Below are positions 1 to 64,000 of a stretch of DNA of 64,000 nt, in pieces. Both the position numbers and the translations under genes were made by a program. Where the stretch lies: assembly GCA_964016885.1 (NCBI GenBank), contig OZ024740.1:370884001-370948000 (forward strand), in the 5' to 3' direction. The DNA comes from Eledone cirrhosa (Eukaryota). Within the stretch, counting starts at the first letter, position 1. Every line of letters begins with the position of its first letter. The notes under the pieces were generated by a model that worked only from the letters and a program-made list of their open reading frames with translations, was not told the DNA's origin and did not search any database.

Positions 1-1302
1 TGTGTTCGAGAGACGCGACAGGCCGTCGAGGTATGAACTAAAGTCCATTGCCCCGTTCGGCTCACCGTCGTTCTGCTCAAACAGTCGCGCAAAGTGCCGC
101 TGAAAGGCTGCGCACATTTGCTTGGGGTCAAGTAGCACGCGTCCGTTTTGGTCTTTCAAAGACCGAATCGTCGACTTGTTGCCACTTTTTGCCTCCGCCA
201 CTCGGGCCCAGCTGACAGCTTTCGCTCCTTCGTTTCCTAGAGCACGTGTTTTGCTTCTGACCACGCAGCCTTCGTGTTTCGCATCGAAGAACTGGTCCAG
301 TGCCGTTCTCGACGCTAACACTCTAGCCGCGTTGCCACTTCTAAGTGCCTCCTCTACCTTGGCTACTAGTTCTCTTTCTATTCTGTTTTTCTCTAAGGCT
401 AACTCTCTGCTATACCCTATCGATTCTATTCTAATTGCTTTCTTGAGAGAGTACCACCATCTATTGTTGACGATGGCTCCCGTTAACTGTTGCTTGACTA
501 GTTTACTTATCCGTTCACTGTAAGCTTTACGTGCCGGCAACGACACGTTCAGCTTCCAGTATCCGGGACCCTGTCTATGTATTCTATCACGGTTGACTAA
601 GCAGACGACTAACTTGTGATCTGAATAGGCAACCATGTGCATTCGTGGACAGCTTAACATATCCTTGTCCCTTTCTCTAATGAAGAACCTATCTAAATAC
701 GATCTAGATGTCCCACTGCGGTTTACCCACGTCCACTGTGGTGCAGTCGGGAAATCCAGTCGATACCTATCGGCCAGTTGGAATTGGCCGATTAAAGTTT
801 TGAGGCTGTTGCACCCCGCTCTACTGGGACATGCTCCCACATAGTCCCATCGTGCATCTAGGATACCATTCCAGTCCCCCACTAAAAGTAAGGAGCGAGA
901 CGTTCCCAGAAAAGACTCTAGACGCTTAAAGAAGTCTGGCCGTGATTGCGATTGCCCGGTCGGGGCATAAACGGCCACCAGTCTGAAGGCTCCACCTCCG
1001 ATACTGTTCACGTCTAGGACTACCAGTCTACCCTCCGGGTCCAAGTGTACTTGCTGTACTCCGACGTCCAGGTTCTTCCGAAACATAACAGCCACTCCAC
1101 CTCCACCTCCTGGCTGACAGAGAGATGCGTAGATCTCAAAGTCGTCGAAGATGGGGGTTAGTTGCTGCCTGTTGTGGATCCTGGACTCGGTGATGGCTAT
1201 CACATCCATACTGTGTGACCTAAGGTCGTTTAAAAGTTGGCCCTGTTTCCAGGGCATCCCTAGGCCACGCACATTCACGGTTCCAACTCGTAAACCAGCC
1301 AT
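1..1302 (-). CDS. ORF2 N-terminus: apurinic-like endonuclease plus linker to RT (partial, runs off window)
   Basis: Manual translation from ATG at 1302 gives MAGLRVGTVNVRGL...DVIAITESR. GPGYWKLNVS (from 570) and MDFSSYLDGLSRLS (from 48) are in the same frame. Homologous to the 14592-16215 ORFs. Confidence 0.85.
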   Translation of the reverse strand, partial: MAGLRVGTVNVRGLGMPWKQGQLLNDLRSHSMDVIAITESRIHNRQQLTPIFDDFEIYASLCQPGGGGGVAVMFRKNLDVGVQQVHLDPEGRLVVLDVNSIGGGAFRLVAVYAPTGQSQSRPDFFKRLESFLGTSRSLLLVGDWNGILDARWDYVGACPSRAGCNSLKTLIGQFQLADRYRLDFPTAPQWTWVNRSGTSRSYLDRFFIRERDKDMLSCPRMHMVAYSDHKLVVCLVNRDRIHRQGPGYWKLNVSLPARKAYSERISKLVKQQLTGAIVNNRWWYSLKKAIRIESIGYSRELALEKNRIERELVAKVEEALRSGNAARVLASRTALDQFFDAKHEGCVVRSKTRALGNEGAKAVSWARVAEAKSGNKSTIRSLKDQNGRVLLDPKQMCAAFQRHFARLFEQNDGEPNGAMDFSSYLDGLSRLSNT

Positions 1303-1343
1303 GTTGGTAAAGAAAAGTTGGAGAAAAAGGACGAAAGGTGCAC

Positions 1344-3119
1344 TTACCTTTTCGTTTCCTGGAGATCGGGTTGTTCAATCTCCATTTGGGTGCTGGATGG
1401 GGTGTTGGGTGGGGTGGGGAAACCTTTCAACAGGACGCGGTTGATGGGTTTGTGGCAGGGGTTGCCCACGTCCTGTGAAAATTTAATTTTCAGGTCTTTA
1501 TAGGTTTCCATAGAAACCCTTATAAGTTTAATGTGTGGAGACGATTCTGCCTTGACGAAAGTTTTGCCCTCCGTCTCCACCTTGGGGTTTTGGGAGATGA
1601 CCTCCATCAAACTCTTGTTGTTTGTGTTGATGTATGCGTATTGTTGTTTGTGTTTTTGTTGTATTGTTTTAGTTTGTTGTTCATCCGGGAGTTTTCTTTT
1701 TATGGTGGGTGCTTGTGTTTGGGGTGGTGTTGGTGCTGGTTTTGCTGATAGGGGAATGTTTGACTGTGGTGTTGTTTGTGTTGTTGTTTGTGTCTGTGGT
1801 TGTGTGTTGGTGTTGGTGATTGGAGTTTTGGGGGTTTTGTGGTGTCTCTTTTTTTGTTTTTTGTATTTCCGCGGTTCTCCCTCTTCTTCACTTAAAGAAG
1901 GAGAAGCAGCTTCATCCGTCGATGAATAATCATCGTCAGGTGTGTGGGGTAAGGGTATGTTGTGTGGTGGTGGTGGTGTTTCGGTATGTGTGTTTGTGGT
2001 AGTGTTTGATGGAGTGGGATGGAGTGGGGATGTGTTCTTCAGGGGTGTTGTCTCTGTTTTTTCTGTTGTTGTTGGTTGAGTGTCTGTTTATTTTGGTGTG
2101 GTTGCTCGTTTCGTCTGTCGTTGTACTTGTGGTGGTGGTGGTGGTTGTTTTGGTGTTGGTGTTGGTAATAGCGTTTTTTTATGATGTTGTTGTTGTGTGT
2201 TTGTGGACAAGAGGCTTTTAGGTGAGATGTGCTACCACAGCGAAAGCAGTGAAATGTTCGTCCTTCTACCGAAATGTTTATTTTGTTGCTATTATCAATA
2301 ACGACTCTTTCGGGTATTTTGGAGATTCTCTCCGGTTTCATTTGCAACAGAATCTCCAAATCGGTGCCCGCCCACCTTTGTCGAATGGATTTTCGTATCG
2401 AAAGTATTATGTCTGTTTCTGGCTCTACGAAGCCAGCCAAGATCCACCAGATGTTAATGCTTGGAGGTATGTTTTTTTATTTTTATTTTTTGTGTAGGGA
2501 AAAAGGTGTATGCTTTTGACACTATTGGTGTCACAGAGTTTTTTGGGGCGAGTGTCTCGCTTTTAAACAGTACGGAAACACTTCCGTACTGTTTTCCTCG
2601 CTGGAGAAAATCGACATTTGCTAGAATCTCCTTGAAAGAATCTTCTATATCTGACTGATTAACAAATGTCGGTTTTCTTGACGAATTTGACACAGTCCTA
2701 AAAGTGACTGATCGGCGGTTTGTGTCTTCCTTTATTTCAAGGGGTGAGTTAATTCTAAACCCACCACTTTCTTCGAAAGTTACAAATTTTCTCCCTTGCT
2801 GGAGCATATCTCTTGCGTTGGAGATATCAAGATTTATAAAATCTTGTTTCTTGTTGACTGTGTCAGCGAAAGACATTTTCTTTTTTTGTGTGATGTTGTT
2901 GTTGATAATGATGTTATCGTTGTTGGAAATTTTATGTGTAGATGTATCTGTAGAGTTGTTGATGTCTTTTTCATGTGTATGTATGTCAATGGGTTTTTTT
3001 GCCGTGTTTTCCTGTGTGATATTGTCATTTTTCTCCGCTTCGGCGGTAGAAATTGTAAAATTTTCAAATGTTGATATATTTTTTTCTTTTGTAACAGTTG
3101 TATCTATGGCAACGTCCAT
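1344..3119 (-). pseudogene. Tx1 ORF1 (gag-like nucleic-acid-binding protein), frameshifted
   Basis: ORFs 2454-3119, 2039-2440 (CX2CX4HX4C), 1700-1891 and 1344-1610 lie directly upstream of ORF2, with low-complexity Q/H/T/K stretches. Confidence 0.7.
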
Positions 3120-3426
3120 AGCAGCAGAAGCAGATATAACGTTAATATCTGCCTCTTTCTCTCTCTCTTTTCTCTATTAACGTTCTCCAGCGTTCTAGTG
3201 TTGCTCAAGTTTTTTACTTTGTAAAATTTGATATTTTAAAACAAATTTTTTTTAAATAAAATTTTCGCCCCTACTGGGGCGAAAAATGGGATTACCACCC
3301 AGCTGACAATTCAGCTTGGGGGTTAATCTACAAAGTGTTGTATTTTTTTCAAACAATTAGATCGGTTTTTGCATAGAAATTAACAAAAAACTTACCGGCG
3401 ATATTCCACACGTCAGACAGAAAGAG

Positions 3427-3870
<444 letters not shown>

Positions 3871-3931
3871 GATGTTGCTTGATGTTGTTTGACGTTGTAT
3901 GTCTGTACAATTGGTAGACGGAAAGCCCGTC

Positions 3932-4735
<804 letters not shown>

Positions 4736-5030
4736 CTAGCAGAATGGCCCGTCGTTGCTCGGGATTTGCTCTAGGGTTGTTATATATTTGATATATATTT
4801 ATCCTTATCGAGCCTCATGAAATAAATACGTTTGTTTATATTTTGTTATTGTGTATGCAAAAATATCTGTACAAATATATATATATATATATATATATAA
4901 TAGTACAGAGAAGTACGGAATACCTCGGCCTCGGGATGGTGTTTACATTTTGTGCTTATAAAAAAAATTCGTCGTAGATTACCAGGGTGTTTTTCCGTGC
5001 GAAGAAAATCAATACTTTATCGCGAAATAT
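4736..5030 (-). mobile_element. Non-autonomous Helitron 3' end, nested in the previous element; a possible 5' end lies near 8822
   Basis: Minus strand CCCGAGCAACGACGGG hairpin + CATTCTGCTAG|T. Segment 4902-4988 matches 30435-30520 of the complete Helitron. Confidence 0.7.
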
Positions 5031-5036
5031 ATATAA

Positions 5037-5226
5037 CGGTGGATTGGCAGCATTTGCAGAGGGTCGGACGCCATGCTTTCCAGCATAGTTATGTCCCTTT
5101 ACGATCTGAGTTGAAATCTCGCCGAGGTTAACTTTGCTTTTCATCCTTACGCGGTCGATAAAATAAAGTACCAATAATGTACTGGGATAATTGCTGACCT
5201 TGTGCCAAAAGTAGAAACAATTATTA
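5037..5226 (+). mobile_element. tRNA-derived SINE family 1 (~190 bp)
   Basis: tRNA-like head with B-box (consensus GAGTTCAAATCC), central GCCTTTCATCCTTACGGGGTCGATAAAATAAAGTACCAG (Meta-domain-like) and AATTATT tail. More than 20 copies in the window. Confidence 0.85.
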
Positions 5227-5254
5227 GAGAGATTCCAGTTTTTAGGACTAACTG

Positions 5255-5560
5255 TTTTCTGCTGGCACAAGATGTTCCAGGAGGGCAAGGAGCAGGTAAG
5301 GGACGAAGAGAGATATGGCAGGGAGAGGAATATCAGGACACCAAAGTTGGTCAACAAAATTCGCAAATGTCTGGAAGAGGACCGTCGTGCATTTCTTCTG
5401 ACGATTGCTAAACAATTTGAAGTGGCTGAGGACACTGTGCATAGAATCATTCATGACGATCTGAACATGCGCGAAGTTTGTGCAAGGATTACTCCCAGGC
5501 TAATCAATGAAGATCAAAGGCAGATGCACGTTGATGACAACAGGGAGATGATCTAGTCAA
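5255..5560 (+). pseudogene. Mariner (Tc1/mariner) transposase fragment, HTH-linker region
   Basis: FQEGKEQVRDEERYGR...EDRR...TVHRIIHDDLNMREVCARITPRL matches the mariner N-terminal pattern (WVPR-like linker). Confidence 0.8.
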
Positions 5561-6046
5561 TCGCAAAGAAAGTTTTTTATGTCTGGGTGAGGTGATTTTA
5601 GTGGTGGTTATCCTATCTGTTTCTAATGCTTGTTTCTCATATGGTAGCGTCGAACATTTTCAGCATTCTTATCAGGTATCTTTCAACAATCAAGAAATAG
5701 TTTGTGTATGTTACCTGTATCAGCTTTGATTAAACACACATGTGATCAATCACTTTACAGGCGTGACAATCCAATATTCTATTGTTTACGTATATCTAGA
5801 ACTATATCATTTAATGTGCCCTTCCTTCCTAAAAATGGTGTGTGATTTGAAGGAGATCCGACTGCTATTTCTAACTGATCGAGGTTATCTTGCTGGCTCA
5901 TCTGTCAGTGTGTTGCTAAGGTGTTCTACTTGTCTATTGTGTTTTGCATTATATTGTGTTATTCGTATAGCTTCCGTAAACAATTAGTTTTTCTATTGTA
6001 CAAGAAAAACTGTAAAGAATTTTATTGTTGTTGTACACATGTCATT

Positions 6047-6430
6047 TGGCAGTATCGGTAGAGAGTTGGACACCATGCTTTGCAGCATAGAGTTACGGTC
6101 CTTTACGGTCTGAGTTCAAATCCAGCCGAGGTTAACTTTGCCTTTCATCCTTACGGGGTCGATAAAATAAAGTACCAGTAATACACTGGGATAATTGCTG
6201 GCCTTGTGCCAAATGTAGAAACAATTATTAGAGAGATTCCAGTGGATTTGCAGTATCGGTAAGGGGTTCGACGACATGCTTTCCAGCATAGTTACGCCCC
6301 TTTACGAACTGAGTTCAAATCCCACCGAGGTTAACTTTGCCTTTCATCCTTACGTGGTCGATAAAATAAAGTATCAGTAATGCACTGGAATAATTGCTGA
6401 CCTTGTGCCAAAAGTAGAAACATTATTATT
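6047..6430 (+). mobile_element. Two tandem SINE family 1 copies
   Basis: Same consensus as 5037-5226. Confidence 0.85.
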
Positions 6431-6441
6431 AGAGAGACTCC

Positions 6442-6474
<33 letters not shown>

Positions 6475-6489
6475 AAGAAGAAGAAGAAA

Positions 6490-6725
6490 TAGTCGGCACA
6501 GTATGGGTTCCGGGGTCATATCCCACTGCGTGACATCTTCAGCGAATGTCATTTACCATAGCTTCAGGTTAATCAAAGCGTTGTAAATCAAAATGGGTAG
6601 AGGAAAATTGTTTCGAAACCTGTTGGATGGACTGTACATGTAATTCAATGGGCCAGCATTGTCACACACTGTCACGCTGAATCTCACTGAGAGTTACGTT
6701 AGGAGTACACGTATCTATGGAATAC
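6490..6725 (+). mobile_element. Degenerate SINE family 2 (CORE-like) copy
   Basis: 6650-6722 is the reverse complement of the segment at 50740-50815 and 57808-57870. Confidence 0.55.
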
Positions 6726-6765
6726 CCAACACCCCCATCCTTTCATAATAATAGTTATTATTATT

Positions 6766-7020
6766 GAGGTTAACTTTGCCTTTCAACCTTACGGGGTCGA
6801 TAAAATAAAGTACCAGTCACGCACTGGAGTCGATTTAATCGACTTTCCCTTCCCCCCAAATTGCTGGCCTTGTGCCTATATAAGAAATCATTATTATTAT
6901 TATTATTAAAATCCCGCCGAGGTTAATTTTGCCTTTCATTCTTACGGGGTCGATAAAATAAAGTATCAGTAATGTACTGGGATAATTGCTGACCTTGTGC
7001 CAAAAGTAGAAACAATTATT
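6766..7020 (+). mobile_element. Two 5'-truncated SINE family 1 copies
   Basis: Central domain and tail present. Confidence 0.8.
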
Positions 7021-7375
7021 AGAGAGATTCCAGTTTTTAGTGTGGAGAATTTACATCCTTGTTACCAGTTGTTTCATATTAAATAAACATCAACCCATTC
7101 AAAAACAAGTGGCTACATGAATGATTATGAGATAAGTCAGTGAATTGCTTCGTGGTATGACCAAAATTAGACGCACACTTAGAATCTCTAAAGTTACTCT
7201 TGTTGCTTTATGCTAGATGCTTTATCCAGCAGATACAATAGACAATGCAACGAAGGAAAGTGGATTACCAACGAACAATTCCTTTAAAAAGTCAAGCTTG
7301 TAAGTAAAATTAATTATTCCGAGACGTCATTTGCATGGTCATTCGATAGTCATTATTCCAGCTAACCACCAAAAA

Positions 7376-7660
7376 GAGTAAAGACCCCCTTCGGTCACGA
7401 ATGACCATGAGAGTCGCACCTAGAAAGTTCCCCTCTGAGCCACCCCTCTCCACATCACCGATGATATCCAAGGGAAAGGCAATGGCTGATACAGCTTGGC
7501 ATCAGTAACGTCGAAACTCATTTCTACAGCTGAGTAAACTAAAGCAACGTGAAATGAAGTGTCTTCCTCAAGGAAACAACGCATCACCCGGTCCGAGAAT
7601 CGAACTCATGACCTCCTGATTGCAAGTACAATGCTCTAAACACTACGCCATGTGCCTTCG
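7376..7660 (-). mobile_element. tRNA-derived CORE-like SINE (family 2 variant)
   Basis: Minus strand has a tRNA head (TGGCGTAGTG...GAGTTCGATTCTC) followed by CORE-like CCTTGAGGAAGACACTTCATTTCACGTTGCT. Confidence 0.7.
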
Positions 7661-7819
7661 ACCGCCAACAATACCACCAACATCAAGGAGAATGGACTGT
7701 TTCAGAGTTTAATACTTTTGTCACGAGTGCAACACTGGCGCTGCTGGATCGAATATAAACATGATATTATTTCGTTTGCTATACCGCTACCTTACCTCAG
7801 TCATCATTAAAACGCTTAA

Positions 7820-8105
7820 GAGCGGTTGTTTGGCAGAATCTTGAGCATCGGACAAAGCGTCTGATTTCCTGCCGAAGTCAACTTTGCCTTTAACCCTTCC
7901 AATGTTGATAAAAACAATACCAATTAAGTACTGAGGTCGATATAACCATCTTTCTCCTTCCTTCAAACTGCTGGCCTTGTGCCAATATTAGAAAAAATTA
8001 TTAAAAACGCTTCGCAACATTTGTTTCGGTTCTTTACGTTTTAAGTTCACATCCCACAAGAGGTTAACTTTGCATTTCATCCTTCTGGGATGGATAAAAT
8101 AAGAA
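7820..8105 (+). mobile_element. Old degenerate SINE family 1 copies
   Basis: AACTTTGCCTTT...GATAAAA and CTGGCCTTGTGCC motifs. Confidence 0.65.
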
Positions 8106-9365
8106 ATCATTAATAAAACGCTTACGAGAATCTAATGGAAAACAACATTAACAATTTGGATTTTTTTAAAAAGACAAATATATTCTATATTTTTATGGAG
8201 GTAGCATGATGTTTAAACATTCATATCATTCTCGTTAACATTATCGGAGTAAATAGAGTGAAAAACTTATTAAAGATTCAACTTTTTTTACAATGATTGC
8301 CACATGGGTGACGCACTCATTAAAGACCTAAGCTTTCAAACTATTCAGTGTATTTGTGGGCTTCGTAAATTGTTATATATATTTTGTTATTTCATAGTCA
8401 ACAAGTAATATTGATCAGATAATACACAGCTCTTTCTCGTACCACCGAAGCAGTTTAAGCTTGACCGTCGGAACGATCTGTCTAATAATATCTACACTCT
8501 AATATCCTTAAAGTAAGGAGTACCAAGTTGAATAATGGCTTTACTTGTTAGGCATATCGTATAACGATACTATAGAAGCAGTGTAAAAGTATTTTAGGTT
8601 AACCACTAAGAGCACGTAGTCGTTTCAACAAAAAGGCATTGAATGTAAAATGCTAAGCTAAAAGCGAAAGATTAATGTCATTCTTTACGTATAATGAATT
8701 GGAAATGCTTCATTAAGAGATGGATATAAAAGTATTTTAGGTTCAATAGTATAGGGAGGTGTGTAGGATACATACATAGATACATACATACATACACACG
8801 ACGCTCAGTTTTATATAAGTATCGTGTGTATGTGTGTGTATGTGTGTGTTTGTGTGTGTGTTTGTGTGTGTGTGTGTGTGCTATGCGAGCGACGACAGAT
8901 CAAAGATATATAACACGTTACTGAAAGTTAACTAAAGTTTGCTGGTCTCTCTCTCTCTCTCTCTCTGAATATCTAATTGTATCTCTCTCTGTCTAACGGC
9001 CTATCTCTCTCTGCTATTCTAACGGCCTATCTCTCTCTGCAGTGTTGTCATATAGAGAGTGAAGAGCGACAGAGAGAGTAAAGTAGTTAAATTATAGAGA
9101 GGGGGAATGATCTATTATAGAGAGAGGGAAGCTAAGAAACTTTAGGGAGGTAAAATCGATAGAAAAAGACCCTTTTTTTGCCCTAAAGACCACACCTTTC
9201 AATTTAGAGAACTCCAGGTAGAGCTGTCGCTTCCTCGGCACCTTTTACATTAATGTGTAAATGTTCATGACAATCAGAGCATTGGTACTCTCCTTTTGCC
9301 TGTATCCAGACATGACTCAGACAATTTTCGCCCATTTCACATTTATATAATAGATTATATAATAG

Positions 9366-9369
<4 letters not shown>

Positions 9370-9450
<81 letters not shown>
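9370..9450. repeat. (CA)n microsatellite
   Basis: Seen directly. Confidence 0.95.
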
Positions 9451-9454
<4 letters not shown>

Positions 9455-9959
9455 TAATATATATAAAGAGAGGGGAGGAGGGAGAGAGAGAGAGTTTATC
9501 ATTTTTCCATATTTTCACCTTTAACCTGTTACACTTTTTGCAATGTCTTTTGTCATAATTTTGTCATGTTTATTTATTGCTAGTCGTATATTTTAATGCC
9601 TTTTTGTTGAAAGACAACCGTAAATTTTCTTGTCCATTTTTTATCATGATACATTCATTTTATCAACAGAGCGGGTTTCTAATCTGTTGCACAATCTTGA
9701 ATTACAAGTACAATCCAGAAAGGGATTTTAGTTGCGGCTATTGTATGTTTCTGGTAATTTTTTTTTTTTTGTCAGCACTGACAAGCAGACATGTTATCAG
9801 ATACATGTTATCCTTTTTTTAGGCATAAGTATGTCTAGGATTACTTTGTAAAAATTGTGATTTGAAATAGATCCGGCTGTAATCTAAATCAATTATAATT
9901 TTATTCCATATTTTCTTTAATCATTATTAAACATACGTACATCAACTAAATTATGATGA

Positions 9960-10600
9960 TTCTAGATAGATAGCTTATTGGCATGTAACTACCAAGCCAA
10001 TTTGATGAGAAATGGAGTAAATCCAAAGTGCCGATTCTGCAATGATGACATTGAAACAAGGGACCACTTAATCTCCGGATGTAAAGTTTTAGCACCAGTA
10101 GAGTACAAATCTAGACATGACAGAGTTGGCCAATATCTACACTAGTTAGTATATCGGCATTATAAAATCAAAACTGCTGACAAGTGGTACAAACATCACC
10201 CTGAGGCTGAATGAGAAAAAGTAACGATTCTTTGGGACTTTCCTGTACATGCTGACAGCAATATAAACACCAGTAGACCGGATATTATTGTAAAAGACCA
10301 ACATAACAAAGTCTGTTTATTAATTGATATGAGTATCCCATGTATCACCATATCGCGGCAAAAGAAGTTGACAAGCTAAGATTTACTCATTGAAATTGAA
10401 AAAATCTGGCACCTCAAGGCCGTTACAATACCAGTGATTGTATGAGTACTGAGAAAGATTAAAAAAAAGGAACAGAAAAGTATTTGAGAATGATCCCTGA
10501 TTTACCATCTCTACAAGAGGTGTAAAGACTGTTTTAACCGGTACTGCACACGTAATGAGAAGAGCACTCTCCTGTGAGAATGATAACCTTCCATGGATAT
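9960..10600 (+). mobile_element. R4/Dong-like non-LTR retrotransposon 3' fragment (CCHC + restriction-like endonuclease), degenerate
   Basis: Manual translation: KCRFCNDDIETRDHLISGC...YKSRHDRVGQYLH...ILWDFPVH...RPDIIVKD...CLLIDMSIP, with stops. Confidence 0.85.
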
Positions 10601-10629
10601 TTGTGTTTGTGTGCATTGATATTTCTTTT

Positions 10630-10955
10630 ATATGTATGTATATGTATATATATGTATATATGTGTGTGTGCATATATATATGTGTGTGTGTGTCTGTGTA
10701 TACATGTAAGTATATATATATATGTGTGTGTGTGTTTGTGTGTGAGTATGTATATATATATGTATGTGTATGTATGTATATGTATGTGTATGCATGTGTG
10801 TGTATGTATGTGTATATATATATGTGTGTGTGTATGGATGTGTGTGCATATATGCGTATATGTATGTATGTGAGTATATATATACATATATGTGTGTATA
10901 TATGTGTGTGTGTGTGTGTGTATACATATGCATATGTGTATGCAAATATATATAT
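10630..10955. repeat. Compound TG/TA low-complexity tract
   Basis: Seen directly. Confidence 0.9.
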
Positions 10956-11419
10956 AGTTTATTTGCCCTAGGTATGAGGAAGAAACTCGGCAAAAAACGG
11001 AAACAATTCTGCAGGAAGAGAACAAACAAATAATCATATTAATAATAGTAATACTAATAAGGGTTTAGATCGATATCCAGTGATTTTGATCTCGTTGTTT
11101 ACACTTTGCTCAACAAATTCATCTGGAGCACACGAATAGGATTAATTGTTAGAAAACGTTCCCAGCCAGAAGCCTAAGCTATGAAAACAGTGTCATTATT
11201 GTATCGAGAGACTAACATATAAACACGTTAAAGTACTCACAATTTCTTCAATAAACAATTACAAATCATTTATTACTTCAATTCATTCATGTCAGTGGTT
11301 GATGCTACAGAATGATTATACAAAAACATGTGATTGAACTCACAAAGTTGACTTAAAATCCTTTGATAATAACATAAATATAAAAAAGAAAGATAAAAAT
11401 AAAATTAAGTAATGAGAAA

Positions 11420-12060
11420 AAGGGAAGAGGTAAAGAAGAGCAAAATTAGTTGAATGGGAAAGTAGAGAAAAAGACTATAAGTGTCATAAATGAGAGGAAA
11501 AGGGAGGGGAAAACAAGGACTCTTGGGCTACAGAAGAATGGGGGAAAGGGGAGAGGATGATGGGTTCTGGGCAGTGTGTGGGCTGCTCCCTGCGGACATA
11601 ACTGCAAAGGCATTTCTACGGACAATGGCCAACGACACTCGCTGCAACAGCCACCCCACATCGTGGGGCTCCTTCCTCAGACAGGCTGCTGTCGTTCCGG
11701 TTTTGCAGAAGAGCTCGGCAGTACGGGGTCCGAGGACGCCTAAAGTCTCGACGACGACCGATGCGAAGAGAAAGCGGCCGAACAAGCCCCGGTATTTGCT
11801 TATCTTCTTGTCCTCTGTCTTACGGGCCGCAGTACCGGGGCTTGTGGCTGAAGCGACTAAGCTCGAGGCGGAGAACGTATCACAACATGTGGCGTCCCAG
11901 ATGAGAGATTTACCTCTTTCGAATGGGAAGAGGGTAATTCCGTCGGGTAATTACCCTCTTCCCATTCGAAAGAGTTAAATCCCGCCGGGGCGTTTGCCGT
12001 CTTCACGGTTGAGGCCTGCTGGCTCCACTTGTGATGGGAAGCCAGCTGCATCCAGGCTCC
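11420..12060 (-). mobile_element. CRE-clade-like non-LTR retrotransposon 3' fragment (restriction-like endonuclease)
   Basis: Manual translation: DGKRP/PDGITLFPFERGKSLIWDATCCDT...KKISKY...VETLGVLGP...LLQRVSLAIVRRNA. Confidence 0.75.
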
Positions 12061-12079
12061 TCAATTGAAACAGCCTGTA

Positions 12080-12270
12080 ATAATTGTTTCTACTTTTGGC
12101 ACAAGGCTAGCAATTACTCAGTACATTGCTGGTACTTTATTTTATCGACCCTGTAAGGCTGAAAGGCAAAGTTAATCTCGGCGGGATTTGAACTCAGAAT
12201 GGCAAGGACCGTAACTCTATGCGTCAAAGCATAGCGTCCGACCCTCTACCGATACTGCCAATCCACCGCC
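12080..12270 (-). mobile_element. SINE family 1 with 9-bp target-site-duplication-like flank CAGCCTGTA
   Basis: Full consensus. CAGCCTGTAATAAT occurs at 12071 and 12280. Confidence 0.85.
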
Positions 12271-12289
12271 CTCTGTATCCAGCCTGTAA

Positions 12290-13225
12290 TAATATCATTA
12301 GGATAGCCACTGATCTGGAGGAGGGATATGGAATAAGGCCTGATATAAATCTCTCTCCCAGGAACATTGGAAGATCCTATTCAATGTTCAAACAAAATAA
12401 TAAAATGAACCAATTTACAGAGAAAGTTGTGCATGGGTACCTGAGACGAAAAACACAGACTATAACAGGGATAAATCATTAAAAAAGCCTGGCATTGAGT
12501 TCCGACAAGTTTATAACATCCCACCTTGAAGGATATCTCTATGTAATACAGGGACAAGAAATCCCTACCAAATATCTGCTAAAAAAAAGAGGAGGGCCAT
12601 TGGTCGATAATAAATGTAAAACAAAGATCAAAGATGTTAGCCACATTGTTGTCAACTGCGAGAGAATGTCGTCTTGCTACTACCTCCCTATGAAATACGA
12701 TGTGATAGCTAAAACCATCTGGAACGCACTTAGGAAAACAAAGGTAAAAACAAATGAGGAGGAATATGTTGAGATAGATGGCACAAAGGAATACTGGTGG
12801 AACCTGAAAATAAAAACTGCCACCAAATTAAAGCACAACCGTCCTGATATTGTTGTTTGGGACGATACATTGTAAACGTGCTCTGTTGTAGAGATCAGCT
12901 GCCTACTTGATGTCAACGTTGTAAGAAAAATACAAGAGAAGGAGGACGTCTACGGACCATTGAGGAGGAGTTTTCAGATCCAGTACACTTTCAGCTTCAT
13001 TCCTAACATTATTGGAGCTACAATCCGCTTGGACCAAAATATAACTGAACTTGGATTTGTGGACAAAGAGCTCAGATCCCTAATTCATAGACTACAAATA
13101 ACTGCGATAGTTGGCACCTTCAAAATTTGCAAAACATTCTTGCGATTCAAGGGATGACAATTTTTCTTTTACAACCTTGCCACCAGGAAGATTGTTGAAA
13201 TATTTACTCGAAAATAAGAGAAAGA
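12290..13225 (+). mobile_element. R4/Dong-like non-LTR retrotransposon 3' fragment, degenerate
   Basis: HGYL...ITSHLEGYLYVIQGQEIPTKYL...SHIVVNC...HNRPDIVVWD...VEISC. 3' end runs into (CATA)n. Confidence 0.85.
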
Positions 13226-13304
13226 CATACATACATACATACATACATACATACATACATACATACATACATACATACATACATACATACATACATACAT
13301 ACAT

Positions 13305-13560
13305 GACTTCCAACTCGTTTTTTCGAGTACGGCCACTACTTTATATCCATGTAGGAAAACCCCTACCGATGCGCTGAACGAGTGTGACTTTTTAGTCCAG
13401 CCAGCGACTTGAAAACTCTGGTACAAACACTACACTTGTGACAATTATTGACACATAGTGCTGGGCCCATGGTACCATGTGACGACAAGTGCAGAGAGAT
13501 CTCCAGATATAAAGCAATGCCTGTGCCGTGAAGCTTTTATAGTGAGCAAAGGCACTGCAC
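13305..13560 (-). mobile_element. (CATA)n-embedded non-autonomous retroelement, copy 1 (5'-truncated)
   Basis: Near-identical to 48412-48668 and 49036-49290. Flanked on both sides by (CATA)n. Confidence 0.8.
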
Positions 13561-13902
13561 ATACATACATACATACATACATACATACATACATACATAC
13601 ATACATACATACATACATACATACATACATACATACATACATACATACACACATGCGAGTGTGAGTGTTTGAGTGTCTGAGTGAGTGGGTGTCTGTGTGT
13701 ATATATATTTATTTGTGTCTTTGTCTACACCTTTAAATATCTCTGTGGAAAGTCAAGAGAGTTAAGTACGATGGAGGAAGAGATAGAAATTAATGTAGAG
13801 TAGTTTTATCTTTCATTTCTCTTCCAACATAAATTTCAAGCATTATAACTATCAGAAATGATCTATTTAATTTTCGTTTCGTTTGAATTACTTTAAACTC
13901 TA

Positions 13903-13981
13903 CAGGGTGTCCCCAAAAAATGTATACACATATTTATTAGAATGCTGTTGAAGTGTGTATACATTTTGAGGGGACACTCTG
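13903..13981. mobile_element. 79-bp Tc1/mariner-type MITE
   Basis: TA|CAGGGTGTCCCCAAAAAATGTATACACA ... TGTGTATACATTTTGAGGGGACACTCTG|TA: ~28-bp imperfect TIRs and TA TSD. Confidence 0.8.
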
Positions 13982-14379
13982 TATTTGCTGCTTCTGATAC
14001 CTCTTGGCGTTATGTATTATTACTTTGAAATTTATATTATGATGTATTTTATATCATACTTCAACCACCATACTATCCGCTAAAAGTGCTCAAAAGTTTC
14101 ATAAATGTTGCGAAAAATGGAAATAGATTTTTTAATTTCTGTCGCCAATTAGTAATTTGTAAAAATGTAGATTAATTTTCTGGAGTTGTTACGATGTCCA
14201 ATTCGTAATTTCCTCTTCACAATACTACAGAAAAAAAAATCATTTTAGATTCAAAACGACCCACGGATAAAATAAAACATGCATAGATTTAAAATACGTT
14301 CTTGTCTGGAATATAGAGGATACCAGTTCTAGCTCCGAGAGTTACAGCCAACTGCAAGTGCCTTCCGATATTTCTCTAG

Positions 14380-17300
14380 GTAGAGACCAGAATCTCCGAG
14401 GCACGGGCCTTCGCACCGATCTTCGGCGGCTACGATGTGTACGCATCTCCCAGCCGTCCGGGATCGGGGGGAGGAGTTTCTGTGCTTTTTCGGAGAGGTT
14501 TGGATCTCGCCATACAGGCCATCTTCCTGGACCCAGAAGGTAAGTTGCTGGTGCTGGACGTGACCAGCGGAGACGGCAAGCTTTCAGGCTAGTGGCCGTC
14601 TATGGCCCGACAGGAGCAGGGCGGCTTGATTTCTTCCGGCGTCTGGAGACCTTTCTTGGAACGTCCCGCTCTTTAGTGTTAGTGGGCAACTGGAACGGGA
14701 TCTTTGATGCACGCTGGGATTGTGTGGGATTAGCGGATAGGGGAGGAGGGTACAAGAGCCTCACCAACCTGCTCAGGCGTTTTGAACAGTCTGACAGGTA
14801 CCGATTGAATTTCCCGAATGTGCCAATGTGGACTTGGACAAATTTCATCGGGTCATCCAGATCATATCTAGATAGAGTATTTTGTAGGGAAATAGATAGG
14901 TCTAGCATAGGCTGTCCACAATTCAAGATAGTCAGCTACACGGACCACAAATTCCTGATCTGTGTGGTTGACTTAGATAGGCTTCATAGACAAGGACCCG
15001 GCTACTGGAAGCTAAACGCGTCATTACCAGCGCGCAAGGCCTACAGAGACCGGATTAGCGAACTAGTTAAGCGGGCGTTGACGGGAGCCATCATCAACAA
15101 CAAGTAGTGGTTTGCTCTGAAAAGAGTGATTAGAACAGAGTCCATAAGGTTTAGCAAGGCTTTAGTAATAGAGAAAAATAGAGCAGAGGGAGAACTAGTT
15201 AGAAAATTAGACGAGGCGCTTGGCAAAGGCATCGCGGCCGACGTACTTACGGCGAAATTGACCCTTGACCAATTCTTCAATGCAAAGCACGAAGGCTGCG
15301 TTGTCAGAGCTAGGGTGCGTGCTCTCAGACACGAGGGGACGAAAGCCGTTCAATGGGCCCGAGTGGCGGAGGCGCGTCGCTTTGGTGGACCACGACGGGC
15401 GCATGCTACTCGATCCCGGGCAAATGTGTGAAGCTTTTCAGTGACACTTCGCTCAGCTGTTCGGGGGTAGCGGTGGTCCGGGTCGAGGGATGGACTTTAG
15501 TGTCTACCTCGACGGACTGCCGCGGATTTCGGCCACTGAGGCGGAGTGTTGCGAAAAGCCGATAACAGCCGCTGAAGTACGGGAAGCAATGACTGGCTGC
15601 ACAAGGGGTAAATCGCCTGGTTTGGATGGTCTGCCCTATGAACTTTACGTACAGATGCCAGACTTGTTAGGAGGCCTCTTGGCGGACGTCTACTGCAACT
15701 GGCAACAGAACGGGAGAATTCCCAGCTCTGTGAGCCGAGGAACTGTGGCGCTGGTGAGAAAGGATCCGAACAAGGGGGATAACATAGATAATTTCAGGCC
15801 CATAGCTCTGCTAAACACAGAGTTCAAGATTTTGGCCAAGGTGCTAGCAAAGAGGTTGGCACTTGTCGTTTGTGGTCTGGTGGGAGAGACGCAGACATGC
15901 GTCATTCCCAACAGATCCATCCACGACAACCTCCACCTCATGCGATACATCGTAGAGAGGGTAGCTAGGGAACCTGGCACGGGTGGGTCTTTGATCAATT
16001 TAGATCAGTCGAAAGCTTTCGATAAGGTCGACCATCGTTACCTAGCGGCAGTCCTGAGGGCGGCTGGCTTTGGGCCCGTCTTCAGAGGCTGGATCGCTGC
16101 TATGCACAGCGACATCTGCTCTGTGGTGAGAGTGAACGGTTACCTTTCGGAACCGTTCAACATCATGCGCTTGGTCCGCCAAGATGTCCCCTCTCGTCCC
16201 TCTTGTACGTATTGACTCTCGAGCCATTACTGCACAAACTGGAGACGTTGAGGGGCGTCCCGCGCGAACTAGGATGCGGAAGATCCGTGTCAGTATATGC
16301 GGACGATGTCACCGTAGTGGTGTCGAACGCCAAACACATCGAGGCGATCGGCACTACACTAAGAGAATACGAAGCGGTGACAGGAGCAATGATCAACCAG
16401 GAAAAGTCAGTGAGCCTGCAGCTCGGCACCTGGAGAGGCAGGTCCATGCCGTCCAACAGCGTCATCGGACGCTGGACGGACGGACCGGTTAAATTGCTAG
16501 GGGTCTGGTTCGGTCCGGACCTCTAGACGGACAAAAACTGGGACGAGGTGACGAGCAGGGTGGCTGCTCTCACCCAGAAATGGGCGGAGAGGAAGCTATC
16601 CCTGAAAGGTCGAGCGGAGGTGGATAACGCGTACATCGCGTCCGTCATCTAATACCGTCTGACCGTGTACCTTGTCCTAAGCCCCGCCTGACTGCGCTGG
16701 AGCGTTTGCTCTTTCGCTTTTTGTGGAAGGGACGCGCTCCGATGGTCAGGCGGTCCATCTGCTGTCAACACCAGCTACGTGGAGGGCTGGGCATGCCGTG
16801 GCTGATGATGCGCAGACACGCGCTCAGGCTACAACATCTCCACCTCTTCCTCGACGGTGATCAGGTGTGGTCGCCGTTTGCTAGACACGTCTTTCCCCAG
16901 CTCGTCTCCTTGACGGAGCTGCAATCCTGGGTCAAGCGAAGACCGAAAGGGAGCGCTTGGAGACTGGAATGTTTTCAGGCGCTCACAGCCCTCGACCAAT
17001 CGGGCAATGTGATCGGTGGAAACTCCACCTTGGCGTTCTATAGAGGATTAGTGGAGGGGAAGAGCGACGACGTACTTGGAGAAACTCTAGGCGTCGACGA
17101 AAATCAACTAGCCATTCTCTTCGGAAGGACTTTCGAGCCGGGGCCTATGGACAACTTCCAGAAATCCCTGGCCTAGCAGTGCTACTGGGGAGCTTTGCCA
17201 GTTCGGGATAAACTCTACAGGCATGGAGTTGCCGTCAAACGGGCATGTCCGAGATGCGCGCAGACGACGAAACCGTCCTGCACGCACTCGTCCAGTGTCC

Positions 17301-17904
17301 GAGCATTGCTGACTTGTGGGTTTATGTCGAACACCTGCTGTCACGTGTAGGACGGATCCAGCTATCAGCTGAGTCCATCGTGAGGATTGCCCCGCCCTCT
17401 TCCTTTCGCCGGGAAGAGCAGGCAGTTTTTAATCTGTCTGGTGGCCATGGCGAAAGAGATAGTATGGTGGACACGTTTGAAAGGGCTGAAGACGAGCACT
17501 TACCTCTTCGGTGATGCCCTGATTAACTTTTTCAAATTTCATTTGAAAAGGAAAATCAGGGTAGAGAGGGAAGTGCTCTCTTCCCAGCATTTTGTTGAAA
17601 GATGGGTGAGAGAAGCAAGTATGGCCCGAATGAATGGGCCTTCTCTGAGTATGTGTCTGTAAATTAAAGGTGGAAAACTGGGAGAGGGCACTTGCCCTGG
17701 TGGTCAGGGTCACTGTGGTCTTTTAATGGGCTTTCTCCACAAATGTCCCTCGGAAGTCTCCCCCCTATTGGGGAATCTTTCTTTGTTATTTTATTACATC
17801 CTCTGTTTTTTTTACACGCAGAAATGCCCATTTGTACCGTCCTGCATTGTCCTGCACTGTCCTTAATGTCTACTTTATGTAAACCCTTGTGGTTAATAAA
17901 GAAA

Positions 17905-17906
<2 letters not shown>
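14380..17906 (+). mobile_element. Tx1-clade LINE, 5'-truncated, ORF2 pseudogene (APE, RT, CCHC) with 3'UTR
   Basis: AVYGP, SYLDRVF, YTDH, GPGYWKLN, KSPGLDGLP, LDQSKAFD, YADDVT and CPRC..ETVLHALVQC motifs, with several stops and frameshifts. (ATT)n tail at 17907-17951. Confidence 0.92.
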
Positions 17907-17955
<49 letters not shown>

Positions 17956-17956
<1 letters not shown>

Positions 17957-18575
17957 GGCATTGAGGGAAGTGGATTGGCAGTATCGGTAGAGCGTCAGAC
18001 ATCATGCTTTCAGCATAGAGTTACGCCCTTTTATGATCTGAGTTCAAATCCTGCCGAGGTTAGCGTTGCCTTTCATCCTTATGGGTCGACAACATAAAGT
18101 GCCAGTAATGTACTGCAGTCCATTTAATCGACTTTCCCCGCCCACAAAATTGCTGGCCTTGTGCTTATAGTAGAAATCATTATTATATAGGCGGTGAGGG
18201 AGTTGGCTGGGCAGTATAGGTAGAGCGTCAGACACAATGCTTTCAGCATAGAGTTATGGTCCTTTACGGTCTGAGTTCAAATCCCACCGAGGTTTACTTT
18301 GCCTTTCATCCTTACGGGGTCGATAAAATAAAGCACCAGTAATGCACTGGGGTATTTGCTGGCCTTGTGCCAAAAGTAGAAACAATAATTATGAAAAGGG
18401 CGGTGGTTCATCAATATCGGTAGGGCGTTCTGATTTCGAGGTTAGCTTTGTCTTTCATCCTCACAGGGTCGATAAAATAAATTACCAGTAACGCACTGGC
18501 GTCGATTTAATTGACTTTTCTCTCCCCCAAAATTGCTGGCCTTGTGCCTAAAATAGAAACTATTGTTATTATTAT
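17956..18575 (+). mobile_element. Head-to-tail trimer of SINE family 1
   Basis: Three consecutive copies, each beginning after an ATTATT(ATATA) tail. Confidence 0.85.
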
Positions 18576-19589
18576 GAAAATATCTTATATAGACACATAA
18601 AGACAAATTCGAGGAGGGGGAATACAATCGATTAAATTGACGTCAATACTTTTTTTATTAACCCCAAAATGGTTGGAATCAGAGTTAGTTCCAGTGGAAT
18701 TTTAAACTCAAATGGTAAATTACCATGACTGAAAACTAAGTCATTTAATCCCTATTCTACTGCTTCTGCCAATAACAATTTGTGTTCGTTTTACTTTCAA
18801 TATTCAAAAACTATTTGATTTCCTTTCTATGCTGTAGCTCACGGTGGTCTGTTCTTGGCTGGTTCCTGTATCATATCAGTTTTTTCTATGAGAAAAGGTG
18901 GCTAACCTCTCATTAAACCCTCCTTTATTTCTAAGGAGAGGGGCGCTATATGTGGCCCCCAACGGCACTTCTGATGGTGCAATGAAGCCGATTCCAAAAG
19001 AGAGAGAGAAAAGTCCCCCTAATACTTGACTGGTAATTTATCTATCAACTCCAAAGTGGTGAAAAGTAAACTTCACCTCGGTGATGTTTGAAGTTGAACC
19101 GCAGAGAACTGGAACGAGTATCGACGAGTTCTCTCTGACGCTCAAACGACTCTTACAATATATCGCCTTGAATAAGTATGCTACGGGAGTATAATCAAAG
19201 GTTTATATAAATTTATGGCAAGAAGAACTGCAACAATATATATCCAAAAAATAAGTGCAATGATAGTTGTTCTAAAAATATAAAAAATACTTTTAAAATT
19301 AGTTCAAGTGGAAATATCCGATTGTTATTTGAAGTGGTTACTATGAATTCTAGAAAGTCTCAAGCAGAAATGAAAAGAAAAAGCTTGTTGTTTTGATTAT
19401 TAACATAGTTGCATCTTTATTGAAGCATTATGTGATTAAAAAAATACACATTCTAATTATTTTTAAAGATACTGTTGACTCTGCAAATATTGAATTGGTA
19501 AAAAATAAAAACAACATAGAATCGATTACATTTCCTTTGGTTTTGTGCAGAAACTATTTCTGGGTCGATAAAATAAGTAGCAGTGATAT

Positions 19590-19766
19590 AATTGTTTCTA
19601 ATTTTGGCACAAGGCCAGCAATTCCCAGTACATTGCTGGTACTTTATTTTATCGACCCCGTAAGGATGAAAGACAAAGTTAACCTCCACGGGATTTGAAC
19701 TCAGACCGTAAAGGGACGTAACTATGCTGGAAAGCATGGCGTCCAACCCTCTACCGATACTGCCAA
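19590..19766 (-). mobile_element. SINE family 1
   Basis: Reverse-complement consensus. Confidence 0.85.
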
Positions 19767-19857
19767 TTATAATGAAGTCAATTTGGTTGACTACGTTTCC
19801 TCCATTGAAGAAGTCTGGTATTTTCCCGATTGAGGCAGTTTCACTTCATTTCACTTA

Positions 19858-20190
19858 CTATAGGGTCCCAAATAATAGGGGTGGGTGGAATAAGCGGGAT
19901 GAAGGGGCAAGATATTTGCTTAAATTCTTATAAGTTGTAAGCGCAAAGGGCGGGTGAAATAAACGGTGGGGTTGGGAAAACTGTAATTGTATAGTGTACG
20001 TTCGTAAATATGGGATTTCTTGTAATGTTCTTTTTTTTTGTCGTATATAATGTTTTTTTAATGTAAAATAAAATTATTAGATTCTCCAACTGCTGTATCA
20101 ATATGAATCACTTAAAAAAAATTTCACCGGAGATATATTGGAAAAAAATTAATAAGTGGTGGGGGGGGGGCATTATTCAGGACCTGAGAG
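19858..20190. mobile_element. MITE with TA target duplication
   Basis: TA|CTATAGGGTCCCAAATAAT ... ATTATTCAGGACCTGAGAG|TA imperfect TIRs, with internal AATAAG(C/T)GG subrepeats. Confidence 0.6.
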
Positions 20191-20326
20191 TACACATTTT
20201 TGGTGAAAAAAGACACGACTGTATTATTTTTCATCACCTACTTCTATGGATTATTGGCCTTATACAAAAGTAATAAAACATTTTTCTTCTTCCTTTCTCA
20301 TTTCGTTTTGGACTACAAAAGCAAAT

Positions 20327-20472
20327 AATAATTGTTTCTGCTTTTGTCACAAGGCCAGCAATTATCCTAGTGTATTACTGGTACTTTATTTTATCGATCC
20401 TGTAAGGATGAAAGGCAAAGTTAACCTCGGCGGGATTTGAATTCAGACCATAAAGGAGCGTAACTCTTTGCT
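20327..20472 (-). mobile_element. SINE family 1, truncated
   Basis: Reverse-complement consensus. Confidence 0.8.
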
Positions 20473-20651
20473 TCAAATAATAATAATGAAAAGTTTTTAG
20501 TTTTGTGGATTTAGTTTCTTAATTAATTTATTACTGTAGCATACATACTCACACATATACAACATACTTTTAAAAAATATATAAAATTAGAGAATTAAAA
20601 TCTAGAAAAAACAGTCTTAATGATAGATATATGTGTGTGATGTGTGTGGAT

Positions 20652-20693
<42 letters not shown>

Positions 20694-20734
20694 TATCGGA
20701 GAAAGCTTTTAGCGATACCCCGACCAAATTGTGA

Positions 20735-20796
20735 GCATCGGTTGTTCAGTGGTAGAATGCTCGCCTGCCACGCGGGCGGCCCGGGTTCGATTCTCG
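20735..20796 (+). pseudogene. tRNA-Gly(GCC) pseudogene lacking the 3' acceptor strand
   Basis: GCATCGGTTGTTCAGTGGTAGAATGCTCGCCTGCCACGCGGGCGGCCCGGGTTCGATTCTCG: D arm, GCC anticodon and T arm are present. The expected CCGATGCA end is missing. Confidence 0.85.
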
Positions 20797-20807
20797 ATTC
20801 TCTTTAC

Positions 20808-20845
<38 letters not shown>

Positions 20846-20867
20846 CTGTATATATATATATATAAAA

Positions 20868-21056
20868 TAATTGTTTCTATTTTAGGCACAAGGCCAGCAA
20901 TTACCCAGTGCATTACTGGTACTTTATTTTATCGACCCCGTAAGGATGAAAGCAAAGTCAACCTCTGCGGGATTTGAACTCAGATCGTAAAGGGACGTAA
21001 CTATGCTGGAAAGCATGGCGTCCGACTCTCTACCGATACTGCCAATCCACCGCCCT
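20868..21056 (-). mobile_element. SINE family 1, full length
   Basis: Reverse-complement consensus. Confidence 0.88.
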
Positions 21057-21122
21057 CATATATATATAAAATAATAAGTGTAAGTCAAACATCTTAAAGT
21101 TAGCTTCGTTTATTCCAATTCG

Positions 21123-21175
21123 CTGCTATACGTATTTCAGTGACAACCATTATTGGCTGTGACCTCATCAGGCAG
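21123..21175 (-). ncRNA. Type I hammerhead ribozyme motif (minimal, palindromic stem III)
   Basis: ctgc-CTGATGA-ggtcacagcc/ggttgtcact-GAAA-tacgta-TA-gcag: stems I and II pair and the core is canonical. Confidence 0.8.
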
Positions 21176-21430
21176 TAAGAATTAAGGCAGAAAAAATAGG
21201 AAAACATAATGTTGTTTGGGTTCTACTCTGTTAATTCATCGATATGTCCAGCTCCTGGATGTGTTGTTAGTCCTCAAAGGAACTGGAATCATATCGATGA
21301 ATTAACAGGGTAGAACCGATTACAACATCCTTCATCAGAAGAAAGAATGAGAAATTAGAAAGATTGAAGGGGCGGGCGGGGTGGAATTGGAAAAAATGTT
21401 TTTAGAGAAAAATAACAGGTCCATTAATCT

Positions 21431-21499
<69 letters not shown>

Positions 21500-21803
21500 T
21501 TAAGGATACTATTTATGGTTATGTATATACTAAAACTTTTTATAGTTATATATATTTTAAACCCTAAACAGTGAAGGACAGTAATTTATTACTACCTTAT
21601 TACCAGTAAGATAAATACCTCAATGTAATAACATCAGTTGTTTTACAGAGCAGTTATATAGAAATTACATGAATCAAAGTTCTGTTCAAACCATTTATTA
21701 GCTTACAATTGTTTCGTCCAAACCGAGGTTTGGAGTCTTCGGACCAATTTTTCAATGATCGTTTACATACATGACCTCCTTTCCAACACAAGAGACATAC
21801 AGA

Positions 21804-21848
<45 letters not shown>

Positions 21849-22364
21849 ATGCACAGTGGGGTGACATCCATTATAATATTTTAGCATGGCAATTTACATT
21901 CAAAAATTAAAATCATATTAAAAGAAAATGAAAACAAAATTAAAGTTAAAATACAAGATCGGCAGTTTACGAAGATAATGCAAGAGGATAGTTTGAAGTA
22001 GTTAGTGTATGCAATAGTTACACGTGGGGCATGCACGTGTGTCTTACTTATATAAGATTATTGTGCGGCAAGGTGTTATATGCAATACAAGCACTTTAAG
22101 CGGGCAATCAAGAGTATTATGGGGGTTGTATTGGTAAAGTATTTTTTATGTATGATAAAGAAGCTTGTGTGCAGAGAAATATTAAAAATGAGAAGCAAAA
22201 TAATCTTATGGTTTTCGTATACACCACCATTTTCACAATCCAGGAAACGTAATATATAGATTATATGTCCTTCACATAATCAACGATGTGCATCGATATA
22301 TACATATGTTTCTGTATGTCTCTTGTGTTGGAAAGGGGGTCATGTATGTAAACAATCATTGAAA

Positions 22365-22417
22365 AATTGTTCCGAAGAATCCAAACTTCGGTTTGGACGA
22401 AACAATTGTAAGCTAAT
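22365..22417 (+). ncRNA. Degenerate hammerhead motif (CCGAAGA core); inverted copy near 21703-21755
   Basis: CCGAAGA-atccaaac-TTCG-gtttggac-GAAA-caattg-TA: stem II with UUCG loop and palindromic stem III. Stem I is poor. Confidence 0.55.
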
Positions 22418-22451
22418 AAATGGTTTGAACAGAACTTTGATTCATGTAACT

Positions 22452-22505
<54 letters not shown>

Positions 22506-22674
22506 AACAAGTAAGACCCCGACGGCTGAGCTCAAGCCGTTTCGAATTAGTCGTCGAAACGGCTTGAGCTCAGCCGTCGGGGTCTTACTTGTTCCTATTA
22601 CCCACTCTACTACCCTAAGTATTGGGTACTTTGGTGCGTTATGGTCCACTTGGTTCCTTACCACATTTCCTTCG

Positions 22675-22735
<61 letters not shown>

Positions 22736-23114
22736 AGATTAATGGACCTGTTATTTTTCTCTAAAAACATTTTTTCAAATTCCACCCGGCCCGCCCCTTC
22801 AATCTTTCTAATTTCTCATTTTTTCTTCTGATGAAGGATGTTGTAATCGGTTCTACCCTGTTAATTCATCGATATGATTCCAGTTCCTTTGAGGACAAAC
22901 AACACATCCAGGAGCTGGACATATCGATGAAGTAACAGAGTAGAACCCAAACAACATTATGTTTTCCTATTTTTTCTGCATTAATTCTTACTGCCTGATG
23001 AGGTCACAGCCAATATATATATATATATATACGTTATTCCGGGTTGAATCGGAGGTAACCACAGTAAGTAAGGTACTCAATAAATTGCAGAGTATAAAAG
23101 TTATAATATAGATG

Positions 23115-23163
23115 AGATTCTACAGGACTAGAACTGTTTCATTCTTTAGAAATCATCAGGAAT

Positions 23164-23165
<2 letters not shown>
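23115..23165 (-). ncRNA. Type I hammerhead ribozyme motif
   Basis: agattc-CTGATGA-tttctaaagaat-GAAA-cag(ttctagtc)ctg-TA-gaatct: 6-bp stem I and GUA cleavage triplet. Confidence 0.8.
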
Positions 23166-23210
<45 letters not shown>

Positions 23211-23212
<2 letters not shown>

Positions 23213-23548
23213 TCATCATCACCGTTTTACGTCCGTTCTTCCACGCTAGCATGGGTTAGACGGGTTGTCCTGTTGTGGGCAGTGTCTGGTCGGCTGACCA
23301 TGCCTTGCTCATACAGGAACTGATTTGGCTTAATTTCTACAGCTGGATGCCTTTCCTAACACCAACCTCATTTACAGTGAGTGGTGGGTGCTTTTTCGTG
23401 GCGCCTACACGTCCACTTTTCAGTGTGGGCTGGGTGCTTTTTTGCCGTGGCACCTCCACGACCACCTTGCAGTGGGGGGGGGGGGCATATTGTCTATATG
23501 CTTCAGCTTGTACCCATGGGAGGTCGGGTACTCTGTATTACTGCGTGA
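23211..23548 (-). mobile_element. Retroelement 3' fragment with (GAT)n tail, RTE-related (tentative)
   Basis: CATCATCATC tract followed by ...ACGTCCG..TTCCACGCTAGCATGGGT...CAGCTGGATGCC, resembling RTE-type 3' ends. Confidence 0.45.
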
Positions 23549-23549
23549 C

Positions 23550-23586
<37 letters not shown>

Positions 23587-23629
23587 AGATTAATGGACCT
23601 GTTATTTTTCTCTAAAAACATTTTTTCCA

Positions 23630-23684
<55 letters not shown>

Positions 23685-23965
23685 CCTAGCGCAACAGGAC
23701 TGAACAAAGTCTGATTCACCGCCTTGAGTCCTATTTCCCTCTTGGACTCAACTCACCTCCCCATTTTCTCTAATACCCCGTCCATTATCACACCGCTAGA
23801 TACCTATCGCTTTCTCTTTATCATTAGCAGCTTCTCTTACAACTAATACATGCCGATACACACCCTTATATTAACATACTTTTGCTCATAGCTTCGTATT
23901 TACATGCACACACACTCTTTTACTCACATGTACACACACATTTCTTAGCTTCGTACGGACCTATG

Positions 23966-24069
<104 letters not shown>

Positions 24070-24127
24070 ACTTGCTTACGCACGTGCTCAAGTATATGCT
24101 CAAGTATATGCTCAAGTAGATGCTCAA

Positions 24128-24420
24128 GTATAGCTCTTTTTACAGATCTGGGGTGATTAGAGTTAAAATTAACATAATTCAAGTTCTCATTTAGTTTGTG
24201 AAATGGATAATGAAGACATGTGTTGAGATTTAGTGTTACGTCAAGAAAATTAACTATTTTATGGTTATTCTCTATTTCTACTTTTAGATTATGGTAATTA
24301 AAAAATTGTATAATTTGTTTTCTTTTCCTATTTAGTTCACAGCTATTATTTTGTATAAGTAAAAGCATGTCATCACGATATAAACCTCCGGTTACACCTG
24401 GTATTTTTCTATGTAGCGAA
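24128..24420 (-). pseudogene. Penelope-like element reverse transcriptase fragment (RT5-thumb)
   Basis: GGLYRDDMLL...VNFLDVTLNL...YVNFNSNHPRSVKRAI. Confidence 0.88.
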
Positions 24421-24513
24421 TTAATTATAAGCAGTGATTAAGAGAAATCGTCTGCGCTCTATATGTCTATATTGTTGACTTGAGTAAATATAATTTCTAT
24501 TTTCAGGACGTGC

Positions 24514-24586
<73 letters not shown>

Positions 24587-24714
24587 AAAGTTTTATTTAA
24601 AATTGTTGGGTTACAACAAGTAAATATTTTATAACTGATATAAAGCACTCGACAAGTTTCTGGAGTAGATATACGATATTAAACAAATGGAAACTATATT
24701 TATAAAACCATATT

Positions 24715-24780
24715 TATTTCATTATACATATTTCAGGGATACCATATTAAAAAGATAGCATGCCTTCGTCAGATAAAATA
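24715..24780 (-). ncRNA. Type I hammerhead motif (inverted copy of 24892-24957)
   Basis: Reverse complement of the CTGACGA...GAAAtatgtaTA motif. Confidence 0.75.
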
Positions 24781-24891
24781 CAATATATAAACAGTTTTAT
24801 AAATAATTTTGACGTACCATAATATAAGCGACCATTAAATTAGGAGGCTGCTTTGGTAGTCAAAATTATTTATAAAACTGTTTATATATTG

Positions 24892-24957
24892 TATTTTATC
24901 TGACGAAGGCATGCCATATTTTTAATATGGTATCCCTGAAATATGTATAATGAAATA
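24892..24957 (+). ncRNA. Type I hammerhead ribozyme motif
   Basis: tattttat-CTGACGA-aggcatgccatat/atatggtatccct-GAAA-tatgta-TA-atgaaata: 8-bp stem I, long stem II. Confidence 0.8.
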
Positions 24958-25616
24958 AATATGGTTTTATAAATATAGTTTCCATTTGTTTAATATCGTA
25001 TATATATATATATATTTGTGAGTCTTTGCCTGAGATACTTCTATAGCAATGTGTACATTTTGGAGATTAAACCCAAATTTTGGTATATTGATCTCAAGGT
25101 TTAAACTAAACATATAGTCATTATTAAACAATGTTTAATTTCTCATATTATATATCTATGTCCCATTCAGGAATATTAATATTTATATTTTTATTATTCA
25201 ATTCATATGAATTGTTAACTCAACTTAACACGACATGACGTAAAGTTTTCATAATCTCCCTCTCTCTATATATAACATTTCTCTCTCTTGAGTTTTTCTA
25301 TCTGTCTGTTGACTTAATATCTCTCTGTTGCTTTCCTCTGTTTTTCTTATTTCTTCCTTTTTTCTTCTTTCTTCCTTTCCTCCTGTCTTTACTTATCTCT
25401 TTCTTGTCTTCTCCGTGCATCTCTCTCTCTCCGATACCTCTCCACGTTTTTTCTTTTTCTCCGTCTTTTTCTTTCTCTCCGTCTTTTTCTAAATGTCCTT
25501 AACAGTATGACTTATTAAAGTAATATAAACAAATCACTATCCGGATGACTTCCAAAAACAATGGTTGCATTTTAATAGGGTACGTCAAAGCTTATTTGTA
25601 AAACTGTTATATATTG

Positions 25617-25681
25617 TATTTTGTCTGATGAAGGCATACCATAATTTAATTTGGTATCCCTGAAATATGTATAATGAAATA
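25617..25681 (+). ncRNA. Type I hammerhead ribozyme motif (third copy of the same family)
   Basis: tattttgt-CTGATGA-aggcatacca/tggtatccct-GAAA-tatgta-TA-atgaaata. Confidence 0.75.
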
Positions 25682-25721
25682 AATATGGTTTTATAAATAT
25701 AGTTTCCATTTATTAATATCG

Positions 25722-25840
<119 letters not shown>

Positions 25841-26784
25841 AACCATTTTAGATGTCTATATAGAGTCAGTAAACCATGTCAGATAAGGAGAGGTTTCTAA
25901 TACCGCCTTACAATTAAGAAACAACCGTAGAAGAAAGACATGAAGAGAAGGAAGGCAAAGTAAGCATAAATAAAAACAAGGCCAGCTATAAAGTAGCTAA
26001 AAGTTTCTAATGTTGACTCTTTTCGTAGCCTTCATCTACTGAAAGACTTTGTGGTAGTTTTTACATTGGAACAAATACTACCGTAGAGTTTCTGGTTAGA
26101 CTCCACAAGAACGTTGCGGTCAGTCTATACGACCTATTCTTGATAAAATATAGTTGAACGGTATATGGCTCATTAGAAGCCAACATACTCATTGTTTATT
26201 AACAAAAGTCTCAGTGCCAGATCTAGCTGAGATAATGGAGGATTGAAACTTTAGAACTTATCTCTTGATTCTTCGCCTGATGTTTTCCCGCCTAGGATTA
26301 ATTGGTTTTGCTGAAAGATTTGCCTTGCGATAAATTTTGAATGAAATCTATATTTATTATTGCATATATGCATGTGTGTGTGATTAAAGCTTGTAAGGTC
26401 GTGAGTCGATTCCCAGTGGCGAAATGTGTCCTTGAGTATGACACTTTATTTATCGCTGCTCCAGTGCACTCAACTGGCGAAAATGAGTTTGTATTGTATT
26501 GTAATTTGTATTGTATTGTAATGTTTACGCCATTTTTATTTAAATAAAAATGGCGTAAACATTAAGTGGAGAAATACAAAGACAAATGGTGAGAGGTGTA
26601 TAAATATAAGATAATAAATGATGTAAATACAAATAAAAATAAAAATAATGATGTTAATACAAATGTTTTTAGGTTATTCTTACGTAAATATGAAGTTTGT
26701 AATAATTTGATATCGTAATAGGTGCTAAAGGTATAAAAAGGAATAAGGAATAGAAAATGGAGTTAAGTTGGTCTAAAGTTCAGG

Positions 26785-27128
26785 AATTTCGTTGCTGATT
26801 TATGCCGGCAAAAGATAGTTCGCTCAATTTTGCTGTTAAGAAGGGTTTTACTAAAATTAAGAATTTAGAAGAGTTCCATATTACAGAGCCTACAATGGGA
26901 CATACCAGTTTGATAGGCCTTAGCAGTTGACAGTATTTTCCAGCTGATCTCATATTTAGTGCCTGCATTCTTGAGTTGCCATGTTTTACTGGCAAGAGTA
27001 GTTGTATTTGATAGATTAATCATAGAATGTCTATGCACGTACCACCGTTTTTTGAAAACACCAGCTGTAGAACCAATGTAGTACCATGCCAGGCTACCTG
27101 AGTTGATAGTACACAAGTATAGTGTACA
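26785..27128 (-). pseudogene. Penelope-like GIY-YIG endonuclease fragment (C-terminal CxLC...CRH type)
   Basis: LYLCTI...YYIGST...FKKRWYVHRHS...TTLASKTWQLK...ISWKIL...CRLCNME...LLN...CRH. Confidence 0.85.
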
Positions 27129-27353
27129 AGTATATATATATATATATATATATACCATTACTCAACAGAGTATTTGATACTTGGGGTAGCAGAGTATGGC
27201 TAGAACTAGCCGTTGAAATGGCCAGAGCTCAGCCGTCGGGCCCCGATTCTTATATATATATATAATAAAGATGACGGCTGAGCTCTGGCCATTTCAACGG
27301 CTAGTTCTAGCTATACTCTGCTACCCCAAGTATCAAATACTCTGTTGAGTAAT

Positions 27354-27484
<131 letters not shown>

Positions 27485-27887
27485 ATATATGAAGGATTCG
27501 GGACCCCTTCATATTACCCACTCTACTACGCCAAGTATCGAGTACTCTGATGAGTAATGGTCTAACTGATTTTTACTGCATCCATTCTGATTACGATCAG
27601 GCGTTCTTTTCTTTCTCTCCCGCTTGTTGTTAGTAAGGGTTCAGAACTTATGTTCGGTCCAAGTATTAACTCTTTCCTCTCTCCTCTTTCATGTACTGCT
27701 GCCTTCGTCTTTTCCCCTTTCGCTATCTGTATGTCTTTCTTTTTTACTCTTCGTTATCGTCTGTTGTATTTCTTCCAGGATGGCTATCCATTTTAGCTAT
27801 GAACATACTGCGGTGAGATGTACTGTCTTTAATAGCCGATGAGTGGGAATTGTTCTTGTGTTTGTCTTTCGTTCACGTTTACTAAAT

Positions 27888-28072
27888 AATTGTTTCTACT
27901 TTTGGCACAAGGCCAGCAATTACCAAGTACATTACTGGTACTTTATTTTATCGACCCTGTAAGGATGAAAGGCAAAGTTAACCTCGGTGGGATTTGAACT
28001 CAGTACGTAAAGGGACGTAACTATGCTGGAAAGCATGGCGTCCGACCCTCTACCGATACTGCCAATTCACCG
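27888..28072 (-). mobile_element. SINE family 1, full length
   Basis: Reverse-complement consensus. Confidence 0.88.
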
Positions 28073-28077
28073 TTTTC

Positions 28078-28111
<34 letters not shown>

Positions 28112-28456
28112 AGTTAAAACAATGAAATAAAAAATCAAGTCATTAGAAATATACTTCACTGCTTTACGATCGTTTCTAGGTGATGATAATACATCGTAAC
28201 CATACTTCTTTATCGATCTATGTAAGGTTAGTTACAAAATATCAGATAAGGAAAATATTTATTTACATGTATATCACCAGCTGTTGTCAAAAGCAATGAG
28301 AATTTTATTCTGTTTTCCTTTTAATGTTATATTGTTTTCCGGGATTTATTTTAACATACAACATTTTCAACATATGGATTTCATTGAGTTCTTCATGCAG
28401 ACTAGACCCCACAACTTACCGTGGATGTCTCTGTGTATATATATATATATATATAT

Positions 28457-29305
28457 TAATGACATCATCGATGCTGGGTTTAAAATCACATCTGATCTCA
28501 ACATCCTGGACCGGACTGAACCTCTGGACCCTATTTCTCCCCACTTTACTCTGAAGGATCACAAATGCAATTTCCCGAACAACCCCTCTATTCGGCTTAT
28601 CAACCCTACGAAGTCCGATTTAGGTAGACTTAGTAAAAGGATTTTAGATAGAATTATACCTGAAATTAGAAGCTTGGCCCCTCTTGCACTCTGGAACAAT
28701 TCTTTCGCGTTGATTGATTGGTTCAACGGCATATGCAACAAGGAACATTGCCATTTTATCCAACTCGACATCAATAATTACTACTCCTCCATCACTTTAC
28801 CACTTCTTCTTAGAGCTATCAATTTCGCTAAAACGCTCACGCTGGTTAAGGATTTCGAAGTTGATGTCATCCTCAATGCCTGTAAGTCGGTGATTAATTT
28901 CGACGACTCTATTTGGATTAAAAAATCTAATAGTACTCCATTCGACGTGAGTATGGGCGCCAACGATTCTGCGGAGGTTACTGATCTTATCGGCCTTTTC
29001 CTTCTTTTCTCTATCAAGGTAGAATTCCCCAACGTGGGCGGTGGTTTGTATCGTAATGACGGTCTTTTGACCATGACAAAGTGCGGCCCATGCGCTTGCG
29101 ACAGGTTCAGAAAAGAACTCACTGCCTTCTTTAAAGGCTTCAACCTCTCCATACAGGTTGAGGCCAACCTCTCGGTCGTTAATTACCTCGACGTCACCCT
29201 CAATTTGTCGAATGGCTTGCACTACCTGTATAGAAAGTTGTATGATACGCTTAATTACATAAGTAAGCATTCTAACTATTCTGCCAGCATAACCAAGAAC
29301 CTGGG
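28457..29305 (+). pseudogene. Penelope-like element reverse transcriptase core (truncated at both ends)
   Basis: TLKDHK.NF...RLINPTKSDLG...FIQLDINNYYSSI...FDVSMGANDSAEV...GGLYRNDGL...NYLDVTLNL. The catalytic YRDD reads YRND. The ORF N-terminus is read through a (TA)n tract. Confidence 0.9.
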
Positions 29306-29557
29306 AACGTCTCCAGGAACCAAAGTATCGTCTTCCTGTCTTCCTTCGGTCGCAAGGGTTTTCGAAATATTTACTTCTGCGTTCATAGATTGATTTTTTT
29401 TAGTTTCAGAAGATCATGTTAAGGGTGAAAGCAGCGATTCTTTGCTTAAACTTTAATCTGTTATTTTAATAACAGCTAGATCCGAACTATATATATATAT
29501 ATAAAATAGAAGTATTATATCACAAACTCGTAGTTTATATATATATATATATATATA

Positions 29558-30345
<788 letters not shown>

Positions 30346-30362
30346 TATTATATATATATATA

Positions 30363-31131
30363 CTAGCAGAATGACCCGGCGTTGCTCGGGCTTCTAAACA
30401 TAGATTGGCATGTTTATCCCTCCTTTCTGAAACAGTACAGAGAAGTACGGAATACCTCGACCTGGGGATGGTGTCTACATTTTGTGCTTCTAAAAAAAAT
30501 TCGTCGTAGATTACTAGGGGTTTAACTTAATTGGGTGTCTAAGAGTAAAATGTTCAACCCACGAAAGCCAAGACGATAGGGTTAAGTAAAAAGGTATTCG
30601 ACAAACCGAACATGTATTTATTGTGGTATGGTACAATGAAAGTTACAGAGCAGTAAGCATGTGGTACTGCAGTGGTGGAGAGCATGAAGGAATTTAGTTG
30701 GATACTTTTAAGGTTACAAAAATCTACCCAACCTGATATAGACCGAACTGTTATATCGGATACCGAACACTTCGGGATTACTATTGGGGTTACCATCAAC
30801 AATTTCAAGGGATGTACGTTTAAGTAGGGATAATGTAGTCTATAAAGAGAGGTAACTCTTTCAAAATACTAAAGAGTTGTCTCTCTTGAACATTGTAGAC
30901 AAAATTGCTGAACTGAACTGACAAAAAGGGCTTAAAGTTTTAGGGGAAAAAACGCCTTTAACAACAGAAAATTAAAAACTAAGAGCTGCAGTTAATGTCT
31001 TTAGACCGCAAGGAATATATAAATGCAAGTTTGAAGTTAATCGGAGTAGAAATGTGGATTTGTATAGACTTTGCCAAAATTAGGACACACACACAGACAA
31101 TTTCAGTTTTATATATATGTATAGATATAGA
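30363..31131 (-). mobile_element. Complete non-autonomous Helitron
   Basis: Minus strand reads A|TCTATATCTATACATATATATAAAACTG ... CCCGAGCAACGCCGGG hairpin ... CTAG|T: canonical TC/CTAG ends between A and T. Confidence 0.82.
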
Positions 31132-31869
31132 TATTTTTTTATTTATTTATTTATTTATTTATTTATTCCTTGGAACGAACATCAACGTTTAAGGTAGTTT
31201 CATCCATATTTGCTCTTCGAGACAATTAAAAAGTTAATTTTCAAGGTCTTAATTTCTTTCTTTTTTTTTCACATTGTGAGTAATTTATTAACGTTTCATA
31301 ATTAATTGTATAAATAATGAAAAAAAGGTGGACGGGATAAAGAAGGGCAGATCTAGTTGTGTAGGGAAATAAAGGAAAGGGGTATAAATGCCATAAATGT
31401 GATCTTTCAAAAGCGACGATTTTCAGAACCGCTAGAATGTCGGATAGAATGTTTTGTGGTATTCATTCCGGCTCTTTGCACTCTGAGTTCAAATCCTACC
31501 GAGGTCAATTTTGTCTTACAAGGGCTGATCCGTGTACTACACACCCTAGCTATGCTACTGTCCTTTTGTTTGGATAAACCTAAAGATAAAAGCTATTTTG
31601 CACCCCTTTGAACAACGATTACCTTATATTTATAAGTACTTATATTTATAAGAAAATTACTAAGCTTACATTTTTTACAGCACGGTCCACACTCGCCCAT
31701 GTCAAATCATGTAACAGGTCATACGACCCTCTCCACGACGTGACAAAGATGTTTAAAAATGTATTTACGTATCACAAGAAATTATTATATACTTAATTTA
31801 ATTATTCAAATTTTAAGGCTCAGTAATGCGCTTCGCTGTGATCTGCGCTTTAGGTAGCTGCCTAGTTGA

Positions 31870-32006
31870 CTTTGAATCCCGCCGAGGTCAACTTTGCCTT
31901 TCATCCTTTCGATAAAATAAAATACCAGTCAAGTACTGATGTCAATTTAATAGACTTTCCCCTCGTCAACATTACTGGCCTTGTGCCTAAATTGGAAATA
32001 ATTATT
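31870..32006 (+). mobile_element. SINE family 1, truncated
   Basis: Central domain and tail. Confidence 0.75.
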
Positions 32007-33804
32007 ACTATATTCACACCTTCGGTGTATATGACGCAGGCAGAATTTGATATAAAATCTGTGGGTAAAAAATTATACATCAGAAAATACCGTATGAATT
32101 TAGATGAGTTGTTGAAATCGTTTTACGATACTTCAGAGTAATGGAAGCGGGGTTTTTTCACAAGACATTTTAGCTTGTTTTGATTGATGAGTTTTATGTT
32201 AAGCCTGTAATTAAATAATAGACATCTACGTGAATTTCACCGTGTAAGATGTACTTGTAGATATATAGATTATTTACTTATTTCGAAAAGGTTTTTTATT
32301 TCATCAACCAAATGCAAACACGCTTTAGAAGATTTATAGCTTTAAATCTGAGCTTAGCTTATGTAGAAAATAATTGATTATACTTCTGAATTCTATATTC
32401 TTGATTAAAGGGGGGCATTTTCGGGATTCGAATCGAAAGTCCTTTTTTTTCTTTGTGTGTGTGTGTAGTCTCACTATATCTTTTATAAGACAATTCATGC
32501 ATCATTTATACTTTGTCACACTTTCCCTTGTTGTTGTTGTTTAGCCCCAGATCCACTCCGAGATTGAGTAAACATGTGAGCAAAATCCTTTTGCCTTTTG
32601 CCTTTGTTTGGATTTCGGAAAATGCACATTATCCTGTGTTCCTATTTTAAAAGACAGTAAAAGTTCGACAAAAATAGATCGATAAATACGTCCCAGCTTG
32701 AAACAAAATAAGCATTGGTGTGTCCATAGGATGAATAAAATCCCTTTAAAGCGGGAGCCCGGCATGACAATAGTCTAATGACTGACACCAGTAAAATAAT
32801 AAAGTGAAAATGCAATACAACGTCTGAAGAAAGTTACCTTTCCTTCAATACTGAGCAGCATTTACTCAGCACCACATTATTGCAAGGGCATTATGCAAAC
32901 CATGAATTCCTCAAGCTATCTTTATCATTACTTCTCTCAGGTGTGTAAGTGTAAATTGTTTATTGCGCTTGGATTAATCAAATATAAAATGGGTGGATTG
33001 ATAGGTGGTATGGATCTTTCAAAACGAACTGTTTGAATTTTTATGACGTTATGTGATTGTATCCATGGTGCTTATTGCAATGAAAGTGTCATCAAGAATT
33101 TACCAATTTTGATCTTTGTAGACGAGTGTAATAGAATGTTATATTTCTGAGAAACACATATCATACCTTTTAGAGATATGAATATAGAGGGAGTTTGTCC
33201 TATAAAAAAACAATCGATTTTTAAATTGTTCATATTTTTATTTATACTTTAAATTCCAAATATATTAGAATAGGATGCATCTGTTGAGAATATATTTTTT
33301 AAAAGGATTTCTTGTTAGACCTTTATATATTTTGCTTCGCTGTTAAGCCTTAGCTTGATGAACTTTATTTTTAGACATATCACAAATTACTTCTTTAAAC
33401 AAAGGTAGACCCTAGGGATATTGTAAATACATAGAAGAGGAGGGGGTTATGTATTTGGGCTGAATATATTTCTTCCGTTTAGTAGAGCAAAGATTTTTAG
33501 TACATCTGTAGCTCACATCAATGTTATTTCTATTCAAAATCTTATATCTACGTACTAAGGGTTCCGCCTGGGATTCTAATAGAATATGCACATTCTACTC
33601 TGTGTTTTGAGTACTATTTTCTTCGTTTGCAAACACGAGCGTTCACCATTAAATGTATGTGTGTGTGTGAACGCGCAGGTGTATATTCTTTATTAAGGCC
33701 AAGGTTGAGTCTTATTATTCTGGAATTTCTCCTGTGTACTCACAGGGTCATCATTACTAAGTAGATATATATATTCGTGCATATAGTATATATATATTAT
33801 ATAT

Positions 33805-36800
33805 ATTGTAGACTTGTTCTATATGTGACGGTATTTTAACGATAGTTATAGCTCTGATTCATCTGAATTATTGAGCCCTCTGCCGCTCATATCGAATTCC
33901 GTTTATCGTGAACTCGTGCGCCGATTTTTCGATACTCGATCTTTCTAATATATTTAGCTCTGGACATAGCTATCCACCAGTTAATTTTATTGCTCATTTT
34001 TTGTCGATTCTATTGAGTGATGAATAGCTTTTGTTTTATTTTAACATGTCTATTGAGCACTCTAATTCGATATGTGTATTTCCACATTCACTCGAATTGT
34101 TTTCGCGGATATAGGGGTCATCTCCCTTGTCTAATGCCATGTGCGTTTTTCACCGCTAGTTGACTCCTTTGCCGCCAGGATAAAACTCGTTGACAACGTA
34201 AACTCCGTTCCACTTATTCTAGTAGGCTTTTATATTTATATGTGAGCTGATAGAGTACAGTCTAAGGATTTACAGAAACCCATGAAGCTAGATTTAACAC
34301 CTTTCTAGTGGGTCCGGGTATGATTTTACATTCATTTAAATTATTGACGTATTGTTTTATTGATATTTTTTATCTGTTTGGCCCGAATCTTCCTTTATCG
34401 ATTTTAAATCGTATGGTTGATTGTAGACTTGTTCTATATGTGACGGTATTTTAACGATAGTTATAGCTCTGATTCATCTGAATTATTGAGCCCTCTGCCG
34501 CTCATATCGAATTCCGTTTATCGTGAACTCGTGCGCCGATTTTTCGATACTCGATCTTTCTAATATATTTAGCTCTGGACATAGCTATCCACCAGTTAAT
34601 TTTATTGCTCATTTTTTGTCGATTCTATTGAGTGATGAATAGCTTTTGTTTTATTTTAACATGTCTATTGAGCACTCTAATTCGATATGTGTATTTCCAC
34701 ATTCACTCGAATTGTTTTCGCGGATATAGGGGTCATCTCCCTTGTCTAATGCCATGTGCGTTTTTCACCGCTAGTTGACTCCTTTGCCGCCAGGATAAAA
34801 CTCGTTGACAACGTAAACTCCGTTCCACTTATTCTAGTAGGCTTTTATATTTATATGTGAGCTGATAGAGTACAGTCTAAGGATTTACAGAAACCCATGA
34901 AGCTAGATTTAACACCTTTCTAGTGGGTCCGGGTATGATTTTACATTCATTTAAATTATTGACGTATTGTTTTATTGATATTTTTTATCTGTTTGGCCCG
35001 AATCTTCCTTTATCGATTTTAAATCGTATGGTTGATTGTAGACTTGTTCTATATGTGACGGTATTTTAACGATAGTTATAGCTCTGATTCATCTGAATTA
35101 TTGAGCCCTCTGCCGCTCATATCGAATTCCGTTTATCGTGAACTCGTGCGCCGATTTTTCGATACTCGATCTTTCTAATATATTTAGCTCTGGACATAGC
35201 TATCCACCAGTTAATTTTATTGCTCATTTTTTGTCGATTCTATTGAGTGATGAATAGCTTTTGTTTTATTTTAACATGTCTATTGAGCACTCTAATTCGA
35301 TATGTGTATTTCCACATTCACTCGAATTGTTTTCGCGGATATAGGGGTCATCTCCCTTGTCTAATGCCATGTGCGTTTTTCACCGCTAGTTGACTCCTTT
35401 GCCGCCAGGATAAAACTCGTTGACAACGTAAACTCCGTTCCACTTATTCTAGTAGGCTTTTATATTTATATGTGAGCTGATAGAGTACAGTCTAAGGATT
35501 TACAGAAACCCATGAAGCTAGATTTAACACCTTTCTAGTGGGTCCGGGTATGATTTTACATTCATTTAAATTATTGACGTATTGTTTTATTGATATTTTT
35601 TATCTGTTTGGCCCGAATCTTCCTTTATCGATTTTAAATCGTATGGTTGATTGTAGACTTGTTCTATATGTGACGGTATTTTAACGATAGTTATAGCTCT
35701 GATTCATCTGAATTATTGAGCCCTCTGCCGCTCATATCGAATTCCGTTTATCGTGAACTCGTGCGCCGATTTTTCGATACTCGATCTTTCTAATATATTT
35801 AGCTCTGGACATAGCTATCCACCAGTTAATTTTATTGCTCATTTTTTGTCGATTCTATTGAGTGATGAATAGCTTTTGTTTTATTTTAACATGTCTATTG
35901 AGCACTCTAATTCGATATGTGTATTTCCACATTCACTCGAATTGTTTTCGCGGATATAGGGGTCATCTCCCTTGTCTAATGCCATGTGCGTTTTTCACCG
36001 CTAGTTGACTCCTTTGCCGCCAGGATAAAACTCGTTGACAACGTAAACTCCGTTCCACTTATTCTAGTAGGCTTTTATATTTATATGTGAGCTGATAGAG
36101 TACAGTCTAAGGATTTACAGAAACCCATGAAGCTAGATTTAACACCTTTCTAGTGGGTCCGGGTATGATTTTACATTCATTTAAATTATTGACGTATTGT
36201 TTTATTGATATTTTTTATCTGTTTGGCCCGAATCTTCCTTTATCGATTTTAAATCGTATGGTTGATTGTAGACTTGTTCTATATGTGACGGTATTTTAAC
36301 GATAGTTATAGCTCTGATTCATCTGAATTATTGAGCCCTCTGCCGCTCATATCGAATTCCGTTTATCGTGAACTCGTGCGCCGATTTTTCGATACTCGAT
36401 CTTTCTAATATATTTAGCTCTGGACATAGCTATCCACCAGTTAATTTTATTGCTCATTTTTTGTCGATTCTATTGAGTGATGAATAGCTTTTGTTTTATT
36501 TTAACATGTCTATTGAGCACTCTAATTCGATATGTGTATTTCCACATTCACTCGAATTGTTTTCGCGGATATAGGGGTCATCTCCCTTGTCTAATGCCAT
36601 GTGCGTTTTTCACCGCTAGTTGACTCCTTTGCCGCCAGGATAAAACTCGTTGACAACGTAAACTCCGTTCCACTTATTCTAGTAGGCTTTTATATTTATA
36701 TGTGAGCTGATAGAGTACAGTCTAAGGATTTACAGAAACCCATGAAGCTAGATTTAACACCTTTCTAGTGGGTCCGGGTATGATTTTACATTCATTTAAA

Positions 36801-39800
36801 TTATTGACGTATTGTTTTATTGATATTTTTTATCTGTTTGGCCCGAATCTTCCTTTATCGATTTTAAATCGTATGGTTGATTGTAGACTTGTTCTATATG
36901 TGACGGTATTTTAACGATAGTTATAGCTCTGATTCATCTGAATTATTGAGCCCTCTGCCGCTCATATCGAATTCCGTTTATCGTGAACTCGTGCGCCGAT
37001 TTTTCGATACTCGATCTTTCTAATATATTTAGCTCTGGACATAGCTATCCACCAGTTAATTTTATTGCTCATTTTTTGTCGATTCTATTGAGTGATGAAT
37101 AGCTTTTGTTTTATTTTAACATGTCTATTGAGCACTCTAATTCGATATGTGTATTTCCACATTCACTCGAATTGTTTTCGCGGATATAGGGGTCATCTCC
37201 CTTGTCTAATGCCATGTGCGTTTTTCACCGCTAGTTGACTCCTTTGCCGCCAGGATAAAACTCGTTGACAACGTAAACTCCGTTCCACTTATTCTAGTAG
37301 GCTTTTATATTTATATGTGAGCTGATAGAGTACAGTCTAAGGATTTACAGAAACCCATGAAGCTAGATTTAACACCTTTCTAGTGGGTCCGGGTATGATT
37401 TTACATTCATTTAAATTATTGACGTATTGTTTTATTGATATTTTTTATCTGTTTGGCCCGAATCTTCCTTTATCGATTTTAAATCGTATGGTTGATTGTA
37501 GACTTGTTCTATATGTGACGGTATTTTAACGATAGTTATAGCTCTGATTCATCTGAATTATTGAGCCCTCTGCCGCTCATATCGAATTCCGTTTATCGTG
37601 AACTCGTGCGCCGATTTTTCGATACTCGATCTTTCTAATATATTTAGCTCTGGACATAGCTATCCACCAGTTAATTTTATTGCTCATTTTTTGTCGATTC
37701 TATTGAGTGATGAATAGCTTTTGTTTTATTTTAACATGTCTATTGAGCACTCTAATTCGATATGTGTATTTCCACATTCACTCGAATTGTTTTCGCGGAT
37801 ATAGGGGTCATCTCCCTTGTCTAATGCCATGTGCGTTTTTCACCGCTAGTTGACTCCTTTGCCGCCAGGATAAAACTCGTTGACAACGTAAACTCCGTTC
37901 CACTTATTCTAGTAGGCTTTTATATTTATATGTGAGCTGATAGAGTACAGTCTAAGGATTTACAGAAACCCATGAAGCTAGATTTAACACCTTTCTAGTG
38001 GGTCCGGGTATGATTTTACATTCATTTAAATTATTGACGTATTGTTTTATTGATATTTTTTATCTGTTTGGCCCGAATCTTCCTTTATCGATTTTAAATC
38101 GTATGGTTGATTGTAGACTTGTTCTATATGTGACGGTATTTTAACGATAGTTATAGCTCTGATTCATCTGAATTATTGAGCCCTCTGCCGCTCATATCGA
38201 ATTCCGTTTATCGTGAACTCGTGCGCCGATTTTTCGATACTCGATCTTTCTAATATATTTAGCTCTGGACATAGCTATCCACCAGTTAATTTTATTGCTC
38301 ATTTTTTGTCGATTCTATTGAGTGATGAATAGCTTTTGTTTTATTTTAACATGTCTATTGAGCACTCTAATTCGATATGTGTATTTCCACATTCACTCGA
38401 ATTGTTTTCGCGGATATAGGGGTCATCTCCCTTGTCTAATGCCATGTGCGTTTTTCACCGCTAGTTGACTCCTTTGCCGCCAGGATAAAACTCGTTGACA
38501 ACGTAAACTCCGTTCCACTTATTCTAGTAGGCTTTTATATTTATATGTGAGCTGATAGAGTACAGTCTAAGGATTTACAGAAACCCATGAAGCTAGATTT
38601 AACACCTTTCTAGTGGGTCCGGGTATGATTTTACATTCATTTAAATTATTGACGTATTGTTTTATTGATATTTTTTATCTGTTTGGCCCGAATCTTCCTT
38701 TATCGATTTTAAATCGTATGGTTGATTGTAGACTTGTTCTATATGTGACGGTATTTTAACGATAGTTATAGCTCTGATTCATCTGAATTATTGAGCCCTC
38801 TGCCGCTCATATCGAATTCCGTTTATCGTGAACTCGTGCGCCGATTTTTCGATACTCGATCTTTCTAATATATTTAGCTCTGGACATAGCTATCCACCAG
38901 TTAATTTTATTGCTCATTTTTTGTCGATTCTATTGAGTGATGAATAGCTTTTGTTTTATTTTAACATGTCTATTGAGCACTCTAATTCGATATGTGTATT
39001 TCCACATTCACTCGAATTGTTTTCGCGGATATAGGGGTCATCTCCCTTGTCTAATGCCATGTGCGTTTTTCACCGCTAGTTGACTCCTTTGCCGCCAGGA
39101 TAAAACTCGTTGACAACGTAAACTCCGTTCCACTTATTCTAGTAGGCTTTTATATTTATATGTGAGCTGATAGAGTACAGTCTAAGGATTTACAGAAACC
39201 CATGAAGCTAGATTTAACACCTTTCTAGTGGGTCCGGGTATGATTTTACATTCATTTAAATTATTGACGTATTGTTTTATTGATATTTTTTATCTGTTTG
39301 GCCCGAATCTTCCTTTATCGATTTTAAATCGTATGGTTGATTGTAGACTTGTTCTATATGTGACGGTATTTTAACGATAGTTATAGCTCTGATTCATCTG
39401 AATTATTGAGCCCTCTGCCGCTCATATCGAATTCCGTTTATCGTGAACTCGTGCGCCGATTTTTCGATACTCGATCTTTCTAATATATTTAGCTCTGGAC
39501 ATAGCTATCCACCAGTTAATTTTATTGCTCATTTTTTGTCGATTCTATTGAGTGATGAATAGCTTTTGTTTTATTTTAACATGTCTATTGAGCACTCTAA
39601 TTCGATATGTGTATTTCCACATTCACTCGAATTGTTTTCGCGGATATAGGGGTCATCTCCCTTGTCTAATGCCATGTGCGTTTTTCACCGCTAGTTGACT
39701 CCTTTGCCGCCAGGATAAAACTCGTTGACAACGTAAACTCCGTTCCACTTATTCTAGTAGGCTTTTATATTTATATGTGAGCTGATAGAGTACAGTCTAA

Positions 39801-42551
39801 GGATTTACAGAAACCCATGAAGCTAGATTTAACACCTTTCTAGTGGGTCCGGGTATGATTTTACATTCATTTAAATTATTGACGTATTGTTTTATTGATA
39901 TTTTTTATCTGTTTGGCCCGAATCTTCCTTTATCGATTTTAAATCGTATGGTTGATTGTAGACTTGTTCTATATGTGACGGTATTTTAACGATAGTTATA
40001 GCTCTGATTCATCTGAATTATTGAGCCCTCTGCCGCTCATATCGAATTCCGTTTATCGTGAACTCGTGCGCCGATTTTTCGATACTCGATCTTTCTAATA
40101 TATTTAGCTCTGGACATAGCTATCCACCAGTTAATTTTATTGCTCATTTTTTGTCGATTCTATTGAGTGATGAATAGCTTTTGTTTTATTTTAACATGTC
40201 TATTGAGCACTCTAATTCGATATGTGTATTTCCACATTCACTCGAATTGTTTTCGCGGATATAGGGGTCATCTCCCTTGTCTAATGCCATGTGCGTTTTT
40301 CACCGCTAGTTGACTCCTTTGCCGCCAGGATAAAACTCGTTGACAACGTAAACTCCGTTCCACTTATTCTAGTAGGCTTTTATATTTATATGTGAGCTGA
40401 TAGAGTACAGTCTAAGGATTTACAGAAACCCATGAAGCTAGATTTAACACCTTTCTAGTGGGTCCGGGTATGATTTTACATTCATTTAAATTATTGACGT
40501 ATTGTTTTATTGATATTTTTTATCTGTTTGGCCCGAATCTTCCTTTATCGATTTTAAATCGTATGGTTGATTGTAGACTTGTTCTATATGTGACGGTATT
40601 TTAACGATAGTTATAGCTCTGATTCATCTGAATTATTGAGCCCTCTGCCGCTCATATCGAATTCCGTTTATCGTGAACTCGTGCGCCGATTTTTCGATAC
40701 TCGATCTTTCTAATATATTTAGCTCTGGACATAGCTATCCACCAGTTAATTTTATTGCTCATTTTTTGTCGATTCTATTGAGTGATGAATAGCTTTTGTT
40801 TTATTTTAACATGTCTATTGAGCACTCTAATTCGATATGTGTATTTCCACATTCACTCGAATTGTTTTCGCGGATATAGGGGTCATCTCCCTTGTCTAAT
40901 GCCATGTGCGTTTTTCACCGCTAGTTGACTCCTTTGCCGCCAGGATAAAACTCGTTGACAACGTAAACTCCGTTCCACTTATTCTAGTAGGCTTTTATAT
41001 TTATATGTGAGCTGATAGAGTACAGTCTAAGGATTTACAGAAACCCATGAAGCTAGATTTAACACCTTTCTAGTGGGTCCGGGTATGATTTTACATTCAT
41101 TTAAATTATTGACGTATTGTTTTATTGATATTTTTTATCTGTTTGGCCCGAATCTTCCTTTATCGATTTTAAATCGTATGGTTGATTGTAGACTTGTTCT
41201 ATATGTGACGGTATTTTAACGATAGTTATAGCTCTGATTCATCTGAATTATTGAGCCCTCTGCCGCTCATATCGAATTCCGTTTATCGTGAACTCGTGCG
41301 CCGATTTTTCGATACTCGATCTTTCTAATATATTTAGCTCTGGACATAGCTATCCACCAGTTAATTTTATTGCTCATTTTTTGTCGATTCTATTGAGTGA
41401 TGAATAGCTTTTGTTTTATTTTAACATGTCTATTGAGCACTCTAATTCGATATGTGTATTTCCACATTCACTCGAATTGTTTTCGCGGATATAGGGGTCA
41501 TCTCCCTTGTCTAATGCCATGTGCGTTTTTCACCGCTAGTTGACTCCTTTGCCGCCAGGATAAAACTCGTTGACAACGTAAACTCCGTTCCACTTATTCT
41601 AGTAGGCTTTTATATTTATATGTGAGCTGATAGAGTACAGTCTAAGGATTTACAGAAACCCATGAAGCTAGATTTAACACCTTTCTAGTGGGTCCGGGTA
41701 TGATTTTACATTCATTTAAATTATTGACGTATTGTTTTATTGATATTTTTTATCTGTTTGGCCCGAATCTTCCTTTATCGATTTTAAATCGTATGGTTGA
41801 TTGTAGACTTGTTCTATATGTGACGGTATTTTAACGATAGTTATAGCTCTGATTCATCTGAATTATTGAGCCCTCTGCCGCTCATATCGAATTCCGTTTA
41901 TCGTGAACTCGTGCGCCGATTTTTCGATACTCGATCTTTCTAATATATTTAGCTCTGGACATAGCTATCCACCAGTTAATTTTATTGCTCATTTTTTGTC
42001 GATTCTATTGAGTGATGAATAGCTTTTGTTTTATTTTAACATGTCTATTGAGCACTCTAATTCGATATGTGTATTTCCACATTCACTCGAATTGTTTTCG
42101 CGGATATAGGGGTCATCTCCCTTGTCTAATGCCATGTGCGTTTTTCACCGCTAGTTGACTCCTTTGCCGCCAGGATAAAACTCGTTGACAACGTAAACTC
42201 CGTTCCACTTATTCTAGTAGGCTTTTATATTTATATGTGAGCTGATAGAGTACAGTCTAAGGATTTACAGAAACCCATGAAGCTAGATTTAACACCTTTC
42301 TAGTGGGTCCGGGTATGATTTTACATTCATTTAAATTATTGACGTATTGTTTTATTGATATTTTTTATCTGTTTGGCCCGAATCTTCCTTTATCGATTTT
42401 AAATCGTATGGTTGATTGTAGACTTGTTCTATATGTGACGGTATTTTAACGATAGTTATAGCTCTGATTCATCTGAATTATTGAGCCCTCTGCCGCTCAT
42501 ATCGAATTCCGTTTATCGTGAACTCGTGCGCCGATTTTTCGATACTCGATC

Positions 42552-42563
<12 letters not shown>
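33805..42563 (+). repeat. Tandem array: 14 full copies + 149 bp of a 615-bp unit, flanked by (TA)n
   Basis: TGTAGACTTGTTC recurs exactly every 615 bp (33807, 34422 ... 42417). No differences noticed by eye. Confidence 0.97.
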
Positions 42564-42616
<53 letters not shown>

Positions 42617-42808
42617 GTATAGGATTATCCTGGATGCAGTAATGGTTAATTACTACACTGGATAGAGTTGACGTACGGTGAGAGGTTACTCAACGAGTTA
42701 TGGAAGAATAGTTGAAGAAACTCAGTTCCTGATTCTTCTGTATTCCGGAGTGTAGATAAAGAATGAATAATAACAGGTAGACATCATAAAAAGGTAATTT
42801 ATTCTGTG

Positions 42809-42920
42809 TGCTTACAAATGTTTCCATGGTGGTTATACAGCCTAGTTATGCTATGTGCAAATTTATAACTATTTGCAAAACTCAATTATCAAATGCTGTG
42901 ACCACTGAATCATCAGAGCA
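42809..42920 (-). ncRNA. Type I hammerhead motif with extended stem II
   Basis: tgct-CTGATGA-ttcagtggtcacagc...gctgtataaccaccatg-GAAA-catttg-TA-agca. The base of stem II is imperfect. Confidence 0.65.
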
Positions 42921-43010
42921 GAATGGTTAAAATGTAAAATGAAAATGCCCTTAAGTGAGGTTAAAGGAGTAGAAAAGGAAGAGAGAAAAGAAGGGGAGAG
43001 GGAGATAGAA

Positions 43011-43012
<2 letters not shown>

Positions 43013-43079
<67 letters not shown>
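43013..43079. repeat. (GA)n microsatellite
   Basis: Seen directly. Confidence 0.95.
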
Positions 43080-43083
<4 letters not shown>

Positions 43084-43667
43084 GGGGTTGGAGAAATGGG
43101 AGAGAGTGGTTTGTAGATATCTTAATCAAAATGTTGTGGTAGGGGTTTTATTATACTGGTTACTCTTAAAGCGACCACCTTAAGCGATGCGTTGATAGTC
43201 AAGGTTGGAATTATTTATTGCCACAGAGGGCAGGTTCATAGATGTGGAGAGGGAGGGAGGTGGACCTAGGGTAAGAGAGAGAGAGAGAGAGAGGGGGGAA
43301 TGGAGAGAGAGGGAGAAATAGAGAGGGGACAGACGAAAGCTATGGGAGGGGTGTACATTGAGTTCATAGTAGTAGGCTACAAATTGCACTAAGTTTCCAT
43401 TTATAGTGATAAGCAGGGTATTGTCTTGTAGTGTGGGGGAAGAGAAAGTCGTTAGCTAGAAAGCAATGTTATAGTTACGGGTTCGAATGTTAAGTTATTT
43501 TATAGTGAGAGAATTTAGCCTTCAGTTTGTGGTTGCAGTATAATGATCGTTCGATTCTATCATTTAGTAATTTACTTTTGGATTTTAAGATGTAAAAGAG
43601 TTCAAGGTTACATAACCTACAGTACTTCAATCCACTCCGATCGGAGTGGATTGAAGTACTGTAGGTT

Positions 43668-44659
43668 GCGCATTAGGAGGCGCGAGGATCGAGTGAGGAT
43701 ACGTTGGGTGGAGGGCGAAGCGGGGGGGGTGGAAGTGTAGACGGAAGCCGAGGGGGATAAGGTGGAGGTGGGGGCAGTGGCTGAGGAAATGGATGTGGCT
43801 GGAGTGCCGGGTTTTGGCGAAGAGGAGGTGGGAGAGTTGGAGGGCCTAGGGGAGATAGCAGGGTGGGGGAGGGGGGAGGAAAAGTTTGAGGAGGGTGTGG
43901 AGTTGGTGGAGAAAGGATCGCAGGCTGGGCATGGTGGGCGTGGAGTGAAAGCAGGGGGAGGAATGAGAAGGGATGTGTGTGATGCGGGGGGAAGGGGTGA
44001 GTGCGAAAGGTAGGCAGAGACGGGGGAGGGAAAATCAAACAGAAATAACGTAAGGAGAGGAGAGTAAACACAGGAAAATCATAAACAAAAAATCAATCGT
44101 AAATAAACACAGGCAATCATGGACAAAAAATCATAGACATAAATAAACAAATACAGTAAATAAATCAATCAAAAAGTAATGCAAAGAAAGGAAAAAACGG
44201 ATTGTGGGAAGGTGTGGGGAAATTTCAGAGAGTGGTCACGACGGATTAGATCGGGGTTGAGCCGGTAGTCAAGGTGATATTCCAAGGTGGTATGGAAGCC
44301 GTGGGAGCGTGTATTGTATAGTGGAAAATGGAACGGGAACAAAACAGAGAGGCAGTACGAACAAAGGTTTATTAGTTTCATGCTCTTGGGAGTGGGGGTG
44401 GGGGAACGACGTTTCGGGCATAAGCCCTTCTTCAGGCGAAAAGTGTGTGGGAAGAGAGTTTCGAGGGTGTGTAGAGGAGTGGAGGAGAGACATTTAGAAA
44501 AAAAAGGGGGCGTGGAAGGGGTACAAATAAAAATTTAAAAAATAAAAATAAAAATAAACATGAAGATAAACAAGTGGTGGAAGGTGTGGGGCGTGTAGGA
44601 GTGGTGGCGGGTGGAGTGTCCGAGCGGGGAGGGCTGAAGGTGGTGTATGTGTGTAGGTG

Positions 44660-44707
<48 letters not shown>

Positions 44708-45880
44708 TGAGAGTTGGGGGAAGAACGAGGTTCCATGTTCAGGAAAAAGTGCGTGTGTGGGGTGGGGTGTAGGTCGGTGGGTGTGTGGGTGTGTGGATGG
44801 GAAGGGGTCAGAGGGGTGGGAGAGTGAGGGAGAGGATTCCGGAGGCTGCGTGTGTATATGTGTGGGGCTACGCACGTGTGTGTGGTGTTTATACGTATTG
44901 TGGATGTAGGTGGCGTCGTTCGAAAAAAAATGTTTGTGAGTGTATGTCCGTGAGTAAGTTCCTAAGGTAGTTCCGTAGAGGGTGTGGTGCGATCCGGATA
45001 TTTTCCATGTGATGGAGTTGATAGTGGGAACGATGGCCAATGGTGTGTAATCCGTGGCTGTGTTGGTCGGAAGAGGGGAGGTGTGGGGTGCGCGCGCAAC
45101 AGGAAGTGGTCAGCGGGTCAAGGCAGGAGGAGGGTAGAGGAGAGTGACAGGTGGAGAGGGCTGTGTGTCTGTGTGTGCAGAGAAGTGGTCAGAGGGTCAA
45201 GTCATAGAAGCAGTAGAGGAGAATGGCAGGTGGAGAAAGTCAGTGTGTCAGTGTGTGCAGAGGTGCAGTGGACAGGGGAGAGGATGGGTAGGTGTGAAAG
45301 GTGGAGTGGGGAGGGGGTCGTGCGGTGGATGGGGTGTGCATTAGTAGAGGTGTTAGTGGGATGTGTGTGTGTGTGTGTGTGTGAAGGGGCGTGGGTGAAG
45401 CGAGGAGAGGGAGAGAAAAGGTGTGGGGGACGATGGAGGGAGTGTAGTGTACTGGTGTGTGTGTGTGCGTGTTTGGATGAGTGTGTGTGTGGTGAAGGGG
45501 TGTTAGTGGGTGTTAGTATACTGGTGGTGGGGAAAGGGTTGAATGCGGGTGTGTTAGTGTTGTTAGTTGTGGGGTGGGCGGTGAAAAGGAGGAGTGTGTT
45601 AGTGGTGTTAGTGGGGGATATGTGTGGGGGGGACATGGCGGTCGAAGGCTAAAGGAATAGGGGTGCGGTGTTCAGGCCGGGGGGAGTGTGGGTCTGTAGG
45701 GTGAAGATGGTGCGTTGTTCGACCCTGAGGCGGGTGGCATTGGAGTAGGCCACAGACTGTGAGGTGGTGCGCGGAATGTTCAGGGGAGCCAAAGTGGCGG
45801 GCGATGGGGGAACTCCCGCCGAGACGAATATTCCGGAGGTGTTCAGTGAAACGGTCCGCCAGGCGACGTCCAGTATAGAA
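43668..45880 (-). mobile_element. Penelope-like (Neptune-type) element 3' part: GIY-YIG C-terminus + long C/A-rich 3' region with hammerhead
   Basis: TGRRLADRFTEHLRNI...PIARHF...HS...EQRTIFTLQTHTPPGLN (45650-45876, frameshifted). Minimal HHR at 44405-44439. Confidence 0.75.
44405..44439 (-). ncRNA. Minimal Penelope-type hammerhead
   Basis: CTGAAGA-a-gggc(ttat)gccc-GAAACGTC, the minimal dimer-forming type. Stem I is weak in this copy. Confidence 0.7.
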
Positions 45881-47218
45881 TGCCATTACTATGTGTGTGT
45901 ATGTATGTATATATATATATATATTGCCTCCTTAACCTCTGTATTAACTTGCCTATTATATTGCTACTCTGTTAATGTTGTCTTATACATGTATGTTATT
46001 GATGATGAGAAAGCTAGACAACCCTTTCATCTAATATAGACCACACAAATATTACTATCCTCACTACAGTGATAAATTCTTCATCTGTCAGATAATAAAT
46101 GATTCTTACGGCCACCAGACCTACATTGTTTAAAGTCACCGGCTTATCTTTACACTATATATAATACACCCCCATGACAGCTTTTACATGTCAATTTTAT
46201 ACATCTGCCTCATGTCAGCTAGTTTTACACGCTAAAATCATAGATATACTATATTTCCCACCTAGATTGATGTTGTGATTATTTCAAATAATTTATTGCT
46301 AGCATTGTTAGTATTGTTGTTATTGTTCTGATTGAATGCCATTACTACTATATATAGTAGCCATGCCTGTATATTCCTTTCATTCTCACAAGCTCCGATG
46401 AATTGACTGGTTATAACTTTGTATTGGTGATCGAATGACGTGAAAACAAGCGGGTAGCGATCTCTAGACCTACCAGTTCAAAGAAACAATTGTCAGCAAT
46501 GAGATTAAAAACCTTTTTTGTATAGCAAACCGTGTCACTCTTCTTTCCTGATTTATCATTACTCCAAGTGTTTACAACATAGGAATTACAGCGTACTCGC
46601 AACATCACTATGGAAACGCCTTGTTGATTCAAACTTAGCCAAGCGTTGATATCATCCACTACCCGGAGTACCATAACTGGACTACACTTAAGTGGACTAC
46701 CTATAACAATAATTTGTTACCCCGTATATATATATATATCAAAGGGAAATAAGGTTCTATACAAAACAGTAGTTATATAGCAAAAGTGGAATTGGAAATA
46801 GCACGGAAAACATATTTAAAGGGTCTGTTTTTCTTTTTTTTTATTCTTTGATCCGTCAAAGTGATATTATTGAAAAAATGAGAGGAAAAAAAAGGAGTTT
46901 TATAATGTATATAAAATATAACCGGTTTCCATGTACCAGTGTAATCCATCTTATTAAATGTTGAATATTACAATTAGAAAGAATTAACAAAGAATAAGAA
47001 ATTTTTCTGAATATATATATGTGCGTATCTCAATTGTGTTAAAGGGCTGGTCAAGAGTTCAGATGGGGGTGGCGAAGGGGATAAACGTAATCTAGAGACA
47101 ATTGCTATAGGAGAGAGAGGTATATGGGATTGTCAAAAGTATAGGATTGTAAAAGATATTCTATTTTAGGAATATGGTTTTAGAGGGTATGTGTATGTAT
47201 GTGCGAGTGTGTATATAA

Positions 47219-47372
<154 letters not shown>

Positions 47373-47645
47373 GTGAGTGTGATGGGATCAAAACTTAGTC
47401 AGAGAAATATTTTTATGCATATATACAAATATAATATATAAAAAGAGAGAGGAGGAGAAGAAAGAGACAACATTATTGTAGGCTCATTAAAAGATCATAG
47501 CGTTTACAGAATAATGACTTCTAATCGGAGTCTACTGGCGTGCGATGTCGTGAATATTGGTTAGAATTACATTAAACAAACTAATATTAATGATATATAT
47601 GTGTGTGTAGAGAGAGGGGGGGGGAGAATATTATATAATATATAT

Positions 47646-47731
<86 letters not shown>

Positions 47732-48411
47732 AATTCATATATGCGCTCATGTATGCGCTCGCGTATGTGTGTGTGTATAAGATGAAAAAAGTCGACAGAG
47801 AAACTGTAAGCTCTATTACGAGTGGATAGATATCAAAGCATTTAATAATCTGTTAAGATACTAGAGGAGGAAGATATTAAGACGATGTATCCATCAAAAG
47901 TATTATTTTTAATTGTGACGACCTAGTTCTTATCAATTGGTCAGGCACACGTTACCTTTTGAAAGGAGAATTTCTCAATAAAAATAGCAGTTCTGTATGT
48001 GTGCGGTCATTTTTTTTTCTTGTATGTCTGTGTACGTGTTCGTGTCTGTATCTTTAAGGTTATCTGTGCATATGCGTACATGCAGATGTGTATAGTTACA
48101 CACTATATATAGGTATGTATGTGTGTGTGTCTGTGTATTCTCATATATGTGTGTGTGTCTGTGTTTGTGTGTATGTGTGACACGGTGTTACAATGCCATA
48201 GGTGCACATAGTATCTTGTGGTAGTAGCATATATATATTCTAGTTGTAGTTGGTAAAATTCCAAAATTTTAGAGCAACCCATATCTGTGGACGAGTTATG
48301 ATTACACATAATATATGATACAAACATACATACATACATACATACATACATACATACATACATACATACATACATACATACATACATACATACATACATA
48401 CATACATACAT

Positions 48412-49016
48412 GGTGGCTGCCAACTCGTTTTCGAGTACGGCCACTACTTTATAATCAATGTAGGAGAACCCCTATCGATGCGCTGAACGAGTGTGACTTT
48501 TAGTCCAGCCAGCGACTTGAAAACTCTGGTACAAACACTACACTTGTGACAATTATTGACACATAGTGCTGGGCCCATGGTACCATGTGACGACAAGTGC
48601 AGAGAGATCTCCAGATATAAAGCAATGCCTGTGCCGTGAAGCTTTTATAGTGAGCAAAGGCACTGCACAAAGCCAGTCCCACTCTCTTAACCAAGATGAT
48701 ATTTACCAAAAAGAAGAACAAGTCAACATCATTGGATACCATCAGGGTTGCAGGTGTTATATCAGCGTTTTCCTTCTCCTAGAATTCTGCCTTGACAAAG
48801 GCTAAGGGGTCATCTCTCCCGATGATTTTGGATGGCCATTGACTCTAAGAGCTCCTTTGCCCTTTGACAGGTTTTGTTTTAGTCCTGCAGGATTTCGAAA
48901 GTCACCCTCCTCACCAAAAAACCTTGGTGGGGTTGCCAGTTTAGTCGCCAACGACCCGACCATGAGACAGGTTGTACTGGGATACATGTTACCAGTAGCA
49001 CCAACTGGTGACCTGA
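48412..49016 (-). mobile_element. (CATA)n-embedded non-autonomous retroelement, longest copy (~605 bp)
   Basis: Same 3' end as copies 1 and 3. The 5' part has TCTAGGAGAAGGAAAACGCTGA, resembling RTE 5'UTRs. (TATG)n tail; no long ORF. Confidence 0.8.
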
Positions 49017-49035
49017 CATACATACATACATACAT

Positions 49036-49434
49036 GGTGGCTGCCAACTCGTTTTCGAGTACGGCCACTACTTTATATCCATGTAGGAGAACCCCTACCG
49101 ATGCGCTGAACGAGTGGGACTTTTAAGTCCAGCCAGCGACTTGAAAACTCTGGTACAAACACTACACTTATGACAATTATTGACACAATGCAGGGCCATG
49201 GTACCATGTGACGACAAGTGCAGAGAGATCTCCAGATATAAAGCAATGCCTGTGCCGTGAAGCTTTTATAGTGAGCAAAGGCACTGCACAAAGCCAGTCC
49301 CACTCTCTTAACCAAGATGATATTTACCAAAAAGAAGAACGAGTCAACATCATTGGATACCATCAGGGCTGCAGGTGTTATATCAGAGTTTTCCTTCTCC
49401 TAGAATTCTGCCTTGACAAAGGCTAAGGGGTCAT
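49036..49434 (-). mobile_element. (CATA)n-embedded non-autonomous retroelement, copy 3 (5'-truncated)
   Basis: Near-identical to 48412-48813. Confidence 0.8.
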
Positions 49435-49511
49435 CATACATACATACATACATACATACATACATACATACATACATACATACATACATACATACATACA
49501 TACATACATAC

Positions 49512-49889
49512 ATAACATCCACCTCGAAGGATACTTCATGAAATCCAAGAACAAGAAATGGCCACCAAGTACCTACTGCACAAAAGAAGAAAGTCATTAA
49601 TTGACAATAAATGTAGACTGTCCAAAACAAAGACCGAAGATGTTAGCCAACTGTGTAAGAATATCTTTTGATAGTACCTCTCCATAAGGCATGATATGAT
49701 AGATAGAACAATCTGAAATATACTACAAAACGCAAAAATTTAAATAAATGTGAAGGAATATGTTGAGACTTATAACTCAAAGAAATATTGGAGGGAGCAC
49801 TACAATTGAAAACCTCCAGCAAATTAATACACAACTAGCCATGACTGAACTCGGATTTGTGGAAAAGCCACCGTTTCCAACTGATCCGG
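49512..49889 (+). mobile_element. R4/Dong-like LINE fragment, related to 12290-13225
   Basis: ATAACATC..ACCTCGAAGGATAC...CAAGAAATGGCCACCAAGTACCT parallels 12512-12580, and ATGACTGAACTCGGATTTGTGGA parallels 13041-13062. Confidence 0.7.
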
Positions 49890-50089
49890 NNNNNNNNNNN
49901 NNNNNNNNNNNNNNNNNNNNNNNNNNNNNNNNNNNNNNNNNNNNNNNNNNNNNNNNNNNNNNNNNNNNNNNNNNNNNNNNNNNNNNNNNNNNNNNNNNNN
50001 NNNNNNNNNNNNNNNNNNNNNNNNNNNNNNNNNNNNNNNNNNNNNNNNNNNNNNNNNNNNNNNNNNNNNNNNNNNNNNNNNNNNNNNNN
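49890..50089. other. Assembly gap (200 N)
   Basis: Seen directly. Confidence 1.
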
Positions 50090-50268
50090 AAGAAGAAGAA
50101 GAAGAAGAAGAAGAAGAAGAAGAAGAAGAAGAAGAAGAAGAAGAAGAAGAAGAAGAAGAAGAAGAAGAAGAAGAAGAAGAAGAAGAAGAAGAAGAAGAAG
50201 AAGAAGAAGAAGAAGAAGAAGAAGAAGAAGAAGAAGAAGAAGAAGAAGAAGAAGAAGAAGAAGAAGAA
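50090..50268. repeat. (GAA)n microsatellite
   Basis: Seen directly. Confidence 0.97.
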
Positions 50269-50679
50269 ATAATGACCGAGTTTCTTTACTATGACATCAA
50301 AAAACTCCAGACTAATAACTAACGTAGATCCGGCCTAGTTTTTATATGACCTCTTGTCACTCCTATTGAAGGACACGAAAGAAAATTCCAAATAGCGAGT
50401 GTCAAGAAGAAAATCTTAATGACTGTTATACCTTATCCCTTTGTTGGAGTGTGAGAAACTTGAGGTGCGGTTCAAGTGGTTATTCTCAGTGAAGATAGGG
50501 AGGGGTACTGATTGAAATAACATTTTATTAGTCAAATAGCAGGGAGCGGGTTAGTAATCAAATCTCCCTCAGATTTCACCCTACCCAATTTTAAATGGAA
50601 GGAGACCTGTGTAACCGGGATAATGTAATCAAATATTTTTATAATTTAACCTCCATTGATCTGATGACGATACAGAGTT

Positions 50680-50970
50680 CTCAATTGATTCGATCAACGG
50701 AACTACTTGCTCGTGTAACCAACGTGCAAGTGGCTTAACATTCCTTAGACACATGCACCCCTCCTGTAGTTCTCTGGTAAATTTAGCGTGACACAATGTG
50801 TGACAAAGCTGGTCTCTTGAATTACAGGTACAACTCATTTTTGCCAACTGAGTTGACTGAAGGAACGTAGAATAAAGTGCATTGCTCGACAACATAATGC
50901 GCCGCTCGGTCCAGGAATCGAACTTACGACTTTGCGATCGTGAGCCGAGCACCCTAATCACTATGTCTTA
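50680..50970 (-). mobile_element. tRNA-derived CORE-like SINE (family 2)
   Basis: Minus strand TAGTGATTAGGGTG...AGTTCGATTCCTGG head followed by a CORE-like segment. Paralog at 57745-58005. Confidence 0.75.
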
Positions 50971-52534
50971 TGCTTTAAACAAAGACCGAATTGTTATGGA
51001 GTGGACACTTTTGGTCATAGGTTTATTCATTTAAGGTTAACCTGGGGCTAAACAGAAATTCTTTTGTTTGTTGTCGTTGTTGTTGGTTTTTGTGGGGGGT
51101 GGGGTTTCAACTACTTTCTAGAAATACATCAGAGTGATATAAATACATTATGTATCTCACTAGCAATCTGTATGTCTATCAATGTGCATTTTATATCGCT
51201 TGATGAAAGGAAGAGGATCAGCTCGGCGCTCTTGACTCTTTTCAGGTCACCCGAGACTAGTGAAAGGAAAGAAAGAAGGTATCCTTCAATCGAAGCCAAT
51301 CCGGTGTTTAAGGCACCCAAAAACCAGGTGATTATATTAAGTCTAAAATATGTTAGTACTCATTGGGTTGCTCGAATAATAATGAGCATAAAGCTAAAAG
51401 CGCATTTTGAGTGTTGTATTTGCAGACTCCTTGTCAATGGCCTAAAGTTATCTTCTTTATGTTCTTCAATATTTTTCTCTCTACAGTAACATCTGGACTG
51501 CTCTGGCTTCAACAATAGAGCCTGATTTTTTTTTTATTAATTTGTAGTCACAAACAACAATATGATAATGGTGTTGGGGACGGGGGTTACATTGTTGACG
51601 TTTCACCGCTATTATGACTACCAACATTATTTTTTTGTACGTGTAAACATAACTCAAGAAGAAGTTTAAATATAAGTTTGAAAACTGAGGCAAAGGAAAG
51701 AAGTTCCAGCTAAATCTTGGGGACGATGAACAGAATCTCCATACGCTTTAAATGCACAAAACATTTCTGATATCCAAGTGTTTAAAAGGTGACAGCAAAA
51801 GGGCACCCAGGAGTCATTACTTGGATGCGGCCCGGCTCCCTTAGAGTGTAAGAGATTAAGGGCCAAAACACTTGCATAAAGAAGGCTTCTTCTCTGAAGA
51901 TCTGCTGTTCAGCTCTCCCGATAATTTCTTAATCCTTAATTTGTTGTCACAAACAACAATATGTATTTAGTCGGTGTTTTTTTTTTATTCTTACGTTCTA
52001 CCAATATACTTGTGATTCATTAATATTACACACGTACATAATTGCATACACACGTACATAATTGCATACATACGTTCATACATATGTATCCTTATTAGGC
52101 CTAATGAGGGCGATGGATTGTCCGGTGCTCTGCCGAGACTCCAATCCACAACCCTTTCCTCCTAGTTATTATAATAAATAATAGGAGTATTGAAAAGTAA
52201 TCCTCTCCTCAGATAAGTAGCCCTGTTCGAAATGCTAGATTTTTTCCATTTCCTAATCTATTCCACTGAGTGAATTTTTTATATTTACTATTTGCACGCC
52301 ATCGTTAGTTTTCTTGAGTTCTACAGTTTCATTCAATAGAAATTCGGATTTGTTTTATAATTGAAGATGTAATCTGAAAAACCGAAATTCTTACACGTAC
52401 ACATTTGTTCAACATATTTACGCGTGTAATATTACGCGTGTAATATTACGTGTGTAATATTAACTCGCTTTGAGTTTATTACATAACTACACATCCACAT
52501 TCACATCAATATTAACATTATTTTGGGTGTTCAG

Positions 52535-54050
52535 TGGACAGAAACGTTTGAGTGTCGGCCAAAATCTTTTGAGCTTTCAAATTTCATCGATGTCAACTTT
52601 GCCTGTCACCCACCTATGGTCGATAAAATAACTTTCCCCTCCCACCAAAATTGTTGGCCTGGTACCTAAATCAGAAATCATTATTATATACTTGAGGGCC
52701 GTGGATTGGCAGCATCGGTAGAGCGTCGAACAATATGCTTTGAAGTATAGAGTTACGGCCCTTTGCGTTTTGAGTTCAAATCCTGCCGAGGTTACCTTTA
52801 CCTTTCATCCTTATGAGGTCGATAAAATAAAGCATCACTAACGCACTGGGGTCAATTTTATCGACTTTCCACTCTTCCAAAAAATTCCTGGCCTTGTGCC
52901 CAAAGTAGAAATCATTATTATATAAAGTAAACTTCGGCAAATTCCGCCGAGGTTTACTTTGCCTTTCATCCTTACGGGGTCGATAAAATGAAGTACCAGT
53001 AATGCACTGGGTAATTGCTGGCCTTGTGCCAAAAGTAGAAACAATTAATATATAGTTGGCCCAAAGTAGAAATCATTATTATAGAGTTGGTCCAAAGTAG
53101 AAATCATTATTATATAGTTGGCCCAAAGTAGAAATCATTATTATATAGTTGGTCCAAAGAAGAAATCATTATTATATAGTTGGCCCAAAGTAGAAACAAT
53201 TATTATATAGTTGGCCCAAAGTAGAAATCATTATTATATAGTTGGCCCAAAGTAGAAATCATTATTATATAGTTGGCCCAAAGTAGAAATCATTATTATA
53301 TAGTTGGCCCAAAGTAGAAATCATTATTATATAGTTGGCCCAAAGTAGAAATCATTATTATAGAGTTGGCCCAAAGTAGAAATCATTATTATATAGTTGG
53401 CCTAAAGTAGAAATCATTATTATAGAGTTGGTCCAAAGTAGAAATCATTATTATATAGTTGGTCCAAAGTAGAAATCATTAATATATAGTTGGCCCAAAG
53501 TAGAAACAATTATTATAGAGTTGGCCCAAAGTAGAAATCATTAATATATAGTTGGCCCAAAGTAGAAATCATTATTATATAGTTGGCGGTGGATTGGCAG
53601 TATTGGTAGAGTGTCGGATGCCATGCTTTGGCGCATAGAGTTACGGCCCTTGCCATTCTGAGTTCAAATCCCGCCGAGGTTAACTTTGCGGTGGATTGGC
53701 AGTATTCGTAGAAGGTCGGACGCCATGTTTTCCAGCATAGTTACGTCCCTTTACGATCTGAGTTCAAATCCCACCGAGGTTGACTTTGCCTTTCATCCTT
53801 ACGGGGTCGATAAAATAAAGTACCAGTAATGCACTGGGTAATTGCTGGCTTTGTGCCTAGAGTAGAAACAATTATTATATAGGGTTGGACGCCATGCTTT
53901 CTAGCATAGGTACGTCCCTTTACGATTTGAGTTCAAATCCCGTCGTGATTAACTTTGCCTTTCATCCTTACGAGGTCGATAAAATAAAGTACCAGTAATG
54001 TACTGGATAATTGGTGGCCTTGTGCCAAAAGTAGAAACAATTATTATATA
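52535..54050 (+). mobile_element. Head-to-tail cluster of ~6 SINE family 1 copies containing a 31-bp minisatellite
   Basis: Repeated consensus copies. Confidence 0.85.
53030..53587 (+). repeat. 31-bp minisatellite (GGCCCAAAGTAGAAATCATTATTATATAGTT), ~18 copies
   Basis: Seen directly. Confidence 0.95.
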
Positions 54051-54374
54051 GTTGGTTGACTGCATTTAGTTACGACATTTTACGTTTTGGGTTCAAGTCC
54101 CACCGAGGGTTCATAAAAGGATCGGTATCTTTGACTTTCCCCTCTTCACAAATTGTTGGCTTTGGGCCTTAATTAGAAATGATTATTGACCATTATATTA
54201 AAATTAAGGCTATGAGCGTTAGATAAAGTAGGAAACCGTATAGAATGCATGTAGTATTCAGTTACCTCACCTTATATCCTGAGTTTAAATCTTGGACAAC
54301 GTAGATAACTCGTAATTGAAACCTTTAAAGTTACTATGTATAAATCCAAGATCTCTAATGACCTCTCTTAATTA

Positions 54375-54560
54375 GGATTGGCAGTATCGGTAGAGAGTCG
54401 AGCGCCATGCTTTGACGTATATAGTTACGGCCCTTGCCATTCTGAGTTCAAATCCCGCCGAAGTTAACGTTGCCTTTCATCCTTACGGGGTCGATAAAAT
54501 AAAGTACCAGTAGTGTACTGGGTAATTGCTGGCCTTGTGCCAAAAGTAGAAACAATTATT
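54375..54560 (+). mobile_element. SINE family 1
   Basis: Consensus match. Confidence 0.85.
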
Positions 54561-54607
54561 GGCCTAACAGAAACTGCAGATGATTCAGTGACATTAATGG
54601 ACTGTAG

Positions 54608-54800
54608 TTTTAGCACAAGGCCAGCAATTTTGTGTAGAAGGGAAAGTCGATTATATTGACCCCAGTACCTGACTGGAACTTTATTTCATCGACACCGGAA
54701 GGATGAAAAACGAAGTTTACCTAAGCGGGATTTGAAATCAGAGCATAAAGAGGCGCAACAAGCACTGCAAAGCATTTGGTACGACGTTTTAACAGTTCTA
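54608..54800 (-). mobile_element. SINE family 1, older subfamily
   Basis: Reverse-complement consensus, diverged. Confidence 0.7.
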
Positions 54801-56224
54801 CCGATCGAACGGCCTATTCAGTGACATTAATGTGATAAATAAGTAATCTGATGAGAAAGGGTAATTCGCAGATAAAGAAGGAACTGGAAGTAGGAAGGGT
54901 GCATCTGTAAACAAGGAATGCTTAGCACGTGATATTTGGGGTGAGACATAATAACAGTGATTTAAAGAAGGCCTCAAGATGAAATTGGTTGGTGCAGGGA
55001 TGGCATCATACGTCACTAAAATGCTTTTGCTGTTGTTATTTTTGCTATTACTACTGGGAGGGAGGAGCAATGTGCATTATTCTTTTCTTAGTGCCTGAGA
55101 CTGATGAGGGGGGAGAGTGAAAATGTCCTTAAACCGGAGACCGAGGATGAATGCTTGCAACAGAATGTTATCTGATAAATGCACCCAATGACAAGACAGC
55201 AGTGTTAAATCGTGTTTAACTGTGATTAGGTAGATTTAAAATTAAAATAATCCTAGTCATAGCTATCCCAGCTTTTTGTTTTCTTTTCTTTTTTGTCTTT
55301 TTTTCGGGTAGTTTTCATCCAGAAACACATTATACAATGTGTCTTTTTTCCTTCTAAAATAGTAAAATAATGATTTTACTGCTATTTCTAACAGGTTGAG
55401 TGATTGCGTAGAGGCTCCTTCACTGGCTCAACGGTAACAGCTGTTGTTATTGTTGTTGTGTAGTCAAAGGTTAGCCTTGATTGAATAGACCTTGACCAAA
55501 ATGGTCCCAGCTATAACCATCCCATCTTTTGCTGTGTGTTTGTTTTTGTTGTGTTTTGCTTTTTGTGGGTATTCTATATCTCTGACTACATTATCCGATC
55601 TTTATTTCTTAAGACAGTACAATAAAGATTCATGGAAACCTGGTCGATATTGCTAGCAGGTTGAATGACCATGTAAAGTCACGTGTGTTCTTAATGGTAC
55701 GAGTTGTTATTGTTTTTCGACGTTGATTGAGTAGGCTTTTGGTCAAAGGCATTCCAGTAATGGCCTACCCGTCTTTTTTCTCATGTTTCGTGTATTTAGT
55801 ACTAGATTAGCCGATGTAGTTATATGTATTATTTCTTTAATACAGTAGGGTGGTTTTTTATGGAAAATGTGGCTGTTATTTCTAGCCGGCTGAGCTACCA
55901 GGCTGATCAAAATATGGAACGCCTCGCTTACATATAAATTTGAAACTGCCCACTACCAAAATTCTCTAAAACACGCATAAAAAATAGTGAACTTCTACAA
56001 AATTGAAAGCTTCTGTGTAAAGTGAAATCAGAGCATTATTTTATTCAAAGATTGATAGATTGGAAGAATTGATAAAGCCTTGGATATAATATCATATCGT
56101 ATTTGCTCCTGCTCTTTACATTCTGAATTCAAATCCCGCCGAGATCAACTTTGCCTTTCGCCCTTCCGGGGTCGATAAAATAAGTACCAGTCAAATACGG
56201 GACCAGGGTCGAGAATAAAATATG

Positions 56225-56970
56225 GGTAATGAAAGGGTGGAGCGAGTGTGAGTAGAAAGTCCCTAAGTGAAAATAGCACGATACCAGAGAATTCTAAGGA
56301 GCAGAGGCCACTTTGGTAGCAGTAGACAAGTCAGAGAGGCGACAGCATGTGTTAACGAGAGGCTGGAGTATGTTTGTAAGCAGCTTCATGACAATCATTC
56401 GAGTAACCTTTCTTTGGATATTATCTAGGATATCTCTTTGTGGAACAACAGCATAGTCTCAAATGTGGTAGCAGTACTCCATTGTGGGTCTCATCTGAAC
56501 TTTGTAGAGAGTTAATAGTTGTAATGTTCTGAAGTATTTTCTGGCTTTGAAGATGCAGTATTTGCTATATTGACGATGTGCGTACGCCAGGAGAGATTCT
56601 CGGTGGTGATAAGCTAGAGCATTTGAAGCGGTCATGATGATTCTGGTTGCTTGCTGTTCATTTTTAGGGGCTGGGGTGTGATAATGTTTTCTTGATATGT
56701 GCAGTGGCCGTGTCTCTGTACTGTTAAAGGAGACATTATTAGTAGTATCTCTATTGGAGAATATTTTCGAAGCCTCTGTTCATGGAGGCAATAGAGATTT
56801 GGCGTGAGGTGTCTAATTTGAATGTAGATGACATTTGATTGAAGAAAAATAGGAAATAATGAAGAGTGGCATCATCTACATAGGAATGGGTGTTGTTGGT
56901 GGTAGTAACTAACAGGTCATTGTTGTAGAGAACGAAGGGCGAATCCTGCGGAACACTAAAATTAATATAG
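56225..56970 (-). mobile_element. CR1/Jockey-like LINE reverse transcriptase fragment, highly degenerate
   Basis: SVPQDSPFVLYNNDL...HSYVDDATLH and TLYKVQMRPTMEYCYHI. Confidence 0.7.
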
Positions 56971-57744
56971 TGTAGGTTTTCTGCACATCTATATAAAAAA
57001 AAACTATGAAATAATATTTATTTTTAATTGGAATGTCATAAAGTAGAAAGATCAAGACTTTCACACTTTCACTTAAAAAAGTTAAATATATTTAAAACCA
57101 TTTTTAAGACGACAAATGACAATTTGGATTCAAACATATGAAAATGCTTCATCGTCAGCCATTTGAATCCTCATAAATTCTGAGATAGTCCTCTGTTATA
57201 TTACGTTCATTTCCGATCATAGTCATAAACTTGCCTGTTCAATCATCATCTTGGCCATAATTACTGTTTGGTTGAGAATTTCGCTTCGCAGCGACATGGT
57301 TTCGGGTTCAATCTAACTGCACGGTGGCTTGGACATGTGTGTTTTTTTTCTACCATAGCCTCGTGTCGAACAAAGCCTTGTGAAGGAAATTTGAGAGATG
57401 GAAAGTGTGTGGAATCCCATTGGAGACACCATTTATATTCTTTGGGGACAAACTCAATCCGTCACTCGGTTTAAAAACACCACGTGCAAGCACTGAAGTC
57501 AGGTTTGAGAATACTTTCCTTCCATCTTCCTACTACTCCTAAAGATCCTGATTAAAGTCATGGACGCGGCTCTTCCTCCTTTGGCAAAATATTGTAAAAG
57601 AAAAAAGGTAAAAATCTCATTCTTTTTCCCATCCTGGATGCACCCACCCCTATAGATTAGCCTAAAAAGGTTTCCTACGACTAACATAATCCCAGAACAG
57701 TTGGTGGGTGAAGTTGGACCTCAGTCGGTTCCAAGGGCCAGTGT

Positions 57745-58005
57745 TCTAATTGATTTGATCAACGGAACGGCCAGCTTGTGAAATTAACATGCGAGAAGCA
57801 GAACATTTCACAGATACGCGTATCCTTAACATAGTTCTCAGAGAGATTCGGCGTGACAAGGTTGTCCCATTATATTACAGGTACGACTCACTTTTGCCAG
57901 CTGAGACATGTGGTGCAACGTGAAATACAGGGTCGCACAGTCAGGGAATCAAACACGACTTTATGATCGTGAGCTGAACACCCTAACTACTAAGCCACAG
58001 GCCTT
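57745..58005 (-). mobile_element. CORE-like SINE family 2
   Basis: Paralog of 50680-50970. Confidence 0.7.
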
Positions 58006-58560
58006 CGCTATGACCCATAGCGGTAGCAGTGACGAGATTAATCCATTAAGTAAGAATAGGTGGAGGTGATTATGTATTGTGCGTCATTAACATTATATAA
58101 CGTGAATCATGACGATTATGTAACGTAAGCCATTTGAATTTATTTATATATGTTGATACTTTCCATTTGTGACTAAGGTTTCTTACACATGTGCACGATT
58201 TTTCCAGTTTGTTTTTCTTTCTTATTTTTAAATAACTCTATGTTTGTTTGCGTATATGGGTGTGTGTGGGGGAGGGGGTGTTTCTAAGCTTGTATGTCTG
58301 TATGCGTAAGAATACTTGCGTAAAGTGAATGAAGTGTTAAGTGGAGTTGGAGGAGTTGTATTATATATATATATATGTATATGTGTAGGTGTGTATGTGC
58401 ATGTGTGTGTGTTTTTATGTAGAATGTGAGAAAGTGAAATTAGAACTGCAATTTATATATTTTCCAGTATTACATAACAAAAATTGATATGGACACGATA
58501 GTCATATATATATACGTACACACACACACGCACACACATACATACATGCATGCATGAATG

Positions 58561-58614
58561 CATACATACATACATACATACATACATACATACATACATA
58601 CATACATACATACA

Positions 58615-58644
<30 letters not shown>
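58561..58644. repeat. (CATA)n microsatellite
   Basis: Seen directly. Confidence 0.95.
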
Positions 58645-58646
<2 letters not shown>

Positions 58647-59836
58647 CTCCCTTCCTATGCGGCATGATGTCACTAAAACAATATATGATTCAAAGCCATC
58701 CTTAGTAAACACTCCACTGAGATAAATATAGAAAATATTGTTGTCGTCCAATGTACACAAACACATATATCAACACAAAGAATGTTGCTGGAAAATTCCA
58801 TCGAAACTTCTTCCAAGTTCAAACATAACACGCCTATGATAGTTGTTGAGACAGAACAGGAACAAACGTTATAGATGGGATAGAAGAGCTGGGGTTATAA
58901 TAAAATGTTGTGAGGAAAACAACTGGAATTTTGAAGCAAAACACACACTTCATAAATATAATCTGTATGCGGAGCAATAAAAATATGCAAAACTTTTCTA
59001 AATTCCAGTATGTTACTACTCACAGTAGTTATTATATAAATTCTAGAGCTTTGTTTCGCTAGAAAACAGCTCCCCTATTGAAAGGCTCCTTCTATAAAAA
59101 ATAAAATTCTCAATTGTGAAGATAATATCTTAACTATAATAAAGAGAGGAGTGGGGACTTCATCCAGAATATTTTTTTTTACCCCGTTTGTAAAATAAGT
59201 TGGATTACTTTGAATAAATAATAAATGAATATTACATAATTTATGTGCTAAATTTCGTGGCTGTTGATTAAATATATTTTATAGCTTATTTAATGATTCA
59301 CTTCTTTAAAATGTTCAAATGTCAACACTTCCGGTTAGCGGCCGTTATATTATAACACAAAATATCGCATATATTTCCGATGCTAATTTTCTCCCAATGC
59401 AGTTTATATATAATATTGTCTTTTTTAAATGTATCATGGATTACTTTACGGATTACATAAGACAGTGTAACACAGTCTCTCTTCAATTTCTGTGTATATT
59501 GTCAATTACGATTTTATTTGATGTATCATATCTACATACATATATATTTGTATATAATATCAATATACACACTACACATGCTAGCAGAAAACCACCCCAA
59601 GGGTGGTTTTTCTGCTAGTTTCTAGTAATAAAGTTTCATGTGAGTCTCATGTTATTAATATTCCAGTGGCTAAGAATGTTCTTGGAAAGAGAATTTCTAA
59701 ATATATTCCTGTCTGTGTCAGTAGCCTAGTGAAGATCAATTGGTAATACTTGAATAATATATTTCTCGAAAATTTGTTTCAACCCCAAGTTTCTGAAATT
59801 CTTAGATTTTCCTTGAAAGAAATCTATTGCAGCTTG

Positions 59837-61745
59837 GAACACTTTGTCTAATATATTTTTCCCACTATATTTATATTACTCAGAACACTTTGTCTGATGT
59901 GTTGTTCCCACTGTATATGTATTACTCAGAACACTTTGTCTGATGTGTTGTTCCTACTGTATATATATTACTTAGAATACTGTGTCTGATGTGTTGTTCC
60001 CACTGTATATATATTACTAAGAACACTTTGTCTGATGTGTTGTTCCCACTGTATATGTATTACTTAGAATACTGTGTCTGATGTGTTGTTCCCACTGTAT
60101 ATATATTACTAAGAACACTTTGTCTGATGAGTTGTTCCCACTGTATATATATTACTTAGAACACTTTGTCTGGTGTGTTGTTCCCACTGTATATGTATTA
60201 CTTAGAATACTGTGTCTGATGTGTTGTTCCCATTGTATATATATTACTAAGAACACTTTGTCTGATGAGTTGTTCCCACTGTATATGTATTACTTAGAAT
60301 ACTGTGTCTGATGTGTTGTTCCCATTGTATATATATTACTAAGAACACTTTGTCTGATGAGTTGTTCCCACTGTATATATATTACTTAGAACACTTTGTC
60401 TGGTGTGTTGTTCCCACTGTATATGTATTACTTAGAATACTGTGTCTGATGTGTCTTCCCACTGTATATATATTACTAAGAACACTTTGTCTGATGAGTT
60501 GTTCCCACTGTATATGTATTACTTAGAACACTTTGTCTGATGTGTTGTTCCCACTGTATATGTATTACTTAGAATACTGTGTCTGAGTGTCTTCCCACTG
60601 TATATGTATTACTAAGAACACTTTGTCTGATGAGTTGTTCCCACTGTATATGTATTACTTAGAATACTGTGTCTGATGTGTCTTCCCACTGTATATGTAT
60701 TACTAAGAACACTTTGTCTGATGAGTTGTTCCCACTGTATATGTATTACTTAGAACACTTTGTCTGATGTGTTGTTCCCACTGTATATGTATTACTTAGA
60801 ATACTGTGTCTGATGTGTCTTCCCACTGTATATGTATTACTAAGAACACTTTGTCTGATGAGTTGTTCCCACTGTATATGTATTACTTAGAACACTTTGT
60901 CTGATGTGTTGTTCCCACTGTATATGTATTACTTAGAATACTGTGTCTGATGTGTCTTCCCACTGTATATATATTACTAAGAACACTTTGTCTGATGAGT
61001 TGTTCCCACTGTATATGTATTACTTAGAACACTTTGTCAGATGTGTTTTTACTACTGTATATGTATTACGCAGAGCACTTTGTTTGATGTGTTGTTCTTA
61101 TTGTATATATATTACTTAGAATACTTTGTCTGATGTGTCTTCCCACTGTATATATATTACTCAGAACACTTTGTCTGATGAGTTGTTCCCACTGTATATG
61201 TATTACTCAGAACACTTTGTCTGATGTGTTTTCCTATTGTATATGTATTACTTAGAACACTTTGTCTGATGTGTTTTACTACTGTATATGTATTACTTAG
61301 AATACTTTGTCTGATGTGTTTTCCTATTGTATATATATTACTCAGAACACTTTGTCTGATGATTTGTTCCCACTGTATATGTATTACTCAGAACACTTTG
61401 TCGGATGTGTTTTCCTATTGTATATGTATTACTTAGAATACTTTGTCTGATGTGTTTTCCTATTGTATATATATTACTCAGAACACTTTGTCTGATGAGT
61501 TGTTCCCACTGTATATGTATTACTCAGAACACTTTGTCGGATGTGTTTTCCTATTGTATATGTATTACTTAGAACACTTTGTCTGATGTGTTGTTCCTAC
61601 TGTATATATATTACTTAGAATACTTTGTCTGATGTGTTTTTACTACTGTATATGTATTACTTAGAATACTTTGTCTTATGTGTTTTTCCTATTGTATAAG
61701 TATTACTCAGAACAATTAGTCAATGTTTTTTCTCACTGTATGTGT
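59837..61745 (+). repeat. 46-bp minisatellite (GAACACTTTGTCTGATGTGTTGTTCCCACTGTATATGTATTACTTA), ~41 copies
   Basis: Period 46 (59883, 59929...), with 44-45-bp variants at the right end. Confidence 0.95.
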
Positions 61746-62984
61746 ATTTCTTAAGCGCTTTCTCAATGTATGTGTTTTACTCAGGAAGTTACCTGGCACA
61801 TTGCATAAAAGTATTCCTAACAATAAAATAGTATTCTTGTGAAACATTGATTAAAAAAGTAAAAGTGAAATGTTGAAGAACTTTATTATTACAACCTCAG
61901 TTCTCATTCCATCTCATAAAGTACTATGACCAAACTAATTAGGCTTTTGTAAAATATAACAGGTCCTGCAACAGTCTGAAATTATTAAAGAAGGTTGTTT
62001 AGTTTTGTAATTTGCTATACTCGCTGACTGTTTGATAAATTCAATTGATTCTCAAAACCTCAGCTTTTGAATAATCTTACGAGAAAATCATTGTCGAAAA
62101 AGTTTAACCTCTTTCAACAACAGAAGTAACACATACAGTGTTTCACTTATGTGTGCAGCTACACATTTTCCCAAATCTGTGGCCATGTTATTTCATTGTC
62201 TCTACATCACATGGAATCTTATTATATGGAAAATCTCTCCCAATAAAGCATAATCGTGTTAGAAATTAACTACATAATATCTAGAGCATAGCATTCAAAA
62301 TCATAATGAATCCTTGAAACATTCCACTAAACCCTATATCTTACAACTTTGAAAATCATTGGTTTTTGTTTCTCTGGTATACATTGATATATGTTTTGTT
62401 AAGGGTCGAAATATGAAGATTTGTCATCCAAATTAGGTTTTTGCCACACAATGAGAAAATAAATGAAATTATAGTGAACATGTTTTCCTTCTCCGGTATA
62501 TATATCAAGCTATTTCAACTTTCAGTTGATGTGGAATTGTTATAAAATATATATTTTCATTAAATTACATTAGTTTTGTTAATAAATTTGTTGTTACCTT
62601 TTTTAATCGTCTTTTTTTTTTTAGAGTCACCTCGTTTTCATTTTAATCTATCATGTCTGTTTGTGCCGTTTCTTTTCTTTTTTTTTATTTCATCGTTTTT
62701 AAATTTCGGTACAGTTACGGTTGAAGTGGCGAATTTGCAGTCCTCAGAACGTCAGATAGAACGCTTTACGGCATTCATTCTGGCTCTTCAAATTCCACCG
62801 AGGTCAACTTTGCTTTTCCTGCTTTTGAAGTCAATAAAAAAAGTACAAGCCCAATACTGGGGTCGAATCTTTCTCTATACCTCTTTCTCACTTTTTCTCT
62901 ATCACTCTCTCTTCTTCTCTGGGAGAAATCGGCTGTCTAGACCTGGAAAGAGATGGGCTCTGCAAGGTTTAAAATCTTCTTGTG

Positions 62985-63830
62985 GCGCTAAACTCCGCCA
63001 GTTGCAGACTGCGCACCAATATGAGATATCTCTCTCCGCAAAGTTCGATGACCAGCAGCAGGGTTCAAAGAGCAAAGATCAAGTCTAGTCCATAAGTTAA
63101 CATTATCAAGCCATCATTTTGGCTGCCGGCCTCTGCTTCTCTTACCAGCCAACCTTCCTTCCAGGCATAACCTACTCGCACCACGAGTTGATCTTTTTAT
63201 ATGACCGTATAGTTTAAGTACTCTTAACTTGACAATTGATGTGATTGGTCTAAGTTTGGTAATGTTGAGCAGCTCACTGATACAGATACGGTCGCTGAGC
63301 CGCTTGCCAGTCATAAGTCTCATGATGTGGTTCTGGAATGTAGAGAGCTTCTGAAGTGACCTTGTCGTCCAATTAACACAGTCAAGACCATATAACACAA
63401 CTGGTAGGATGTAAGTATCAAAGGTCTTAGCCTTCAAATGATAGGAAACTCGTTTTGATGTTAGTACTTCCTTGTTCTTGTTGAAAGCTGCCCAACCTAG
63501 AGCGATGCGATACTGCGCAGCAACCATTCCATTGTTGTTTTATGATAGTTTGTGACAGAGATATACAAACTCTCTAACTTGAGCAATTTGCTGGTTGTAG
63601 GTTGTGATTTGGAGATTGGCATTGTTTTTATCAGTAGTCATACACTTTGTTTTGGAAATGTTGATGTGTAAGCCCGCCTCCAGCGAATGTTTGGCCAGTA
63701 CATTCAGGAAGTCTTGCAGATCAGTTCTAGAGTAACTCATGATGGCCAGATCGTTTTCATAGCTAAGATTTAATAGGATTTTACCTCCTATTTGATAGCC
63801 AGGGGAGCATTCTTCTTCAGTTTAGTTTCA
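62985..63830 (-). mobile_element. RTE-clade LINE RT C-terminal fragment, degenerate
   Basis: GLHINISKTKCM...EFVYL...RIALGWAAF...ILPVVLYG...LYGHIKR...EGRLAGKRSRGR. Confidence 0.88.
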
Positions 63831-64000
63831 AATGCTACACTTCTATTGTCATCTGTCTGTTGTTGAGATTCAATAGAGATTTCATACACACATTTTTCAT
63901 TACAAATAAATGTCAAAGAAAACACACACACACTTTCAGAAAGCTAAAACATAAACTGCTAGAACTTAACATATGCCGAACCACTTCACTACTGGATTGA

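Follow-up and report, generated by a model that had tools for sequence, protein, structure and literature searches.

Circle-based copying was proposed in 2014 (PMC4209133), whereas a 2026 preprint favours local DNA amplification instead (bioRxiv 10.64898/2026.07.22.740005). The reverse transcriptase (RT) of Penelope-like elements (PLEs) initiates internally at two sites that define a tail (PMC11167929), and Hydra elements insert in (TA)n (PMC8557442). The 64,000-nucleotide stretch of the Eledone cirrhosa genome analysed here (the window; OZ024740.1, positions 370,884,001 to 370,948,000) contains a 615-bp tandem array that is likely to be a non-autonomous PLE resembling retrozymes and dependent on Hydra elements, with a ribozyme that is probably a relic. 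The 615-bp family provides genomic evidence separating circle-based copying from local DNA amplification, and it bears on how PLEs recognise RNA and build tandem and inverted insertions.

The array and its dispersed family

The array occupies positions 33805 to 42563 on the plus strand and consists of 14 full units with 0 differences among them and a 149-bp terminal partial unit (42415 to 42563). The preliminary description of 14.2 identical non-coding units between (TA)n tracts was borne out, with a count of 14.24 units, no mismatches, and no open stretch longer than 62 codons in any frame. The whole reads as one 5'-truncated insertion. Its left flank (33764 to 33804) is TA-rich target sequence at the 5'-truncation junction, and its right flank is a (TA)28 target tract (42558 to 42613), the first ATATAT of which overlaps element sequence as microhomology at the fixed 3' end. 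The array is real rather than an assembly artefact: one short-read contig of run X4 bridges a unit junction (34540 to 34634) with 0 differences, a TA loose end lies at 34568, and X4 contigs over the unit have depths of 7,500-244,000. Run X4 may be the source sample. Tandem Repeats Finder, with a period limit of 500, is blind to the array. The unit folds better than shuffled sequences (z=-3.4, from 20 shuffles only).

The 615-bp family is young and dispersed, with hundreds of insertions. Genome-wide, there are 742 exact 3' terminal ends and 1,413 internal junctions, and a reversed-pattern control gave 0 matches. Copies have a fixed 3' end and scattered 5' ends, and some have inverted arms ending at a second fixed site. 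In the first unit the main 3' end (site 2) lies at 33947 to 33953 and the second site (site 1) at 33842 to 33844, both on the plus strand; the terminal partial unit includes the 106-nt tail from site 1 to site 2. Among the 37 retrieved 3' ends of the subfamily found in the window, 34 are at site 2, two at site 1 (both inverted arms) and one elsewhere, and in subfamilies 60-84% identical approximately 74 of 79 ends are at the homologous site, tallies that cover loci chosen by best BLAST hit or motif and omit arrays cut by the end of the fetched stretch. Each of the two inverted insertions (L037 and L047) has one arm stopping at site 1 and the other at site 2. The fixed 3' end, variable 5' truncation, partial tandems, inverted 5' arm and optional tail are features of non-autonomous PLE derivatives, and tandem non-coding units dispersed through the genome are a feature of retrozymes. 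The earlier suggestion of a recent retroelement concatemer tied to Penelope is supported by the fixed 3' ends, 5' truncation and inverted arms, together with the clonality of the arrays, and the concatemer likely arose through rolling-circle reverse transcription.

That clonality is evident from 217 units in 31 arrays, which fall into nine array-wide haplotypes with no mixed arrays. Of 33 single-unit variants, none is seen again at an equal rank in a different array, a count from which an artefact of trimming at unit position 144 was removed. In one array, five of 13 units have G456T, at ranks 5, 9, 10, 12 and 13 from the 3' end, and the variant is absent from 55 units in four arrays of the same haplotype; this scatter and absence elsewhere fit repeated misreading of one template base, and gene conversion could also explain the variant. 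The largest clonal arrays have 18 full units, with scattered 5' ends. Such clonality favours an origin in which one RNA of unit length is reverse transcribed again and again, and it is probable that the arrays arose by re-copying of a single RNA. Counting against re-copying, linear transcripts of homogeneous master arrays would also give homogeneous daughters, and youth alone lowers variation.

Eleven sequencing runs under eight organism labels contain at least half of the family's words. Horizontal spread was considered and is not used as evidence: among six such runs examined, only X4 has carrier-level depth, and X1, X2, X6, X8 and X9, at depths of about 3-190, have the look of trace DNA. 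Raw Hi-C data from the organism of X8 (one run, 1.9 Gb) gave 0 reads, which counts as no test, and run X14, whose RNA nature is a guess, contains short pieces only and is not evidence on expression.

Bulged helices and the Hydra-clade elements

Both sites sit just 5' of a bulged helix, GCUC/UU/GAGC. These two helices at the insertion ends are informative features that were absent from the preliminary description. Helix 1 (33851 to 33876, plus strand, and again at 42461 to 42486 in the partial unit) combines GCUC/GAGC pairing, a UU bulge and an inner stem, an arrangement common to Hydra PLEs; it starts 6-9 nt after site 1, its pair probability is 0.99-1.0, and the motif occurs in two of 3000 shuffles. 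Helix 2 (33957 to 34058, plus strand) is formed by long-range GCUC/GAGC pairing with the same UU bulge and an inner stem, 3-9 nt after site 2, and has a probability of about 0.3 in this sequence. It is found in minimum-energy folds and has compensatory changes across subfamilies; it is absent from the RNAalifold prediction on three rows.

Autonomous Hydra-type PLEs in the genome have the same two helices, 92-101 nt apart compared with 106-108 in the 615-bp family, and all 20 of their TA-abutting ends in the queried stretch are at the two sites (13 and 7, by hand count). The helix-1 motif is present in 22 of 37 Hydra loci, some of which overlap (two further matches are copies of the 615-bp family), in one of 50 Neptune-type loci and in none of the 29 loci from a third type of PLE. 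The cis signal common to the family and the autonomous Hydra-type PLEs is the pair of bulged helices with matching end offsets, and because the same two helices mark both their ends, Hydra-clade PLEs are the likely driver. ORFs of driver candidates L255, L258 and L260 have RWR (instead of RWK), DKT, a CxCx5C linker and a C-terminal endonuclease with CxxC and CxH, and the candidates' insertion in (TA)n also fits the Hydra clade, an assignment made from motifs read by eye against the description in PMC8557442. In the Hydra element L259, the Rfam model Hammerhead_1 finds a hammerhead (E=4e-4). The family is very probably mobilised by a PLE, and the driver probably belongs to the Hydra clade.

Beyond the helices, no sequence homology of the family to Hydra elements was shown; blastn of the unit against Hydra and third-type loci gave, among the matches listed, only copies of the 615-bp family. 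The two sampled loci of the most uniform-looking Hydra group are about 91% alike, which does not demonstrate a Hydra subfamily as young as the arrays. The unit has no convincing blastn or tblastn match to 50 Neptune-type loci, and tblastn did not confirm its weak antisense similarity (E=0.2) to a Neptune-type ORF. Neptune-type and third-type PLEs were rejected as drivers, the helix motif being nearly absent from them; two chimeric junctions remain, in which old-subfamily copies are joined head-to-head with other PLE types (L221; L084/L267).

The literature searched contains no description of the bulged helix or of a Hydra-dependent non-autonomous family; the 615-bp family may be listed already, without a name, among the repeats of Repbase, Dfam or the supplements of PMC8557442. 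In the helix the family offers a candidate RT-recognition structure that the driver and its parasite have in common, and the family is also a natural source of a short substrate for in vitro work.

The hammerhead-like motif and the route of copying

The preliminary description had placed a variant hammerhead in every unit. The motif, CTGATAGA...GAAA...GTC, is present as written at 34247 to 34314 (plus strand), and its stem III is backed by a predicted ACCC/GGGT pairing probability of 0.74-0.86 in the circular fold. A working core is not: Rfam gave 0 matches here at E<=10 while its Hammerhead_1 model detects the Hydra-element ribozyme, stem I is 1 bp, and the proposed stem II has probability 0.0. 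The core is canonical in none of 56 distinct related sequences, contrary to the idea of a conserved variant hammerhead per unit; the commonest old-subfamily core reads CGGACGGT. Full pairing of the proposed stem II is seen in nine of the 56, and pairing of a 4-bp helix that overlaps it in 42. The bases taken for the core covary as part of another helix; the covariation behind that helix comes from rows that are not independent of one another, and folding the sequence alone gives it a probability of 0.0. The 615-bp units have no type I hammerhead, canonical or minimal. A relaxed descriptor, fitted post hoc to the motif, matches seven of 3000 shuffles, which makes it probable that the resemblance is more than coincidence; a relic fits. 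Dead ribozyme, offered originally as a fallback, fits best: the non-canonical motif, with its conserved stem III region, is probably a relic, and the ribozyme is likely not canonically active. Type II and III hammerhead and hairpin-ribozyme readings, including one of the old-subfamily CTGATGA inside helix 2, showed no pairing by eye.

We favour, with moderate confidence, one insertion of a Hydra-PLE-driven non-coding family, made by repeated reverse transcription of unit-length RNA and carrying a relic hammerhead. The plus strand of the unit would be transcribed; the fixed end and the Hydra ORF strand bearing the same helices suggest that it is the RNA sense. The monomer would either circularise or, as a single linear molecule, be re-copied via template jumps. 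Without a working ribozyme a circle would need another route, and splicing was rejected as such a route, its signals flanking a 42-nt stretch and predicting products of 42, 548 or 657 nt, not 615. The Hydra RT/GIY-YIG protein would bind the bulged GCUC/UU/GAGC helix, nick (TA)n and prime at a point a few nt 5' of this structure. The RT would then run many laps and stop at random, giving clonal arrays with scattered 5' ends. The inverted arm, with an end 106 nt shorter, would come from priming at helix 1 on the second target strand; two insertions have such an arm.

More tentatively, the element may be a ribozyme-free retrozyme, its 615-nt RNA forming a circle or being re-copied in the manner of telomerase, with no hammerhead involved, and its bulged helix being recognised by the Hydra RT. 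If this is true, the bulged helix sets both start sites of the RT, clonal concatemers of more than 11 kb are written in one event, and the genome records a single template read up to 18 times. The family suggests that hammerhead-based searches miss part of the retrozyme-like class.

It is unlikely that the element is a true retrozyme, in which the variant hammerhead, perhaps with help from the PLE protein, cleaves after C34314 and ligation of the monomer yields the circle. Both this motif and the Hydra ribozyme are located upstream of helix 1; stem III is conserved together with its inner hairpin, a change from CTAGA/TCTAG to CTGGA/TCCAG being compensatory; and 5' junctions of the old subfamily S0 fall just 3' of GUC at 37 loci, compared with 11 and 19 at controls (hand counts). 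The ribozyme of an anole PLE needs protein to cleave (PMC11167929), and an insertion after A6 retains low activity (PMC3088659). However, beyond the canonical cores, stems I and II and the Rfam search discussed above, G stands at position 9 in every sequence except one, and there is no C3 compensation where U4 and G8 vary. The S0 pile-up is mostly on TA-like microhomology, and it is absent in young arrays, where two of approximately 34 ends are within 22 nt after the site.

Similarly improbable is a linear read-through RNA of long master arrays, reverse transcribed from an internal start, with unit number growing and homogenising by unequal exchange of DNA. Circle and ribozyme would both be unnecessary, internal initiation yields fixed ends on linear RNA (PMC11167929), and local amplification is the model of the 2026 preprint (bioRxiv 10.64898/2026.07.22.740005). 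Few haplotypes cover most of the sampled arrays, with one common to 16 of 31, and array L050 has a variant in two adjacent units. The nine array-wide fixed haplotypes, with no mixed arrays and no rank-matched variants, argue instead for repeated monomer bottlenecks, and read-through would require transcripts of more than 11 kb and a homogeneous master per haplotype.

An origin at the DNA level, as a Helitron-type rolling circle or an ordinary satellite, is strongly disfavoured: Helitrons also yield fixed 3' ends and tandem copies, and the array end contains CTAA, matching CTRR, the conserved Helitron 3' motif that follows a hairpin, but old subfamilies lack CTRR (the homologous site ends TTTGT or TTTAT), hundreds of dispersed sites have one common end, and both the inverted 5' arms with tail and the helices and end positions common to an RT-encoding element are PLE traits.

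Comparison with known systems

Like the 615-bp family, animal non-LTR retrozymes (PMC7229834; bioRxiv 10.64898/2026.07.22.740005) are dispersed tandem units that do not code and are low in GC, ranging from dimers up to long multimers; dependence on PLEs and copying from circles have been proposed for them, and 615 bp falls in their reported 51-972 bp range. The family differs in lacking an intact type I hammerhead, in being longer than the typical 150-450 bp, and in having a partner deduced from end helices, not pLTR homology.

With Hydra-clade PLEs (PMC8557442), the family has in common (TA)n targeting, partial tandems, inverted 5' arms and two alternative ends, and with those of this genome two bulged helices at equal distance from the ends. 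Unlike them, it has no ORF, its ribozyme is degenerate whereas that of Hydra is minimal and canonical, helix 2 encloses about 90 nt rather than about 10, and its arrays contain as many as 18 full units.

Poseidon PAc of the green anole (PMC11167929) also has two internal start sites defining an optional tail and AT-rich targets, and its ribozyme is dispensable for insertion in vitro. It belongs to another clade and has a tail of 30-40 bp, compared with 106 nt here. Its starts lie inside a stem-loop that is AC-rich, whereas the ends of the 615-bp family lie just 5' of a bulged helix.

The 615-bp array and its clonality

As assembled, the array at 33805-42563 comprises 14 full 615-bp units with no differences among them, followed by a 149-bp remainder; it is bordered on both sides by TA-rich DNA, and no coding frame was found in it. 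Repeats in its flanks have a possibly cephalopod-like appearance. This bears out the preliminary description of a homogeneous, noncoding 14.2x array. Contigs from the short-read run X4, which may be the source sample of the assembly, carry the unit at a depth in the thousands and span the unit junction without a difference; therefore, the tandem structure is real, and the assembly artefact against which the preliminary description had advised checking is ruled out for it. The window also contains minisatellites at 53028-53587 (31 bp x18) and 59833-61753 (46 bp x42), open frames resembling, by eye, LINE endonuclease or reverse transcriptase fragments at 1-1374 (-) and 15445-16212 (+), and, judged by eye from motifs, a 5'-truncated Hydra-type Penelope-like element (PLE) reverse transcriptase piece at ~28455-29310 (+) that starts at a (TA)n tract.

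Among 217 full units from 31 arrays there are nine array-wide haplotypes and no mixed arrays; 18 full units is the maximum in any array fetched. With a trimming artefact removed, 33 variants are each limited to one unit (10 of them in one small contig), and none of the 33 recurs at equal rank in another array. Variants are partly shared within two arrays, one of which has its variant in two adjacent units. G456T occurs in 5 of 13 units of one array, scattered, all among units that would be copied later, and in 0/55 units across four arrays of the same haplotype. Reading the same template over in repeated passes would leave behind such a pattern; G456T could instead have been spread by conversion. 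It is possible that the arrays were copied from linear multimers of master arrays, but this would require repeated fixation of whole arrays.

Fixed ends, shared helices and a candidate driver

A DNA search of the 3.0-Gb animal host genome for dispersed relatives of the unit, as the preliminary description had proposed, recovered near-identical arrays on many chromosomes. Nearly all stop at unit positions 143-149 (position 1 being 33805), where the element's own ATATAT merges into (TA)n, and their 5' ends are scattered. In the window's subfamily, 34 of 37 3' ends at fetched loci lie at 143-149, two at 38-40 and one elsewhere, and in older subfamilies (60-84% identical, units of 580-620 bp) ~74/79 ends lie at the homologous site, the loci behind these tallies having been chosen by best hit or motif and not at random. 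Both 38-40 ends belong to arms of head-to-head inverted insertions (L037, L047) whose opposite arm stops at the main site. Searched with exact patterns, the whole genome yields 742 copies of the main-site end and 1,413 of the internal junction. With its constant 3' end, truncation at the 5' end, inverted arms and a tail, the family shows the PLE hallmarks described in PMC8557442. Older arrays (L058-L087, L194-L223) mostly have 1-2.3 units, versus up to 18 in the young subfamily, and may have shrunk through recombination between units.

A few bases downstream of each end site comes the same structure, a 4-bp GCUC/GAGC stem with a 3'-strand UU bulge and an inner stem. The helix following 38-40 has a predicted pair probability of 0.99; that following 143-149 is long-range, with a pair probability of ~0.3 in the window's sequence and compensatory changes between subfamilies (outer G-C to U-A, inner U-A to C-G). 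The same two helices, spaced 92-101 nt apart versus 106-108 in the array family, occur in autonomous elements with Hydra-clade motifs in this genome, many of which have an open frame 840-970 codons long. In these elements, all 20 TA-abutting ends counted by hand in the queried stretch sit just 5' of either helix. The helix motif was found at 22/37 Hydra loci, 1/50 Neptune-type loci and 0/29 loci of a third PLE type; shuffling the unit 3000 times produced it twice. Neptune and Poseidon-like are the labels we presume for the types compared with Hydra.

From these sequence features, Hydra-clade autonomous PLEs are the likely driver of the array family. Against this, homology to Hydra elements beyond the helices was not shown, a Hydra subfamily as young as the arrays was not identified, and two old-subfamily copies are fused head-to-head to other PLE types. 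These copies (L221:996-2950 and L084/L267) join the 3' part of the other PLEs without (TA)n. The fusions may be insertions adjoining older elements in common (TA)n tracts; a dimeric reverse transcriptase co-inserting two different RNAs, or insertion with target deletion, is possible. Another short element flanked by (TA)n is also abundant (L159:1860-1990; also near L264, L265 and L277). It contains GCCGTCGAAACGGC and TTGAGCTCTGCC, in one case joins a 615-bp-family array at its 5' end in inverted orientation, and is possibly another PLE parasite.

The hammerhead-like motif

The preliminary description placed a variant hammerhead in every unit, first at 34247-34314. An Rfam search of the array gave no matches, although Rfam detects the Hydra-element ribozyme (among the best 150 of 226 matches). 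In 56 distinct, mutually related sequences, chosen for GC(T/G/A)GA plus downstream motifs, a CTGANGA core is absent (0/56), the one-insertion form occurs in 13 and the commonest core is CGGACGGT. The proposed stem II is fully paired in 9/56, and an overlapping helix using supposed core bases 7-10 in 42/56, with several pair types; single-sequence folding favours neither. Stem I amounts to one pair. The conservation of stem III speaks for some function, as do the motif's position upstream of the 38-40 helix, where the Hydra ribozyme also lies, and a 2-3x enrichment of 5' junctions directly after the GUC site in the old subfamily S0. That enrichment is mostly at TA-like microhomology and is absent from young arrays. 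The motif is best read, on sequence grounds, as a relic.

Splice-like signals overlie it in every unit (34247-34319): a branch-like CTGAT, CAG at 34273-34275, 42 nt and GT at 34318, with the T retained in 56/56 related sequences and a purine at +3. They cannot give a 615-nt circle. Autonomous PLE families with minimal hammerheads, including U3-A8 core variants, were seen at L121, L131, L135, L137, L259 and L260, some with an additional base before GAAA.

Relation to known retroelements

Internal initiation at two sites is shown for an anole PLE (PMC11167929), and the two end sites of the array family match it. The array family behaves like an animal retrozyme (PMC7229834, PMC4209133, bioRxiv 10.64898/2026.07.22.740005) but does not pass the hammerhead test, and we therefore class it among the non-autonomous PLE derivatives.
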